NCBI GenBank assembly: GCA_001600815.1
Contig: BCKZ01000001.1
Coordinates: 1,459,389-1,523,388, forward strand
Length of the DNA: 64,000 nt
Direction: 5' to 3'
Source of the DNA: Alloascoidea hylecoeti
Taxonomy: Eukaryota
The notes beneath the pieces are model-generated. The model saw nothing but the letters and a program-made list of their open reading frames with translations. It had not been told where the DNA came from and did not search any database. Position 1 is the first letter of the stretch. Each line of letters begins with the position of its first letter. Positions 1-64,000 of the stretch are shown piece after piece. Both the position numbers and the translations under genes were made by a program.

Positions 1-417
1 CCGCCTAAAAAAAGACGTCCAATTTGAAGACCGGGAATGAGGTGTTCCACCTTCTTCTGTGGTTTGGTCCGGTTGCTGTTTAATAGGTATCGGAGCAACT
101 TCACTCATATTCTCAACTTTTGGATTAATATTTGGCTCTGAGTCGTTTGGGTCTCTTGACAGTTGTGAATCGGATTTACTAATAATGGAGACTTCTTTCA
201 ACTCCTTCATTTTTTTAATAGAGGCGGCCTTTGAGGAACTGGAGAACTCCACGCACGATTTTGTGTCTGAAAGGCTTAAAGTGGATTGTGATTTCCTTAT
301 ATACAATGGGGCCGTTGAGAACGACACATCTTTATGAGCATGATTTGAGGGTTGTTCCAAAGGGTGGATGTGCTGAAGAGAGCCGAGGGTTCTTCCTTTT
401 GGGACGCGGGAGCTCAT
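1..417 (-). CDS. 5' part of an unidentified gene running off the left edge (Ser-rich, probably disordered N-terminus)
   Basis: ATG at 417 opens 139 stop-free codons to position 1 (MSSRVPKGRTLGSLQHIHP...SRSSNWTSFFRR); not in ORF track because no stop lies in the window. Confidence 0.65.
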   Translation of the reverse strand, partial: MSSRVPKGRTLGSLQHIHPLEQPSNHAHKDVSFSTAPLYIRKSQSTLSLSDTKSCVEFSSSSKAASIKKMKELKEVSIISKSDSQLSRDPNDSEPNINPKVENMSEVAPIPIKQQPDQTTEEGGTPHSRSSNWTSFFRR

Positions 418-597
418 CGAGACCGTCAGTGGGATCAGTTGTTTGATTGGTGGCGTGGTAATAAAATAAAAATAAATGAAACTAACCTAAATGGAAACGA
501 ATTGAATATGAGATGAATATAAATGATGTAAACGATGAAAATAAATAAAGGAAAACGATGAAAAAAACTGGAAGAAACGATGAATAAATAATACAAT

Positions 598-2142
598 TCA
601 CGTGCGGCTGTATGTTCGGCCCATCAGAAATCTTATTTGGGACATGTGTTCCACAGCGGCATCCTCAGATTTACCCTCAAGCAGCTGCAGACGGCGGCGG
701 GTGCCCTCGTCGATTGCCTGTTTCAGTTGCTGCCGTTGCTTATCACTTTTGTGTCCTCGCGATGCGATGTTCCAAACATTAAACAAAACTGATAACAAGA
801 AGGAAAACTGAACACATTTCGATCCAAAAGAACTTTGATCCATTCTTTTAGGAACACTTTTTAGTAATCCACAAATGTGCTCTACATCTGGATCATATAA
901 CCATGAAGTGTCTTTTAAAGGATCTGAAAGTAATTCAACTGCTATTTTACCATATATTTCAATCCATTGTTCAATCCACTGTTTTGTTAAACTATGTGTT
1001 GCATCAAATGAGAAAAATTCAATTAATTCTTCAAATGGTATCATATGAGTTTTTAATTGAAAGCAGATTTCTTCAAGAAATTTTTTACTGGAATATTGTC
1101 GATGTTTGAATGTATTCGTAGCTTTCCATATCTACATGCCAAGTTAATCTTAAATAATAGGAAAAAGGGAAATATGTATTATAAAACTTACCAGTTCAAT
1201 ATATCGTTTTCTTAATGACATTGTTTGTTTACCCAACCATATTGTTGTTTCCCTTTTCTCCAATATTTGTAAATTATCAATTTCATTATCATATATTGGT
1301 TCAAATCTTGAACTATTACCTGTATCACTAGAAGCAAATATAAATCTAACACATTCACTTTCCCATCTTGATTCAATAGTGCTTTGCATCTTGATAATCA
1401 AAGCTGATTGTAATATTGATTGCTGCAATTGTTTTGATTTTCCAATTAAATTTGACTGTTTAAAACATATATCCCAATCTTTTTCTAATATTGTTAAACA
1501 AATTTCTAACATTTTCATCCAAATATTCCATCTTTCTAAAATTAATAAATTTTTTGATGCTCCACAACGGAAACTCCATGCTATCATTTTCCAAGGATTT
1601 GAAATCTTATTTCTTAAATATAAAAGGCTTGGAATTTTTCTATTTGTTGACGTATTATCAACTGATATTGCTGCATTTTTATAACGTTGATGTTTATAAA
1701 AAAAACAAAATAATCTTTTAATAACTTTCCTTAAATTTTCAACTGTTGGATTATCGAGTTTAATAACTTTTTTTCTATTTTCATTTTCATTTTCATTTTC
1801 ATTTTCTTCTTCATAAGCTAAATAAACCATCTCATTTATAATTTTAAAACATCTTGAACTTAATTCTTGATCCTTTAAAGGTCTTGCTTTCTTATCAAGT
1901 TTATAAGTTTTATTAATTTTATTTTCTCTCCCTGGTATTACTGCTAAAGTTATCAATAAATCAAGTGCATTTAAAGCAGGTAATTTTATTAAGGGTAAAT
2001 TTGAATAAATTATTGATTCAACCGTGAATACAAATTGTTCGTAAGATTCTTGTAATATTAATGAATCAATAAAACTATTTGATGAATGCTGGTTATGGAT
2101 GAATATATCATCTTCTATTTCATTTGTTTGTGGATTTTCCAT
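598..2142 (-). CDS. Conserved fungal helical protein, 2 exons (2142-1192, 1131-598); possibly Smc5/6 Nse5-like
   Basis: ORFs 1150-2142 and 598-1044 join in frame via intron 1132-1191 (GTAAGT..GATTAAC..TAG): RYIEL|IWKATNTFK...HMIPFEE. Motif NPWKMIAWSFRC...ERWNIWMKMLE...LEKDW resembles a conserved ascomycete family; Nse5 identity is only a guess. Confidence 0.7.
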
Positions 2143-2332
2143 TAGTTTTTATATGAATATTTAATTTTTTTTGTTGGTATTATTGTTTAACGTTAACAAG
2201 TAGTCAAATCAGGGTAACACAAGGCCAATCAATGACATATCGTTAATTATTATCAAATCAAACCTCCAAATTGAAAAAAAAAAAAACTTCTTCCACAACG
2301 ATTTATATAAACATTTATAAATATTCATAAAA

Positions 2333-2985
2333 ATGGCATCTCAATCTCAACCAGAAGACCTTGAATCTCTTAAAACTTTAATCCGTTCTCATCTTCATCA
2401 ATATCCTGATTTTCCAACAAAAGGAATTTTATTTGAAGATATTATGCCAATTTTTAATTCCCCAATTGCTTTTAAATCATTAATTAAAGCATTTGTAATA
2501 CATTTAAATTCAAAATTTCCAAATACTAAAATTGATGCTATTATTGGATTAGAATCAAGAGGTTTTTTATTTGGTCCTACTTTGGCTTTAGAATTAAATG
2601 CTGGATTTATACCAATTAGAAAACAAGGGAAATTACCTGGTGAGACAATTTCTGCTACTTATGAAAAAGAATATGGTACTGTAAGTATAACATTAACTCA
2701 ATTAACAACTAATAAATTAAACTGGTACTAATTCTCTTTTTTCTTATGAAATAGGATGTTTTTGAAATTCAAGCAAATGCTTTAAAACCAAATCAAAATG
2801 TAATAATTGTTGATGATATTATTGCAACTGGTGGTTCTGCAAAAGCAGCTGGTGATTTAGTTGAAAAATTAAATGGTAATGTTTTGGAATTTTTATTTTT
2901 AATGGAATTAGATTTCTTGAAAGGTAGAGAAAAATTAAATTCTCCTGTTTATACTTTATTATCTGGTCAACCTGAAAAATTATGA
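2333..2985 (+). CDS. APT1: Adenine phosphoribosyltransferase, intron 2681-2754
   Basis: YPDFPTKGILFEDI, GLESRGFLFG, IRKQGKLPG, EKEYG|DVFEIQ, PRPP-binding VDDIIATGGS; intron GTAAGT..TACTAAT..TAG, phase 0; TGA at 2983-2985. Confidence 0.95.
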
Positions 2986-3800
2986 GATTTATACTCCTCA
3001 TATATATAAAATGTTATAGATCAATTTCTTTTTTCTTCAGACCCTTATCTTTATACTCAAGTGGACTACGTTTCCAGTTGTTTTACAACAATGGTTTAAC
3101 TCTGCATTAACTAAAGATTATGATTAGATGCCGAAAATAACTTGAAAACGCTATAATATCCATAGACAAATCATAAATACAAACAAAGCTCAATAATAAG
3201 TTCAAATGTTAATAAATAAATACATAAATAATAATAAATAAAAATGTGGGTATTATAACTTTTAATACAATTGTTGATATTATTAGAGGTATTCGATATT
3301 ATATTAAGAGCCATATAAATATAAATATATATATATGGCATAATTTATAACGTATATATATATTTCTAATTTTTACTTCAATCCTATTAATTATCATTGA
3401 TTTATCAGCCTGTTGATAATCAAATACAAGTTTACAGAGTTTCTGTTTGAGCCGGGAATTGAAACGCCTTGCTGAACTTGCAATTGTTAATCGCGTTAAT
3501 AAAAAAAAGCAGTTTTAAGCTTCCAGTGGGAAAGTCTCGCTGTTTGTAGGCGATTTAATAATCTTTTATTATCTTCACTTGTCCAATTACCTTTTTTAAT
3601 CCTTCAGAAGAAAAAGTTAATCAAATATCTCTTCTAGTTTCAATATATCCTGACAAATTCAATATTTTAGTTAAATCTTTTAATTCATTAGAAACCTTCT
3701 GTGAAAGCATTCCAACTAGTTTATCAAGAGCTTTTTCTAAATCAGCACATAAAACAGTTAAACTTTTATTGTCCGGTAAATTGAACGCCAAAACATAGGA

Positions 3801-4357
3801 TCATTTTAACGTTTGTCTAAATTTTGTAAAAATCTCCAATAATTGTTGCAAATTGCAATTGAACTGTTCATGTTTTTTATAGCGCTCATAATGGTCTAAA
3901 AATCTCTTTGATATTATGATTGAAGTTTTGATACAGTTTAAAGAACTCACATCTCTCTGGTCGATTTTTCCTTCAATATATGTCGGATAACAATATTTAT
4001 GATTACATGGTGGAGAAACAAATTTCATATTTTCATTACAATTGCAACTTACTGAACACGTAAAACGAGACAATTCTATTGTGATTTTGATCCTATCAAA
4101 CGGTGCAATTTTATCTTCGTTCAAGACTACACCAAAGTGTCTCTTCAGACTTTTTATGGTATGATACAAGTAAACGATTAGTTTTCCAGTTCCAAAATTT
4201 ACGTTATTTTATTGATCTCTTTTTGTTTAAGTAAGTCCAAGCCCTGTTGTGATAATGGTTTGTACTTTATTCCGTAAAAATTGCACTCAAAATCATCTTC
4301 TTGGGAAATATTTAATGCCTGTGAATTATGTAACTCGTTGGTTTGTTCACTGCTCAT
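3801..4357 (-). CDS. Hypothetical Cys-containing protein, intron 4150-4202; may be the 5' part of a decayed longer gene
   Basis: ATG 4357 exon (MSSEQTNELH...EINKI) splices in frame (GTAAAT..AACTAAT..AAG) to ORF 3801-4169 (TLKRHFGVV...); the frame stays open ~60 codons past the TGA. Confidence 0.45.
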
Positions 4358-5112
4358 GTTGGTTTTCTTATTATCTCCAGTAAAAGATTATATATTCTGA
4401 TTTATATTAGAAGGGCTATTGAAGTAAAATGAATCCCAAACTCAAAGTGAAAAAAATCTTTTCATAAAATCTTTGATGGGAAGTCATAATTATAAAATGT
4501 ACAAGCTATTGTAATATAAACTGCACTATTGAGGGGGGAAAAAGCAATAGTTCTGAAGCATCCCACAAAGCTGCCGGTATCTACATGGACCTAATAATTT
4601 TCATTCTAGATTGGCATTTGATGATTGATTGTATGGTGAGTATAAAAATTATTAACTTGATAATTTTTTAATTGAATTATTAATTATTGATATGATAAGT
4701 TTTAACTTTAAAGGTTTAATTAAGCTTTCGAAGCTTAAAGCTAATTAAGCTTGTTGTTACCCCCGGACAAGCAGGGTCAACCACGAGATGAGATGAACAA
4801 CTACTATATTTCGATTGGAATTTTACTGCTTGGCTACATGTATTAGGAAAGCTTTCTTTATAAACAATATTTATAAAATAAAAAATTTGTAATATACATA
4901 TATAAACCTATTATATGCATACAAAAATATAACTTAAAATTAAATGATAAAAATGTAATTCAAAACTTCAATACATCATAGATAATAACAAATTTAAAAG
5001 CTGACTTCTGTTGTTTTATCCCCATACACCGTATAGAGCATCATTATAACTTTGCAGCTTTTTCAACATCAACACCAACATCAATAGTGATTTTACAATC
5101 TATAGTTGGTTG

Positions 5113-7125
5113 CTATTTCTTTTTGTTGGCTTCAACAATATCAATAATATGTGTGACAGATTGAGGATTTGCAAGAGTACTTAAATCACCTAATTGATGA
5201 GCTTCACCAGCTAAAATTTTTCTTAAAATTCGTCTCATGATTTTACCTGATCTCGTTCTTGGTAAATCATCAACTATTAAGACAACTTTAGGTGCAGCAA
5301 ATGGGCCAATTTGTTTTCTAACGTGCATGATTAGTTCTTTCCTTACAGCGTTTATATCATCCTTCTTTAATTTATCTTTCAATGAAACAAAAGCATTTAC
5401 TGCTTGACCGGTTAATTCATCATGAACACCTACGACAGCAGATTCAGCAACTTCATGATGATCGGATAATGCATCTTCAATTTCAGCGGTTGATAATCTA
5501 TGACCAGAAACATTTACCACATCATCAACTCTACCTCTGATCCAATAGTAACCATCAGAATCTCTACCTGCACCATCACCAGTGAAATAGAAACCAGGAT
5601 ATGGGTTGAAATAGGTATCCATATACCTATCATGAGCATTCCAGACGGATCTAGCCATTGATGGCCATGAAGATCTTATACCTAAAACACCTTCAACATC
5701 ATTACCTTTAATTTCTTTACCAGATACTGGATCAATGATAACAAGATCAATACCGAATAATGGTAAAGTAGCACTACTTGGTTTCATTGGGGTTACACCA
5801 GCTAATGGAGCAATTATATGGGAACCAGTCTCTGTTTGCCAATATGTATCACAAATGTGACACTTCTTCTCACCAATTTTATCGAAATACCATTGCCAAA
5901 CTTCGTGTGACATTGGTTCACCAACAGAACCTAAAGTTCTTAAACTTGAAAGATCATGATGGATATATTGATCACCAGCTCTCTTTAATAACCTTAAGGC
6001 TGTTGGAGCAGTGTAAAAATGGGTTGCCTTGTGTTCTTCCACAACATCCCAATATCTTGAAAATGAAGGATATGCCGGTGTACCTTCAAATATAATTGTT
6101 GTTGAACCAAGTAATAATGGACCATAGACACAATAACTATGACCAGTAATCCAACCAACATCACCAGTTGTAAACAAAATATCCTGTGAATGTAAATCGA
6201 AAACATATTTTGTTGTCATTGCTGCACCAAGTAAATAGCCAGCAGTTGTATGTAAAACACCTTTTGGAGTACCAGTTGAACCTGAAGTGTATAATAAAAA
6301 TAATGGATCTTCTGAATTAACTGGGACTGGAGGATAAAATCCTCGGTGTTTTGCAACTTCTTCATGCCACCAATGATCTTTAGCTTTATTCCATGGGACA
6401 TTATTTCCAGTTCTTTTAAAAACTAAGACATTGTTGACTTCAGGACATTCTTTTAAAGCTTCATCAACAATTTTCTTTGTATCAATTGTTTTACCACCAC
6501 GTTTTGACTCATCGGTCGTTATAACAACCTTTGAATTACCATTTATAATACGATCCCTTAAACTACCACTCGAAAATCCAGCAAAAACGACTGAATGAAT
6601 AGCACCTAATCTAACAATGGCTAACAAGGCAATTACAGCTTCAGGTATCATTGGTAAATAAACAGCAACAGTATCTCCCTTCTTAACACCAAAACTTTCC
6701 AAGACATGGGCTACTTTTGAAACTTCACGTTGTAATTCACCATAGGTTATCTTTCTACCTGTGCCTGGCTCATCAGCTTCGTAGATGATCGCGACCTTAT
6801 CAGGATTAACTGCAGCATGTCTATCCACACAGTTATAGGAAGCATTCAATTGACCTTCCAAGAACCACGAAACATCACCATTCTCAAAGGAACCAGATTT
6901 AACGGTTTGGAAATCCTTGTGCCAGGTTAATAAATCATGACCCATATTACCAAAAAAAGTTGTTGGATCACGAATTGATTGAGAGTAAAGTTCATTATAA
7001 TGTTGTATGGACTCTAGATGTGGTGCTGAATGATGGTTATCGAAAAAAGATTGGGGAGGATGAACAGGGTCAACTCCATGAGCCTCGTGAACAACAGGCA
7101 GTTTTTCGTCGTGTGGAATAGTCAT
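5113..7125 (-). CDS. ACS2: Acetyl-CoA synthetase (ACS2-like N-terminus)
   Basis: [14 protein letters not shown]-binding motif, [41 protein letters not shown]. Confidence 0.92.
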
Positions 7126-8098
7126 TTAAGATTAATGTTTCAATTGGGACAGTGAAGGATATCGACAATTGCAAGTATTTATATGAATTATAATACCCCT
7201 CATGGTGAATATTCTTATGTCGCGGGAACGGATTTATCCCGGAGCTGTGATTGGCCTATTTTTGGTGGGATGTTTTTCGGCCGTTTGTTGGGAGGTCAAC
7301 AACCACACACCCGTCTTTCCAACGGTTTAATCACTTAATTGCATGATTCACGTTTCATTCCATGGGTCCGTGGTCCTCTCCGTCCTCCATGATCATGAGG
7401 GGAATAAGATCAACACATACACCTCAGCAGGAGATGAGGGCATTGAGGAGGAGCCAACAGATCGATCCCGATGGATGAATGGATACCGGTTGTGTAATAT
7501 TGTAGACCGTTAAGTTTGATAATTAGAACCTCCAACTTAGGAATCCCTGTTGTCAACTTAGACTTAATTAATTGACCTCTTTCTTTGTCATCGAAATTTG
7601 GCGGAAATCTTCAATCCTCATTAAAATCTGAAGTCTACATTGGCAATTCAATTGTCCAAGCTTCAAAAAATATAATGAACATCTCCTATACGCCTACGTA
7701 CATCAAAAGATTATACCTGAGAGGTTCGTGTTTTTTTGTTTATATTATGCATAAATTTACCGCGGCATTTGCCCTGACTGATTCCACTTAATTTCGTCCA
7801 GCATATGCTAGTAGTATTCGCTCATGGAATGGCCGAATATTAGACTGTATTTTGAACTGCTCGATCACGTGCTGGCTCTGATAAGCTTTATGACTGTAAG
7901 AACCTATTTCTTTTTCGTAATTTTGTTAATTATAAATTTCTAGTTATCCTTATGAATATCAACTCTTATAATTGATTCTCTATTTTCAGTCTCTAATACA
8001 TCTATATATTATTCCTATAGCTAAACCTTGAGCTCTTGAATAAATTTCATTACTTGCTTCATTAAAAATTGAGGTACAGTATTGTTTTATATGTGATA

Positions 8099-8118
8099 AT
8101 CACGTGATATATGACTCA
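8099..8118. promoter_or_regulatory. Adjacent Cbf1-type (ATCACGTGAT) and Gcn4-type (ATGACTCA) motifs upstream of HOM3
   Basis: atcacgtgat 8099-8108 and atgactca 8111-8118, ~240 bp upstream of the aspartate kinase ATG; second TCACGTG near 7865. Confidence 0.6.
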
Positions 8119-8350
8119 ACGTTAACTGTAAGATAATTGTATATTGAACCATTTTTCATTTAATTTTATTTCACATAGATTTTGTACAAACGGGGCCTCT
8201 TCTTCTTGCTTATTTTTCCTATAAATAAAATACAGCTTATTGACTACCTTGAATTTTTTTTCTGAAATCATCAAATCATCATTTTGATCTAGGGATATCA
8301 TTTTGCAAAATAAAGCTTGGCTCAACTCTTCCAACCTCACAAATCTTGAA

Positions 8351-9988
8351 ATGTCATTAGCTTCGTTATCTGGAACAGAAAAATTAATATCAAGACCTTG
8401 GGTCATTCAAAAATTTGGTGGTACAAGTGTCGGTAAATTCCCAGAGAAAATTGCAAATGAAATAGTTAAAGTCTACAGTAAAACGTATAATGTTGCTGTT
8501 GTTTGTTCTGCTCGTTCAACTGGTTTAAAAGTTGAAGGTACTACATCAAGATTATTAAAATGTGCTGAGATGGCACAGAATGATGAGGATTTCCTCACGG
8601 TTATTGAATTAATAAGAAATGATCATCTAGAGACAGCCACACGAAAGATCCATGATGTTGAAATTTTAAGTCAACTAAAACACGATATAAATCATGAGTG
8701 TGATTACGTTATTAAGTTGTTACATGCTGCCCAAATTATTGAAGAAGTTTCAGCACGTACTTTGGATATAATTATTAGTGTTGGTGAAAAATTAAGTTGC
8801 TTATATGTTACAGCGCTATTAAATGATAATAATGTACCAGCTGAATATGTTGATTTATCAAATGTTATTCCAGTGACATGTGAACCAAAATCGGAAAATG
8901 GAGGATCAGGATCGTTAAATGCAGACTTTTATAAAGATTTAGTAAAAAGGTTAAGAGAAGTTGTTTTATCTGCATATAATAATGGTACCAAAGTACCTGT
9001 TATTACTGGTTATTTTGGTAATGTCCCTGGTGGATTATTAAATGGAGTCGGAAGAGGTTACACTGATTTATGTGCTGCATTGACGGCTGTTGCTACAAAT
9101 TCTGAAGAGTTACAAATCTGGAAAGAAGTTGATGGTATATTTACAGCTGATCCAAGGAAAGTACCAGAAGCACGATTATTGCCTGCTGTTACACCAGACG
9201 AAGCAGCGGAATTGACGTATTATGGCTCTGAAGTGATACATCCTTTTACAATGGAACAAGTAATTAATGCTAGAATTCCAATTAGAATTAAAAATGTTCA
9301 AAATCCAGAAGGAAATGGTACAATTGTGTATCCTGATAATCTAGGAATAAAAGATGGAGCAACACCACCTCATCCGCCACATGTTTTAGAAAAGATTTCT
9401 TCAAGTTATTTTTTGACTTTACAAAAAAGAAAGATTCCAACTGCTGTTACAACGAAATCAAATATTGTTGTTATAAATGTCCATTCAAACAAAAGAAGTT
9501 TATCTCATGGTTTCTTAGCAGGTATATTTGCTACGTTAAATAAACATAAATTAGTGGTTGATCTTATTTCGACCTCTGAAGTTCATGTTTCAATGGCCAT
9601 ACATCGTGATGGTGTACCTGAACATAATTTAAAAGAAGCAATTGAAGAATTAAGAAAAATAGGAACTATTGATGTTACAAGAAATTTATCAATTATTTCA
9701 TTGATCGGTAAACAAATGAGAAGTCTTATTGGTATAGCCGGACAAATGTTTGCAACATTAGCACAACATCAAATTAATATTGAAATGATAAGTCAAGGCG
9801 CAAATGAAATAAACATTTCTTGTGTTATAAATCAGAAGGACGCTCTAAAGGCATTACAGGTTATTCATGCCAATTTATTAAAGATTCCTGATCTGAATGG
9901 TAATGATAATGTTAATGTTAATGGGACATCAGTACCTTCCAGCTCTGTGGCTGGCCCGATAAACTACTTGAAGTTGTCACACTCATGA
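8351..9988 (+). CDS. HOM3: Aspartate kinase
   Basis: QKFGGTSVG, GRGYTDL, WKEVDGIFTADPRKV, AAELTYYGSEVIHP, C-terminal ACT domains; first ATG at 8351. Confidence 0.95.
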   Translation: MSLASLSGTEKLISRPWVIQKFGGTSVGKFPEKIANEIVKVYSKTYNVAVVCSARSTGLKVEGTTSRLLKCAEMAQNDEDFLTVIELIRNDHLETATRKIHDVEILSQLKHDINHECDYVIKLLHAAQIIEEVSARTLDIIISVGEKLSCLYVTALLNDNNVPAEYVDLSNVIPVTCEPKSENGGSGSLNADFYKDLVKRLREVVLSAYNNGTKVPVITGYFGNVPGGLLNGVGRGYTDLCAALTAVATNSEELQIWKEVDGIFTADPRKVPEARLLPAVTPDEAAELTYYGSEVIHPFTMEQVINARIPIRIKNVQNPEGNGTIVYPDNLGIKDGATPPHPPHVLEKISSSYFLTLQKRKIPTAVTTKSNIVVINVHSNKRSLSHGFLAGIFATLNKHKLVVDLISTSEVHVSMAIHRDGVPEHNLKEAIEELRKIGTIDVTRNLSIISLIGKQMRSLIGIAGQMFATLAQHQINIEMISQGANEINISCVINQKDALKALQVIHANLLKIPDLNGNDNVNVNGTSVPSSSVAGPINYLKLSHS

Positions 9989-10825
9989 TTTTTTTGGTTC
10001 ATAGAAAAAGATAAAGGATAATTACATATAGATTTGTCTAAAGAAAGACATTTAATTATAAATCAAAAGCATCTAATACCGAGATAACAGAAAGTGATTT
10101 TCGTTAAATAAAATTATTGTATCGTATATTAGTTTGGATCTGAACCTAACTGAATTATCAGGAAAAATGAACTGGCCTCATAAAACTAGAGAGAAGCAAA
10201 AATATGAATAAGAATTAACTTCGGTAATTGAAGAATTCTCAGCAGTATAGGCTCAAATTTCTATTCCAAAAATATTTCTCGAGTTCCGAATTTGCAAAGG
10301 TATTAAATCGTACTAATATTGATAAGTAGTAATGAGCATGTAGCATCCTCAATTTAATAAATGGAATAATTAGAAAGAGGATACTTGGACCTTTCTTTTC
10401 TACTTTAAAGTTTAAGTAAGAGAATTGATGTGTCAAGTATGTACAGTTATTTTATGACTGATAGTTATCGCCCATCTTCATGACTAAGTTTCGGTATGAC
10501 CCATTACTATTATATGGAACAACTTCGGGTACCAAACTCGACCGATATGCTCTATGAATATGACCGATAACTTAATAATCTGAATGGCCGAAGGTAAAAT
10601 GGCTGTACCATTTCTTCCTCTACCTGTAATTAATATTCTTCCAAAAATGAAAGAAGCGTAGGTGAGTATTACAATATTACATTACTATAATATATAATCA
10701 TCTACTATACACAGATACATTATTAATAGAAAACATTAACATTAACATTAATAAATCGCAAATATATAGCTTATATATATTCTTTAAATAAATAAAGTCA
10801 TGATCCTGAGTTGCAGTTGCTACTC

Positions 10826-11689
10826 TTAAAAGGCAAAAACCTGATCAGGAAGTTTAGAAACGGGTTTAGCCTTTTGAAATCCTTGGTCAACTGTAGCTTT
10901 CTTAATAGCAGCAACCATTGGAGGTGGGCCACAAATTAACACTTTAACATCATCTGAAGCAGTTGGTAAATTTGCTTCTAGAATATCAGGTGTAACGAAA
11001 CCAACACCACCTTTCCAGCCCTTAGGAGCATTATTTAGCACATAATAAACTTTAATATTTGGATTTTTTGAAGTAATATCATCCAATTCTTCACGTAATA
11101 AAATGTCTTCTTCATTAACATTAGCATAAATTAAGTTGACCTTTGTTTTATCTTTGGGATTTCTGGCGATTGCTGTAATAATTTGATACATTGGAGTAAT
11201 ACCAGTACCACCAGCAACCATACCAAAGGCTTTCACCATATTTGGGGTATAATTGAAGAAGCCTTTAGGACCTCTTATTTTAGCGGTTTCTCCAATTTTC
11301 AAATTGTCAATGAACCTTGAAATATTACCTTGTGGGTAAACCTTGATAAGAAGATCAAAGTGACCTTTTTGTTCATCGGTGGAAGTAGGTGTATAAGATC
11401 TAACGATTTCTTTACCATTGATAACAGCACCGACCGAGACGTGCTGGCCAATTGGTAGTCCTAAGACATCATTAGGATTTGGTAATCCAAATCTGTATAT
11501 GGCAGTATTGTGGGATATCACAATCCTTTCGATTAATGGGAAATCCTGAAATTCATCTGGTTTCAATACTTTTCGGGCTTTTGTAACGTAGAAGAAATAA
11601 CCAGCAGATGCTATAATAGCAGCCCCAGCAGACACAACAGCAGCAAGTGGGATAATAGAGTGAGAAGATGTGTTCAAAGCTGAAGACAT
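10826..11689 (-). CDS. CBR1: NADH-cytochrome b5 reductase
   Basis: N-terminal [41 protein letters not shown] end. Confidence 0.92.
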
Positions 11690-12096
11690 TTTTTGATTTA
11701 GATTAGATATGGTCTAACTTTTCGGGATATAAGAAGGTATTTATATACCAGATAGTTAGTTGAAGTGAAAAATCGACCGGGTACTTCATAGTACTGTTAT
11801 GTACCAGCCAAGTGCCCGGGTCCGGAGATGCATTCATACTTCCTGATTGGTATAAAATATCCATATATACAAAATGAAGTTTTTTCTACAAATCCAGTGA
11901 TTAAATCGAAAGTTTGCATCTCTCGCATATCCCGTAATCTTAGTATAAATACTCAATGAGGTTAGGTTCATTTTCTATCGCTGGCTGTAGTCATTCATGT
12001 TTGATCTAAATTTATTAGTTGTCTTTTGGAGTGAAACATCCGTACACATTCTTGTTTCTTTGCTCCACCTGCTGCAATCCTATCCGTCCATCTATC

Positions 12097-13078
12097 ATGT
12101 CCTTTGATTTTAGTAAACTTACTCAGACCTTCCAGGACCTTAGTCATGAAGTTGGCTCTTCGTTTACTCCATTTGCCCAAAGAACTCAACGACTGATTCA
12201 GGAGAAATTGGGGAATGCCACTGATGTGGTAAGTGCCTATTTTGGCCACCATATTTATGTCTTAAAATACTAACCAATTTTTTAATAAGAGTGCTTTACC
12301 ACAAGAATATCTGGAATTAGAACACCAAATTGATATTTTGAAATCAATTCATCAAAAACTTCTTTCAGTCACTTCTCAATATGAATCCGAGAGTTACGAC
12401 TATCCTCCAAACCTACGTGAATCCTTTGCCGACCTATCCAAAACAGTCACGGAGAAAATCCATGGTCTATCTCAAGCCAAAAATACCGAAGATGCACGGG
12501 CTGTCCTAACTCAACAATCCAGCCCAGAGGCTCCGAAAACTTTGAATCATGCACTTTCAAGAGCTGCAGCTGGTGGTGCCAAAGCCCTTTCAGATACTTT
12601 TACATCTGAGCCACTAGCAACAGCTTTAGATAAGTTTTCACTTGCTGAATCAAAGATTGGTGACGCTAGATTAGCACAGGATCAGCTTATTAAATCCCAT
12701 TTTAACAAGCCAGTTTCTGAATCTTTACGTGTTAACATTGGTGCTGCTTTAGCTGCCCGACGTAAAGTTGAGAATGCCCGTTTATCATATGACTCTCTAA
12801 GAGCTAAAATTGAATCTGCTAACTCTGAAAAGCAATCTCAAATTCAAGTCCAACTTGATGCTGCTGAAGACGAATTTGCAAATGCAACTGATGAAGCTGT
12901 TTCTGTTATGAGAAATGCTTTAGATAGTGCTGAGCCTTTGAAATCATTGGTTGAGTTCATTGGTGCACAATTGGCTTACCATCAAGCTTCTTATCAAATT
13001 TTACAAAGCTTGCTTCCTGACGTTGAAGCATTGAAAGAAGATCAAGAAAGTGAATTAGCTGCACATAGTGCTCTTTAG
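12097..13078 (+). CDS. GVP36: BAR-domain protein Gvp36-like, intron 12229-12289
   Basis: MSFDFSKL...PFAQRTQRLIQEKLGNATDV|SALPQEYLELE...ESYDYPPNLRES...PKTLNHALSRA; intron GTAAGT..TACTAAC..AAG. Confidence 0.85.
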
Positions 13079-13780
13079 ATTTTATTATAAGAAATGTAAT
13101 TATGCGCTGTAGCTCCCATATTTATGCTTGTTTTATTTGGTTTGTTAGTTTACTCAAGCTCGTTCATCTATATGGTATAATATATTTGTAACGCTTTGTA
13201 CTTTGGGTATTTTATTTTTAAACTTTAGTTGGATATTTATATTGATTAATATTATTAGTATATTATACTTATAGTTAGGATCATGAAGAATTATCAAACA
13301 ATGGCAACTTGAAAAGAAATCAAAAGATGCTATGTAGTTACATGCATATGTTAATAACCCACGAAATTAGTTCATCTAGTAGTGCGAAAACGTAAGCTGA
13401 AATCGATACCTAATAAAGCACAAGAGATTATCTTCGCAACATTAGTTGTAGCAAAATTTATTCCTTGTGTAATTCATTTGTGTTACTAAGTCTGACTTAT
13501 AATAATCTAAGAACCCGATGTCCCAATATTAATCTAATTAGTGCAATTAAAACCACCTTAAAGTATCTTTCTGAACTCAATTAATAATGTTATACTAAAT
13601 TTAACAAATTTATCTAAGAAACAATTCCAATAATATTGATCTGCTCCGCTAATTCCGCTGGGTTGATCAAACTTCGCTAACCTCGCTAACCTCGCTGACT
13701 TCGCTATTTAGCTATTTAGCTATTTGGTATTATCATTTAATCCACCAATGCAATCGCAATTCTTCAAATAATAAAATTAA

Positions 13781-14800
13781 CAGTTATATAAAAGACCAAG
13801 CTTCATTGTAGATCTTCTATTTTACCTTTCAATTGAAACCGGAGCCATAACCGGAGCCATCGCAGGTTGCGATTTAGCTGGTGTTGTGGTTAAAATTGGT
13901 TCTGATGTTACTAATATATTTATTGGCGATACTGGACTTGCATTAGTACATGGTTCAAATAAAGCTGGGCCAGATAACGGGTCCTTTGCACAATATACTG
14001 ATGTTAAATCTAACGCATTTTTTAAATTGAAAGGTTTGAAGAGACCAGAATCTGATAGTATCCCAAGAGGTATTCCAACTACTTTTGAAGGTGCTTGTTC
14101 ATTAAGAGCTGCTTTAATAACTGATATAATTAGTTTATTTATTAACTTGAGAGGATCATTCGGATTAAGTAAAACGAGTCCGGAGGAAGCAGAGAAATAT
14201 ATATTGATTTGGGGTGGTGCTTCTTCAACAGGAAAGATTGCAATTCAATTTGGTAAACTTATTGGATGGAAGGTCATCACATCAGCTTCTAAGAAGAATC
14301 ACGCTGAATTGAAAGAAATAGGAGCGGATTTTGTTGCTGATTATCATGATTCCGATGTTGTTGAACAGATTAAAGCTATTGGTGGGGAGGATATAGTGTA
14401 TGCTTTAGATTCAATTTCAATAGCAGATACTATTCAAGCAACTCATGATTCTGTTTCTTCAACAAAACCTGTTATTTTTGATAACTTATTTGGATTTGGA
14501 TCTAATGACATTAAAAACCTTAAACCAAATGTCAGAGTTACACAAACCTTCGCATATTTTTCATCTGGTGATCCTTTTTACTTCAACAGAGTTGATAAGG
14601 TTTCAAATCCAGCACTTGCTGAATTTGTGAAAAATGCTCAACCAGCTGTTGCTAATGCTGTTAGTAAAGGATTAATTCAACATATTCCGATTAAAGTACT
14701 TCCAAATGGGTTGAATTCAATCAATGAAGGGTACTTATTATCCAAAGATAATAAGGTATCTAATGAAAAACTGGTCATCAGACCCTCTGACACAAAATGA
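13781..14800 (+). pseudogene. 5'-deleted, ATG-less copy of MDR enoyl-reductase-like oxidoreductase (YNL134C/YCR102C-type family)
   Basis: Frame open 13781-14800 with no Met codon; aligns to the 16166-17272 paralog from about codon 49 (LFY...GAIAGCDLAGVVVKIG); first ~48 codons deleted; 12-bp tandem duplication aaccggagccat at 13837-13860. Confidence 0.8.
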
Positions 14801-16165
14801 TAAGTATACGGTATAGTAAACATATAGACTACATATACCTAGTACATGTACCTATAAACATTTTTATACAATAAGTATTATATATATTACAAGCTACCAT
14901 ATGATAAAGTTAATAACATTAAAGTTTTCAAGTAATACATTCAAGGTATAGGTTATGCATATGCATATGCATTGCAGCTGCCTAATTGTTCCTCAATTGG
15001 GTTTCCACATATTGAGTTACTTCAGACCATCATTATATAAAAAAGGGTAAGAAAACTTATAAATATAAGAAGCAGTTCGGGATCATTCCCTTCTCTTTCT
15101 TATTTTTTTTTTTCTATAAAATTTTCAAACCCATTCATACTTAATTTTACTTTATTTATAGGATGAAAACCTCAACCTCAATAAACATAATATTTGGATG
15201 TATAATCTCCGCAATTATGTCACTTGAAAGTTGAAATAGCGACGATATTCACTCTACTCAGGTGTGAACAATTCGATTTCTAGCCCTCGTTATGCTAATA
15301 GTTATAATACCATAGCTACTATTATTGCCCCTATACCGTGACAGTTATATACATATATAACCTTATATACATTTTTTTATAGCCTTTGACAGCATAATTT
15401 CCCATAAAATAGTTATATATATATATATGGCAAATTTAAATTCAAAGCTTGTCAATTAGCTGGAAAATTATAATTAGCATTAACACTATCACAACGGCAT
15501 CGCATAAGAATGGTTGTTGTTAATTTATAAAATAAACTTCAAAATTTGGCCAACCTCAAGAAGACAGCCCAGCCCGATCCCGCTAGTAGAAGATGTTAAT
15601 GGACTCCATATGAAACTTCAATGTGTTTTAAGTGCTAAACCAGCTAAGACTGATCCAGAGGTTCCTGTGCTACACCGGCCTCACCAAGCTGAAAGTCTGT
15701 TGCATCACAATTGTGAATGATCTCTGGCTGGTAATGATTTTCGGTCATTAAGGCAATCCGTATTTTGTACCATCTATCGAGGTCCTATTTGTTACTGCTG
15801 AGAAAAATATACGCTTCAAATATCTTAGTTGTTATTATGAAGATCCTCGGATTCCTCTTGAGAAAGTTGAACGGTCTAGCAATCTGTCCGATTGATCTAT
15901 TCGGCTCAAGACGGCTTTCCGCAATGTAGTTTAGTAGCCATACTTCCTTCCTTGCCGCTAGGTATAAATATTCCGAGGAATATTGTGGACTTTACCATTG
16001 CTGGTGACTGTGGAGTGGAGAAAGGGAAACAGACTTCTTAGATAAAGGTGGTCAGAAACACTGGTCTGATCAGTTACAATGCTAATGTCATGATATAAAA
16101 TTTATTGAAAGAGTATACTTATGGGTAGAATATACATATATGTGTACGTAAGCTATTTATCCTTA

Positions 16166-17272
16166 TCATTTTGTGTCAAAAGGTCTGACAACCAACTTTT
16201 CATTAGACACCTTATTATCTTTAGATGATAAAAGTCCTTCATTAATTGAATTCAATCCATTTGGAAGTACTCTAATCGGAATATGCTGAAAAGAACCATC
16301 ATTAACAACTTTGGTGATAATTGGTTGAACCTTTTTAATAAATTTGACAATTTTAGGGTCGTAATTTGCCTCAAATCCAAATAAAGGTTCACCAGATATA
16401 TATTCTATAGTTTGTGTAAGTTTGACATTTGGTTTAAGGTTTTTAATGCTATCAGATTTAAGTCTTAATAAGTTATCTAAAATAACAGGTTTTGTTGAAG
16501 AAACAGAATCATGAGTTGCTTGAATAGTATCTGCTATTGAAATTGAATCTAAAGCATACACTATATCCTCCCCACCAATAGCTTTAATCTGTTCAACAAC
16601 ATCGGAATCATGATAATCAACAACAAAATCCGCTCCTATTTCTTTCAATTCAGCGTGATTCTTCTTAGAAGCTGATGTGATGACCTTCCATCCAATAAGT
16701 TTACCAAATTGAATTGAAATCTGTCCTGTTGAAGAAGCACCACCCCAAATCAATATATATTTCTCTGCTTCCTCCGGACTCGTTTTACTTAATCCAAATG
16801 ACCCTCCCATATGGTAAATCAAACTGATGAAAATAGTCGGCAATGAAATTCCTAATGAAGATGCGCCTTCAAAAGTAGTTGGAATACCTCTTGGAATATT
16901 ATCAGATTCTGATCTCTTCAAACTATTCAATTTATAAAACATATGAGATTTAACTGCACCATACTGTGAAAAAGCTCCATTATTAGGCAAAAATTTATTC
17001 GAACCATGTATTTGGCCAAATCCCACATCACCAACAGAGACATGTGTAATTTCGGAACCAACTTTAACTACAACACCAGCTAGATCACTGCCTGAGATGG
17101 CACCGACTCCAGATAAACCATAAAATAGACTCTTCCAATCTGTGGGATTAATTGCCGCAGCTTCGATCTTAACAAGTATTTCATCAGATTTTATGGAAGG
17201 GATTGGAACTTCCTTAATGATGACGGAATCTGTTGCTGTAACGGCGGCTATTTGATGTGATGGAATCGACAT
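16166..17272 (-). CDS. Zinc-independent MDR enoyl-reductase-like oxidoreductase (YNL134C/YCR102C/YLR460C-type family)
   Basis: AAAINPTDWK, GSDLAGVVVKVG, GAFSQY, LIWGGASSTG Rossmann motif, VSNEKLVV C-terminus. Confidence 0.9.
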   Translation of the reverse strand: MSIPSHQIAAVTATDSVIIKEVPIPSIKSDEILVKIEAAAINPTDWKSLFYGLSGVGAISGSDLAGVVVKVGSEITHVSVGDVGFGQIHGSNKFLPNNGAFSQYGAVKSHMFYKLNSLKRSESDNIPRGIPTTFEGASSLGISLPTIFISLIYHMGGSFGLSKTSPEEAEKYILIWGGASSTGQISIQFGKLIGWKVITSASKKNHAELKEIGADFVVDYHDSDVVEQIKAIGGEDIVYALDSISIADTIQATHDSVSSTKPVILDNLLRLKSDSIKNLKPNVKLTQTIEYISGEPLFGFEANYDPKIVKFIKKVQPIITKVVNDGSFQHIPIRVLPNGLNSINEGLLSSKDNKVSNEKLVVRPFDTK

Positions 17273-19082
17273 TTGTGTATATTGATAGATACGTATTAGA
17301 TGAATTTAAAAAGAAGTGCAACTTGGGCCTTTATAACTTTTATAAAGAATTTCGATGGCTTGGAGTAATTGATTGGGTATATAAACTTGCATTTTGCTTA
17401 TTAATTGTATTCCAAATAAGCGGAGTTAGCGATGTTTGATCAACCCAGCGGAATTAGCGGATATTATTGCTTCCTTGTAAATGTAGTTAGATGAATTTGT
17501 TTTTAATTTATCGTAGCATTGTTAATATCAATGTGATACAGCCAGTTACTTTAAAGTTTAAGGTGGTTTTAATTACTTAGCTAGACTGGAATAACGACAT
17601 CGGGTTCTTAGATTATTATAAGTCAAACATACAATTGCAATAAACAAATTACACAGCGAATAAATTACAAAATTAATCTCTCAAGCCTTAAGTGTCGACT
17701 TAAGTTTACATGTTTCCACCGCTAAATAAACTAATTTCATGATTTCAGAGTACATCTTTCCGTTTCATACAACATGATTATAAGCCACGTTCAAGATATT
17801 ATATTAATATGACATAGCATCTTTTGATTTCTTTCCAAGTTGCAATTGTCTCATGTGATTTTAACTATATAGGGATAATATACTAATATTTATTAATATA
17901 AATATGATCACACCAATTGGCACCTTTATTACCTTTTTTGGAGGTGTCAGTTGGTTGACGCTCTATAAATATTCAACCAAAAGGAAAAAGTGTTGAAAAT
18001 TGGTCTCAAAAGATCAAGAATGCAATCATACTATTATATGATATTCAACTTAAATAACAAGCTTCATGAGCTTGTGATGAACACAGTCAGTGAATATGCA
18101 GTTGGCGAAAACTCCGTATTACGCATCTTTTTCTTAGAAATCCAAAAATAAAAAGGGGGAACATTATGGCCAGCCATTGAATACTCTACCTGCTCTTAAA
18201 GGAGTTCATGATATTCCGTAGATGCTAGATATTATATTATAAATGATAATTTAAATCCAGTATTTAGTGTTGGCGACCATAACCCTATAAACGCCTACAA
18301 CTCTAGATATATTTTTGGATCATCAGTCAATCCAATTATTAGTTACCAGTATACTCTGAGCTTCGAGACCCCATATTTTGAAATAGACATATTTTTAGGG
18401 GTTTCTCAATTTCTACACCGTGTCTATTGATACTAGTAGTTTCCTTAAGATATTATTGAAAAAGTCAGTCCACGAAGAGATTCCATATCAGAAATACAAT
18501 TGAAAGACTACAATATTAATCAGAATCAGATCTAGAAGAGTAATGGTATAAAATCATTGCATAAATAATATATGCATTTGCAGGTCCCTTTTTATACGAG
18601 AAAATGGACAATTCAAAATAAATTGTCTGTGATGAAATAATCAGAATTGTGGAAAAGCAATATTTTCAGTAAATAATGAAAATTCGTCATTCTAAAGGCT
18701 TTAATAATAAAGATTACACGTTCGAAATCGATGAAGAAGATATCACGAAAAAATTTGAAAATGTGATCGTTTCTTCTATAACATTAACAATCTTAATAGA
18801 AACTCGAAAAAATCGCTTAGCGCTGACGATGAAAATTTAGAAGAAGGAGTTAAATTTAAACTCAGAAAGATAGTTATAATTATTAATAGAAATATGTTTT
18901 ATTTCGCACTTGTAAATCCTTTGTAAGCTATATTGTAGACTTAAGCGCTTAAGTTTAGTTCATTTCGTTTATATTATTATTCATATTGGTTTAATATTTA
19001 GGGTGTCAGGGCCATAATTAGTTCTTCCACTGTATATATTAAAGAATATATATAGCTAGGCATAGCGCATGTTTGAGAAGAA

Positions 19083-19740
19083 TTTTTTTTTTTTAACTTT
19101 TCATATATTTTCCAATTAAATTATATAACTAGAAACTATGTAAATTCTGAGGAAATCTCTACTATATATAGTGAAATCAAAACCTCTTTTTCTATTCTTC
19201 TTTCTTCTCTTCTCTTCTCTTCTCTTCTTATGAACCAAGACCACCTTAAAAGTAATTAATTTTTTTTTACTAGATTTTTTTTACTTTTTCAAGTTTTTAG
19301 ATATTAGAATCCCCCAATCAATCTCATTTAATATTTGTGGTGGTGTCCCCGCAAATCTAATATTTTTTCTTTTTGATAAAAGCCCCATTTTTTTCTATAT
19401 TGCTTTCTTTTGTATTTATAATCAATAATTTGATCCCTATTCTTTCGCTTCCTAACATCATCTTTTTTAGTATTCTTATTGTTGAGCAATCTTCAAATAG
19501 ATGTAATATGTCGTCTTTACCTTGTTGACATAAACTACAAATATCAGATTTTTGCCACCATTGTTTTGCATTTTTATTATGAGTAACATATCCCAAGCTG
19601 AGCAAATGTATCCATTGTGTCTCCTCAGGGTGTTCCTTATATATTTCTTTGATAAATCCCAACCATTGCTTCCAATTTTCATCTTTTAGTTCTGGAATTA
19701 ACTGCATCCATTTGTTCGGTTTCGATATTATTTATTTTGG
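19083..19740 (-). mobile_element. 5'-truncated L1-clade non-LTR retrotransposon relic (ORF2 C-terminal zinc knuckle, 3' UTR, poly-A)
   Basis: CSLCQQGKDDILHLFEDC = CX2C...HLF..C knuckle typical of LINE ORF2 ends; frameshifted tail RFAGTPPQILNEIDWGILISKNLKK* ending ~19281; purine-rich 3' UTR ending in an A12 run (T run 19083-19094 on +); no TSD found. Confidence 0.7.
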
Positions 19741-19788
19741 TTCCAAGGACGCTCCCGACAAAGTGGAATTCTCCAGACCCAAGAAACT

Positions 19789-19871
19789 GCCTTGCTAGCT
19801 CAATCGGTAGAGCGTGTGACTCTTAAAAAGATGTTATCACAAGGTTGGGGGTTCGAGCCCCCCGTAGGGCT
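19789..19871 (+). tRNA. tRNA-Lys(CTT) with 10-nt intron (19826-19835)
   Basis: GCCTTGCTAGCTCAATCGGTAGAGCGTGTGACTCTTA[aaaagatgtt]ATCACAAGGTTGGGGGTTCGAGCCCCCCGTAGGGCT; cloverleaf, A/B boxes, downstream T-run terminator. Confidence 0.95.
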
Positions 19872-20292
19872 TTCTTTTTTTCCAATTTTGGAGCTCTGAG
19901 TAAATGCACGTTCTTTTTCCATATTCGGATTTCCCTCCTACTGACCCGAACAGGTTGAAATAAATATTTAATATTCCGCACTTGGATTAGTAGTAAACAG
20001 CCTTTTAAAGATGAGCATATTCCGCCCGACGTAGATGCACGGAACCCACTAAAATGCAGAAAAGCCCGTGGGGTTAATTTTATTAGTCACTCGAGCAGGT
20101 ACCCGATATCGGAAGCCCCGGTTGTGCATGCTTACTGGTAACAGCTTGTAGATCGTACCCGATCCGTTCCGACAACTTAAGGACCTGGAGCAGATCCCGC
20201 CAATTGAAATTGCAAGTATAAAAGTTTGTGTTCTGTCGGATGATTCCTCCTTTTCTCATCTCCCCCATCCTTGGTTTCTTAACTATTGCACC

Positions 20293-21567
20293 ATGTATCG
20301 ATCAATTGTCTCCAGAAATACAGCTTCAACCTCCTTTTTGTTACGTGCTTTGGCTCGCCAGAACTCAACTTGGGCTAGTGTTAAATTAGGTCCCCCTGAT
20401 GCAATTCTAGGAATCACTGAAAATTTCAAAAAGGACACTTTTGAAAAGAAGATTAATCTTGGTGTTGGTGCTTATAGAGATGACCAAGGTAAGCCATACG
20501 TTCTTGCTTCTGTTAAACAGGCAGAAAAGAACATTTTAGCAAAAAATTTGGATAAGGAATATGCCGGAATTACTGGTATTCCAGCTTTTACCAAGAAAGC
20601 CGCTGAATTGGCTTATGGTGCCGAATCTACTCCTTTATTAGAAAATAGATTGGCTATAACCCAAACCATCTCTGGAACTGGTGCTTTAAGAGTTGGTGCT
20701 GAATTCTTAAGTGCTTTTTACCCAAATAAAACAATTTTATTACCAAATCCTTCTTGGGCAAACCACAATGCTGTTTTCAAAGCTGCTGGCGTTGAACCTT
20801 TGAAATATAGGTATTATGATGATAAAACAATCTCTTTAGATTTTGAAGGTTTTGTTGATGATTTAGAAAAAGCTCCAAATGGAACTGCTGTTCTATTACA
20901 TGCTTGTGCTCATAACCCAACTGGTGTTGACCCAACTCCTGAACAATGGAGAAAATTAAGTGAAGTTTTCAAAGCTAAAGGTCATTTCCCATTCTTTGAT
21001 ATGGCTTATCAAGGTTTTGCTTCCGGTGATGCTGCAAAAGATGCATATGCTGTAAGATACTTCGTTGAACAAGGTCATCAAGTTGCTTTATGCCAATCTT
21101 TTGCCAAAAATATGGGTTTATATGGTGAGAGAGTTGGCGCTTTCTCATTAGTTGCTGCATCTCCAGAAGAAAAAGCAAAGATTGAGTCTCAATTAAAGAT
21201 CATTATTAGACCTTTATATTCAAATCCTCCAATTCATGGTGCTCGTATTGCGGCTGAAATTTTAAATGATCCATCTTTAACAAAACAATGGTTAGATGAT
21301 GTTAAGGGAATGGCTGATCGTATGAATGGTGCAAGGTCTTTATTAAAACAAAATTTGGAAAAATTAGGTTCTAAAAAGAATTGGGATCATATTACAAGTC
21401 AAATTGGTATGTTTTGTTATACCGGTTTGAAACCAGAACAAGTTGATAGATTAGCAACTGAATTTAGTATCTATTTGACTAGAAATGGTAGAATTTCAAT
21501 CGCTGGAATTACCACTGGTAATGTTGAATATTTAGCTCAATCTATTCATGAAGTTACAAAAGAGTAA
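20293..21567 (+). CDS. AAT1: Mitochondrial aspartate aminotransferase
   Basis: Arg/Ser-rich presequence, [42 protein letters not shown]-Lys [13 protein letters not shown]. Confidence 0.93.
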
Positions 21568-22324
21568 ATTTATTTTTAATATAATTAAATAAAATATAAT
21601 ATAATTATAATGAACCTATATTTGATAATTGAAACGTAGTAAAGTTTAAATGTCACCATTATACTTGTAAGTATCATATTAGAAGCTTGGAATTAATAAT
21701 TAGCTTCATATATATTTACATATAATATTCTGTAAGATGGTAAATTTATAAAGGAATGTGTTGAAATTAATTAATAAACATAATTTTTACCATCACATTA
21801 TAATTATTATATTATAAGGCCCTATATTAAATTGCCCCACAATTTTTCTACTGGTATGTAACATTTGAATTCTTATAATTAAGCTTTGATCATGTGGTAG
21901 CTATCCACTCCCCAGTCATTTTGTTACTTATAAATTCTAATAAATTCAAGATTGATTGCAATTTTTATAAGCTTAATTATTAGGGTATTGGAGCCAATTT
22001 GATGGCCTTATTATTATTGTACCAAAAAATCGCGATATCGTTTGGCCATGTTATATATAATTAATAACAATTGCAAGCTAATATGATCAGGTCATTCTTG
22101 CTGATTGGCTCATAATACAAGTAAGTGATTACCCTGCTATCTACCATTCCATTCCTAAAACGGTAAAACCTATAAATCCAATTCTCAGTTAAGTTACGTA
22201 CCCCCGCTTACATATATCATTATTAGTCAAGCTTAGTGTTTAGTTCAAGCCCATCACATCAGCTTCCTTACTGTATCATAAAAATCCCTTAATATCCCAA
22301 TGTCACTTTCTTCTTTACTTTAGA

Positions 22325-23300
22325 ACACTGAAGATAATTCATGGCCGCCAAAACTTCCTGAAATTATGTGTTAACAATAAGGTTAATTTAACACAATCAG
22401 AAAAAGTCAAATTAAGTTATGAACGTCTTGAATTTCTTGGTGATTCTATTCTTAATCATTTAACAACTTTAATTTTATAACAAAGATTCCCTGATGCTAA
22501 CAGTAAGAAGATCAAATATTGTTAATAATAAAACACTTGTAGATTGGGCACATTTATATGGATTTGAAAATCGAATAATAAGATTACCATTAAGTGTTGA
22601 TCAAGACCATCATAATTCAAAAATTTATGCAGATTTGATAGAATCATATATCGGAGCGTTATTTCTTGAAGATAAATCATATGATAGAATTCAATCATGG
22701 TTGTATAAACTAATCTATAAGTGAAGAAAATACTGATGCGGGAAAACTTTTTGGAGTGGGTGTTTATATTGAAGATGAATATTTGGGGATAGGGAAAGGA
22801 AAAAATTTAAGAGAAGCCGAATTATCATCGGCAGAACATGCTTTAAAAAATCATAAATTACTAGAAAAGTATGCTGCACTTAAAATATCAGAAAGTAATA
22901 CTCAATCTGTTATTGCAAGGAGAAAGAACGATGTTTCGAACTCAAAAATATCAAAAAACCAAAGTCTATCAAGCAACGTTAACGAAAATTCAGAAGATAG
23001 CTATATTTAGTAACAATAAAGAAAACGAAAAAGGAAATGAATATGAAAATTTGAATCAAATTAGACACATAGATGGTGTACCAAAACCTTTGGCTACTCA
23101 AATTCCTGATATTCAAATTGATCTGAAGACTAAGAATATTTTTTATAGCTATAGTGTATTACACCAAAATATATTTGTATATGGATACTAATTATTTCAC
23201 TAATAAAGAGAATGATGATTACAGCAAATGTTTTAATTCTAGGTATTGGCGAAGCAAATACCAAGGGAGAACGAAAAGCCATAATGAAAATAAGCATCTA
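22325..23300 (+). pseudogene. Decayed RNase III of the Rnt1/budding-yeast Dcr1 family, with two dsRBD remnants
   Basis: WPPKLPEI (~22342), ERLEFLGDSIL (22421), in-frame TAA after LTTLIL, frameshift/deletion at FPDA, KIYADLIESYIGAL, dsRBD1 LGIGKGKNLREAELSSAEHALKN, dsRBD2 remnants IDLKTKNIFYS and LGIGEANTKGERKAIM. Confidence 0.85.
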
Positions 23301-23309
23301 GCTTAGTTG

Positions 23310-24109
23310 GTCGGATCAAGCTATACTTATGGTAAAACTGGCAGAATTGTAGGTGTTCCTAAGAATACCGCGAGACGCATCTAGCTTCCTTGCAAGACAT
23401 CTCGCACTGTAGAACACACAACCAAGTGATAGGAGATAAAGATATATTCGAATGGTCGTAGAGATCTAATAAGAATATTACAAAAAAGTACAACAAAAAA
23501 GATGTGATATTAGTCTGCTATGGAGAAGTTTTGTGGAAGGGTTATTTCAGAGGTGACAATCATAAAAGTATCATAAAGGGTAGAAATACCTTTTCAAGAT
23601 TTTTAAGGTGTATTCTTGAACAGGAGAGTTCCCCTATTCTTATATAAAAAGAAATACAGTAGAAAAACAAATGGAACTATTATATTGGCACACGAGCTTT
23701 CAGACCTAAATCCCATTGAAAACCGTTTGGCACAGGCTCATAAATAACCCGACAAAAATTACTCAAAGTTCGCTATAATGAAAGATAGACTCAAGAACTC
23801 AAGGCTCGTCTTTCAGTAGTATTGTTAGAGTTATGGGGCTAGCTAGATCAATCACTTCTCGATGGCTCCTCGTATGCTCATCATAACCGAGTCTATGGCA
23901 CTAAAAGTAGCCGTAGTACCAAAAGGAGGGAAATTTTACTACTACAATTGTCTTCAGTGATGCTTAGAGAGGTTAGAGAATATTATTTATATTTTATTTA
24001 GTAATATTTCCTTGAGAATTGCTTCTTTATTCAAGATTTTATGTCTATAAATTTTATGTTTTTTCGGAGTGATGCAAGAAACTTGCATAACCCATCGACA
24101 CCTACTGTA
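23310..24109 (+). mobile_element. Tc1/mariner (IS630-Tc1) DNA transposon relic
   Basis: HTH-like TYGKTGRIVGVPKNTARRI (~23325), DLNPIEN/VW motif at 23703-23730 (SPDLNPIENVW consensus, frameshifted), AVVPKGGKFYY C-terminal motif (~23910), candidate right end ...gacacctactg|TA at 24097-24109. Confidence 0.7.
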
Positions 24110-24315
24110 TATAAATATTTACTTATACATACTCATACGTTCAAATTGACCTTTACATTTAACATGGCTGCTCCCATATGTTAGATTTGTAAGTCTTACC
24201 AGGCCATCTAATGGCACATATGTAACATATGTATAGCGCAATCCTTTGACCCAATCGGTGTTTGGATGTTTACGATTGCTACAAGTATGCCATATCCCAT
24301 TTTTATTAAAATTGT

Positions 24316-24828
24316 ATGATATCACTGAACCGTTACACATTCAAATCTCTTAAATACTCTATTTCACTTTCTTCTTCACTTCGGACTCTAATTTTACCAA
24401 GAATGTCGCATAAATTTCCTATCACAAAATCTACAGCTGAATGGAAAGCTAAGCTATCACCTCAACAATTTGCAGTTTTAAGAGAAAGCAATACTGAGAG
24501 ACCATTCTCAAAAGATTACATCGATTTTAATAAATCTAAAGAACAAGGTATCTTCAATTGTGCTGGTTGTGGTAATCCACTATATAAGTCAAGTACAAAA
24601 TTTGATGCTCATTGTGGTTGGCCTGCTTTTTATGAAGCGATTCCAGGATCAATAAAATTAACCAAAGATGGTTCCCTTGGTATGGAAAGAATCGAAATGG
24701 CTTGTGATCAATGTGGCGGGCATTTAGGTCATGTTTTTAAGGGTGAAGGCTTTAATACACCTACTAATGAAAGGCATTGTGTTAACTTAGTTAGTTTGAA
24801 GTTTAAGCCAGATGATGAACAAATTTAA
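24316..24828 (+). CDS. MXR2: Methionine-R-sulfoxide reductase MsrB
   Basis: LSPQQFAVLR, TERPF, CAGC, KFDAHCGWPAF, CDQCGGHLGHVFKGEG, RHCVN. Confidence 0.92.
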   Translation: MISLNRYTFKSLKYSISLSSSLRTLILPRMSHKFPITKSTAEWKAKLSPQQFAVLRESNTERPFSKDYIDFNKSKEQGIFNCAGCGNPLYKSSTKFDAHCGWPAFYEAIPGSIKLTKDGSLGMERIEMACDQCGGHLGHVFKGEGFNTPTNERHCVNLVSLKFKPDDEQI

Positions 24829-26250
24829 AATGATATAAATTAGTAGGAAAAGATTGAAATTAAACTATAGAAGTAGACATAGAATAGGAATATTAATATG
24901 GATATATGTCTAATCCAACTTTGCAATTGCAATTATAGCACATCTGCCTGATCTAGAACGCCATATTAATACTTATAATTTTAATATTTCAGTAATAATA
25001 TTAATAACATAATGTGTATATAATTCTATATTGATCATGAATAGCACCAAATATCCTTTAAAACTCACTCCCATTTTATACCTTTTTTTTTTCTCTCCAA
25101 GGTCAATGATCAATTGGTAGTTTATCAATTGCAAGTAGACGAAAGACTTCATGGATAGGAGGATTCAGTAAACCGTGCTTTTTCCTTTGTCAACAATATT
25201 ATTGTTCATACAAAATCATCAATTAAACCTATAAAAAATCAATTTAAATTGAAAATCTTGAGAAACGCATATAGATCAAACAATTAATAGATCCAACATT
25301 TTTATAACATGACGTCACTGATTAAATTGTGGGGAAATACAGAATCAATTCGCCTCAGAAGAGACACTAATTCGTAGTGATGCACCAATATCTGTCGCGC
25401 TATTGTCGAAGACTTATTAAAGGAACTCAATGGTGATACAAATAAAAAAATTGAAAAAATAGTGGCGATTGATCACTCATATAATTGATTTCCTTCTACA
25501 TATTCTATTCAAGACTCCTGAGAAGTTGATGGCTCCCACCTGATTTATGGATATGCATAGCTCTTTATATAGTACATGTATTATTTAATTTTTACAATTT
25601 ATTGATTTAGTTCAACTCACAACGGTCTAGCACATGTCTGTAGGAACCTATAGCTATATGTTATAGCAAAATCTTTCATATAAATTTATAAAAGCTTGGA
25701 CATGTTAGCTACGGTATTTGTAAGGAACACAATATTAATGTCCATGCTAATAATTTATAATTACGATCGTGAAGTTGAAATAGTTTTGTAGTTTATATTC
25801 TAATTGATCTGAAAATTAATTAATTAATTAATTAACTATAACCTTACATGTATAAAATCTGTTCTAAATACAGCTAATTAATTATACCAATATTTTTGGT
25901 ATAAAATAAATAAATAGAGTATTAATATTAATCAATTATATGATAAATTCATTATAAATAATGTGCGCTGAAAGAATCATATCGTAATCATGTTCTTAAA
26001 ATTCATTGAAGATATAAAAATAGAAAAATAAAAATAAAAATAAGCCAATTGTAACTGCAAAATGTTTTAAAATCATAGATAAAGCAAGTCATATAATAAA
26101 TAAATAATTGCAAATATAAAATAAACAAATAAATAAATAAAAATTCCTATGACCAAATTCAAAGATCTTATTCCCTACAATTAATAATCCCAACCTAATT
26201 AAATAGACTTAATTTATATTTTTCCTTTTATTTGTGTGGGGTTTCGATGA

Positions 26251-27278
26251 TTAATAACCATCAATAACAATATATTTATTTAAATTTCTAACAATTGAGT
26301 TTGTAGTTTTAAATTTTCCGACATGAAATCCAATACTAAAACTTATGCCAATTCCAATAATTAAAGATAAAGTTGACATAATTATTAATGATGATGATAT
26401 TGATGAAAACGAATTATTTTTATTTGAGTCATCATTTGAATCATTAACTTTTTTATTTTTATTTATAGATTTATTATAATAAGATTCTTTTTCTGAATTT
26501 ATTGATGATAATTTTTTTGTTTTCTTATCTTTGTGTGAATGTTTATGTGTTTTTAAATATTTGGAAATTGAATTTGAAGTTGAAGTTGAAGTTGAAGTTG
26601 ATCTTGAAGCAGACCTCGATCTCGATCTCTTTTGTTTTCTTGGATGAAATTTAGATTCATAGTCACTAGTATTATAATTATCATTTAGTCTATCTTTATT
26701 TAAAAAAGGAGGTTCTTTAACAATTGACAAACATTCTGGTTCTTTCCCCTTATGATTATAACTTATAGAACTAGAATTAGAACCAGAACCAGAATTATTA
26801 AAAGTGCTAATATTTTGTTTTAAATTATAGCTATTTGAAAGACCACAGGTGTTTAGATTTTTATCATTTCCTGATAATATTGTTGTTAATGATACATCTA
26901 ATCCTTTTGGGAAAGTGTTTAAGGAAGTGATACCAATAGTATTTGAGCCTAAAGAAGAGGAGGAAAAAGAAGAAGAAGAAGAAGAAGATAAGACATCATT
27001 TCCAACTCCAATTTCAATATTAGGAATACTATTATTATTATTAAGGATTATATTTGAGGAAGATGTGTTATCATCAACATCTATCCAGGAATCTATTAAA
27101 TTAAAAAGGAGAGGGATGAGTTAATTAATTGCATATTTAAGAACGCGATAAGACATTATATTTACTTACTACCCAAAGGTGAGTCCACATCATCAAATGG
27201 AACAACTGAGTCCACAGAAGATCCCAAACCATCCTCTCTCATAATTTCTTGTTTCCAGTCCTGTGAATAGTTCTGCAT
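26251..27278 (-). CDS. Ser-rich tail-anchored protein (~316 aa) with N-terminal AIM/LIR-like motif, intron 27093-27169
   Basis: MQNYSQDWKQE...DSPLG|NSWIDVDD... in frame with ORF 26251-26730; intron GTAAGT..AATTAAC..TAG; C-terminal TM LIIMSTLSLIIGIGISFSIGFHVGK. Confidence 0.75.
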
Positions 27279-27341
27279 TTGTTAAAAATGAGTAGTAAAA
27301 AAGAGGAGAAGATCCGGTTATATACCGAATTTAGTGTTACC

Positions 27342-27953
27342 CTACCGTGTATGAGCTTTTTTGATGTTTAAATTTGAAACCAAAAAAGTCCAAAAGATTT
27401 TATAAAAACCAAAACTGAAAAAAAATAGAAATATAAGATATTTTATAACAGTTGATAAATCTGAGGGAATTAAAAATGAACACTTATTAATTATTATCAT
27501 TGCTTTGACATCATTAGGTCTTATCATTAAAGATTTATTAGATGAATAGTAATCTGAAATATATGATAATTCTAATAGATAAAATCCATTAATTATAATT
27601 GGTTCTAATGAGAAATCTATTGGTTGTGAAGCAGGCCAACAAATTCTAATTTCATATTCATCATCATTTCCATATTCATTATCATTATCATTACCATTAT
27701 TGTTATTAAAATCAATATCGATTCTATAATATCTTGTACGTTGTAAATCTAACATTGGATGAAAAGTTTCAATTAATCGGTTGTTTTCTTCTTGTAGGTT
27801 TAGTACTGGTAATTCATATAATTTTATATGACTGTTCAAAGCTGATTTTTCTGTAAATGAATCATATCTGATCCTTATATTTTCAGTATTTCCAAGGACA
27901 AGTAAAAATAAAAAATGAAGAATTGTTAAAAATTGTAGTTGTTTCATTTCCAT
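27342..27953 (-). CDS. PGA1: Pga1-like GPI-mannosyltransferase II subunit
   Basis: Signal peptide followed by NTE, YEIRICWPASQPIDFSL motif, C-terminal TM; ATG at 27953. Confidence 0.6.
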   Translation of the reverse strand: MEMKQLQFLTILHFLFLLVLGNTENIRIRYDSFTEKSALNSHIKLYELPVLNLQEENNRLIETFHPMLDLQRTRYYRIDIDFNNNNGNDNDNEYGNDDEYEIRICWPASQPIDFSLEPIIINGFYLLELSYISDYYSSNKSLMIRPNDVKAMIIINKCSFLIPSDLSTVIKYLIFLFFFSFGFYKIFWTFLVSNLNIKKAHTR

Positions 27954-28057
27954 ATATTTATAAGTATTGTAGTTGGTTGAAGTAAAAAGGAATGAAGAAA
28001 ATTTAAAAGTTGCAACTCCAATCAACTCAACTTACACATCATCAAATATTTATAATC

Positions 28058-28587
28058 ATGGAATTGGTATGTTTTAACAACAACCACCAAAATCAAAACG
28101 ATATTAATTAATTAATTAATTAACTGAGTAAACTATGATTCATATAGCTCCCCGAAAAAGTGGAAAATAAAGTCGATGTACTTTGGGAAGATCAACAACG
28201 AATCAATCAATTTTCCAAATTATATTCCAAAATTACAGTATTAAAAAATGATTTATCACAACAAGAAAAAGAAAAAGAATATATTGATGATGTTTCATTA
28301 GAATTAGAATTAGTTGATGAAGATGAATCAGTTCAGTAAGCTTTTAAGTATTTAATACACTTACAAAACTACATTATTAACTTCAAATATATAGATATAA
28401 ACTGGGTGATACGTTTATTTACCTTCCACAATCTGAAGTTATGGAAAGATTGGAAAAAGAATCTGAAGTAGTAAACTCAGAAATTGAAGAATTGAATGAA
28501 AAAATCTCAGATATTAATACAGAAATGATCAAATTAAAGGCTGCTTTATATTCAAAATTTGGAGACTCAATAAGATTAGAAAAATAA
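28058..28587 (+). CDS. GIM3: Prefoldin subunit 4, two introns (28067-28147, 28336-28394); absent from ORF track
   Basis: MEL|LPEKVENKVDVLWEDQQRINQFSKL...EKEYIDDVSLELELVDEDESVQ|YKLGDTF...LKAALYSKFGDSIRLEK*; closely parallels yeast Gim3. Confidence 0.93.
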
Positions 28588-28767
28588 ATAAATTAATTAT
28601 TAATTATACTTATTAAATATTTAAAATGTTGATTATATTCTTATATTACATACACATTACATTATTGGTTATATCTGTAAACAACTTTTGGTTTAACCGT
28701 CATTAATTCTAAAAGCAACCATTTTTCTACTTTTCATTATCCTTTATAATGTTGATCAAACAACAAT

Positions 28768-29294
28768 TTAAACTATAGCTGTAGCTATTGGAAGAGCTGA
28801 AACATTTGGAACAGCCGAATCTATTGGAAGAGCTCCAATCATCTCCGCAATTTCATCTCCAGTGACAGGACCAGTTCTAAGAATTCCAGTTTCAACAGGT
28901 ACTTCACCAATAGTGTAATCACCATTAGCGATGCTGACAACCTGATCACGTTCAATAAAGAATGGGAATTCTGTACTGTTCAAACCAGCAATCAAATCAA
29001 TAGAATCAGCAGGAATTTGAAAAGCAAGGCCTCTAAGTGTTGAATGATATTCATATTTGATTTCTGAACCGGTGATGCTTTTGATGGCCTCAAGAACAGC
29101 ATCGAAAACAGCGTCAGGAACATTTTTGTCATCGAAGTATAAAATATAAGCTTCGGTTGCTATCAAATATTTACAGTTAGTTTTATAATTCTCATCAAAT
29201 ATGAAGGTTAATACGGCTTACGGACTGGGATAGGAGAAGAAAGGACTCCAAAGGCGCTGGCGAGGGCGAAAGTGGCAATTTGAGTAAACTTCAT
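28768..29294 (-). CDS. Secreted peptidase inhibitor I9 (subtilisin-propeptide-like) protein, intron 29160-29221
   Basis: Signal peptide MKFTQIATFALASAFGVLSSP; I9-like pattern YILYF...GSEIKYEYHSTLRGLAFQIP...FIERDQVVSI; intron GTAAGC..AACTAAC..TAG. Confidence 0.7.
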
Positions 29295-29515
29295 TTTAAT
29301 TTTTAAATTCTAGTTGGAAGAAGAAGAAAAAAATGGAGAGAATATGTTTATATTTATATTTCTCTTTAAGCGGAGAAGCGATAAGAGTAAGAATAAGAAT
29401 ATGTGAATTTACAAGTGCTTTCCTTTATGAGAACAAACATAAATTATACACTTTATTTTTACTAGTGACATCACGTGAAATGTTGAAAATGGAGAAAGAA
29501 AAAAATTCCAAAAAA

Positions 29516-29615
29516 GGGCTCAACCGGGAATTGAACCCGGGACCTCTCGCAAACTTTTACAAGTACTTAGAGTTAAATGCCCTAAGCGAGAATTATACCA
29601 CTAAACCATCGAGCC
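29516..29615 (-). tRNA. tRNA-Pro(AGG) with 28-nt intron
   Basis: GGCTCGATGGTTTAGTGGTATAATTCTCGCTTAGGG[cattt...aaagtt]TGCGAGAGGTCCCGGGTTCAATTCCCGGTTGAGCCC followed by T6. Confidence 0.93.
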
Positions 29616-29770
29616 AATTTCATGGCTGTGGAAATGTGTAATAGTACCAGTCCACCAAAATATACGAAACACCTGACATTTTATTATGTAAATTTTCATA
29701 CACCAAAATGATTGTGGACACAAACAAATATCATCCATTTAATAGTTGAATAAAATTTAATAGAATAAAG

Positions 29771-30319
29771 ATGAGCAAAAGATCCCCAATCGCACTTGAC
29801 GATTTAACAGCAAATAATGTTGGTATATTGAAGCAAATTAACAAAGTTACGTTGCCGATGACTTATCCTGATTCGTGGTATAAGGAGTCTTTAACTCTCA
29901 CTGATGGTTTGGTTAAACTTGGTATGAAATGATATATATACAAAAATACCAATAAATTATAAAAATGAAAACTAATTATCTTTTTTTATCTAGCTTACTT
30001 TAATGAAATTCCAGTTGGTGCAATACGGTGCGAACTTCAAGTTCCTCAACAACATACTGTACCATCAAAAATTTATATTATGACTTTAGCTGTTTTATCA
30101 CCATATAGAAATTATGGAATTGGTACAAAATTACTTGATTATGTTATTAATAATGCTAAAAAGATTTTCATTCATGAAATATATGTTCATGTTTGGATTA
30201 AAAATGAAGAAGCTATTGAATGGTATTTAAAAAGAGGTTTTAAAAAAAATGAAATTATCAAAAATTATTATAAAAAATTAGATAATAGTGATGCTATTGT
30301 ATTAACTTTGGAATTTTGA
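29771..30319 (+). CDS. NAT5: N-terminal acetyltransferase Naa50/Nat5, intron 29922-29993
   Basis: IALDDLTANNVGILKQINKVTLPMTYPDSWY...VKL|AYFNEIPVGAIRC...IYIMTLAVLSPYRNYGIGTKLL...YVHVW...WYLKRGF. Confidence 0.88.
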
Positions 30320-30415
30320 AAAATCAAATATCATAGTTATTATTGCTTATATTTACAATTGCAAGTTTCTGTGTAGTAATTAAATTTAAATCTAAATCTA
30401 TTCTAAATATTATAC

Positions 30416-31966
30416 CTATTCATCAATTATAATCACTCCATTATCATAATGAGACTTAACTTCATCTTTCCCATTGTTATTCAATTTCTTATCTATTTCA
30501 TCTTTCTCATTCAATTGTTCTTTTATCTTCTTTTTCTTCTCTTTTTCGTCTTTAAAACTCAAAAGTAATTTCAATTCACCTCTAAACCAAGCGACGATCA
30601 AAGTACTAAAAGCAATTGATGGGCATAAATATAATAGAGCAGGTTGACCATGTTCTGAAAAATGCATAACAATAATTGTTAAAGTTAAACCAAATACATA
30701 TGAAATTACACCTGTTATGAAGTAAGTTTTGGGAAATTTTCTTGAATAATGGAAACTTAATTTTTCATTTTGATTATAAAATTTCCAAGCATCAAATCTT
30801 AAACAAACACTTAAAAACATTGAAGGAACAACAATATCTCCAAGCCCTAATAATGAACTTGGATGATTATGATAATCATTAACAACTGTTTCATTTTTAT
30901 AATAAGGTCTTGGAATTGTGATTTTACCAGGTAATTCAAGTTCTTTTGATGTTGCAACGGTAATCATTACTGTTGTACCAAATACAAAATAAATATCATA
31001 TAAAAATAATCCAAAGAATAATATAAAAGCAGTTTTAAAATTTGATAATTTAAGAATTCTTCCAGTATAAATTGCAATTGATAATGTAATTAGATTTAAA
31101 ATAAACCAATTATTTCCATCTATTGAATATAAATATATAATAAATAATGATATTGGTGTACCGATGATGCCAGTTAATGAAATATAAAGATTATTAATTT
31201 GATCTTTTGGTTCAATAATTAATGGCAAGTTTTCTTCTTTTTTCTTTTTATCATTTTCATTTTCATCATTTTCATTTTCATCATTTTCATTTTCATCATT
31301 TTCATTTTCATCAGTTTCAGTTTCAGTTTCAATTTCTTCCTCAAATTGATCATCTTCAAGTTCAGTTTTAGAAAAACCTGTTCCAAAAGATGGATCTTCA
31401 GAAAATGTGAGCCTATAAATAGGCACAGTAAATCCACCAAATCTTCTTAAAGTACCTTGAATAATATTTGAAAAATTACTAACCATACCAAGGAATCCCC
31501 AACCAGATGTATAAAATTTGAAAAAATAATTAATATAAGCAACAATATTGAGGTATTTGATTGAATAGAACAAAGTAACTATTGAAATAGCACTGTAAAT
31601 TGGAAAAAACAAAGCTTGTTTTTCTTCTATTTTAACACTTGAGATTCCACGATTATTAATATTTAAATATGACAAATCATCAGGATGAAATAGAGAAGAA
31701 TTTAAATCAGGTTTTAAAGAATTAACAGGTTTTGTAAATGATGAATAACTTATCAATATTAGTACAATAGTAGCAGTTGAAATCATTAAAAAATGAGTTA
31801 TGAAAACTGGTTGTATATTTAAATTGATTTTAAAATATTTTAATAAAAAATCATTTAAAGTATTTAAATTTGTTTCTCCTGTGATGAAATTTGTTATTGA
31901 AGTTGTGAAATCATTTAAATAATCTGCAACTGTTAAAGTATCACCAGTGGTGTTGGTGAAGTTCAT
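30416..31966 (-). CDS. YPF1: Signal peptide peptidase (presenilin-type aspartyl protease)
   Basis: LFLYDIYFVFGT, LGLGDIVVP, GQPALLYLCP motifs; acidic (ENEND)n insert. Confidence 0.9.
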   Translation of the reverse strand: MNFTNTTGDTLTVADYLNDFTTSITNFITGETNLNTLNDFLLKYFKINLNIQPVFITHFLMISTATIVLILISYSSFTKPVNSLKPDLNSSLFHPDDLSYLNINNRGISSVKIEEKQALFFPIYSAISIVTLFYSIKYLNIVAYINYFFKFYTSGWGFLGMVSNFSNIIQGTLRRFGGFTVPIYRLTFSEDPSFGTGFSKTELEDDQFEEEIETETETDENENDENENDENENDENENDKKKKEENLPLIIEPKDQINNLYISLTGIIGTPISLFIIYLYSIDGNNWFILNLITLSIAIYTGRILKLSNFKTAFILFFGLFLYDIYFVFGTTVMITVATSKELELPGKITIPRPYYKNETVVNDYHNHPSSLLGLGDIVVPSMFLSVCLRFDAWKFYNQNEKLSFHYSRKFPKTYFITGVISYVFGLTLTIIVMHFSEHGQPALLYLCPSIAFSTLIVAWFRGELKLLLSFKDEKEKKKKIKEQLNEKDEIDKKLNNNGKDEVKSHYDNGVIIIDE

Positions 31967-32698
31967 GATGTTTCTCGTTACAAGTTTTTGGGGAATTATG
32001 ACAATTAAATAAAAAGAAGAAGAAGAAAGTTACGACCACAATGGGGAAGAAAGGATGTTAGTCAATAACCTTTTTTAATTATAAACTCTAATTCTATTCG
32101 GCACTGAATGGTCACATACTTTGTTAACTATCCATATCAATAGTTGGTCATGAATAGAATTGTTTGTGAAGAAAACTAATAGTTTTAAAGTATATATATA
32201 TATAATATCGAAATCAATACAATTATAGCCTGGATTGTTTATTATCGTTATGAATAACTTTCAATTTCGAATGATATCGATCATCAAATAATCCTTGGTA
32301 CGCAAAACCAACTATATCATTATTGGTTAATCATCCTATTAATTGCAATATAAATGGTAAAGCAGTATAATATTAGTGATAATACACATCAAAGAAATAT
32401 AAGTTATAACTATTAAAACATGATTGCGTATACCATTCATCACACAGGTTCTATAGGTTGCACTGCGACAGGGTCCACAGGGTCCAAAGGTTAGATGATC
32501 GTTCCATGAGAAGTTTGCTGTTGTAAATTGTATCAAATTAATTTCTAATATATCCACTAAATTTATCTTTTCACTTGCTAAAGTAATCTCGCACTTTTGC
32601 CATCCTAGGAATATCCAACATTTGGAATCTCCTTGGCATTTTGGTTTTATTTGATGAAAAATATCCGTGGTGATATTGTGAAGAGATACTTTTATAGG

Positions 32699-33094
32699 TT
32701 ATACTAAAGCGATGATAGAACCAAGAATAAGAGTAACAACACCAACCGTAGACCAAATCCTTCGTTCATCGGATACCGGATCAGGAGGATCGAACAAACC
32801 AGGCCCAAATATATCATCTATCTTCATATTTTCCAATTTTTTTGTTAGTTGCTCTGATGATGATGAAAATGATGATACGTTATTATTAAATATGTCTATT
32901 TATATTGCAACTTGTGTGTTAATATTTATATTTACCTATATTTATATTTTATAACTTAACATACCATTATTTTTTGAATATAATAATATCAGCACAATAA
33001 TAAAGGTTATGCTAAGCAATATTTTCTGATGAGATATAGAAAAAATATTAATAATTCTGTTATTTATAGTCTTCATTATCATTATTATCCTCAT
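32699..33094 (-). CDS. Hypothetical 108-aa two-TM protein, intron 32896-32964; not in ORF track
   Basis: MRIIMIMKT...ILLSITFIIVLILLYSKNN|DIFNNN...DDIFGPGLFDPPDPVSDERRIWSTVGVVTLILGSIIALV*; intron GTATGT..TATTAAC..TAG preserves frame. Confidence 0.55.
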
Positions 33095-33397
33095 TGAAAG
33101 TGTTATTGGTTAAATATATATACGGTCTGAAATATACCATACTGTATAATGAGAAAGGCGTATATCTGAGTCCTTACTAGATTCCCTTTTTTTTCCTTTT
33201 TACTCGAACAATATCTCTCAGACACAAAAGAGACAAAAACATTTTAAAAGTTATTGTTTATACCTTTTAAAATAACCCTAAAACTGACATTATTTGATTT
33301 CAATATACTTCCGAGTATTTCGAAAACCTGTGTTCAAACGACGATCTTCCCCAAATAATACTTTTATTTTTTTGATCCAAAGACATTTTTATTCGAT

Positions 33398-35375
33398 ATG
33401 AGTTATAGAGGAAACAGAAGAGGAGGCTCTAACAATCATTATCATAATAACAACAATAATAGTCATTCAAATTATAACGATGGAGGATTTAACAATAATT
33501 CGAGTTATAATGATACCGGATATAGCAATAATGGGAATAGATCGGGTAACGGTTACAATAATTACAACCAAAATCATAACACTGGAAATTATAATGGAAA
33601 TTATAATGGAAATTATAATGGAAATGGAAATGGAAGCAAGAAAGTTGAAATTGAAATTAGGGGATGGAATAATGCTTCAAAAGAAGAATTGATTTCTTTT
33701 TTATACCGAAAGTCAAAGGTTCAAATTAATGATGTAAGTATATAAATCAAGAATTAAAAAATATAAAAAAAGAAGAAGAAGAAGAAACTAATGATAATTG
33801 CTAAAGGCATACACTTCAGGTGATTTAATAATTGCAAATGTCAAACCAAATGAAGCACATATTTTAATTGGTTGGAATGGTATTCGATTTGCAAAGCAAT
33901 CACTTCAAATTAAAATCAATAATTCAACACAATCACAATCACAATCACAACCAGGGACAAATAATAATACAACGATGAAAGCAATTGAATTATTTACAAC
34001 AATTGTAAAACAACGTTTTAATCCAGAATTAAAATTATTAGATTTAACAAATTTAAGATCTGATTCATTATTAGCATCAAATGGATTATTTGATACTGAA
34101 TCGAGATCATTAAAAACTTTTCCAGCATTGATTAAAATTGCATCTGATTTAATTAATACAGAAGGTGGTAATTTAAAAGTTGAAAGTGTTAATCTTTCAA
34201 ATAATCAATTTGATGATTTAAATGTTTTAGTTACATTATCAACAACATTTCCAAAATTAAAGAATTTAAGTCTTGAAAATAATAATATTTCTAAAGTTTT
34301 AAATTTAAGTATTTTTAAACATAAATGGAAGAATTTAAGAGAATTAATTGTTAGTGGGAATCCATTTACAACAGTTAGAACGGTTGATGAATATAAAAAT
34401 GAAATTTTAAAAATATTTCCAAAATTAATTCTATTAGATGGATTAATAGTAAGAGATGAATTAGAATTAGAAAAATCATTAAATATTTGTTATGGTCTTT
34501 TTAAATCATCAACCACAAATAAGAATTTTTTTGAAAATGAAGATATCAAAGGATTATCAATTAATTTTTTGAATACATTTTTTCAATTATTTGATAATAA
34601 TAGAGAAGAATTAGTTTTAAATTCAGGAGTTTATAATAATTCTTCAATTGTTTCATTGAATTTAGATTCAATGTCACCAAGATTACCAATTGAAGATGTT
34701 AATAGTAATAATGGTAATTGGTCAAGATATATCCCACTTTCAAGAAACTTGACAAGAATCACTAGTGTTGATGGACGAAATTCCAAATTAGCAAACGGAG
34801 TGACATCGATATCCCAGCTTTTTTCTAAGATTCCCAAAACTCAACATAATTTTGCGCTGGACGATAATGAGAACCGATTTTGTATTGAAGCATGGAGGAT
34901 TGGGAATAATGGGATGATAATTTCGATGCATGGTAGTTTTAAGGAAGAGAATCCTGGAAATGCAACCACAAACACATTTGGTAGCCGAAGGGGAGGATTT
35001 AACAAGAACAATAACGATAATAGGAACAATAAGAATAAACAGAGTTTGGGACCGATCGAACGCAGTTTTGATAGACTTTTTGTGTTGGGGATCGATGGAA
35101 ACGGAAATATGGTGATTGTTTCGGAAATGATTACGGTACGCGGATATTGTGGGGCCGAGGCGTGGCAGGCATCCGAACGGGCACCCGAACAGGCACCCGA
35201 ACAGGCACCCGAACAGGCACAAATGGAGGCATTTGTACGCGAATTGCGCGAATACACGCATCTTGCGGACGGATACGTGCGAATTCTGGCGGAAGAGAGC
35301 CATTTCAACCTGCCGGATGCCATCGCCAAATTCGAAGCCAACAAAGCCAATTTGCCAGCCGATGCGTTCGTATAG
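33398..35375 (+). CDS. MEX67: mRNA export factor Mex67/NXF1, intron 33734-33806
   Basis: N/G-rich N-terminus, IEIRGWNNASKEELISFL, WNGIRFA, LRRs (LKNLSLENN), NTF2-like (YIPLSRNL, HGSFKE, RSFDRLF), C-terminal UBA ending LPADAFV. Confidence 0.9.
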
Positions 35376-35630
35376 TATAATTATTATTTTTGGTGGTTTC
35401 ACCGCATGTTCCTCTGCAGGGATGCGCCGATATGCATGCAACAGTGCAGATGACTCTGGTGCAAAATTTTCTCTTTACGTAACGTGTTATGTCATCTTTC
35501 AGCCTCCAAGCCTGCATGAATCTTAATCTTAAGCGGTGGGCTGAAGTGTTAACATCCAAATAAATATGACTACGAATTATAAATACAAAGTCAAATCTCT
35601 TATAAGTTTCTTCTTTTCTCCAAAAACAAA

Positions 35631-36632
35631 ATGAAATCTACAACTCCAACTTCTTCTCTTTCTTCCACATCTTCCGCCATATCCTCCGCCTCTTCCGCTT
35701 TATCCATCGAGGATCTTATGACAACGACGACTATCGGCACTAAAACTGCAAAGCCATCTTCTGCTTCCAAGACATCCGATCTTGATTACAAACTGCAACT
35801 GGTTTCTGGTTTAATTGATTCAACTGTTATTTTACTCGAAACATTATGGCCAAAACAACAAGATTCAAAAAGTTCCTCTTCTCCTTCCCTTTTATGGTTT
35901 GTAAGTGAGACTTTAAGACGTTCAAAATCTTCCTACTCAACCTTACAAGTTGCCTTATACTATTTAATACTATTGAAACCAAAAATACTATCAATAACAC
36001 AATTGGAAACTGCCACCCCAAATTGTTTATTAGATTGCCCGAGGAGAACATTTTTAACAAGTCTTATCGTATCAGCAAAATATTTACAAGACCAAACTTA
36101 CTCATTAAAATCTTGGAGCCGTATAACTGGTTTAAGATTGAAAGAAATTAAAAATTATGAATTACAATTTTTAAAAGCAATAAAATATGATTTATACATT
36201 AAAAAAGATGTTTATGATAAATGGAGTTCTTTGTTACTAAAATCGGCAAATCCAATTTATCATAATCTTAAACAATTACAAAAATCTCAATCACAATTAC
36301 AATTACAATTGCAATCTCAAGTACAACCACAACAAAAAGTTAAAATTTACTCTCCAAGGAAAGATTTATATTGGTGGCGTTGGATTATATTAAATCTTCA
36401 GCCTGGGTGCATTCTTGATCCAAAGAGTATTAATTCAATAATTCATAATCATAATAATAGCATTAATGAAAATGCCACTAAAAAAAGATCATCTGAATCA
36501 TTAGATAATTATAATCACAATGATACTATAAATACCAAAAAGCAAAGGACCGAAGCGGATTCTGAATCCGAACCAAAAACTAACGTTAACTCTGAATCAA
36601 AAAGAATATCAATCGATGATTTAATTCATTAG
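35631..36632 (+). CDS. PCL5: Pho85-type cyclin, Pcl5-like
   Basis: FVSETLRRSKSSYSTLQVALYYL, CPRRTFLTSLIVSAKYLQD..YS.KSWSRITGL cyclin box; ATGACTC upstream at 35450. Confidence 0.7.
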   Translation: MKSTTPTSSLSSTSSAISSASSALSIEDLMTTTTIGTKTAKPSSASKTSDLDYKLQLVSGLIDSTVILLETLWPKQQDSKSSSSPSLLWFVSETLRRSKSSYSTLQVALYYLILLKPKILSITQLETATPNCLLDCPRRTFLTSLIVSAKYLQDQTYSLKSWSRITGLRLKEIKNYELQFLKAIKYDLYIKKDVYDKWSSLLLKSANPIYHNLKQLQKSQSQLQLQLQSQVQPQQKVKIYSPRKDLYWWRWIILNLQPGCILDPKSINSIIHNHNNSINENATKKRSSESLDNYNHNDTINTKKQRTEADSESEPKTNVNSESKRISIDDLIH

Positions 36633-37288
36633 TTATCTTTATTAATAATATAAATTATTCATTTTTAATGTATTTTAGTCATTACTCATTTCATTTACTC
36701 AGTTTAATCATTTACTCATTCATTATTTATTATCCATCATTTAAGTTAGTCATTACTCATTAGTCATAAATATTTGTCGAAGCGATTTTAATAGATTTTA
36801 TTTGCTTTTTCATCATTTTTAGTACTATGTAGTATTCTAGATGTATTTATTATTTTATATTTATGGTGTGTTTCAGGTATTATGTTTAGTAAGATAAGAA
36901 AAACGACTATTATAATCAATCATAATTAAACACAGCTATAGTATAGGCCTATATTTCGGTGATGTCTTTGACTCGTTATTCATTTGAATTACTCCGGAGC
37001 AGTTAACATATATGATTTGTCATATTTAGTTAATACAATATGCTATTTATTTTAATAATCATGTTTCATTGTGTTGTCTATATTAAGATAAGGTAAAACG
37101 ACTATTATAATTAATTATAATTATGATATTTATCGGTAACCAATATTAATGCTAATATATGTATGGGGCTTAAATTTAGAGATGCAACGCGACGCGACAT
37201 GACCACGGCACCTGTACCAGTACCTGTTGTTCTGAAGTATGCTGATGAAGGTTTATATACATCAATTTATATTACAAATTTATCAATG

Positions 37289-37900
37289 TCATATGCTAAT
37301 TTTACCTTCTAAAATGTCATAAATTTTTTGTTCAACTGACTCCAAAACCTGACCTTCGTAATATTCCATATCTTTCCGGGGAACTTTCCCCAAAACATAT
37401 GCAGCAACATCTTTTGATAATCTTGAAGTTGGTCTATCAATGCCAACACCTAATTTCCAAAAATCTTCACCCATATATTGTTTAATTGAAAGTAAACCTT
37501 TATGACCACGTAGACTAACTTCTGGTTTCCTCAGTTGAATTTTCCCAATTGGTATTTGTAAATCATCATATAATATTAATAAATGCGGTTTATAGCCTTC
37601 ATTTATTGTTGGATCATTTTTTAATCTTTGCCATAGTTTTGAAACTGGTTTGCCACTAATATTCATAAAACAGTCAGTTTGAAACAAAATACATTTATCA
37701 GACAAAAATTTTGATTCCAGCGGAATTGTAAATTTCCCATCATTTGTCCATTTTTTATTAACTAGGAAAGGTCCACACCCCCATTGCTTCGACAATAAAT
37801 TTGTCATCAAGTGACCAATATTATGTCGTGTTCCATTATATAATGTGCCTGGATTGCCCACACTAGCAATAACCAAGAATGGTCCAAGTTTATTAGACAT
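37289..37900 (-). CDS. PTH1: Peptidyl-tRNA hydrolase (bacterial/mitochondrial Pth1 type)
   Basis: SVGNPG, TRHNIG, FMNISG, YDDL, RGHKGLLSI, LGVGIDRP, YVL. Confidence 0.85.
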   Translation of the reverse strand: MSNKLGPFLVIASVGNPGTLYNGTRHNIGHLMTNLLSKQWGCGPFLVNKKWTNDGKFTIPLESKFLSDKCILFQTDCFMNISGKPVSKLWQRLKNDPTINEGYKPHLLILYDDLQIPIGKIQLRKPEVSLRGHKGLLSIKQYMGEDFWKLGVGIDRPTSRLSKDVAAYVLGKVPRKDMEYYEGQVLESVEQKIYDILEGKISI

Positions 37901-38255
37901 ATGAAGGAAAAAGGTGATTACCGAAACGATGATTGGAACATTAACGTGGTGAGACCGTATATCACATCACGGCGCAGTACTTTACAGTCCTAGCAGTTGC
38001 ATATTATAAATTTTTTATTTTCCTTATTATTCGAATTCATCATTAATAGGCACCGGTTGCATTTTTTTACATGAAAAAATACTTTAAAATCTGCACAGTA
38101 ATGACGCAAAACTCCGAGCCTCTCAGCACAATTTTTCGCACTTGACCTTATTTACAACAGTTTACTTACAATTAACGCATTTTACCTTATTTTTCAGCTA
38201 CAGTGAAATTGATCCGAATTATGTATTTATTATTAAATTCCGGAATTTCTTGAAT

Positions 38256-38732
38256 TTACTCAACCAAATCCCCAATATATTGGTACTTCCGGATGAACAA
38301 CGCCTCCCACTCCTTTAACGATTTGGTTTCGGAATCGGTAAGATCATCCAACTTATCAATCGGTTCACTTATCGGAGTTATCACTGAAGGATCAAAACTG
38401 TTTTTCGCCAAACCTCTTGAAGCATCATTCCCAGCAAAATTGGCATACGGACCTTTGGGTCCGTAAAAGTTCTTACCAGCTGTAACATCATAAATCTTAC
38501 CACAAACAGCAATGAAAACTCTTGGATCTATCACCCCATTATATTTTTTCAATTCTTGTCTTGTTAAATTTCCAAGTACAATTGGTTCTAATTCTGTATT
38601 ATCTTGACCTTTAGCATTAAAATTTGGTTCTGTTGTTTTCACTTTTGGAAATAAAACTCGTTTGATCACAAAAGCACTAAGGATGATGACTATTACGGGT
38701 TGAATGATAGTTTTTAAATCATAATCTGACAT
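38256..38732 (-). CDS. DAP1: MAPR heme/steroid-binding protein
   Basis: N-terminal TM, IYDVTAGKNFYGPKGPYANFAGNDASRGLAKNSF, KYQYIG. Confidence 0.88.
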   Translation of the reverse strand: MSDYDLKTIIQPVIVIILSAFVIKRVLFPKVKTTEPNFNAKGQDNTELEPIVLGNLTRQELKKYNGVIDPRVFIAVCGKIYDVTAGKNFYGPKGPYANFAGNDASRGLAKNSFDPSVITPISEPIDKLDDLTDSETKSLKEWEALFIRKYQYIGDLVE

Positions 38733-39107
38733 TTTTGTGTTTAAGTTCGTTACTTGCTTGTAATTCGGAGATATCAGGTGAGGGGATTTTGAAAAGAGGA
38801 AAAAGAGTAGATTATGAGACTAATCCATGATCATTTTGAGATGTTGTTGGGTTGTTTTGGAGGTTTATTAATATGCACGTGATATCGGATCTTTTCAACG
38901 AATTTAGAAATACTATGACCAATACGGAAATATAAAGCCAGTAAATTTAAACCATATGAAGCGGACTATAAAGTAGACCATGAATGGCATGAAATAAACC
39001 ATGAGAGATAGACCTCGGAGATCTCTATCCTTTAAATGCTTATATTGCTAGTAAATGTAAAAGATTTATACGTGGACCTATAAACGTACTTAACACACTG
39101 GGAATAA

Positions 39108-41750
39108 TCACTGTACCAACTTTTTTGACTCCTGGTATAATAAATCAGCAACTTTATCCAATTCTTTCTGTGCCAATTCCCAATTATTCTGATAAATTGC
39201 ATCCCGAACACTTGGAAATGTCCCCCATTCCCAATCATTTTTATTATTATCCGTTATAGATATAGGTGGATATTGTTGGGGGCCAAATAATATATTTTTA
39301 AACCATGATCTACCTGGTAAACCTTCTTCAATTAAAAATGCTTTATCAATTGCTGCAAGACCATCATTCCATTTTAATCTCTTCTCTGTTACTAAACTTG
39401 GTTCTAAATTTGAATTTGCTATAATTATTTCATGCCATGCTTTAATCCAATTATCAAATCTAGCACCTGCCATTGTAAATGCTTTAATTGATGCGATTAT
39501 ATTACTAGTTGATAACAGTCTTTGATTATTATCCCACGATGGTTGAATTGATGCATAATTTTTTAAATCATCAACATAAGATTCTAATCCATTACAATAA
39601 TCGTTTAAATTAAAAGGAATTATTGGTTCATCAGAATATTTAAAAATTAATTCTGATAAAATTTGTGTTAAAGTTTGATGATAATCAAAAGTTTTATCAC
39701 CAAATTTTATAATTCTTTCAAATGTATCATGACAACTTTTTTCAGGATATGAATCACCTTTAAAAGAAATTTCTAAAGTTGGTATACCTGCTAATGAAAT
39801 TAACGGTATATAATTATTATTATAACCAATTGTTGATTTATAATTTTTTGATTGAATTAAATCAAATGTTTCATTTGTTATTGGATCTCTAATATTTCTT
39901 AAAATTTCTTTAATTGAATCTTGAAATATTGGATGACCTTTAATTTCTAAATTTTTACCAGAAATTGCTGAATCAAGATTAATATATAAATATCCTGCTT
40001 CAATTAATGCATCTTTTCTTTCTTCTGCAAAATGTTTACTACCCGCTAAATTATATTCTGTACCATCCCAACTTATAAAATAAATTGATCTTCTTGGTGT
40101 CCAATGTAAATGTTTTCTCATCATTGAAAAAATTTTAGCAAGTTCTAATAATATAGCAGTTCCTGAATTTGGATCAATTGCACCATAACAAAATGAATCT
40201 CTTTGTGCTCCAATAATAATTGCTTTGTAATCTTGTTCACCACCATCAATTCTACCAATAACATTCCACATTGCATGTTCATTATAAACTTTCATTTTAT
40301 TTTTCATATGAATTTTATAATCAATGTTTGTAATATTCCCACTCCACCATTCATTATTTTCTGGTTCAGGTATTGGTAAATGAGGTAACCAATCATCAGA
40401 TAATTTGAAACCATGATTTGAAGTTTTGGACATAATTTTAAAAAGTTCAGACCATGCAATTGGTATGCTTGGTATTAATATAGCATCTTCAATATCTTCT
40501 TCATCATTTGGTACTAAACCAGGTTGATGAGTTATTAATCCAGCACCATCACGTTGTATACTATCTAAAGTATAATAACTACCCATTAATTTATCATCTG
40601 TAAATAATATAACACCTTTTGCACCATTATTTTGAGCAAATTTAATTTTTAAACCTGTTGGAATATCATTACCATACCTTATAATTACAATTGAATCTTT
40701 TATAATTATATTATTTTCTTTTAATATTTTAAAATCTTTTTCTGATCCATAATTTGCATAAATAAAATGACCAGTTGATTCACCATTAAAAGAACCAGTA
40801 TTAAAACCAATTTTATTAATCCCTGCATCTAAATCATCATTATCACCACCTTCATTTTCTTGTAAATTAATACTAAATCCTTTATCATTATTATTTGTTG
40901 AAATCATTTCAATCAAACTTTCTGTTGTTGGATAATCAACATATCCTTGAAATTCATTTAATTCTAATTCTTTTATACCATAATTTTTAAATTCAGATTT
41001 AATATATTTTGCTAATGTTAAATCACCAACTGATCCAGCAAGATGAGGCATTGATGATAAATATTCAATGTGTTCTTCAATTTTACCCTTATCAATATTT
41101 TCATTTATAAAATTATAAATATCATTAATTGTCATGTAACCATCATCTAAACCACCACTAAAAGAACCACCACCACCCATTTGGCTTTTATTAACAGCAT
41201 CTGATGATATTACTAAATAAATGCCAGATGATATAACGATTACATAAACAAATCTTCTCATTATTAAAGGATTTCCGACTTTTGCTAAATAACCATCGAT
41301 TTTTTGTGATACAAGAGACCATATTTGAGATATTGGATCAAGGAATTTTTGAACAGGTGTTACTATTTTAGTACTAAATTCATTTGCTATTCGATGGGAC
41401 GCTAATGAAGCTCTTCTACCGATATCATGAATACTGGTCCGATGTGATGGTTCTTCGATTTCCATTTGTATTATATTTCTATGGCTTGTGTCACTATCAG
41501 TATCACTAAACTCGATGTTTGTGGTGCTGTTATTTCCAGATTCAAGGTCGCTTAGCAGCCGATCAGTACTAGCCATGGCTAAAACAGTCTCTCTCTCACT
41601 GTATTCGTTGTTATGATCATAAGAAGGCGGTAATAACGGTAACCCATCATTTCCAGTTATTCCCTCCGGATCCTGTCCCGCTATAATATCACTTTCACTT
41701 TCACTATTAATACTGTCATTATCATCATCATTAGTATGCCTTCTGACCAT
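39108..41750 (-). CDS. Transferrin-receptor-like M28 family membrane protein (Tre1/Tre2-like)
   Basis: N-terminal PPSY motif, single TM, PHLAGSVGD, PA domain (YANYG, IIRYG), GAQRDS..GAIDPNSGTA, SWDGTEYNLAGS, GLPGRSWFKNILFGP. Confidence 0.82.
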   Translation of the reverse strand: MVRRHTNDDDNDSINSESESDIIAGQDPEGITGNDGLPLLPPSYDHNNEYSERETVLAMASTDRLLSDLESGNNSTTNIEFSDTDSDTSHRNIIQMEIEEPSHRTSIHDIGRRASLASHRIANEFSTKIVTPVQKFLDPISQIWSLVSQKIDGYLAKVGNPLIMRRFVYVIVISSGIYLVISSDAVNKSQMGGGGSFSGGLDDGYMTINDIYNFINENIDKGKIEEHIEYLSSMPHLAGSVGDLTLAKYIKSEFKNYGIKELELNEFQGYVDYPTTESLIEMISTNNNDKGFSINLQENEGGDNDDLDAGINKIGFNTGSFNGESTGHFIYANYGSEKDFKILKENNIIIKDSIVIIRYGNDIPTGLKIKFAQNNGAKGVILFTDDKLMGSYYTLDSIQRDGAGLITHQPGLVPNDEEDIEDAILIPSIPIAWSELFKIMSKTSNHGFKLSDDWLPHLPIPEPENNEWWSGNITNIDYKIHMKNKMKVYNEHAMWNVIGRIDGGEQDYKAIIIGAQRDSFCYGAIDPNSGTAILLELAKIFSMMRKHLHWTPRRSIYFISWDGTEYNLAGSKHFAEERKDALIEAGYLYINLDSAISGKNLEIKGHPIFQDSIKEILRNIRDPITNETFDLIQSKNYKSTIGYNNNYIPLISLAGIPTLEISFKGDSYPEKSCHDTFERIIKFGDKTFDYHQTLTQILSELIFKYSDEPIIPFNLNDYCNGLESYVDDLKNYASIQPSWDNNQRLLSTSNIIASIKAFTMAGARFDNWIKAWHEIIIANSNLEPSLVTEKRLKWNDGLAAIDKAFLIEEGLPGRSWFKNILFGPQQYPPISITDNNKNDWEWGTFPSVRDAIYQNNWELAQKELDKVADLLYQESKKLVQ

Positions 41751-43768
41751 TTTTTAGTTGGTTGCTTTTTTGTTTCAATATGACTATATGAATAAATATA
41801 AAAAAATATTTATAATTTATAGTTTATAATTAATATGTCTGGCTAGAAAATTAACATATTTTATAGATTAATAAATTATTAAGGCTTTGTTGCAATGGGG
41901 ATTCTATCGTTCTGAAATATACTTAAGCAGATCAGATTACTAAGATATCTGCACATCTTGTGTAATCATTTTTAAGTTTTGGAGTATTGCAGGGATACTC
42001 TGATGCGTTCTGGACTTGCATTCGTAAATCATACATAATGTCCTCTTTCTCCTAATGAACTTGGACAAAATGTTCACTTTTGGGGAAACCTAATTATGAA
42101 GTATTGACCTTAGAGCTTAAGGTTTGACCTTTGTCAAACTTATTAGGTTACAGGTTTGGTATAAATTATGTCAATTGCCATACATAATAGTTCATGAGCA
42201 CTTCTTTCTTATTCACACATCTTGAAAAATCTTCAATAAAATATAATTATCATGGTACGCGAAGAACAAGTTGCTATATTAATGAAGGGGATCGATTTCC
42301 GTATTATAAGTGAATAGGATTCGAAGATGCTAATTATAATATAGATAGAAATTCAGGGTAAAATACAACTATGTTAATAAATATACTGTATACATGTATT
42401 TAGCTATTTATAGCTAAAGCTGATATGACTCGAACTCAAATATAAATATAAATATCAATATAAAATATAAGTTATATGGCTCAATTCTGTTTAGTAAAAT
42501 CAACACGGATACAACTATTAATAGAAGCATATTGGCCTAAAATTTTAAATATAAATAATTATTAATTATACAAGAAATTTTAGCGGCGGTTGTTATAATT
42601 AGAGTAAAAAAGAACTTGGCAATTACAGCATTATATTATAATTATAGAATATAGGATACCTATTACTAAAATGAACAAAGCTAATTGCAATTGCAATTGA
42701 AATTGCAACTGTGGATTTTAAATTAAAAAACAGCTTGTAGATTAAATCGAGATGAAAGCTTAAAAGAAGGCTTAATGAAACATCATTACAAATAATTAAA
42801 TATATAATAATATCAATTGAAAATTAATTGAATTAAAATTAAATTATATCTTACATAGGATTATAAAATTAACCCATCGTAGCATTCAATAGGGTTAATC
42901 GAAGTTCAGGCTTAGTAGAATGATTATCATTATAAGTTATATTGTGAGAAATTTATGAAATATACTAGTACTCATTATTTAAAGAAAAAGATTTTACAAA
43001 ACTTTCATGTTATGATTATGAAACAGCTAGTAGTTATACTATTTTGATGCCGATATCGATTATGATATGTATCAATAGCAAGTTTAACTACTTTAATCAT
43101 GATTTCACATTTTCAATCTTTATAATAAACAACAAATGTATTAAAAGTTCTTAAATTTGATACCCTGAAACTATTTATTGATATTTTCTTTAATTGCGAG
43201 TTATTTCTAGAACTTGCTGCTGAATATATGATAAACTATATATTTAATATTGAATTACCATCAAATTCAATTAATTTATTTTCCCACACTTTTTTTGTGT
43301 TGCAATTGATTATAATTTATATCAAAACTTTAAAGCTTTCAATGCATTCATTAAATCAATTAAATTTGCATGAGTATAATACTAATGAATCTAATTATAC
43401 TGGAATTGAATAAAAGTATTAAAGGTTCTATAGAGGATATTAATTGTTAATTATAATTGATCTTCAGCGCGTGTCGATATCATCTCCACAATATATTACC
43501 CATGATCAGATGTACACCCAAACCTCAGATTTTCAATAGCCGAACCCGAATCTGCGGTCGGCTTTGGAAGATTGACGAACCGGATTTGGAATTGATCGGA
43601 GATCCGGATTTGAAAAATATTATCGGATGTTGTTACACCACCAATTATAAAGAAGTGTAGTATTATTGTATTAAAATACATATTTATTCATTGTTTGCAA
43701 CTGTTTTCTCTTTTTTTTTCACTTAACTTCAATTTCTCCCGAGTCGAAGGTTTCACAATTGGAAATAA

Positions 43769-45121
43769 ATGTCATCTCAAACTCCTTTACTCTTTTCAGC
43801 ACCTGGTAAAGTGATTTTATTTGGGGAACATGCTGCTGTTTATGGGAAACCGGCAATTGCTGCCGCTTTGTCTTTAAGAACTTATTTATTGGTTACACCT
43901 CCAACTAAACCCGAGGATCATACCATTACTTTAGAATTCTCTGATATTGGTTTTAATCATTCATGGCATACTTCAGAATTACCTTGGTCAAAAGTAACTA
44001 ATGATGTGTTAAATACTGAGGAATTATTACCTGAATTAGTTGGCGCTTTAAAGATATGTTTAAAAGATATTAAACAACCATTTCAACATGTTGCTGCTTA
44101 TGCATTTTTATATCTTTATATGTGCTTAACACCAAAAGAAACCCCTTTATATGGAACTTTTTTAATGAAATCTACATTACCCATTGGTGCTGGATTAGGA
44201 TCATCTGCTGCTATTTCAGTATGTTTATCAGCTGCTCTTTTAACACTCAATAATCGAATTGTAAGCCCATTAACTGAAGAGGAACAAATTCAAGAAGAAT
44301 CAAATTCTGAAAATAAATCTGAATGTAGCTCTAATAAATCTGAATCAAATATAAATAAATCATCAGTTGATATAATTGATCATTGGGCATTCATATCTGA
44401 AAAATGTATTCATGGAAATCCTTCAGGTATTGATAATACGGTTTCATCACATGGAGGAGCTGTTATGTTCCAAAGAACAAATGTTGCAAATTTACCAAAT
44501 ATAAGAACATCAATTTCAATACCACAAATCAATTTATTGTTAACAAACACAAAACATCCAAGAAATACATTAGATTTAGTTGCAGGAGTTGCACAATTAT
44601 CAACGATTATGCCAGAAACTGTTACTCTTATAATGGATTGTATTGATAATTGTGTTAAATACGCGTTTAAAATAATGTGTAATACAAATGATGATAAATT
44701 GGATTTAAAATCAACAGAAGAAATTAGAAATTTAGTTCGAATCAATCACGGATTATTAGTTTCATTGGGCGTTTCACATCCAACTTTGGAACAAATTAAA
44801 TCAGTTGCCGATACAATTGATATTGGAGAAACTAAATTAACTGGAGCTGGTGGAGGTGGTTGTGCAATTACTCTTTTAAAAGATAATATTACAACATCAC
44901 AATTAAATGAATTTAAAATTGAAATGGAACAAAAAAGAAAATTTGAAGTTTTTAAAACTTCACTTGGTGGTAAAGGAGTTGCATATCTTTCACCAATTGA
45001 TATAATTAATAATAAATCATCAAAAAATATATTTGATGCTCAAGTTTTTATAGATCTTGGTTCAAAACAAGATATTGAAAATACTATTGGAACACAATCT
45101 AATAAATGGAGATATTGGTGA
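43769..45121 (+). CDS. ERG12: Mevalonate kinase
   Basis: SAPGKVILFGEHAAVYG, LPIGAGLGSSAA, EKCIHGNPSGIDN, KLTGAGGGGC. Confidence 0.95.
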   Translation: MSSQTPLLFSAPGKVILFGEHAAVYGKPAIAAALSLRTYLLVTPPTKPEDHTITLEFSDIGFNHSWHTSELPWSKVTNDVLNTEELLPELVGALKICLKDIKQPFQHVAAYAFLYLYMCLTPKETPLYGTFLMKSTLPIGAGLGSSAAISVCLSAALLTLNNRIVSPLTEEEQIQEESNSENKSECSSNKSESNINKSSVDIIDHWAFISEKCIHGNPSGIDNTVSSHGGAVMFQRTNVANLPNIRTSISIPQINLLLTNTKHPRNTLDLVAGVAQLSTIMPETVTLIMDCIDNCVKYAFKIMCNTNDDKLDLKSTEEIRNLVRINHGLLVSLGVSHPTLEQIKSVADTIDIGETKLTGAGGGGCAITLLKDNITTSQLNEFKIEMEQKRKFEVFKTSLGGKGVAYLSPIDIINNKSSKNIFDAQVFIDLGSKQDIENTIGTQSNKWRYW

Positions 45122-45575
45122 TATATTAGTCATGATCATGAATGAACAATTGCTGAACATTAAATTAAATATAATTAGTATTGCTTTGTAAATTTTGTTT
45201 GTTTGATCTCATATAATAGATATATAGAGAGATGGTGTTTATAATTATAAATCTTGTTTACATTTTCATATATTTAGTTAACTTCGTTACAAATATGTTG
45301 ATATTACTAATCCATTTTTCACTATTTGCCACACAATCATTGTATAACACAACAATCGGACTGTAATAACATAACGTTACCCGACTATTCCCGGATCGGT
45401 TTAGGGATAAACTGTAGATCTAGAAGATTCTTACACACTCAAAAATGAAATAGAACAGAAATTAGATATATTATATTTTATAGAAACCATCAATGTCAAT
45501 GTTAATGCTTTTTATTCAAGAGAAAGATATATATTTACATAGTAGAACAGATCGTAAAGTTAATGCTAACTAAAA

Positions 45576-46037
45576 CTAATACTGTCTAGACATCTCTTGA
45601 CAGGACTTCAATTGCTGTAAATACCAATCGCAAATTTGCATATTGCCACTGTTTTCATCGAGACATTTTGTGAAGTTTCTGGCATCAACATCACAGGCTT
45701 TGAAACCTTCGTTGCTTGTGTTCGACATGGCTTGCAATGGAGCAGGTGGAGCAGCAGCAGCAGGTTCAGCTGGTGCCGAGGAACCTCCGAACACGGAACT
45801 CAATCCAGCACCGATTGTATGGCCGACAGCTGATCCGACGGCAACACCGGCGGCGGTGGAAGCCATTTGTGCGAACAGTCCTGGTTGTTGGGACTGTGCG
45901 ACAGCAGGAGGATGCGCTGCGGATGGTGCTGGTGCTGGTGGGTGGGCGGCAGCTGGGGCACGGGCAGGGTAGGCTGCGGTGGAAGCAGATCTGGTTTGGG
46001 TGGAGGGTCTAACGGGAGCAGCACGACGACGGGCCAT
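45576..46037 (-). CDS. MIX17: Mitochondrial CHCH protein Mix17 (CHCHD2/10 family)
   Basis: QPGLFAQMASTAAGVAVGSAVGH, twin CX9C (CDVDARNFTKC...CDWYLQQLKSC). Confidence 0.92.
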   Translation of the reverse strand: MARRRAAPVRPSTQTRSASTAAYPARAPAAAHPPAPAPSAAHPPAVAQSQQPGLFAQMASTAAGVAVGSAVGHTIGAGLSSVFGGSSAPAEPAAAAPPAPLQAMSNTSNEGFKACDVDARNFTKCLDENSGNMQICDWYLQQLKSCQEMSRQY

Positions 46038-46215
46038 TTTGAATGTTGAATATATTGAAGTTGGAACAGAGAAAGAAAAATAGGCCGTTTGTGTTTAAAT
46101 ATTTGGGACCACGTGCTAGTCACGTGTCTCTGATTATCCAATGAACGGCCTGCAATATGATAGTATTACCTTTTCTCCTTCAACCTTCTCTTTGATATTT
46201 TGTATCATCTGAAAA
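46038..46215. promoter_or_regulatory. Short bidirectional promoter (MIX17 / complex I 49 kDa) with two CACGTG and a CCAAT
   Basis: ccacgtgctagtcacgtg at ~46109-46126; CCAAT at 46138-46142. Confidence 0.5.
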
Positions 46216-47724
46216 ATGCTTTCTCGCAGATTGCTTCTCAGAACAACGGGTTCCGGTCTGTTCGCTAGACCTGTGAGAACCACTTATTCTTCAATTGGTC
46301 GTTTTTTTTCAACAACCCATCATAATAATCAACAACCAAGAAAAAGGGATGGTTGGTATCCTGAAGATTTGGAACTGCCGAGTGAAAACTTAGGATTAGA
46401 TGGTAAACCTTTTTATAAAGGTCCATCAGTTGATGAACTCCAAAACCCATTCGGAAATTTCAATCCAACAACAATGACTGAAGATGTGTCTGCAGATTTT
46501 AGATTAATAAATCAAGATGTTGAACATGAATTAAATCAAGTTCAAGAATCGAAAAAAAAAATTAGACATTTTACTTTAAATTTTGGTCCACAACATCCTG
46601 CTGCTCATGGTGTTTTAAGATTAATTTTAGAATTAAAAGGTGAAGAAATTTTAAGATCAGATCCTCATGTTGGTTTATTACATCGTGGTACCGAAAAATT
46701 AATTGAATTTAGAACTTATATGCAAGCTTTACCATATTTTGATCGATTGGATTATGTTTCTATGATGACAAATGAATTGGTTTTCTGTTTAGCGACTGAG
46801 AAATTATTAAATGTTGAAGTACCAATTCGGGCTCAATATATCAGAACTTTATTTGGTGAAATCACAAGAGTGTTAAATCATTTAATGTCTGTCTTATCTC
46901 ATGCTATGGATGTCGGTGCTTTAACTCCATTTTTATGGGGGTTTGAAGAACGTGAAAAGTTAATGGAATTTTATGAACGTGTTTCTGGTGCAAGATTACA
47001 TTCTGCTTATTTTAGACCAGGTGGTGTTTCACAAGATTTACCAAATGGAATGCTAGATGATATTTATATGTGGGCAACACAGTTTGGTGATAGACTTGAT
47101 GAAACTGAAGAATTATTGACTGATAATCGTATATGGAAACAAAGAACTATTAATATTGGTGTGGTGACTGCTGAAGCTGCCTTAAATCATTCTTTATCTG
47201 GTGTTATGTTAAGAGGTTCTGGTATTCCTTTTGATATTAGAAAAAATCAACCTTATGATGCCTATGACAAAATGGATTTCGATGTACCAGTTGGTTTAAA
47301 TGGTGATTGTTATGATCGTTATCTATGTAGAATGGCTGAATTTAGACAATCTTTACGTATCATTGAACAATGTATTAATGATATGCCTTCTGGTCCTGTG
47401 AAAGTTGAAGATTATAAAATTTCTCCTCCTCCAAGAGCTGCAATGAAAGAAGATATGGAAGCTTTAATTCATCATTTCTTATTATTTACAAAAGGTTATT
47501 GTGTACCTCCTGGTGAAACTTACACCGCAATTGAAGCTCCAAAAGGTGAAATGGGTGTTTTCCTAGTATCAAATGGTACTGAGCGTCCATATAGATGTAA
47601 AATTAGAGCTCCTGGTTTTGCTCATTTAGGTGCTTTTGATCATATTGCAAGAGGAAATTACCTAGCGGATGCTGTTGCTATTATTGGTACAATGGATTTG
47701 GTCTTTGGTGAAGTTGATCGTTAA
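46216..47724 (+). CDS. NUCM: NADH:ubiquinone oxidoreductase 49 kDa subunit (NDUFS2/NUCM)
   Basis: Presequence, [49 protein letters not shown] end. Confidence 0.95.
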
Positions 47725-49281
47725 AATAACCAAAACAAAAATCTTAAAGAAATATGAAAATAAGTTTTTGTTTTTTGAATTATCTCATAATCATGAATAA
47801 CAAAAATATACATTGAATGAATTAAAAACAAAAAAACAAAAACAATTATATAACATTTATATAATCAACTTGATTAATACTCATAATATTTAAACACAAT
47901 ATGCAAAGATGTTATTCTTCACAATGTCTTGGTTTTTATATTAAAGATTAAAACTAATTGAGTTGTTTATTATATTTTAAAATTATAACATTCAAACAAA
48001 TAAGTTTATTACCATTATAATTTTACATAATTGCATATATATCATTATTAAAAACAATGAAATGAAATTTTATCTATTATATTTAGATTTAGACATTAAA
48101 ATTTATATATATATTCGCGCGAATTCATTTTATAAAACTTGTATTAATGTTGGCCACGTGTGATCATGTGACTGTTGTAAATGATATGCTATCAATCTTT
48201 TAATGAGAATATAAATACAATCGAAACATGTTTATAAATATTAACTCTCTGAGTAGAAATAGATTTAAAAATATTTATAACCTGCTAGCAACATTATAAG
48301 TCCAGAGGTTACAATTCGCCATTTATAACTTATAGCCCTATACCGGTATATCTTTAGTTTATGTCACGTATTTATTATATCCGGGTAATCTTACTGCCTA
48401 TTTAAGCCAAAAAAGTTTTTCACTTTGTTTCTTTTCCCCAATAACGAAAAATATACCTTCTATTCACTTTGTCATTTGTGTAAGAGATGGATGAACGAAG
48501 GGGAAAAGAAGTTTAGAGTAATAATCATTCTTTATTTATAGGGATTGATGGCATGGACTATCTCATACTGAATACAGATAGAATTTAATTCTGTTTTTGG
48601 TAACTAGGTCACTGCTACATTTTATTTGTGGTACATGTATTATTGTTTTAGTTGATAGTTTGATTGATTATTTAAGCTGTGTAAGCCGTGTAGAAAATTT
48701 TATAACTCTTTCTTCTAGAAATTTGCTTCTATGAGGAAAACGGTTAACGATGCATTATTTTGTAGGGCAACGATTAATCTTATTTAAAGTATCAATGTTA
48801 ATTAATTTTAATATATATGAGATAGGAAATTGTAAAGGTTGATGTTAATTTAGCTGCTCATTTGTGAGTCAAACAAAAATCATAAATTAAGTTTAATGAT
48901 TTGAATTCATAGGTTTATCTTGAATTGGATTCATCACCTCATCTTCTAATTTCTCGCTCATTCTATCAGAGAGGTTCTCCATACGGTTAGTGACGGTCAT
49001 CAACCTCCTCTCTCTAGCCACCGATTAGAAGATTATTCCTCTATCTCACACTTAGTTATGGGAAAATACCACAGAGTCAAATATCTTCAACTGTTTGGGA
49101 TAATGTTATTAAAATAAATTATTGTGGCTTTCCCAATAGATCAATTGATATGGTATTTGATGCCGTTTATTGGCATCGATAGGACAAAAAGATCGTTTTC
49201 TTGCAACGGGATTTAATAAGATTAATTGATAAGGTATAAGGTATCTTTCGTGAAATGCATATATGGTAAGTAGCGTACCAA

Positions 49282-50125
49282 ACGGTGGTCCAGAAAGTCA
49301 TCTCACCCCGTAAAACTTAATTTTTTAAAATACCCAACCCCATACCAAAATGGCATATAGCAAAACCAAAAAAGAAAATTGCCCAGAAACTGAGAAGGCT
49401 CAAATTTTAGAAGACACTACACTACATGGCTATTTCATCTAATGCAAGTTATGGTGATACCTTTTGCAACTGTAGTTGGATTAAAAGTATATGTATGAAG
49501 AACGTAGAAACTTGAAGGCTGTTTTCAAAAAGTATGATTTTACGCCGGCCTACCAGGTCAGGAATTCCGTGCCAAGAAAGCTGACTTTTCAGAAGTATAT
49601 GTTAAGTATTTAAAACCAGCTGTGGGCATTATAATTAACCTTCAAAGACATACTTTAATTTCTGGTTTTTTGAAACCAGATATCACCACTCAATCCAGAA
49701 GAAGTCTTGACCATATGAAGAAGTACAGTGATGGAAAAACACAACTAAGCCAAAGAGAATATATCTATTCGATTAGAAGGAGTAACTAAAGATGCGGATA
49801 AACAAAATACGAACTTGTTGAGTGATTTTGTAGAAGAACATTCGATTAATATTAATATTTTGAATAAAAGATAGTTCATCTAGCGCATATGCTTTGAGTT
49901 CATCGGCGCTACCTCCTACAGTAGATGTGCCAAAACACCGAAAGCACTCTATCCAATGGAAACCCTGAGAGTTCCATCTTCTAGAGTCAACGCAGGTGTG
50001 AGATGGCATTCCAAGGTTCCACCCATTCTTAACGTTGATAATATCGCATAAATGGTGATTGATGCGGAGAATGCCTTCACGACGTATTGCACCTGCTGAA
50101 CGACGCCACATCTTTGTACAATAAA
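49282..50125 (+). mobile_element. Highly degraded Tc1-like transposon relic
   Basis: TIR-like acggtggtccagaaagtcatctcacccc (49282), MAYSKTKKENCPETEKAQIL and IPFATV HTH-like fragments, MPSRRIA C-terminal-like fragment (~50070); many stops. Confidence 0.35.
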
Positions 50126-50753
50126 TACCATGGTACATTTAAACAGAAACCACCAGATTCTCGTGTGTCCCACCTAAGATACACACATTAGATATAGACA
50201 ATATATAAAATTGTTAAGTTTTAAAAGATGTTTTAGTTTTTGAGTTTCTTATGGCTTATTAATTTATTCTTTTACATACATATACGATGAGTTGATGCAG
50301 GCATATTTCAAGACAACATTTTTAAATCCCACTTCAAAACTCTTGGCATGGAAAAAATATCTTTAAAAATTTATCAATTGCCGAATATTCACAGCCAACG
50401 AATGTTCGTTGATCCTAATTTCGGGTAACAAGCCCTATATCATGTTTGTTAAAGGGGGACATTAATATTTATACTATTATTATATTTGTTATCCAAATAT
50501 TAAGTGCAACAAACTAACTGTTTTTTTTGCCATTTAGCTAAGAATGATCTACCTAACTTTAACTGAATTAGATATTTAAAGGACAGGAGCACTAACTGGT
50601 TTTTTAAACTATGTAAAATTAATAAGCATTATTAAGCGTCATTCAGGAAAATAAATAAATGCCTAAAATTAACTAAATGTCAGTCACTGTAAATATGTAA
50701 TAAAATCATAATTAATTATATAGTAAAATATGATCAAATAGATTATAATATGA

Positions 50754-50762
50754 TTATCAGAT
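50754..50762 (-). promoter_or_regulatory. ATCTGATAA iron-responsive GATA-factor element upstream of siderophore transporter
   Basis: ttatcagat on + = ATCTGATAA, matching the ATCWGATAA SreA/Fep1-type consensus, 180 bp before ATG. Confidence 0.55.
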
Positions 50763-50941
50763 TCATCACACATACTTTATGCTAGGTTATGTGTAATAAT
50801 CAATTAGAGTTTCCGGATTTCACCAAAAAATATAAATGGGTATTTAAATTCTTTTGCATGTAGAAAAAAAGTATAAATAAAGACACAAATATATAAATTT
50901 TCATTTTAAATTTTGAAGCATTGAGATTTCGAGAAGAAAAA

Positions 50942-52699
50942 ATGTCAGATCTTGAGAAGACCCAACCACCACCATACCCACCCTTAGAATCCAAAGATGG
51001 GGTAAAAGTTGACCATGACGACGATGATCCTTCACATCAATCAAATCCAAGTGAAAAAATCGATCCTGCAGAGACTTCAATTGCGGTTCAAAAAATTGAA
51101 ATCATGGCAAATCAATATCAACTCGTTGGAAAAATTGTTTTATTTTTCTTTATTTTTTTAGTTTCATATTCCTATGGTCTTGATAATCAAATTAGATATG
51201 TTTATCAAGCAAATGCAACAAATTCTTATAGTCAACATTCACTTTTGGCAACAATTAATGTGGTCAATGCTGTTATTGCTGCTGCTGCTCAACCAACAAT
51301 GGCGAGATTATCTGATGTTTTTGGTAGAGTTGAAATATTAATATTATCAGTAGTTTTCTATTGTGTTGGTACAATAATTGAATCACAAGCAACTTCTGTT
51401 CAAAAATATGCCGGTGCAGCTGTTATTTATCAAATTGGTTATACTGGATTAATGTTAACTTTACAATTATTAATTGCTGATTTTTCCTTTTTAAATTGGA
51501 GATTGTTTTGTTCTTTTGTTCCTGCTTTACCATTTATTATAAATACTTGGATTTCAGGTGATGTTTCTTCAAGAGTTGGTCCTGTTAAAAATTGGTCTTG
51601 GGGTATTGCAATGTGGGCAATAATCGTTCCAATTGTTTCAATCCCATTAATTATCACTTTACTGCATATTAGATATAGAGCTAAGCAAACAGATGAATGG
51701 AAACAATTAAAAGATGAAAAGACAGAATTCCAAAGATTGGGCTTTTGGAAATTTCTAGTCCATTTATTTTGGATCCTTGATGTAATTGGTATTATTTTAA
51801 TCATTGCAGTTTTAGCTCTTATTTTGGTCCCATTTACTTTAGCTGGTGGGTTATCTAAAAAATGGAAGCAAGCTCATATAATTGCCCCATTGGTTATCGG
51901 AATTCTTTGTATCCCTGCTTTTGCTGCTTGGGAAAAACTTGGTGCAAGGCATCCAATTGTACCAGAACATTTATTAAAAGATAGAGGTATTTGGAGTGCA
52001 TTGATAATTGGTATTTTTATTAATTTTATTTGGTATATGCAAGGTGATTATATGTATACAATTTTAATTGTTTCTGTTAATGAATCAGTTAAATCTGCAA
52101 CACGAATAACATCTTTATATTCATTTGTGTCTGTTATAACAGGTACTATTTTAGGTTTATTTATAACAAGAATTCGTTATGTTAAACCTTTCATTGTATT
52201 TGGTACAGTTTGCTGGATCGTTGCAATGGGGCTTTTGGTTCATTTCAGAGGAAGTGATAATTCTCATTCGGGTATTATTGGATCTCTATGCTTTCTTGGG
52301 TTTGGTGCCGGTTTTTTCACCTATCCAACACAAGCTTCGATACAATCATGCACGAGACATGAACATATGGCTGTGGTGACTGCATTGTATTTGGCAAGTT
52401 ATAATATCGGTTCTGCAATTGGAGGTGCTATATCTGGTGCTATTTGGTCACAAAAATTACCACATGAAATTGCAAAAAGACTACCTGCTGATTTGGTCGC
52501 AACAGCTTATTCCTCACCTTTTACATTCATCATTGAATATCCTTGGGATACCACAGAAAGACAATTATTGGTTGAAGCATATAGACAAGTTCAAAGGATT
52601 CTTTGTTCGGTTGGTACTGCAATGTGTGTACCGCTCATTGTTTGTGCCTTGTTATTGAGAAATCATAAGCTAAATAGTGTTCAATCATTAAATCCATAA
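50942..52699 (+). CDS. Siderophore-iron MFS transporter (ARN/SIT family)
   Basis: ATNSYSQHSLLATINV, ARLSDVFGR, YQIGYTG, PALPFIINTWISG, YMQGDYMYT, AYSSPFTFI..YPWDT.ER; multi-TM MFS pattern; ATG at 50942. Confidence 0.9.
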   Translation: MSDLEKTQPPPYPPLESKDGVKVDHDDDDPSHQSNPSEKIDPAETSIAVQKIEIMANQYQLVGKIVLFFFIFLVSYSYGLDNQIRYVYQANATNSYSQHSLLATINVVNAVIAAAAQPTMARLSDVFGRVEILILSVVFYCVGTIIESQATSVQKYAGAAVIYQIGYTGLMLTLQLLIADFSFLNWRLFCSFVPALPFIINTWISGDVSSRVGPVKNWSWGIAMWAIIVPIVSIPLIITLLHIRYRAKQTDEWKQLKDEKTEFQRLGFWKFLVHLFWILDVIGIILIIAVLALILVPFTLAGGLSKKWKQAHIIAPLVIGILCIPAFAAWEKLGARHPIVPEHLLKDRGIWSALIIGIFINFIWYMQGDYMYTILIVSVNESVKSATRITSLYSFVSVITGTILGLFITRIRYVKPFIVFGTVCWIVAMGLLVHFRGSDNSHSGIIGSLCFLGFGAGFFTYPTQASIQSCTRHEHMAVVTALYLASYNIGSAIGGAISGAIWSQKLPHEIAKRLPADLVATAYSSPFTFIIEYPWDTTERQLLVEAYRQVQRILCSVGTAMCVPLIVCALLLRNHKLNSVQSLNP

Positions 52700-54299
52700 A
52701 AGGAAAGTTGAATATCTATGAATTGCAATTATAAATACATCTTATGAATATCTGTTATATATTGCAACTGTTTTATTTTTTTTCTTTTGTTGGTGCTAAT
52801 TACCTATATACCATCGTTGTTATTGTTATTGTTATTGTTATTGTTATTGCTGTTGCAATATATATATATAGATCTATATTAATGCTAATATAATGACTAG
52901 TGATTTTTATTCCTAGTCATAGAAACAATGTTCCTATAGTTGATAATTTAATTTTTAAGCTTAATTATGATTAATTAATTTTAAATTGATGATGTACCAT
53001 AGTTATAAGATATCGTTATAATTATGATAATTTAAACATTGCAAGTACGAAGTATTGGTACGAAAGCTATAGGCATATGCATATCCCAGTGAATATTAAT
53101 CGCCATTGTTTAAGTAATTAATTAGTGTTATATGGTAGTAGAGAGTGATAATTATTTGGTGGTTTATAAGCCTTTATGCGATTTGATTGGATATTAAATA
53201 ACGAAGGCACCTGAAAATAATCAGTGAAAAATTATAGAACTATCTTGCGAACAGATATAATTTAGTGATTTCTTAGAATATTCCTTGGAAAACTCTCAGA
53301 ACAATAATAATAATAAGCGATTCATCTAAAAATTATTTAAACGACCTTCAAATTTGTAAGAGTTCGTTGATGCCTTAGGTTTATTAAAGATATTGATTGT
53401 TTTAGAAATTTATCATGTGCACAGCTATTTTTCGGGATATTATTTATTCAATTTCATATATGCATTCTTCGTAATTATGCAATCATTACCAAATGTCCTA
53501 ATACATACAGCATGCATGTTATGGTTGAGTCCAATTGGAAAAGCTCTTGTTAAACGGTAGGCGCTTGAAATGATGAAAAAGTTGATAAACAGGTTTACAG
53601 CCGCAGATATCTAAATTATAGTATTATAAGAATGTCTGTGAATCTCTTTTTTCTAGAAGTGTGTGCCACTGTGTGGGTATTATAGTGTGATACATAAACG
53701 TCGAATATCATTTTATAATTAATATTCAATGCACACCAAAATTTTGGCCAAAATTTCCCATAGATGTCGCTCTCAATGGGAGAAAAAAGTGTAGCTATCA
53801 ATAATTTATATGACATATTTACCAGAGTCAAGTTTGAACTTACACTTTTCTTAAGGTACCACTTTAAATACACCAGAAAATTTCTACAATTATATCCGTT
53901 TTATTTTATTATTCTATTGTGAATTCTATTCATTAATACATCAAGTTTTGATCAAAGTCTGTTGAAAGTATTAAGTGTTCTGTTCACAAAAAAGGTAATT
54001 ATAAATTAAATTTATTTAAAAAGTTTAGTTGAATTAGTTCCTAACAAATAATAGAAAATTGCAAATTCTTTGTTGATCATAGAAGATAGAGATCTATCCG
54101 AGTTATCGATAACCTAGCCTCCATCAATCATTTTGTTTAACACCACCATAGAATACTGTTGAGCGAGATGTCTGGTGATTTAAGTCCTAAAAACGAATTG
54201 CAACCAGTTAGGTAGATTAAAATATGTAATTTGAGTAAACATAGCTTTTCACCTTTCATAGGCAAAAGACTTAATACTAACCCTTCAACTGTGCAGTTC

Positions 54300-54830
54300 G
54301 TAGTACAGAAATATGCCAATTTTTCTGCTGTAAAACGTCCTCGAAAGAAAAAGGCATACAAAGCTTTTTGAAAGGGGAGTAAGTCAAAGCCCGAGTGTTG
54401 TAAAACCTTCCCCCTCCTGAAGTTTAAAGAGCTGACTATGGCTTCAAAGTTCATCATTAGAATATCAAAGACCACCTAAGAAACCTTTTGAAAAACATGG
54501 ACATGGATGGAGCATTCGTGGAGTGTAAAAAGTCTTTTCTGAATTAAAGGAACAAAAGGAACAGAAATATATGATCTAAAGATATACACCCGATTGATCT
54601 AAGGATATTTGGGATGATGTTGTATTCAGTGACGAATGTTCAGGCGCCACAAGATCCGGATCTAGAAAAGTATATGCTCCACTTAAGTCAGTCCAGTCCT
54701 TTGATTCTCAAACCACTTATAATACAAGTAAGTTTGTGTCTGCCAGTTTTATGATATAAGATGGAATTTGGAATGGGAGTCGTAGTTCAGTGAATAGAGC
54801 GGATGGTGATCCTAATATTCCATACTTCGT
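54300..54830 (+). mobile_element. Tc1/mariner transposase relic
   Basis: WDDVVFSDECS at 54610-54642 (first catalytic Asp motif W..V.FSDE), upstream LRKPFEKHG and KKSFL fragments; multiple stops. Confidence 0.6.
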
Positions 54831-56244
54831 TTATGGTATTAAGGACGCTAATACTAAATATTCAAGTTAACATGTCAGTTAATATAGACTAATGGAATCT
54901 AGAGAATTTGTGGAACATTGTGAACTATTTTAAGAACAGTTTAAGGCTTTGTAGAGTACTCAACTAGTTATAAGGTTGTAAATATAAGCTCTTTCCAAAC
55001 TATAATAACTAACTTTAAGTTATAGTCTATATTAAAACACATATATAAATATATCCTCCATATTTCAAATAAAAGTTTTCAGTGAATGTTCCCAATATCA
55101 ATCGGTTGGGATTCGATTAACCTTCAGCTCATAGATGTAACATTTCCGCTTTAAACTCGATTGTAAAAGATGAAATCTAATTGTAAAATAATTCGCAATA
55201 TTGATATTTAATGTATTCAAATTCGAAATTATATTAATTAAGATGTTAAGCTATACCGGAACTCTATCAATATTATGATGATTATTATTCATATCGTCTA
55301 GATCTAGAACTACTTATATAGTTAATTGCAATTATCTACTCCCCAGCGGTCTCTGTCACCAAATAATATTGCATATGTTATCATAGCTATGGTCACAATT
55401 GAATCTATATGAATAGCTGCTCTGGTTTGAGTTAGAGACTCATTACATTGATATCTACTTGCCAATCAGGATTATATACGATGTTAGCAGCCAATTGACA
55501 TATCAACAAAAGAAGAATTTTGATTGTCCATATATTCTAGCCTATATTGCGTGCTTTGAAGGGTAATTTTGTAAGTTTCAAACTGAATGATTGGGTGTAT
55601 CATGTTTTATAGGTTTTATATGAGTTTTCTATTGTTTTTATTAAATTGTGGATTAAAAATTGTTAGTAACAGATTGATTTAATTGGACAGCGGTAGGAGA
55701 AGAAAACCGAAGCCGAAAAGTTACTAAGGGCTAACAAATCACGAACTAAACAAATTCGTCATTTTGAGTGGCCATCGCGTCATCCCAACACGCGTAATTC
55801 AGCGTTCCTCATACCAACCAGTTCCCATTTTAGATTATATTTCTACCCTCAAAACCACGGATTACTGCACATATTTTATATAAGAGCAGTCAGAATCACT
55901 ATAGCCAAATTATAATACTAGCCACAGAACGGATAAAATTATTTCAAGTATGCTCGTCTCACGTTTTATATCGTTACTTTGATCTTTTAGTTAGTTATTT
56001 AATTTTATTTTATATACTTGCTCATCAATACATATACTCATTTATGTATATATTCTTCTTCATTTCCGGTTTCATTCGCAATCAATCGTTGGTTTCCTTC
56101 TTCCCTCCATTCTGCCCTTAAACAAACCAATTAGTATATATCATACTGTTCCAAACTTTAGGACTATTTATACTTATACTACACCAACTATCAAATCAGC
56201 CTGAAACGAAAAGTGACTGTAGTTAACCCGTGTGCACAAATAGC

Positions 56245-56994
56245 ATGGACAATCGTGGTAGGCCCATATCTAATCAAAACGACGCTAACCAAATGTATCA
56301 GGGATTCGAACAAGATCTTAGTCGGGGGCATCGAATAAATCAACTCCCCCAACAGCAATTACAATCACAACCAGAAAGAGGTAGACATCGCCATACTTTC
56401 CATGAGCACTCTCAACACCCTTCGATTTCTGGATCAGATCAAACTATTAGTGATTTATTTAATGATTATGATAACAGGCATAATTCACTAGCTTCTACGC
56501 AATCCCTTCAAAATATTAATGACAATGATTTTCAGCTGGCTTCAATGCTTAAACTCGAAGATAATGCAAGATTCGATCCAAACTACAAATCTTACGATCA
56601 AGTTTCAGCAAATAATTCCCCAAATAGTTCTTATAATACATCTAGGCATGGATCGCCATCTACTTCCAGTGTATCATCGCGTGTACATAATCCAAATGCC
56701 AGTACATCTCCCGGTAGTTTACCTGATGAAGAAAAACGAAGAAGAAATACAGAAGCATCTGCCAGGTTTAGAATAAAGAAAAAATTAAGAGAACAAGAAA
56801 TGGAAAACACAATTAATGAATTAACAGAGCAATCAAAGAATTATGAAGGCCGATTAAAAGAATTAAAAATGGAAAATAATCTACTGAAGAGTTTAATAGT
56901 AGAGAAGAATAAATTAAGAGATTTAGATACGGTAAAAAATTTAAAAGATCGGGTGAGAGATGAGGATCGGCCTAAATATAGTTCAAGGAGATGA
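56245..56994 (+). CDS. bZIP transcription factor of the sulfur-regulator group (Met28/Cys-3/MetR-like)
   Basis: DEEKRRRNTEASARFRIKKKLREQEME basic region plus leucine zipper; ATG at 56245. Confidence 0.75.
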   Translation: MDNRGRPISNQNDANQMYQGFEQDLSRGHRINQLPQQQLQSQPERGRHRHTFHEHSQHPSISGSDQTISDLFNDYDNRHNSLASTQSLQNINDNDFQLASMLKLEDNARFDPNYKSYDQVSANNSPNSSYNTSRHGSPSTSSVSSRVHNPNASTSPGSLPDEEKRRRNTEASARFRIKKKLREQEMENTINELTEQSKNYEGRLKELKMENNLLKSLIVEKNKLRDLDTVKNLKDRVRDEDRPKYSSRR

Positions 56995-57934
56995 TATTAT
57001 TAGATATTCATATTATAAGATCATATCATATTTTATTTTGCTTATTTCTTTCGGTATTTTGCCTTATTTGAATGTTCAGATTTGATATTACTTCTCTTTT
57101 CTGTCATGTAGGGTATGGGAGTATAAACAAATTTAAAAGTATCTTAAATATTAAGGATATAAACTATTGAAATTGAGTTCTTAAATGCAATTAAGAACGT
57201 GAGAGTGCTTTTATATTTAACTTAATTTAGCAAGAATTAGAGGAATTAGTTTCAGATCTACATTATTTTTGATTGGGAGATACAGCTATTGATCATTTGT
57301 TTCTGTTATTCATTTCATTGTTGCAATTGTTTCCTACAATTGTACAATAAAGTAAAACAAGTATAGCTAATACTATAAGCTATAAAACAAATTCTTAACG
57401 ATGACAAAGGAGAAATTCATTTTACTGATTTTCAGCAGAATTAAATTGTTGTGTGAGATCAGTTATGAACTCTCACCTACTTATTGCAAAAAAAAAGTAA
57501 CTGCAAACATTACCAGTGTAGTTTTAATGTGTGTGAAGACTTTGAAGGTGTAACTACTCTGCAAATTAGTATCGCGTAATTGAAGCGGATTAAAGAGCGA
57601 ATAATATTGTACAGAGTACGAAATTTTATTAGTCGGAAGTCACGATTGTATTTTAAATGAGTTGTGCCTTACTTTATAGCATTACGTGTAAATATTATTG
57701 ATTTTTAGATTAAAACAAGCGCCTTTTATCTTTTACTTGGTTAATTATATTCAATTTTTTTTTTATTATGTTAAATTCAATTCATACATTTAAAATCGTT
57801 CGCTTTTATCAGCTTTTGGTGGTTAAGGTTAGAATCTTATTCAATTTTCTTAACAATGAATGAACAAACAAAGTCTTTGTCACTTTGCTGGCTCAGAGTA
57901 ACACAATGTAGTAGGAACATTAAATACTCATGGC

Positions 57935-58461
57935 TATATTCGTTTTGCAGGCGATTGGGGTGTTTGAAGTGTTTGGGGAGAGTTTTTGAATATTTCAAAA
58001 AGGCGAAAACTACTCCTTCTTGTCCATAATGGTCGGATATATTGCTTATCTAAAGAATTCAGTTCTGACGTTTTTTATAGTCGATAATGATACGGCTGCA
58101 TTTAATTTTGAGGGTGAAAAGAACCAATTTTATATTCAATTGGGTGTGAATTCGAAATGTGGGGATCTAGAGGAAGTTGTAAATCTTCTTCTGTTAACTT
58201 ACAACTAAATTATTTTGATGGTATTATGATACAAGAGGCTTAGATAGTGAGCATGTTGTTTATCGGATGAAAAATAAATGATCTCTCTGAATGTTTTAAA
58301 GAATTGAAATCAAAATCTATTTCTCGTTCATTTTTGCTTCTCCTCTTTCCTCTCATTGGAATGATTGGCGTCTTTTGGTCTTCAATAGAAGTTAGATATG
58401 TAAAATCAGCTGTAATAAATGCGTATTTAGGGTAATTAATGGAATCAATTACTACGGCCAT
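57935..58461 (-). pseudogene. Decayed reading frame of unknown family
   Basis: ATG 58461 frame continues ~175 codons with four internal stops and protein-like composition (MAVVIDSINYPK...YIRPLWTRRSSFRLFEIF). Confidence 0.3.
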
Positions 58462-59790
58462 AAATTTCTCTGTTTTACAAACACTTCAAACAAAGCTATA
58501 AGCTTATAGGAAATGAAATAAAAGTGTTGTCATTAAAATTAAAAATTGTGCGTTTCTGTGCATATACGTGATTGAATTAAGGTATAAACCGTATAATGGA
58601 TACAATAACGTTAATTACAATATCAATATGATAGATTTAATTCCAGCCATGGAGAATATAAAATATAGCACTTTTTCTCCAACTATGATACACCACAAAA
58701 TTGTACAGCTCTTAAAATCTCCAGAAAGTTAAAAAGTTATGATTGCTGAATTGTTTTAATTAAAGCGCGTATCTCATTACAATATTTTAAATTTACGAGG
58801 TATTCTTTTTAATAATCTTAATAATACATGTATTCTATACCTTCAGGTTAGTTGAATATAGTGCAGCATAGCATAAACTTTACTCTTTGGTTATAAATTT
58901 AAATCTCTCTCTCTGTTGTACATTAATTAATTAGGTGTTAAATTGTACAATGAAATCACTAAATACATATATCAATACGTTTAAGCAATGTAACAGTTCT
59001 TATTTCCTATTTATAAATCTCTAAGTTCTTGTAGGGGTACTACGTACCTGACAGCTCCATATTAATTCTAATAATACACGTTTTGTTATTTACTAATAAG
59101 CGCAACCGTATGGCTAGTTGACTTTCAACGAATTAGTACTAGTGGGCCCGGGTAAATTGTAAATGTATGAAACTGTGAATTGTTTTAATTTCATTTTGTG
59201 TTGTCCCACCTAGTAATTATATTACTTCATTGTACGTGGGATATAAATAGTAGTACTTAATGTTAGATATTGGACTCTTGGCACAGTACCATACAACAAA
59301 ACATATGGAGCAAACTATTACGGTTCAAATAGCAAATATTTGTAGGATACGTCTTTATCTGATGATCCTTTTTTATATATTCTAAAGTAGTATACACTTA
59401 TAAGTGTTGGCAAGATCAGTTACTATAAGGTTATACGTGTGGCCACTATAACATTAATCACCGTCAATTGTTTATCCTAACAAAAAGCCAGCAGACAACA
59501 CAAAAACTCCAATTGCAAATATGTAATGCTTAAGCAGGTTGGAGAAAGAATACTGTTGCTGTCTTTTTTGTCGTAAATAAATAACGTTAACGCTCACTAC
59601 CCGAAAATGTAGAAGCACCGGGTTATTTATCATACAAAACTACTATGTGAAGTGCCCGTCCTCCGTTTCATCTCCGGTGCGCCACAAACCGATAACAACC
59701 GCAATAAAGTTTAAGTATCAAGGGCAGCTTTCTATTTTCTTTCTCGTTTTAATCCAAAAGTTCAACGTGTCCATTCAATATTAAAGTAAA

Positions 59791-60816
59791 ATGTCAAACA
59801 ATTCCGAAAAGAACAACATAAAGGATTTGGATGTGGAAACAGATCTCATCACATTAACTAGGTTTATTTTGCACGAACAATCACGAGCAGCTAAAGCCAC
59901 CGGAGAATTGACTATTTTGTTAAACTCGCTTCAATTCGCCTTTAAATTCATTGCTCATAACATTAGAAGATCAACATTGGTCAATTTAATTGGATTAGCT
60001 GGTGCTAAAAACTCAACCGGAGATGATCAAAAGAAATTGGATGTAATTGGCGATGAAATTTTCATAAATGCAATGAAGGCCTCTGGGCATGTGAAAATAC
60101 TTGTAAGTGAGGAGCAAGAAGATCTGATCGTATTTGAAGGAAACGGTAAGTATGCGGTTGTTTGTGATCCAATCGATGGCTCATCGAATCTTGATGCAGG
60201 TGTCTCTGTGGGTACAATCTTTGGTGTCTATAAGCTAGATGATTCATCTGCCGGAACAATCAGCGATGTCTTGAAGCCAGGAACTGAAATGGTCGCCGCG
60301 GGTTATACCATGTACGGTGCTTCCTCTAACTTGGTTCTTACCACCGGTAATGGGGTCAACGGTTTCACTTTGGATACAAACCTTGGTGAATTTATTTTGA
60401 CAAATCCAAAATTAAAGATACCAGAATACAAATCAATATACTCTGTCAACGAAGGAAACACTCAATACTGGTCCAAGTCCACACAGGATTTCATTAAGGG
60501 TTTGAAATTCCCTTCTGATCCTGAAGCAAAACCTTACTCAGCAAGGTACATTGGATCCATGGTTGCTGATATTCATCGAACATTGTTATATGGTGGTTTA
60601 TTTGCTTATCCTGCTGATGCCAAATCAAAGAAAGGAAAATTGAGAATCTTATATGAATGTTTTCCAATGGCTTTTTTAATGGAACAGGCAGGTGGAGGTG
60701 CTGTTGACGATGAAGGAAAGAGAATATTGGATCTCACACCAGAAGCTATCCATGATAGAAGTGGGATCTGGCTCGGTAGTAAAGGAGAGATCGATAATTT
60801 CTTAAAATCAATTTAA
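59791..60816 (+). CDS. FBP1: Fructose-1,6-bisphosphatase
   Basis: TDLITLTRF, NSTGDDQKKLDV, VSEEQE, DPIDGSSNLD, RYIGSMVADIHRTLLYGG, KLRILYECFPM. Confidence 0.96.
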   Translation: MSNNSEKNNIKDLDVETDLITLTRFILHEQSRAAKATGELTILLNSLQFAFKFIAHNIRRSTLVNLIGLAGAKNSTGDDQKKLDVIGDEIFINAMKASGHVKILVSEEQEDLIVFEGNGKYAVVCDPIDGSSNLDAGVSVGTIFGVYKLDDSSAGTISDVLKPGTEMVAAGYTMYGASSNLVLTTGNGVNGFTLDTNLGEFILTNPKLKIPEYKSIYSVNEGNTQYWSKSTQDFIKGLKFPSDPEAKPYSARYIGSMVADIHRTLLYGGLFAYPADAKSKKGKLRILYECFPMAFLMEQAGGGAVDDEGKRILDLTPEAIHDRSGIWLGSKGEIDNFLKSI

Positions 60817-61497
60817 ATTTGGATTCCATATACACTTTTAGTCTATCTATGATTAATTGCAATTGATATTTAACAAACTTATACATTGATGTTAGCGAAG
60901 GTTAGTTCAATTCGTTGATATTATTATAATATATCTACAATATAAGATTATATGTATTTAATTAGCCGTAGAGAGTAAACCAATTATGCAGCGAATTGTG
61001 TTTTACTAATGCCCGAATTCTTCTTGGTCTCACCTACAAGATGATCATTTTGTATTTTAAGGTTAATTGCAACTAGCTTCTTCGAATTCACTTTAAAAAC
61101 TACTATTATAATTAAAGATTACAGCTGTACTATTATCGAATGAGTAACATCTATTTATTATATTTTTATATATATTTTTATTTTATTTTTATAATTTTTT
61201 TAGTTTTTTAATATATTAAAATAATTATTAAGGTCTTGAATTGTAACAACACCTCACTAATTTAACAAAGTGACATTTAAAACAACAGCACTATTAAAAG
61301 TGAATAATTGATAGGGAAAAAGGGAAAAAATCTTCATATTGAAAACAAATATTGCAAGTAATTATATACATATACTAATAAGGATTAAATTGAACATGAT
61401 CATGATAATACAAAAGGCAACACAAAAGTTACAAGATCCAAAGATACCATGCTATATTTGAATAATATTAAACCCCTAAAGGTATCAAATATACTTT

Positions 61498-64000
61498 TTA
61501 CCACCCATGATTTGAATATCTCCTATCGTATGAAATATTAGAATTTTCGGGATTATAACTTCGTCTTCGAATACCAATATCAGAAGGTAAAGGATCATTG
61601 AATTTTTTCAAAATTATTCTTCCGATTCTTTTAGCAACTCTTGTCCCATCTCTTGCTATCTTTACCTCTTTATTATCATTGAATTTGTTACGCAGATCAG
61701 CAACTTTGTGGAATGGGACAGTTTTTCTAGGAAAATTGTTAAGAGTCTCTAAAGTTGGTGAGATCCATTCGATTTGAAAGGGATATGTCCAATTGGAAGG
61801 CAATTGAAAAGTAGAATTTTGCGGTTCTTCTTCAGAAATAGTAGTTGAAACGCTTAAAGATATAGCAGAATCTGTTCTAGAAGATGTTCGAGAAACTGAG
61901 GAAGAATCAGTTGATATTGTCTCCAAATGCTTTGGTGAATTAGAATCGTCCTTTTTCCACTCATAAGCTTCCCAAAAGAATCCACCTCTTGCTGAGTCAT
62001 CAACAATTCTTCCTGATGGTAGGTCTGGTAATTCAGGGGTATAGATTATCCGGGGAATTTCATTTTTTGGTTGAAATGGTCCAAATCTAGGAGGTTGATA
62101 ATTTTGATCTTGTCTTCCTTGTGATGCACTAAATTTTTCGATCTTTTCTTGAATTTTGCGGATTTTGGGATCATCTTTTGTCTTTGGGACTTCTTCACTC
62201 ATACGTGCATAACCAAAATATTCTCCTGATCTGTTTGCTGAAAAAATTAGATAAACATTATCATACTCCTAAAATATAATTTTTTTAGTTAGTATTGACA
62301 AGAGATCAAATAAGTGAAAAAAATATAAAATACCAATCAGGTACCGGGTCAACTCACTCTGTAGAACTTATTGAACTTTGCAATATTATGGCTTTGGACA
62401 GACCAAACACCAAGAAGAACACTCGTTATCATATCATCATAGGTCAAGCTTTTCACGATAAAAAAACAATCTTTAGGCTCACCAGGTTCATATTCTTCTT
62501 CTGCGTATACATCAACACCTGAACTTTGAGAGGAAACCTGATCATGAGTAGTGATAGGGGATTCTGTAATTGCATTAATACTTGTCAATTGCCGTCTAGG
62601 TAAATCGAGTGTGGCATTATTATTATTATGTCCGGCTGCAGGAGAATTAATTGATTCTGATTGCAATTGACTTTCATCATCAAGTTTTTTCATCCGAACA
62701 GCTAACTTTCGGCCTCCAATTACAATCTTTGAAGTACCATTGGCATCATCATTTACTGAACATTTTTCAATCATCTTTTCCATGGTTTCCCTGTCCCGAA
62801 AGTTGACAATTGCGCAACCACTCTCTTCGATATATTTCACACTGGCCAGTTGTTTGCTTTCAAAAACTTCAATTAATGCAGCTAAATGATTATAGCTCGG
62901 AGAAACGGACGGAAGCCGTCCTTCGTAAAGAGCTTCACGACAGATTGACGTATTTGATTCCTTAAATAATTTTGTAAGACTATCTGCAACAACTTTATCA
63001 ATTACACATGCAGGACCTGAATCAAGTTTCCTTTGTGGAAGATTTCCAACCCATAATGCAAAGTTCGTCTTTAGTGGCTTTTTCGGAGGGCCTCTTGGAA
63101 ACCCGGGTTGTGTACTCATTGAATATAAAGGCTTGAACATATGAAAATAACTGCTGTTGTTCATGTAACCTGTATGATGAGTGAGATGGGGATTAAGATT
63201 TATGCTAGAGTTTGAACGAGATCTAGAGCCTCTCCAACCCATCTGCTGTGACATATTAGGAGTTGAGTTACTTCTGTTTCCCAGTGACTGTATAGCTTGA
63301 TTTGAGTCTCGTGGCATTCCTGGGAAATTATTAATGTTATTGTTGTAGTTTCCATAGACTTGACCGTGGTAACCTTCATTAGGTCTACTGTAAGGTGCTT
63401 CTTGTATCATTGGTTGATAAGCTAAGTTAGTAGTACTTGTATACTGATATGTCATTGGATACTGCTGTACGCCAACCCCTTGAGGCCTAACTCCGGAGAA
63501 GTATTGGACCTGGGAGTGATAGGGCCGTGGTTCCGAGGGTACGGCGTTGATAAGTGAAAATTGAGGGTGTTGTACGGGATTAGAATTTACAGGCATTGAT
63601 TGATGAAATGATTGGGAAGGAATTGGAACCAAATATTGTATTGTTGGAGCGTACTGAGGAGGGTATGCCTGATAGGCAGGCGCTATGACAGTATTTGGTT
63701 GGGATCCAGGTGCTCCTGAAGGTTGAAATTGAGGAATATTGGGATAACTATTAGCCAATTGAACATTTGATGGATTTCCAGGCGTATTATACACAGAAAT
63801 TTGGGGCCTCCGCATTTGTTGTTGAGTAGAAATTGTAGGTGAATAGTAATTTCTTGAGTACATAGCAGGTTGTAATACTGGAGCAGGACCTATAGAATTT
63901 GTAATTGGGGTTGAAGAATTTTCATGCATATATTGCATTGGAGTGAAAGAACTATTGGTGGGATGATTATTGTTAATTGAAATAGATGAACTGCTGGCCT
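61498..64000 (-). CDS. YTH-domain (YT521-B/YTHDC-like) RNA-binding protein with RRM-like region, intron 62269-62357; start may lie beyond window
   Basis: FALWVGNLP, FFIVKSLTYDD..S...GVWSVQSHN..FNKFYR|EYDNVYLIFSANRSGEYFGYARM...PFQIEWIS...LRNKFNDNKEVKIARDGT; frame open to 64000; intron GTGAGT..TACTAAC..TAG. Confidence 0.85.

Follow-up and report, generated by a model that had tools for sequence, protein, structure and literature searches.

A 5'-truncated LINE copy facing a yeast tRNA-Lys gene: a candidate case of tRNA-directed integration by a multi-copy non-LTR family

Integration beside tRNA genes is the textbook case of retroelements that find safe havens in compact genomes. At the locus described here, a 5'-truncated non-LTR fragment on the minus strand (ORF2 C-terminus, 3'UTR and poly(A) tail) adjoins a tRNA-Lys gene on its upstream side, and the question is whether this LINE was guided to the tRNA gene or came to lie beside it in some other way. 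The window, by which we mean the whole 64-kb stretch of DNA that was analyzed, is AT-rich (31.6% GC) and contains two tRNA genes. The parts of the locus, together with the second tRNA gene, are as follows:

19083-19094, minus strand: poly(A) tail of the LINE (A12; T12 on the plus strand)
19095-19356, minus strand: LINE 3'UTR (262 nt)
about 19186-19230: CT-rich simple repeat, (CTTCT)n-like, inside the LINE 3'UTR
19360-19733, minus strand: C-terminal part of LINE ORF2 (124 open codons at 19360-19731; stop codon at 19357-19359)
19734-19788, plus strand: spacer from the LINE 5' junction to tRNA +1 (55 nt, single-copy)
19789-19871, plus strand: tRNA-Lys(CTT) gene, with a 10-nt intron at 19826-19835 (ARAGORN, introns allowed)
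about 19875-19881, plus strand: T-run terminator of the tRNA-Lys gene
29516-29615, minus strand: tRNA-Pro(AGG) gene, with a 28-nt intron (ARAGORN, Rfam)

The basic layout had already been proposed in a sequence-only reading of the locus, and it held up throughout: the start of tRNA-Lys(CTT) at 19789 was returned by ARAGORN with introns and agrees with the match to Rfam RF00005 (54.3 bits); the minus-strand ORF2 3' end, 3'UTR and poly-A were recovered as an open frame with a zf-RVT-like motif and an A12 run; and the statement that tRNA-Pro lacks such an insert was borne out by blastn and tblastn of the window, which show none there. ARAGORN in bacterial mode called the first tRNA Leu, a miscall that was set aside; the intron-allowing mode gives Lys(CTT). 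In both tRNA genes the intron follows position 37 (10 and 28 nt, respectively).

Contigs of three sequencing runs were aligned to positions 18600-20300: X1 and X3, which represent organism A (the host), and X2, which is a wood-decay metagenome. The depth over tRNA-Lys was 4-6x that of the flanks in the sequencing runs, and the gene is therefore taken to belong to a multi-copy tRNA family. Two contigs of X2 carry an intron-less Lys-like variant after 19826, which probably derives from another organism of that metagenome. Run X5 (insect metagenome) covered mainly the T-run and was given no weight. The 8-mer ATTTTGGT is found on the sense strand upstream of both tRNA genes: at 19734-19741 (+) for Lys, where it lies at -55 and starts at the LINE junction, and at 29654-29661 (minus strand) for Pro, where it lies at -46. 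The window contains 14 copies of it, counting both strands, so that a shared occurrence is uncommon (about 0.007 per 60 nt); the sharing was spotted post hoc, and the 8-mer may be a TATA-like upstream element.

Elsewhere, the window holds the H/ACA snoRNA snR8 at 48437-48622 (Rfam RF01248, 64.7 bits) and a nuclear gene for the 49-kDa subunit of Complex I (46216-47724; 59791-60816, with fructose-1,6-bisphosphatase). A Complex I gene of this kind speaks against a host from the Saccharomycetaceae. CTG is rare, accounting for 16 of the 675 Leu-family codons in 15 ORFs, and the sole CTG in a conserved region falls at residue 112 of fructose-1,6-bisphosphatase, where the best PDB match has a conserved Leu; this single codon gives a weak hint of the standard genetic code.

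The LINE fragment differs in composition from the spacer beside it (28% versus 47% GC). Its frame of 124 codons carries CSLCQQGKDDILHLFEDC and a CX2C...HX4C motif (CCHC, zf-RVT-like). The best Pfam match of the frame is zf-RVT (E=4.5e-4, 21.3 bits; below the cut-off of 27.5 bits), and the same family, likewise below threshold, ranks top for three relatives (P0002, 9.3e-4; P0006, 3.5e-4; P0004, 0.047). In a protein atlas zf-RVT was named for 27 of the 30 named look-alike clusters (score 0.96), and a profile search of the PDB returned nothing relevant among solved structures. Assignment to the L1 clade, which the first reading made from the C-terminal motif only, is plausible. The distal 4-5 nt of the poly(A) run may be target sequence or target duplication. 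Relative to other copies and six related ORFs, the window copy is without 12 nt (encoding MLHH) at 19577/19578.

The protein collections contain 11 related short ORFs, which are 37-91% identical and none of which is longer than 159 aa. An exhaustive phmmer search of 1.84 billion representatives gave 13 matches, of which nine were ORFs of this family, and a word-based search added two; the other four phmmer matches (P0008, P0010, P0012 and P0013) were discarded as unrelated zinc-finger or repeat proteins. Neither a long ORF2 relative nor a reverse transcriptase (RT) or endonuclease was found among the 1.84 billion representatives or in a search of longer proteins, and these searches recovered no ORF1, endonuclease or RT domain for the family. 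At the DNA level, a 22-mer of the 3'UTR had 0 matches in the metagenome, viral and prokaryote-genome contig collections, and the LINE protein profile had no match in the viral contigs. The sole match in a metagenome contig (L001, 2572-2736; 34% identity, with an E of 3e-4 that holds among the candidates only) lies in bacterial DNA of 65% GC and was put down to chance; this contig also carries genes for tRNA-Glu and tRNA-Gln.

How many copies the host carries can be read from the contigs in a limited way: summed contig depth is not copy number, and we read it only as showing a multi-copy and 3'-biased family. The flanks were at single-copy depth (about 10 in X1, 7 in X2 and 19-23 in X3), the LINE body (19170-19739) was summed to about 13-58x the flanks in X1-X3, and the bin at 19113-19169 reached 3460 (X1), 3940 (X2) and 9843 (X3), i.e. 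about 350-540x the flanks. The last 60-90 nt (19113-19169; 19095-19185) thus stand about 10-fold above the rest of the LINE (about 130-580, 160-700 and 330-1930), an excess explained either by 5' truncation taken to an extreme or by a short non-autonomous element with the same tail as the LINE. The CT-rich stretch at 19186-19230 was skipped in the read analysis as a simple repeat. At 19084-19087, between five and eight contigs per listed position and run leave the alignment into unlike flanks (agreement about 0.5). The 5' truncation or junction points differ from copy to copy: 19733 in the window, about 19557 in the ORF P0004, and 19536, 19395 and 19127 in contigs. Multiple copies, 3' bias, variable 5' ends and unlike flanks are, in combination, characteristic of target-primed reverse transcription that stops short of the 5' end. 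In the window itself, no other copy was detected (blastn with word size 7, tblastn; 64 kb).

Some copies lie directly against each other. Head-to-tail LINE-LINE joints connect 19127 to 19081, 19395 to 19083 (4 letters between) and 19142 to 19104 (29 letters between); these abutting copies, which lie elsewhere in the host, represent stacks or nested insertions. One further LINE-LINE joint is inverted (19086/19616, on opposite strands). Other copies also show length variants of the 3'UTR, with joints that skip 93, 116 or 209 nt, and a 14-nt insertion near 19368.

The distance between LINE and tRNA gene depends on where the LINE ends. X1, X2 and X3 each contain one contig that runs past 19733 and whose LINE strand encodes ..SQKWYNKN, which is the sequence found just upstream of IILKPNKW in the relatives P0007 and P0020. 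Because contigs of longer copies continue with ORF2 sequence at this point, the 5' junction of the window copy is 19733|19734, and 19734-19788 is therefore host DNA of 55 nt. This narrows the 5' end that had been estimated from composition at about 19731-19740, and the estimate of ~50 bp to tRNA +1, with 5' ends facing, becomes 55 nt in head-to-head orientation. Contigs of all three runs bridge 19669/19687 to 19816/19817 with 0 differences; no empty-site allele was seen in X1, X2 or X3, all of which bridge the filled junction. The pentamer ATTTT occurs at both 19082-19086 and 19734-19738, a possible 5-bp target duplication that is inseparable from the tail. If it is one, the priming nick would fall between T(-51) and G(-50) of the tRNA-sense strand, 50 nt from +1.

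Whether this spacing is more than a single case depends on other copies. The sequence-only reading knew one copy only, and two more tRNA-linked copies can now be added. The first is P0004, an ORF of 159 aa on a contig of 3,915 bp and the only one of the 11 family ORFs that reaches 5' of the LINE. Residues 96-157 of P0004 are LINE and match the window protein from W59 on, which places the truncation at about 19557. Back-translation of residues 48-76 (ASPPGVEPGIFRCDHLIVGERLAIGPRGT) gives a sequence on the opposite strand that is compatible with a cloverleaf: the acceptor, anticodon and T stems pair with 0 mismatches, the T-loop reads TTCNA, and an intron of 9-12 nt is required. The order suggested by back-translation is: antisense terminator, antisense tRNA, a spacer of ~59 nt, LINE. 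Cloverleaf compatibility by itself is cheap, because one base in three is free in back-translation, and the plain compatibility test was dropped after 89 of 948 control segments also passed; a summed log-odds score for the cloverleaf was dropped as well, the real tRNA-Pro ranking only 14th. The score that was retained is the log-odds of the T-arm, which is 16.7 bits for P0004. Among 383,886 control positions in the six frames of the window, a score of at least 16 was reached only in the two real tRNAs (17.1 and 16.1), the best non-tRNA position scoring 15.3; with about 460 positions in P0004, the chance of such a T-arm is roughly 1 in 1000. Just past the 3' end of the putative tRNA, K44-K45-N46 correspond to TTYTTYTT on the opposite strand, which fits a Pol III terminator. 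The predicted tRNA is distinct from tRNA-Lys (T instead of G at position 1, another T-arm), and from its position 1 to the first LINE codon the spacer measures 59 nt (57-61; the start of the stem is ambiguous). P0004 had no match in the genome contigs, and its tRNA and spacer part, used as a query, matched only P0004 itself.

The second additional copy is seen in X1 and X3. One contig in each of these runs connects position 19536 of the LINE with 19788, the last base ahead of the tRNA. The joined pieces are collinear with the window and their depth is about single-copy (8.9 and 15.9). This joint is a third copy beside the 5' half of a tRNA, in the same orientation, with a gap that could be zero. 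The three tRNA-linked copies (3/3) are all in opposite orientation to the tRNA gene, with the LINE 5' end facing it, and both copies with a measurable spacing (55 nt; 59 nt, 57-61) are inserted within 40-64 bp upstream. The evidence base is therefore two copies for the spacing and three for the orientation.

Given these arrangements, we find it somewhat probable that the window holds a dead, 5'-truncated copy of a multi-copy LINE family whose integration is position-specific, at about 50-60 bp upstream of tRNA genes and with the LINE 5' end turned towards the tRNA. The broader proposition, that head-to-head integration at ~50-60 bp upstream of tRNA genes, guided by the Pol III complex, arose independently in a high-copy LINE family of a budding-yeast-type ascomycete, is in our judgement evenly balanced. 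As to the mechanism, TFIIIB reaches upstream to about 40-45 bp from the transcription start, and this point falls about 50-55 bp ahead of the mature 5' end. The LINE ribonucleoprotein would be recruited to the Pol III pre-initiation complex, conceivably through TFIIIB or TFIIIC, and its endonuclease would nick the tRNA-sense strand at that position, which in the window would be after ATTTT and before GGTTCC, 50 nt from +1. With the poly(A) tail as template, reverse transcription would then start from the 3'-OH of the T-run; a cDNA left incomplete would account for the 5' truncation, and a staggered second cut would create a short target duplication (ATTTT).

The explanation that competes best, although we consider it unlikely, is passive retention or chance: LINEs would insert near-randomly into AT-rich, nucleosome-free intergenic DNA, and copies would survive where they are harmless, for example on the upstream side of tRNA genes. 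Several observations are in line with it. Targets of the endonuclease type (TTTT/G) are ubiquitous, with 972 TTTT(G/A) sites on both strands of the 64-kb window; most 3' ends in X1-X3 have unlike flanks; and the tRNA-Pro(AGG) gene at 29516-29615 is without an insert, which also counts directly against homing. A further point against homing is that the 3' ends could exceed the tRNA genes of a yeast if the depth ratio of 350-540x tracks copy number, in which case some copies may lie elsewhere. The window copy was, furthermore, picked for its position beside a tRNA gene, so that only P0004 and the contig joint count as tests. Both of these speak against retention: the sole informative independent ORF (1/1, among 11) has a putative head-to-head tRNA at about 59 nt, and in the third copy the neighbour is again the 5' half of a tRNA, oriented alike. 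With two tRNA genes per 64 kb, the chance that a facing tRNA 5' end lies 45-70 nt beyond a random junction is about 4e-4. A simple L1-type nick preference, furthermore, cannot place copies at 55 and 59 nt from two tRNA genes, because sites of that type are so numerous (972), and the window has no second copy of the element.

Less probable still, in our view, is poly(A)-seeded integration of the kind known for Zorro3, in which A/T runs and the tails of earlier copies are targeted and nearness to tRNA genes follows from T-rich elements upstream of them instead of from recognition of the Pol III machinery. Truncated 5' ends that run directly into the tail of the next copy in X1-X3 argue for this explanation, as do the presence of ATTTTGGT upstream of both window tRNA genes (-55 and -46) and the integration of Zorro3 into poly(A) tracts as described in the accessible part of PMC7175516. 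The head-to-tail joints, however, fit repeated insertion at one tRNA-relative site and poly(A)-seeded stacking equally, as insertion at a fixed site would yield identical stacks. The proposal of tRNA targeting made in the sequence-only reading is partly supported by the two further head-to-head copies and the ~59-nt spacing, and is left without help from the stacking joints. Two observations weigh against seeding. The tRNA-proximal flank of the window copy consists of only A+T4, with T12 confined to the tail side, and is thus not poly(A) on both sides as in Zorro3; the target in the window being only T4-T5 rather than a long poly(A) tract favours position-specific homing. In P0004, the deduced base pattern of the spacer beside the LINE (DATRTGDAT...) permits no T-run. 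For the stacked copies elsewhere in the host, seeding may nevertheless apply. That the frame is not retrotransposon-derived at all, being the remnant of a host zinc-finger gene or another type of repeat, is very improbable: the zf-RVT match below the cut-off (21.3 versus 27.5 bits), the failure to find an RT, endonuclease or long ORF2 relative among the 1.84 billion representatives and the lack of a matching solved structure would agree with it, but the A12 tail sits exactly where the similarity of other copies ends, the family occurs in multiple copies that are 3'-biased and differ at the 5' end, and zf-RVT is the top family for three further relatives and in 27 of the 30 atlas clusters.

If integration directed to tRNA genes is true for this family, a TRE5-type strategy would be seen for the first time in a non-LTR element from beyond the dictyostelid amoebae. 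Among yeast retroelements, it would be the first that arrives at tRNA genes through target-primed reverse transcription instead of an integrase, and TRE5-like spacing in a yeast LINE would add to the examples of convergence. How a target-primed reverse transcription machine reads TFIIIB or TFIIIC could then be studied in an organism close to the best Pol III genetics and structures, and the element might offer a naturally site-directed LINE scaffold for genome engineering. If the association does not hold genome-wide, the fragment is a dead LINE copy like any other. According to the available part of PMC7175516, Zorro3 can retrotranspose in S. cerevisiae, and a marked-element assay for the present family therefore looks feasible.

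How does the family compare with known elements? In the accessible full-text literature, outside subscription journals and supplements, no description of tRNA-gene targeting by a yeast LINE was found. The earlier statement that no such targeting is known for Zorro and Ylli agrees with the accessible parts of PMC7175516, PMC3956500 and PMC5014426, which report none; for the Zorro elements as a group this refers to PMC3956500, where the text available reports no tRNA association, and the Scheffersomyces LINEs Ace, Bri and Can are likewise described without mention of a tRNA association in the part of PMC8546629 that could be consulted. In the table of tRNA-targeting elements of a 2018 review, as far as it is accessible (PMC5911963), the non-LTR entries are TRE5, TRE3, NLTR-A and NLTR-B, all from dictyostelids, and every yeast entry is an LTR element.

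The Saccharomyces elements Ty3 and Ty1 carry LTRs and have their finished cDNA inserted by an integrase, whereas the element described here has a poly(A) tail and a variable 5' truncation, which imply target-primed reverse transcription. Ty3 integrates at the transcription start and Ty1 in a window of about 750 bp-1 kb. What these elements share with ours is that they are yeast retroelements, with genes transcribed by Pol III as safe havens (PMC5911963, accessible part).

Ylli of Yarrowia lipolytica, an L1-type element, likewise has many very short 5'-truncated copies, poly(A) and target duplications that are hard to see, with 104 fragments of 30 bp-1 kb in one strain (PMC5014426, from the portion available). 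The same portion of PMC5014426 reports no tRNA association for Ylli, and the elements adjacent to tRNA genes in that genome are Ty3/gypsy LTR elements.

Among yeast LINEs, Zorro3 of Candida albicans (with Zorro1/2), an element of the L1 clade, similarly ends in poly(A) and occurs in 5'-truncated copies. Zorro copies number a handful, whereas the present family shows far more 3' ends. The head-to-tail junctions described above are compatible with a Zorro-like insertion at earlier tails. According to the accessible parts of PMC7175516 and PMC13728883, Zorro3 targets poly(A) without a known regional preference. Its copies have poly(A) on both sides (PMC7175516, same part), in contrast to the window copy, which has T4 on the proximal side and lies 55 nt from a tRNA.

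The closest parallels are TRE5-A of Dictyostelium discoideum and NLTR-B, which are likewise non-LTR elements, end in oligo(A), have a zinc finger at the C-terminus of ORF2 and are inserted upstream of tRNA genes in opposite orientation; non-LTR targeting of tRNA genes in amoebae is likewise described in the available part of PMC5006619. TRE5-A belongs to an amoeba and its targeting is documented by genome-wide data, while the present family belongs to a budding-yeast-like ascomycete and contributes two to three copies; the two are likened by arrangement and not by sequence homology. The targeting of TRE5-A furthermore rests on an interaction of ORF1 with TFIIIB, whose counterpart in the yeast family would be hypothetical. 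The accessible part of PMC5911963 states that TRE5 inserts 40-54 bp upstream in opposite orientation, with an ORF1 that binds TFIIIB, and that NLTR-B of P. pallidum inserts 39-64 bp upstream of the mature tRNA coding sequence. Set against these ranges, 40-54 bp for TRE5 and 39-64 bp for NLTR-B, the yeast copies lie head-to-head at 55 and about 59 nt.
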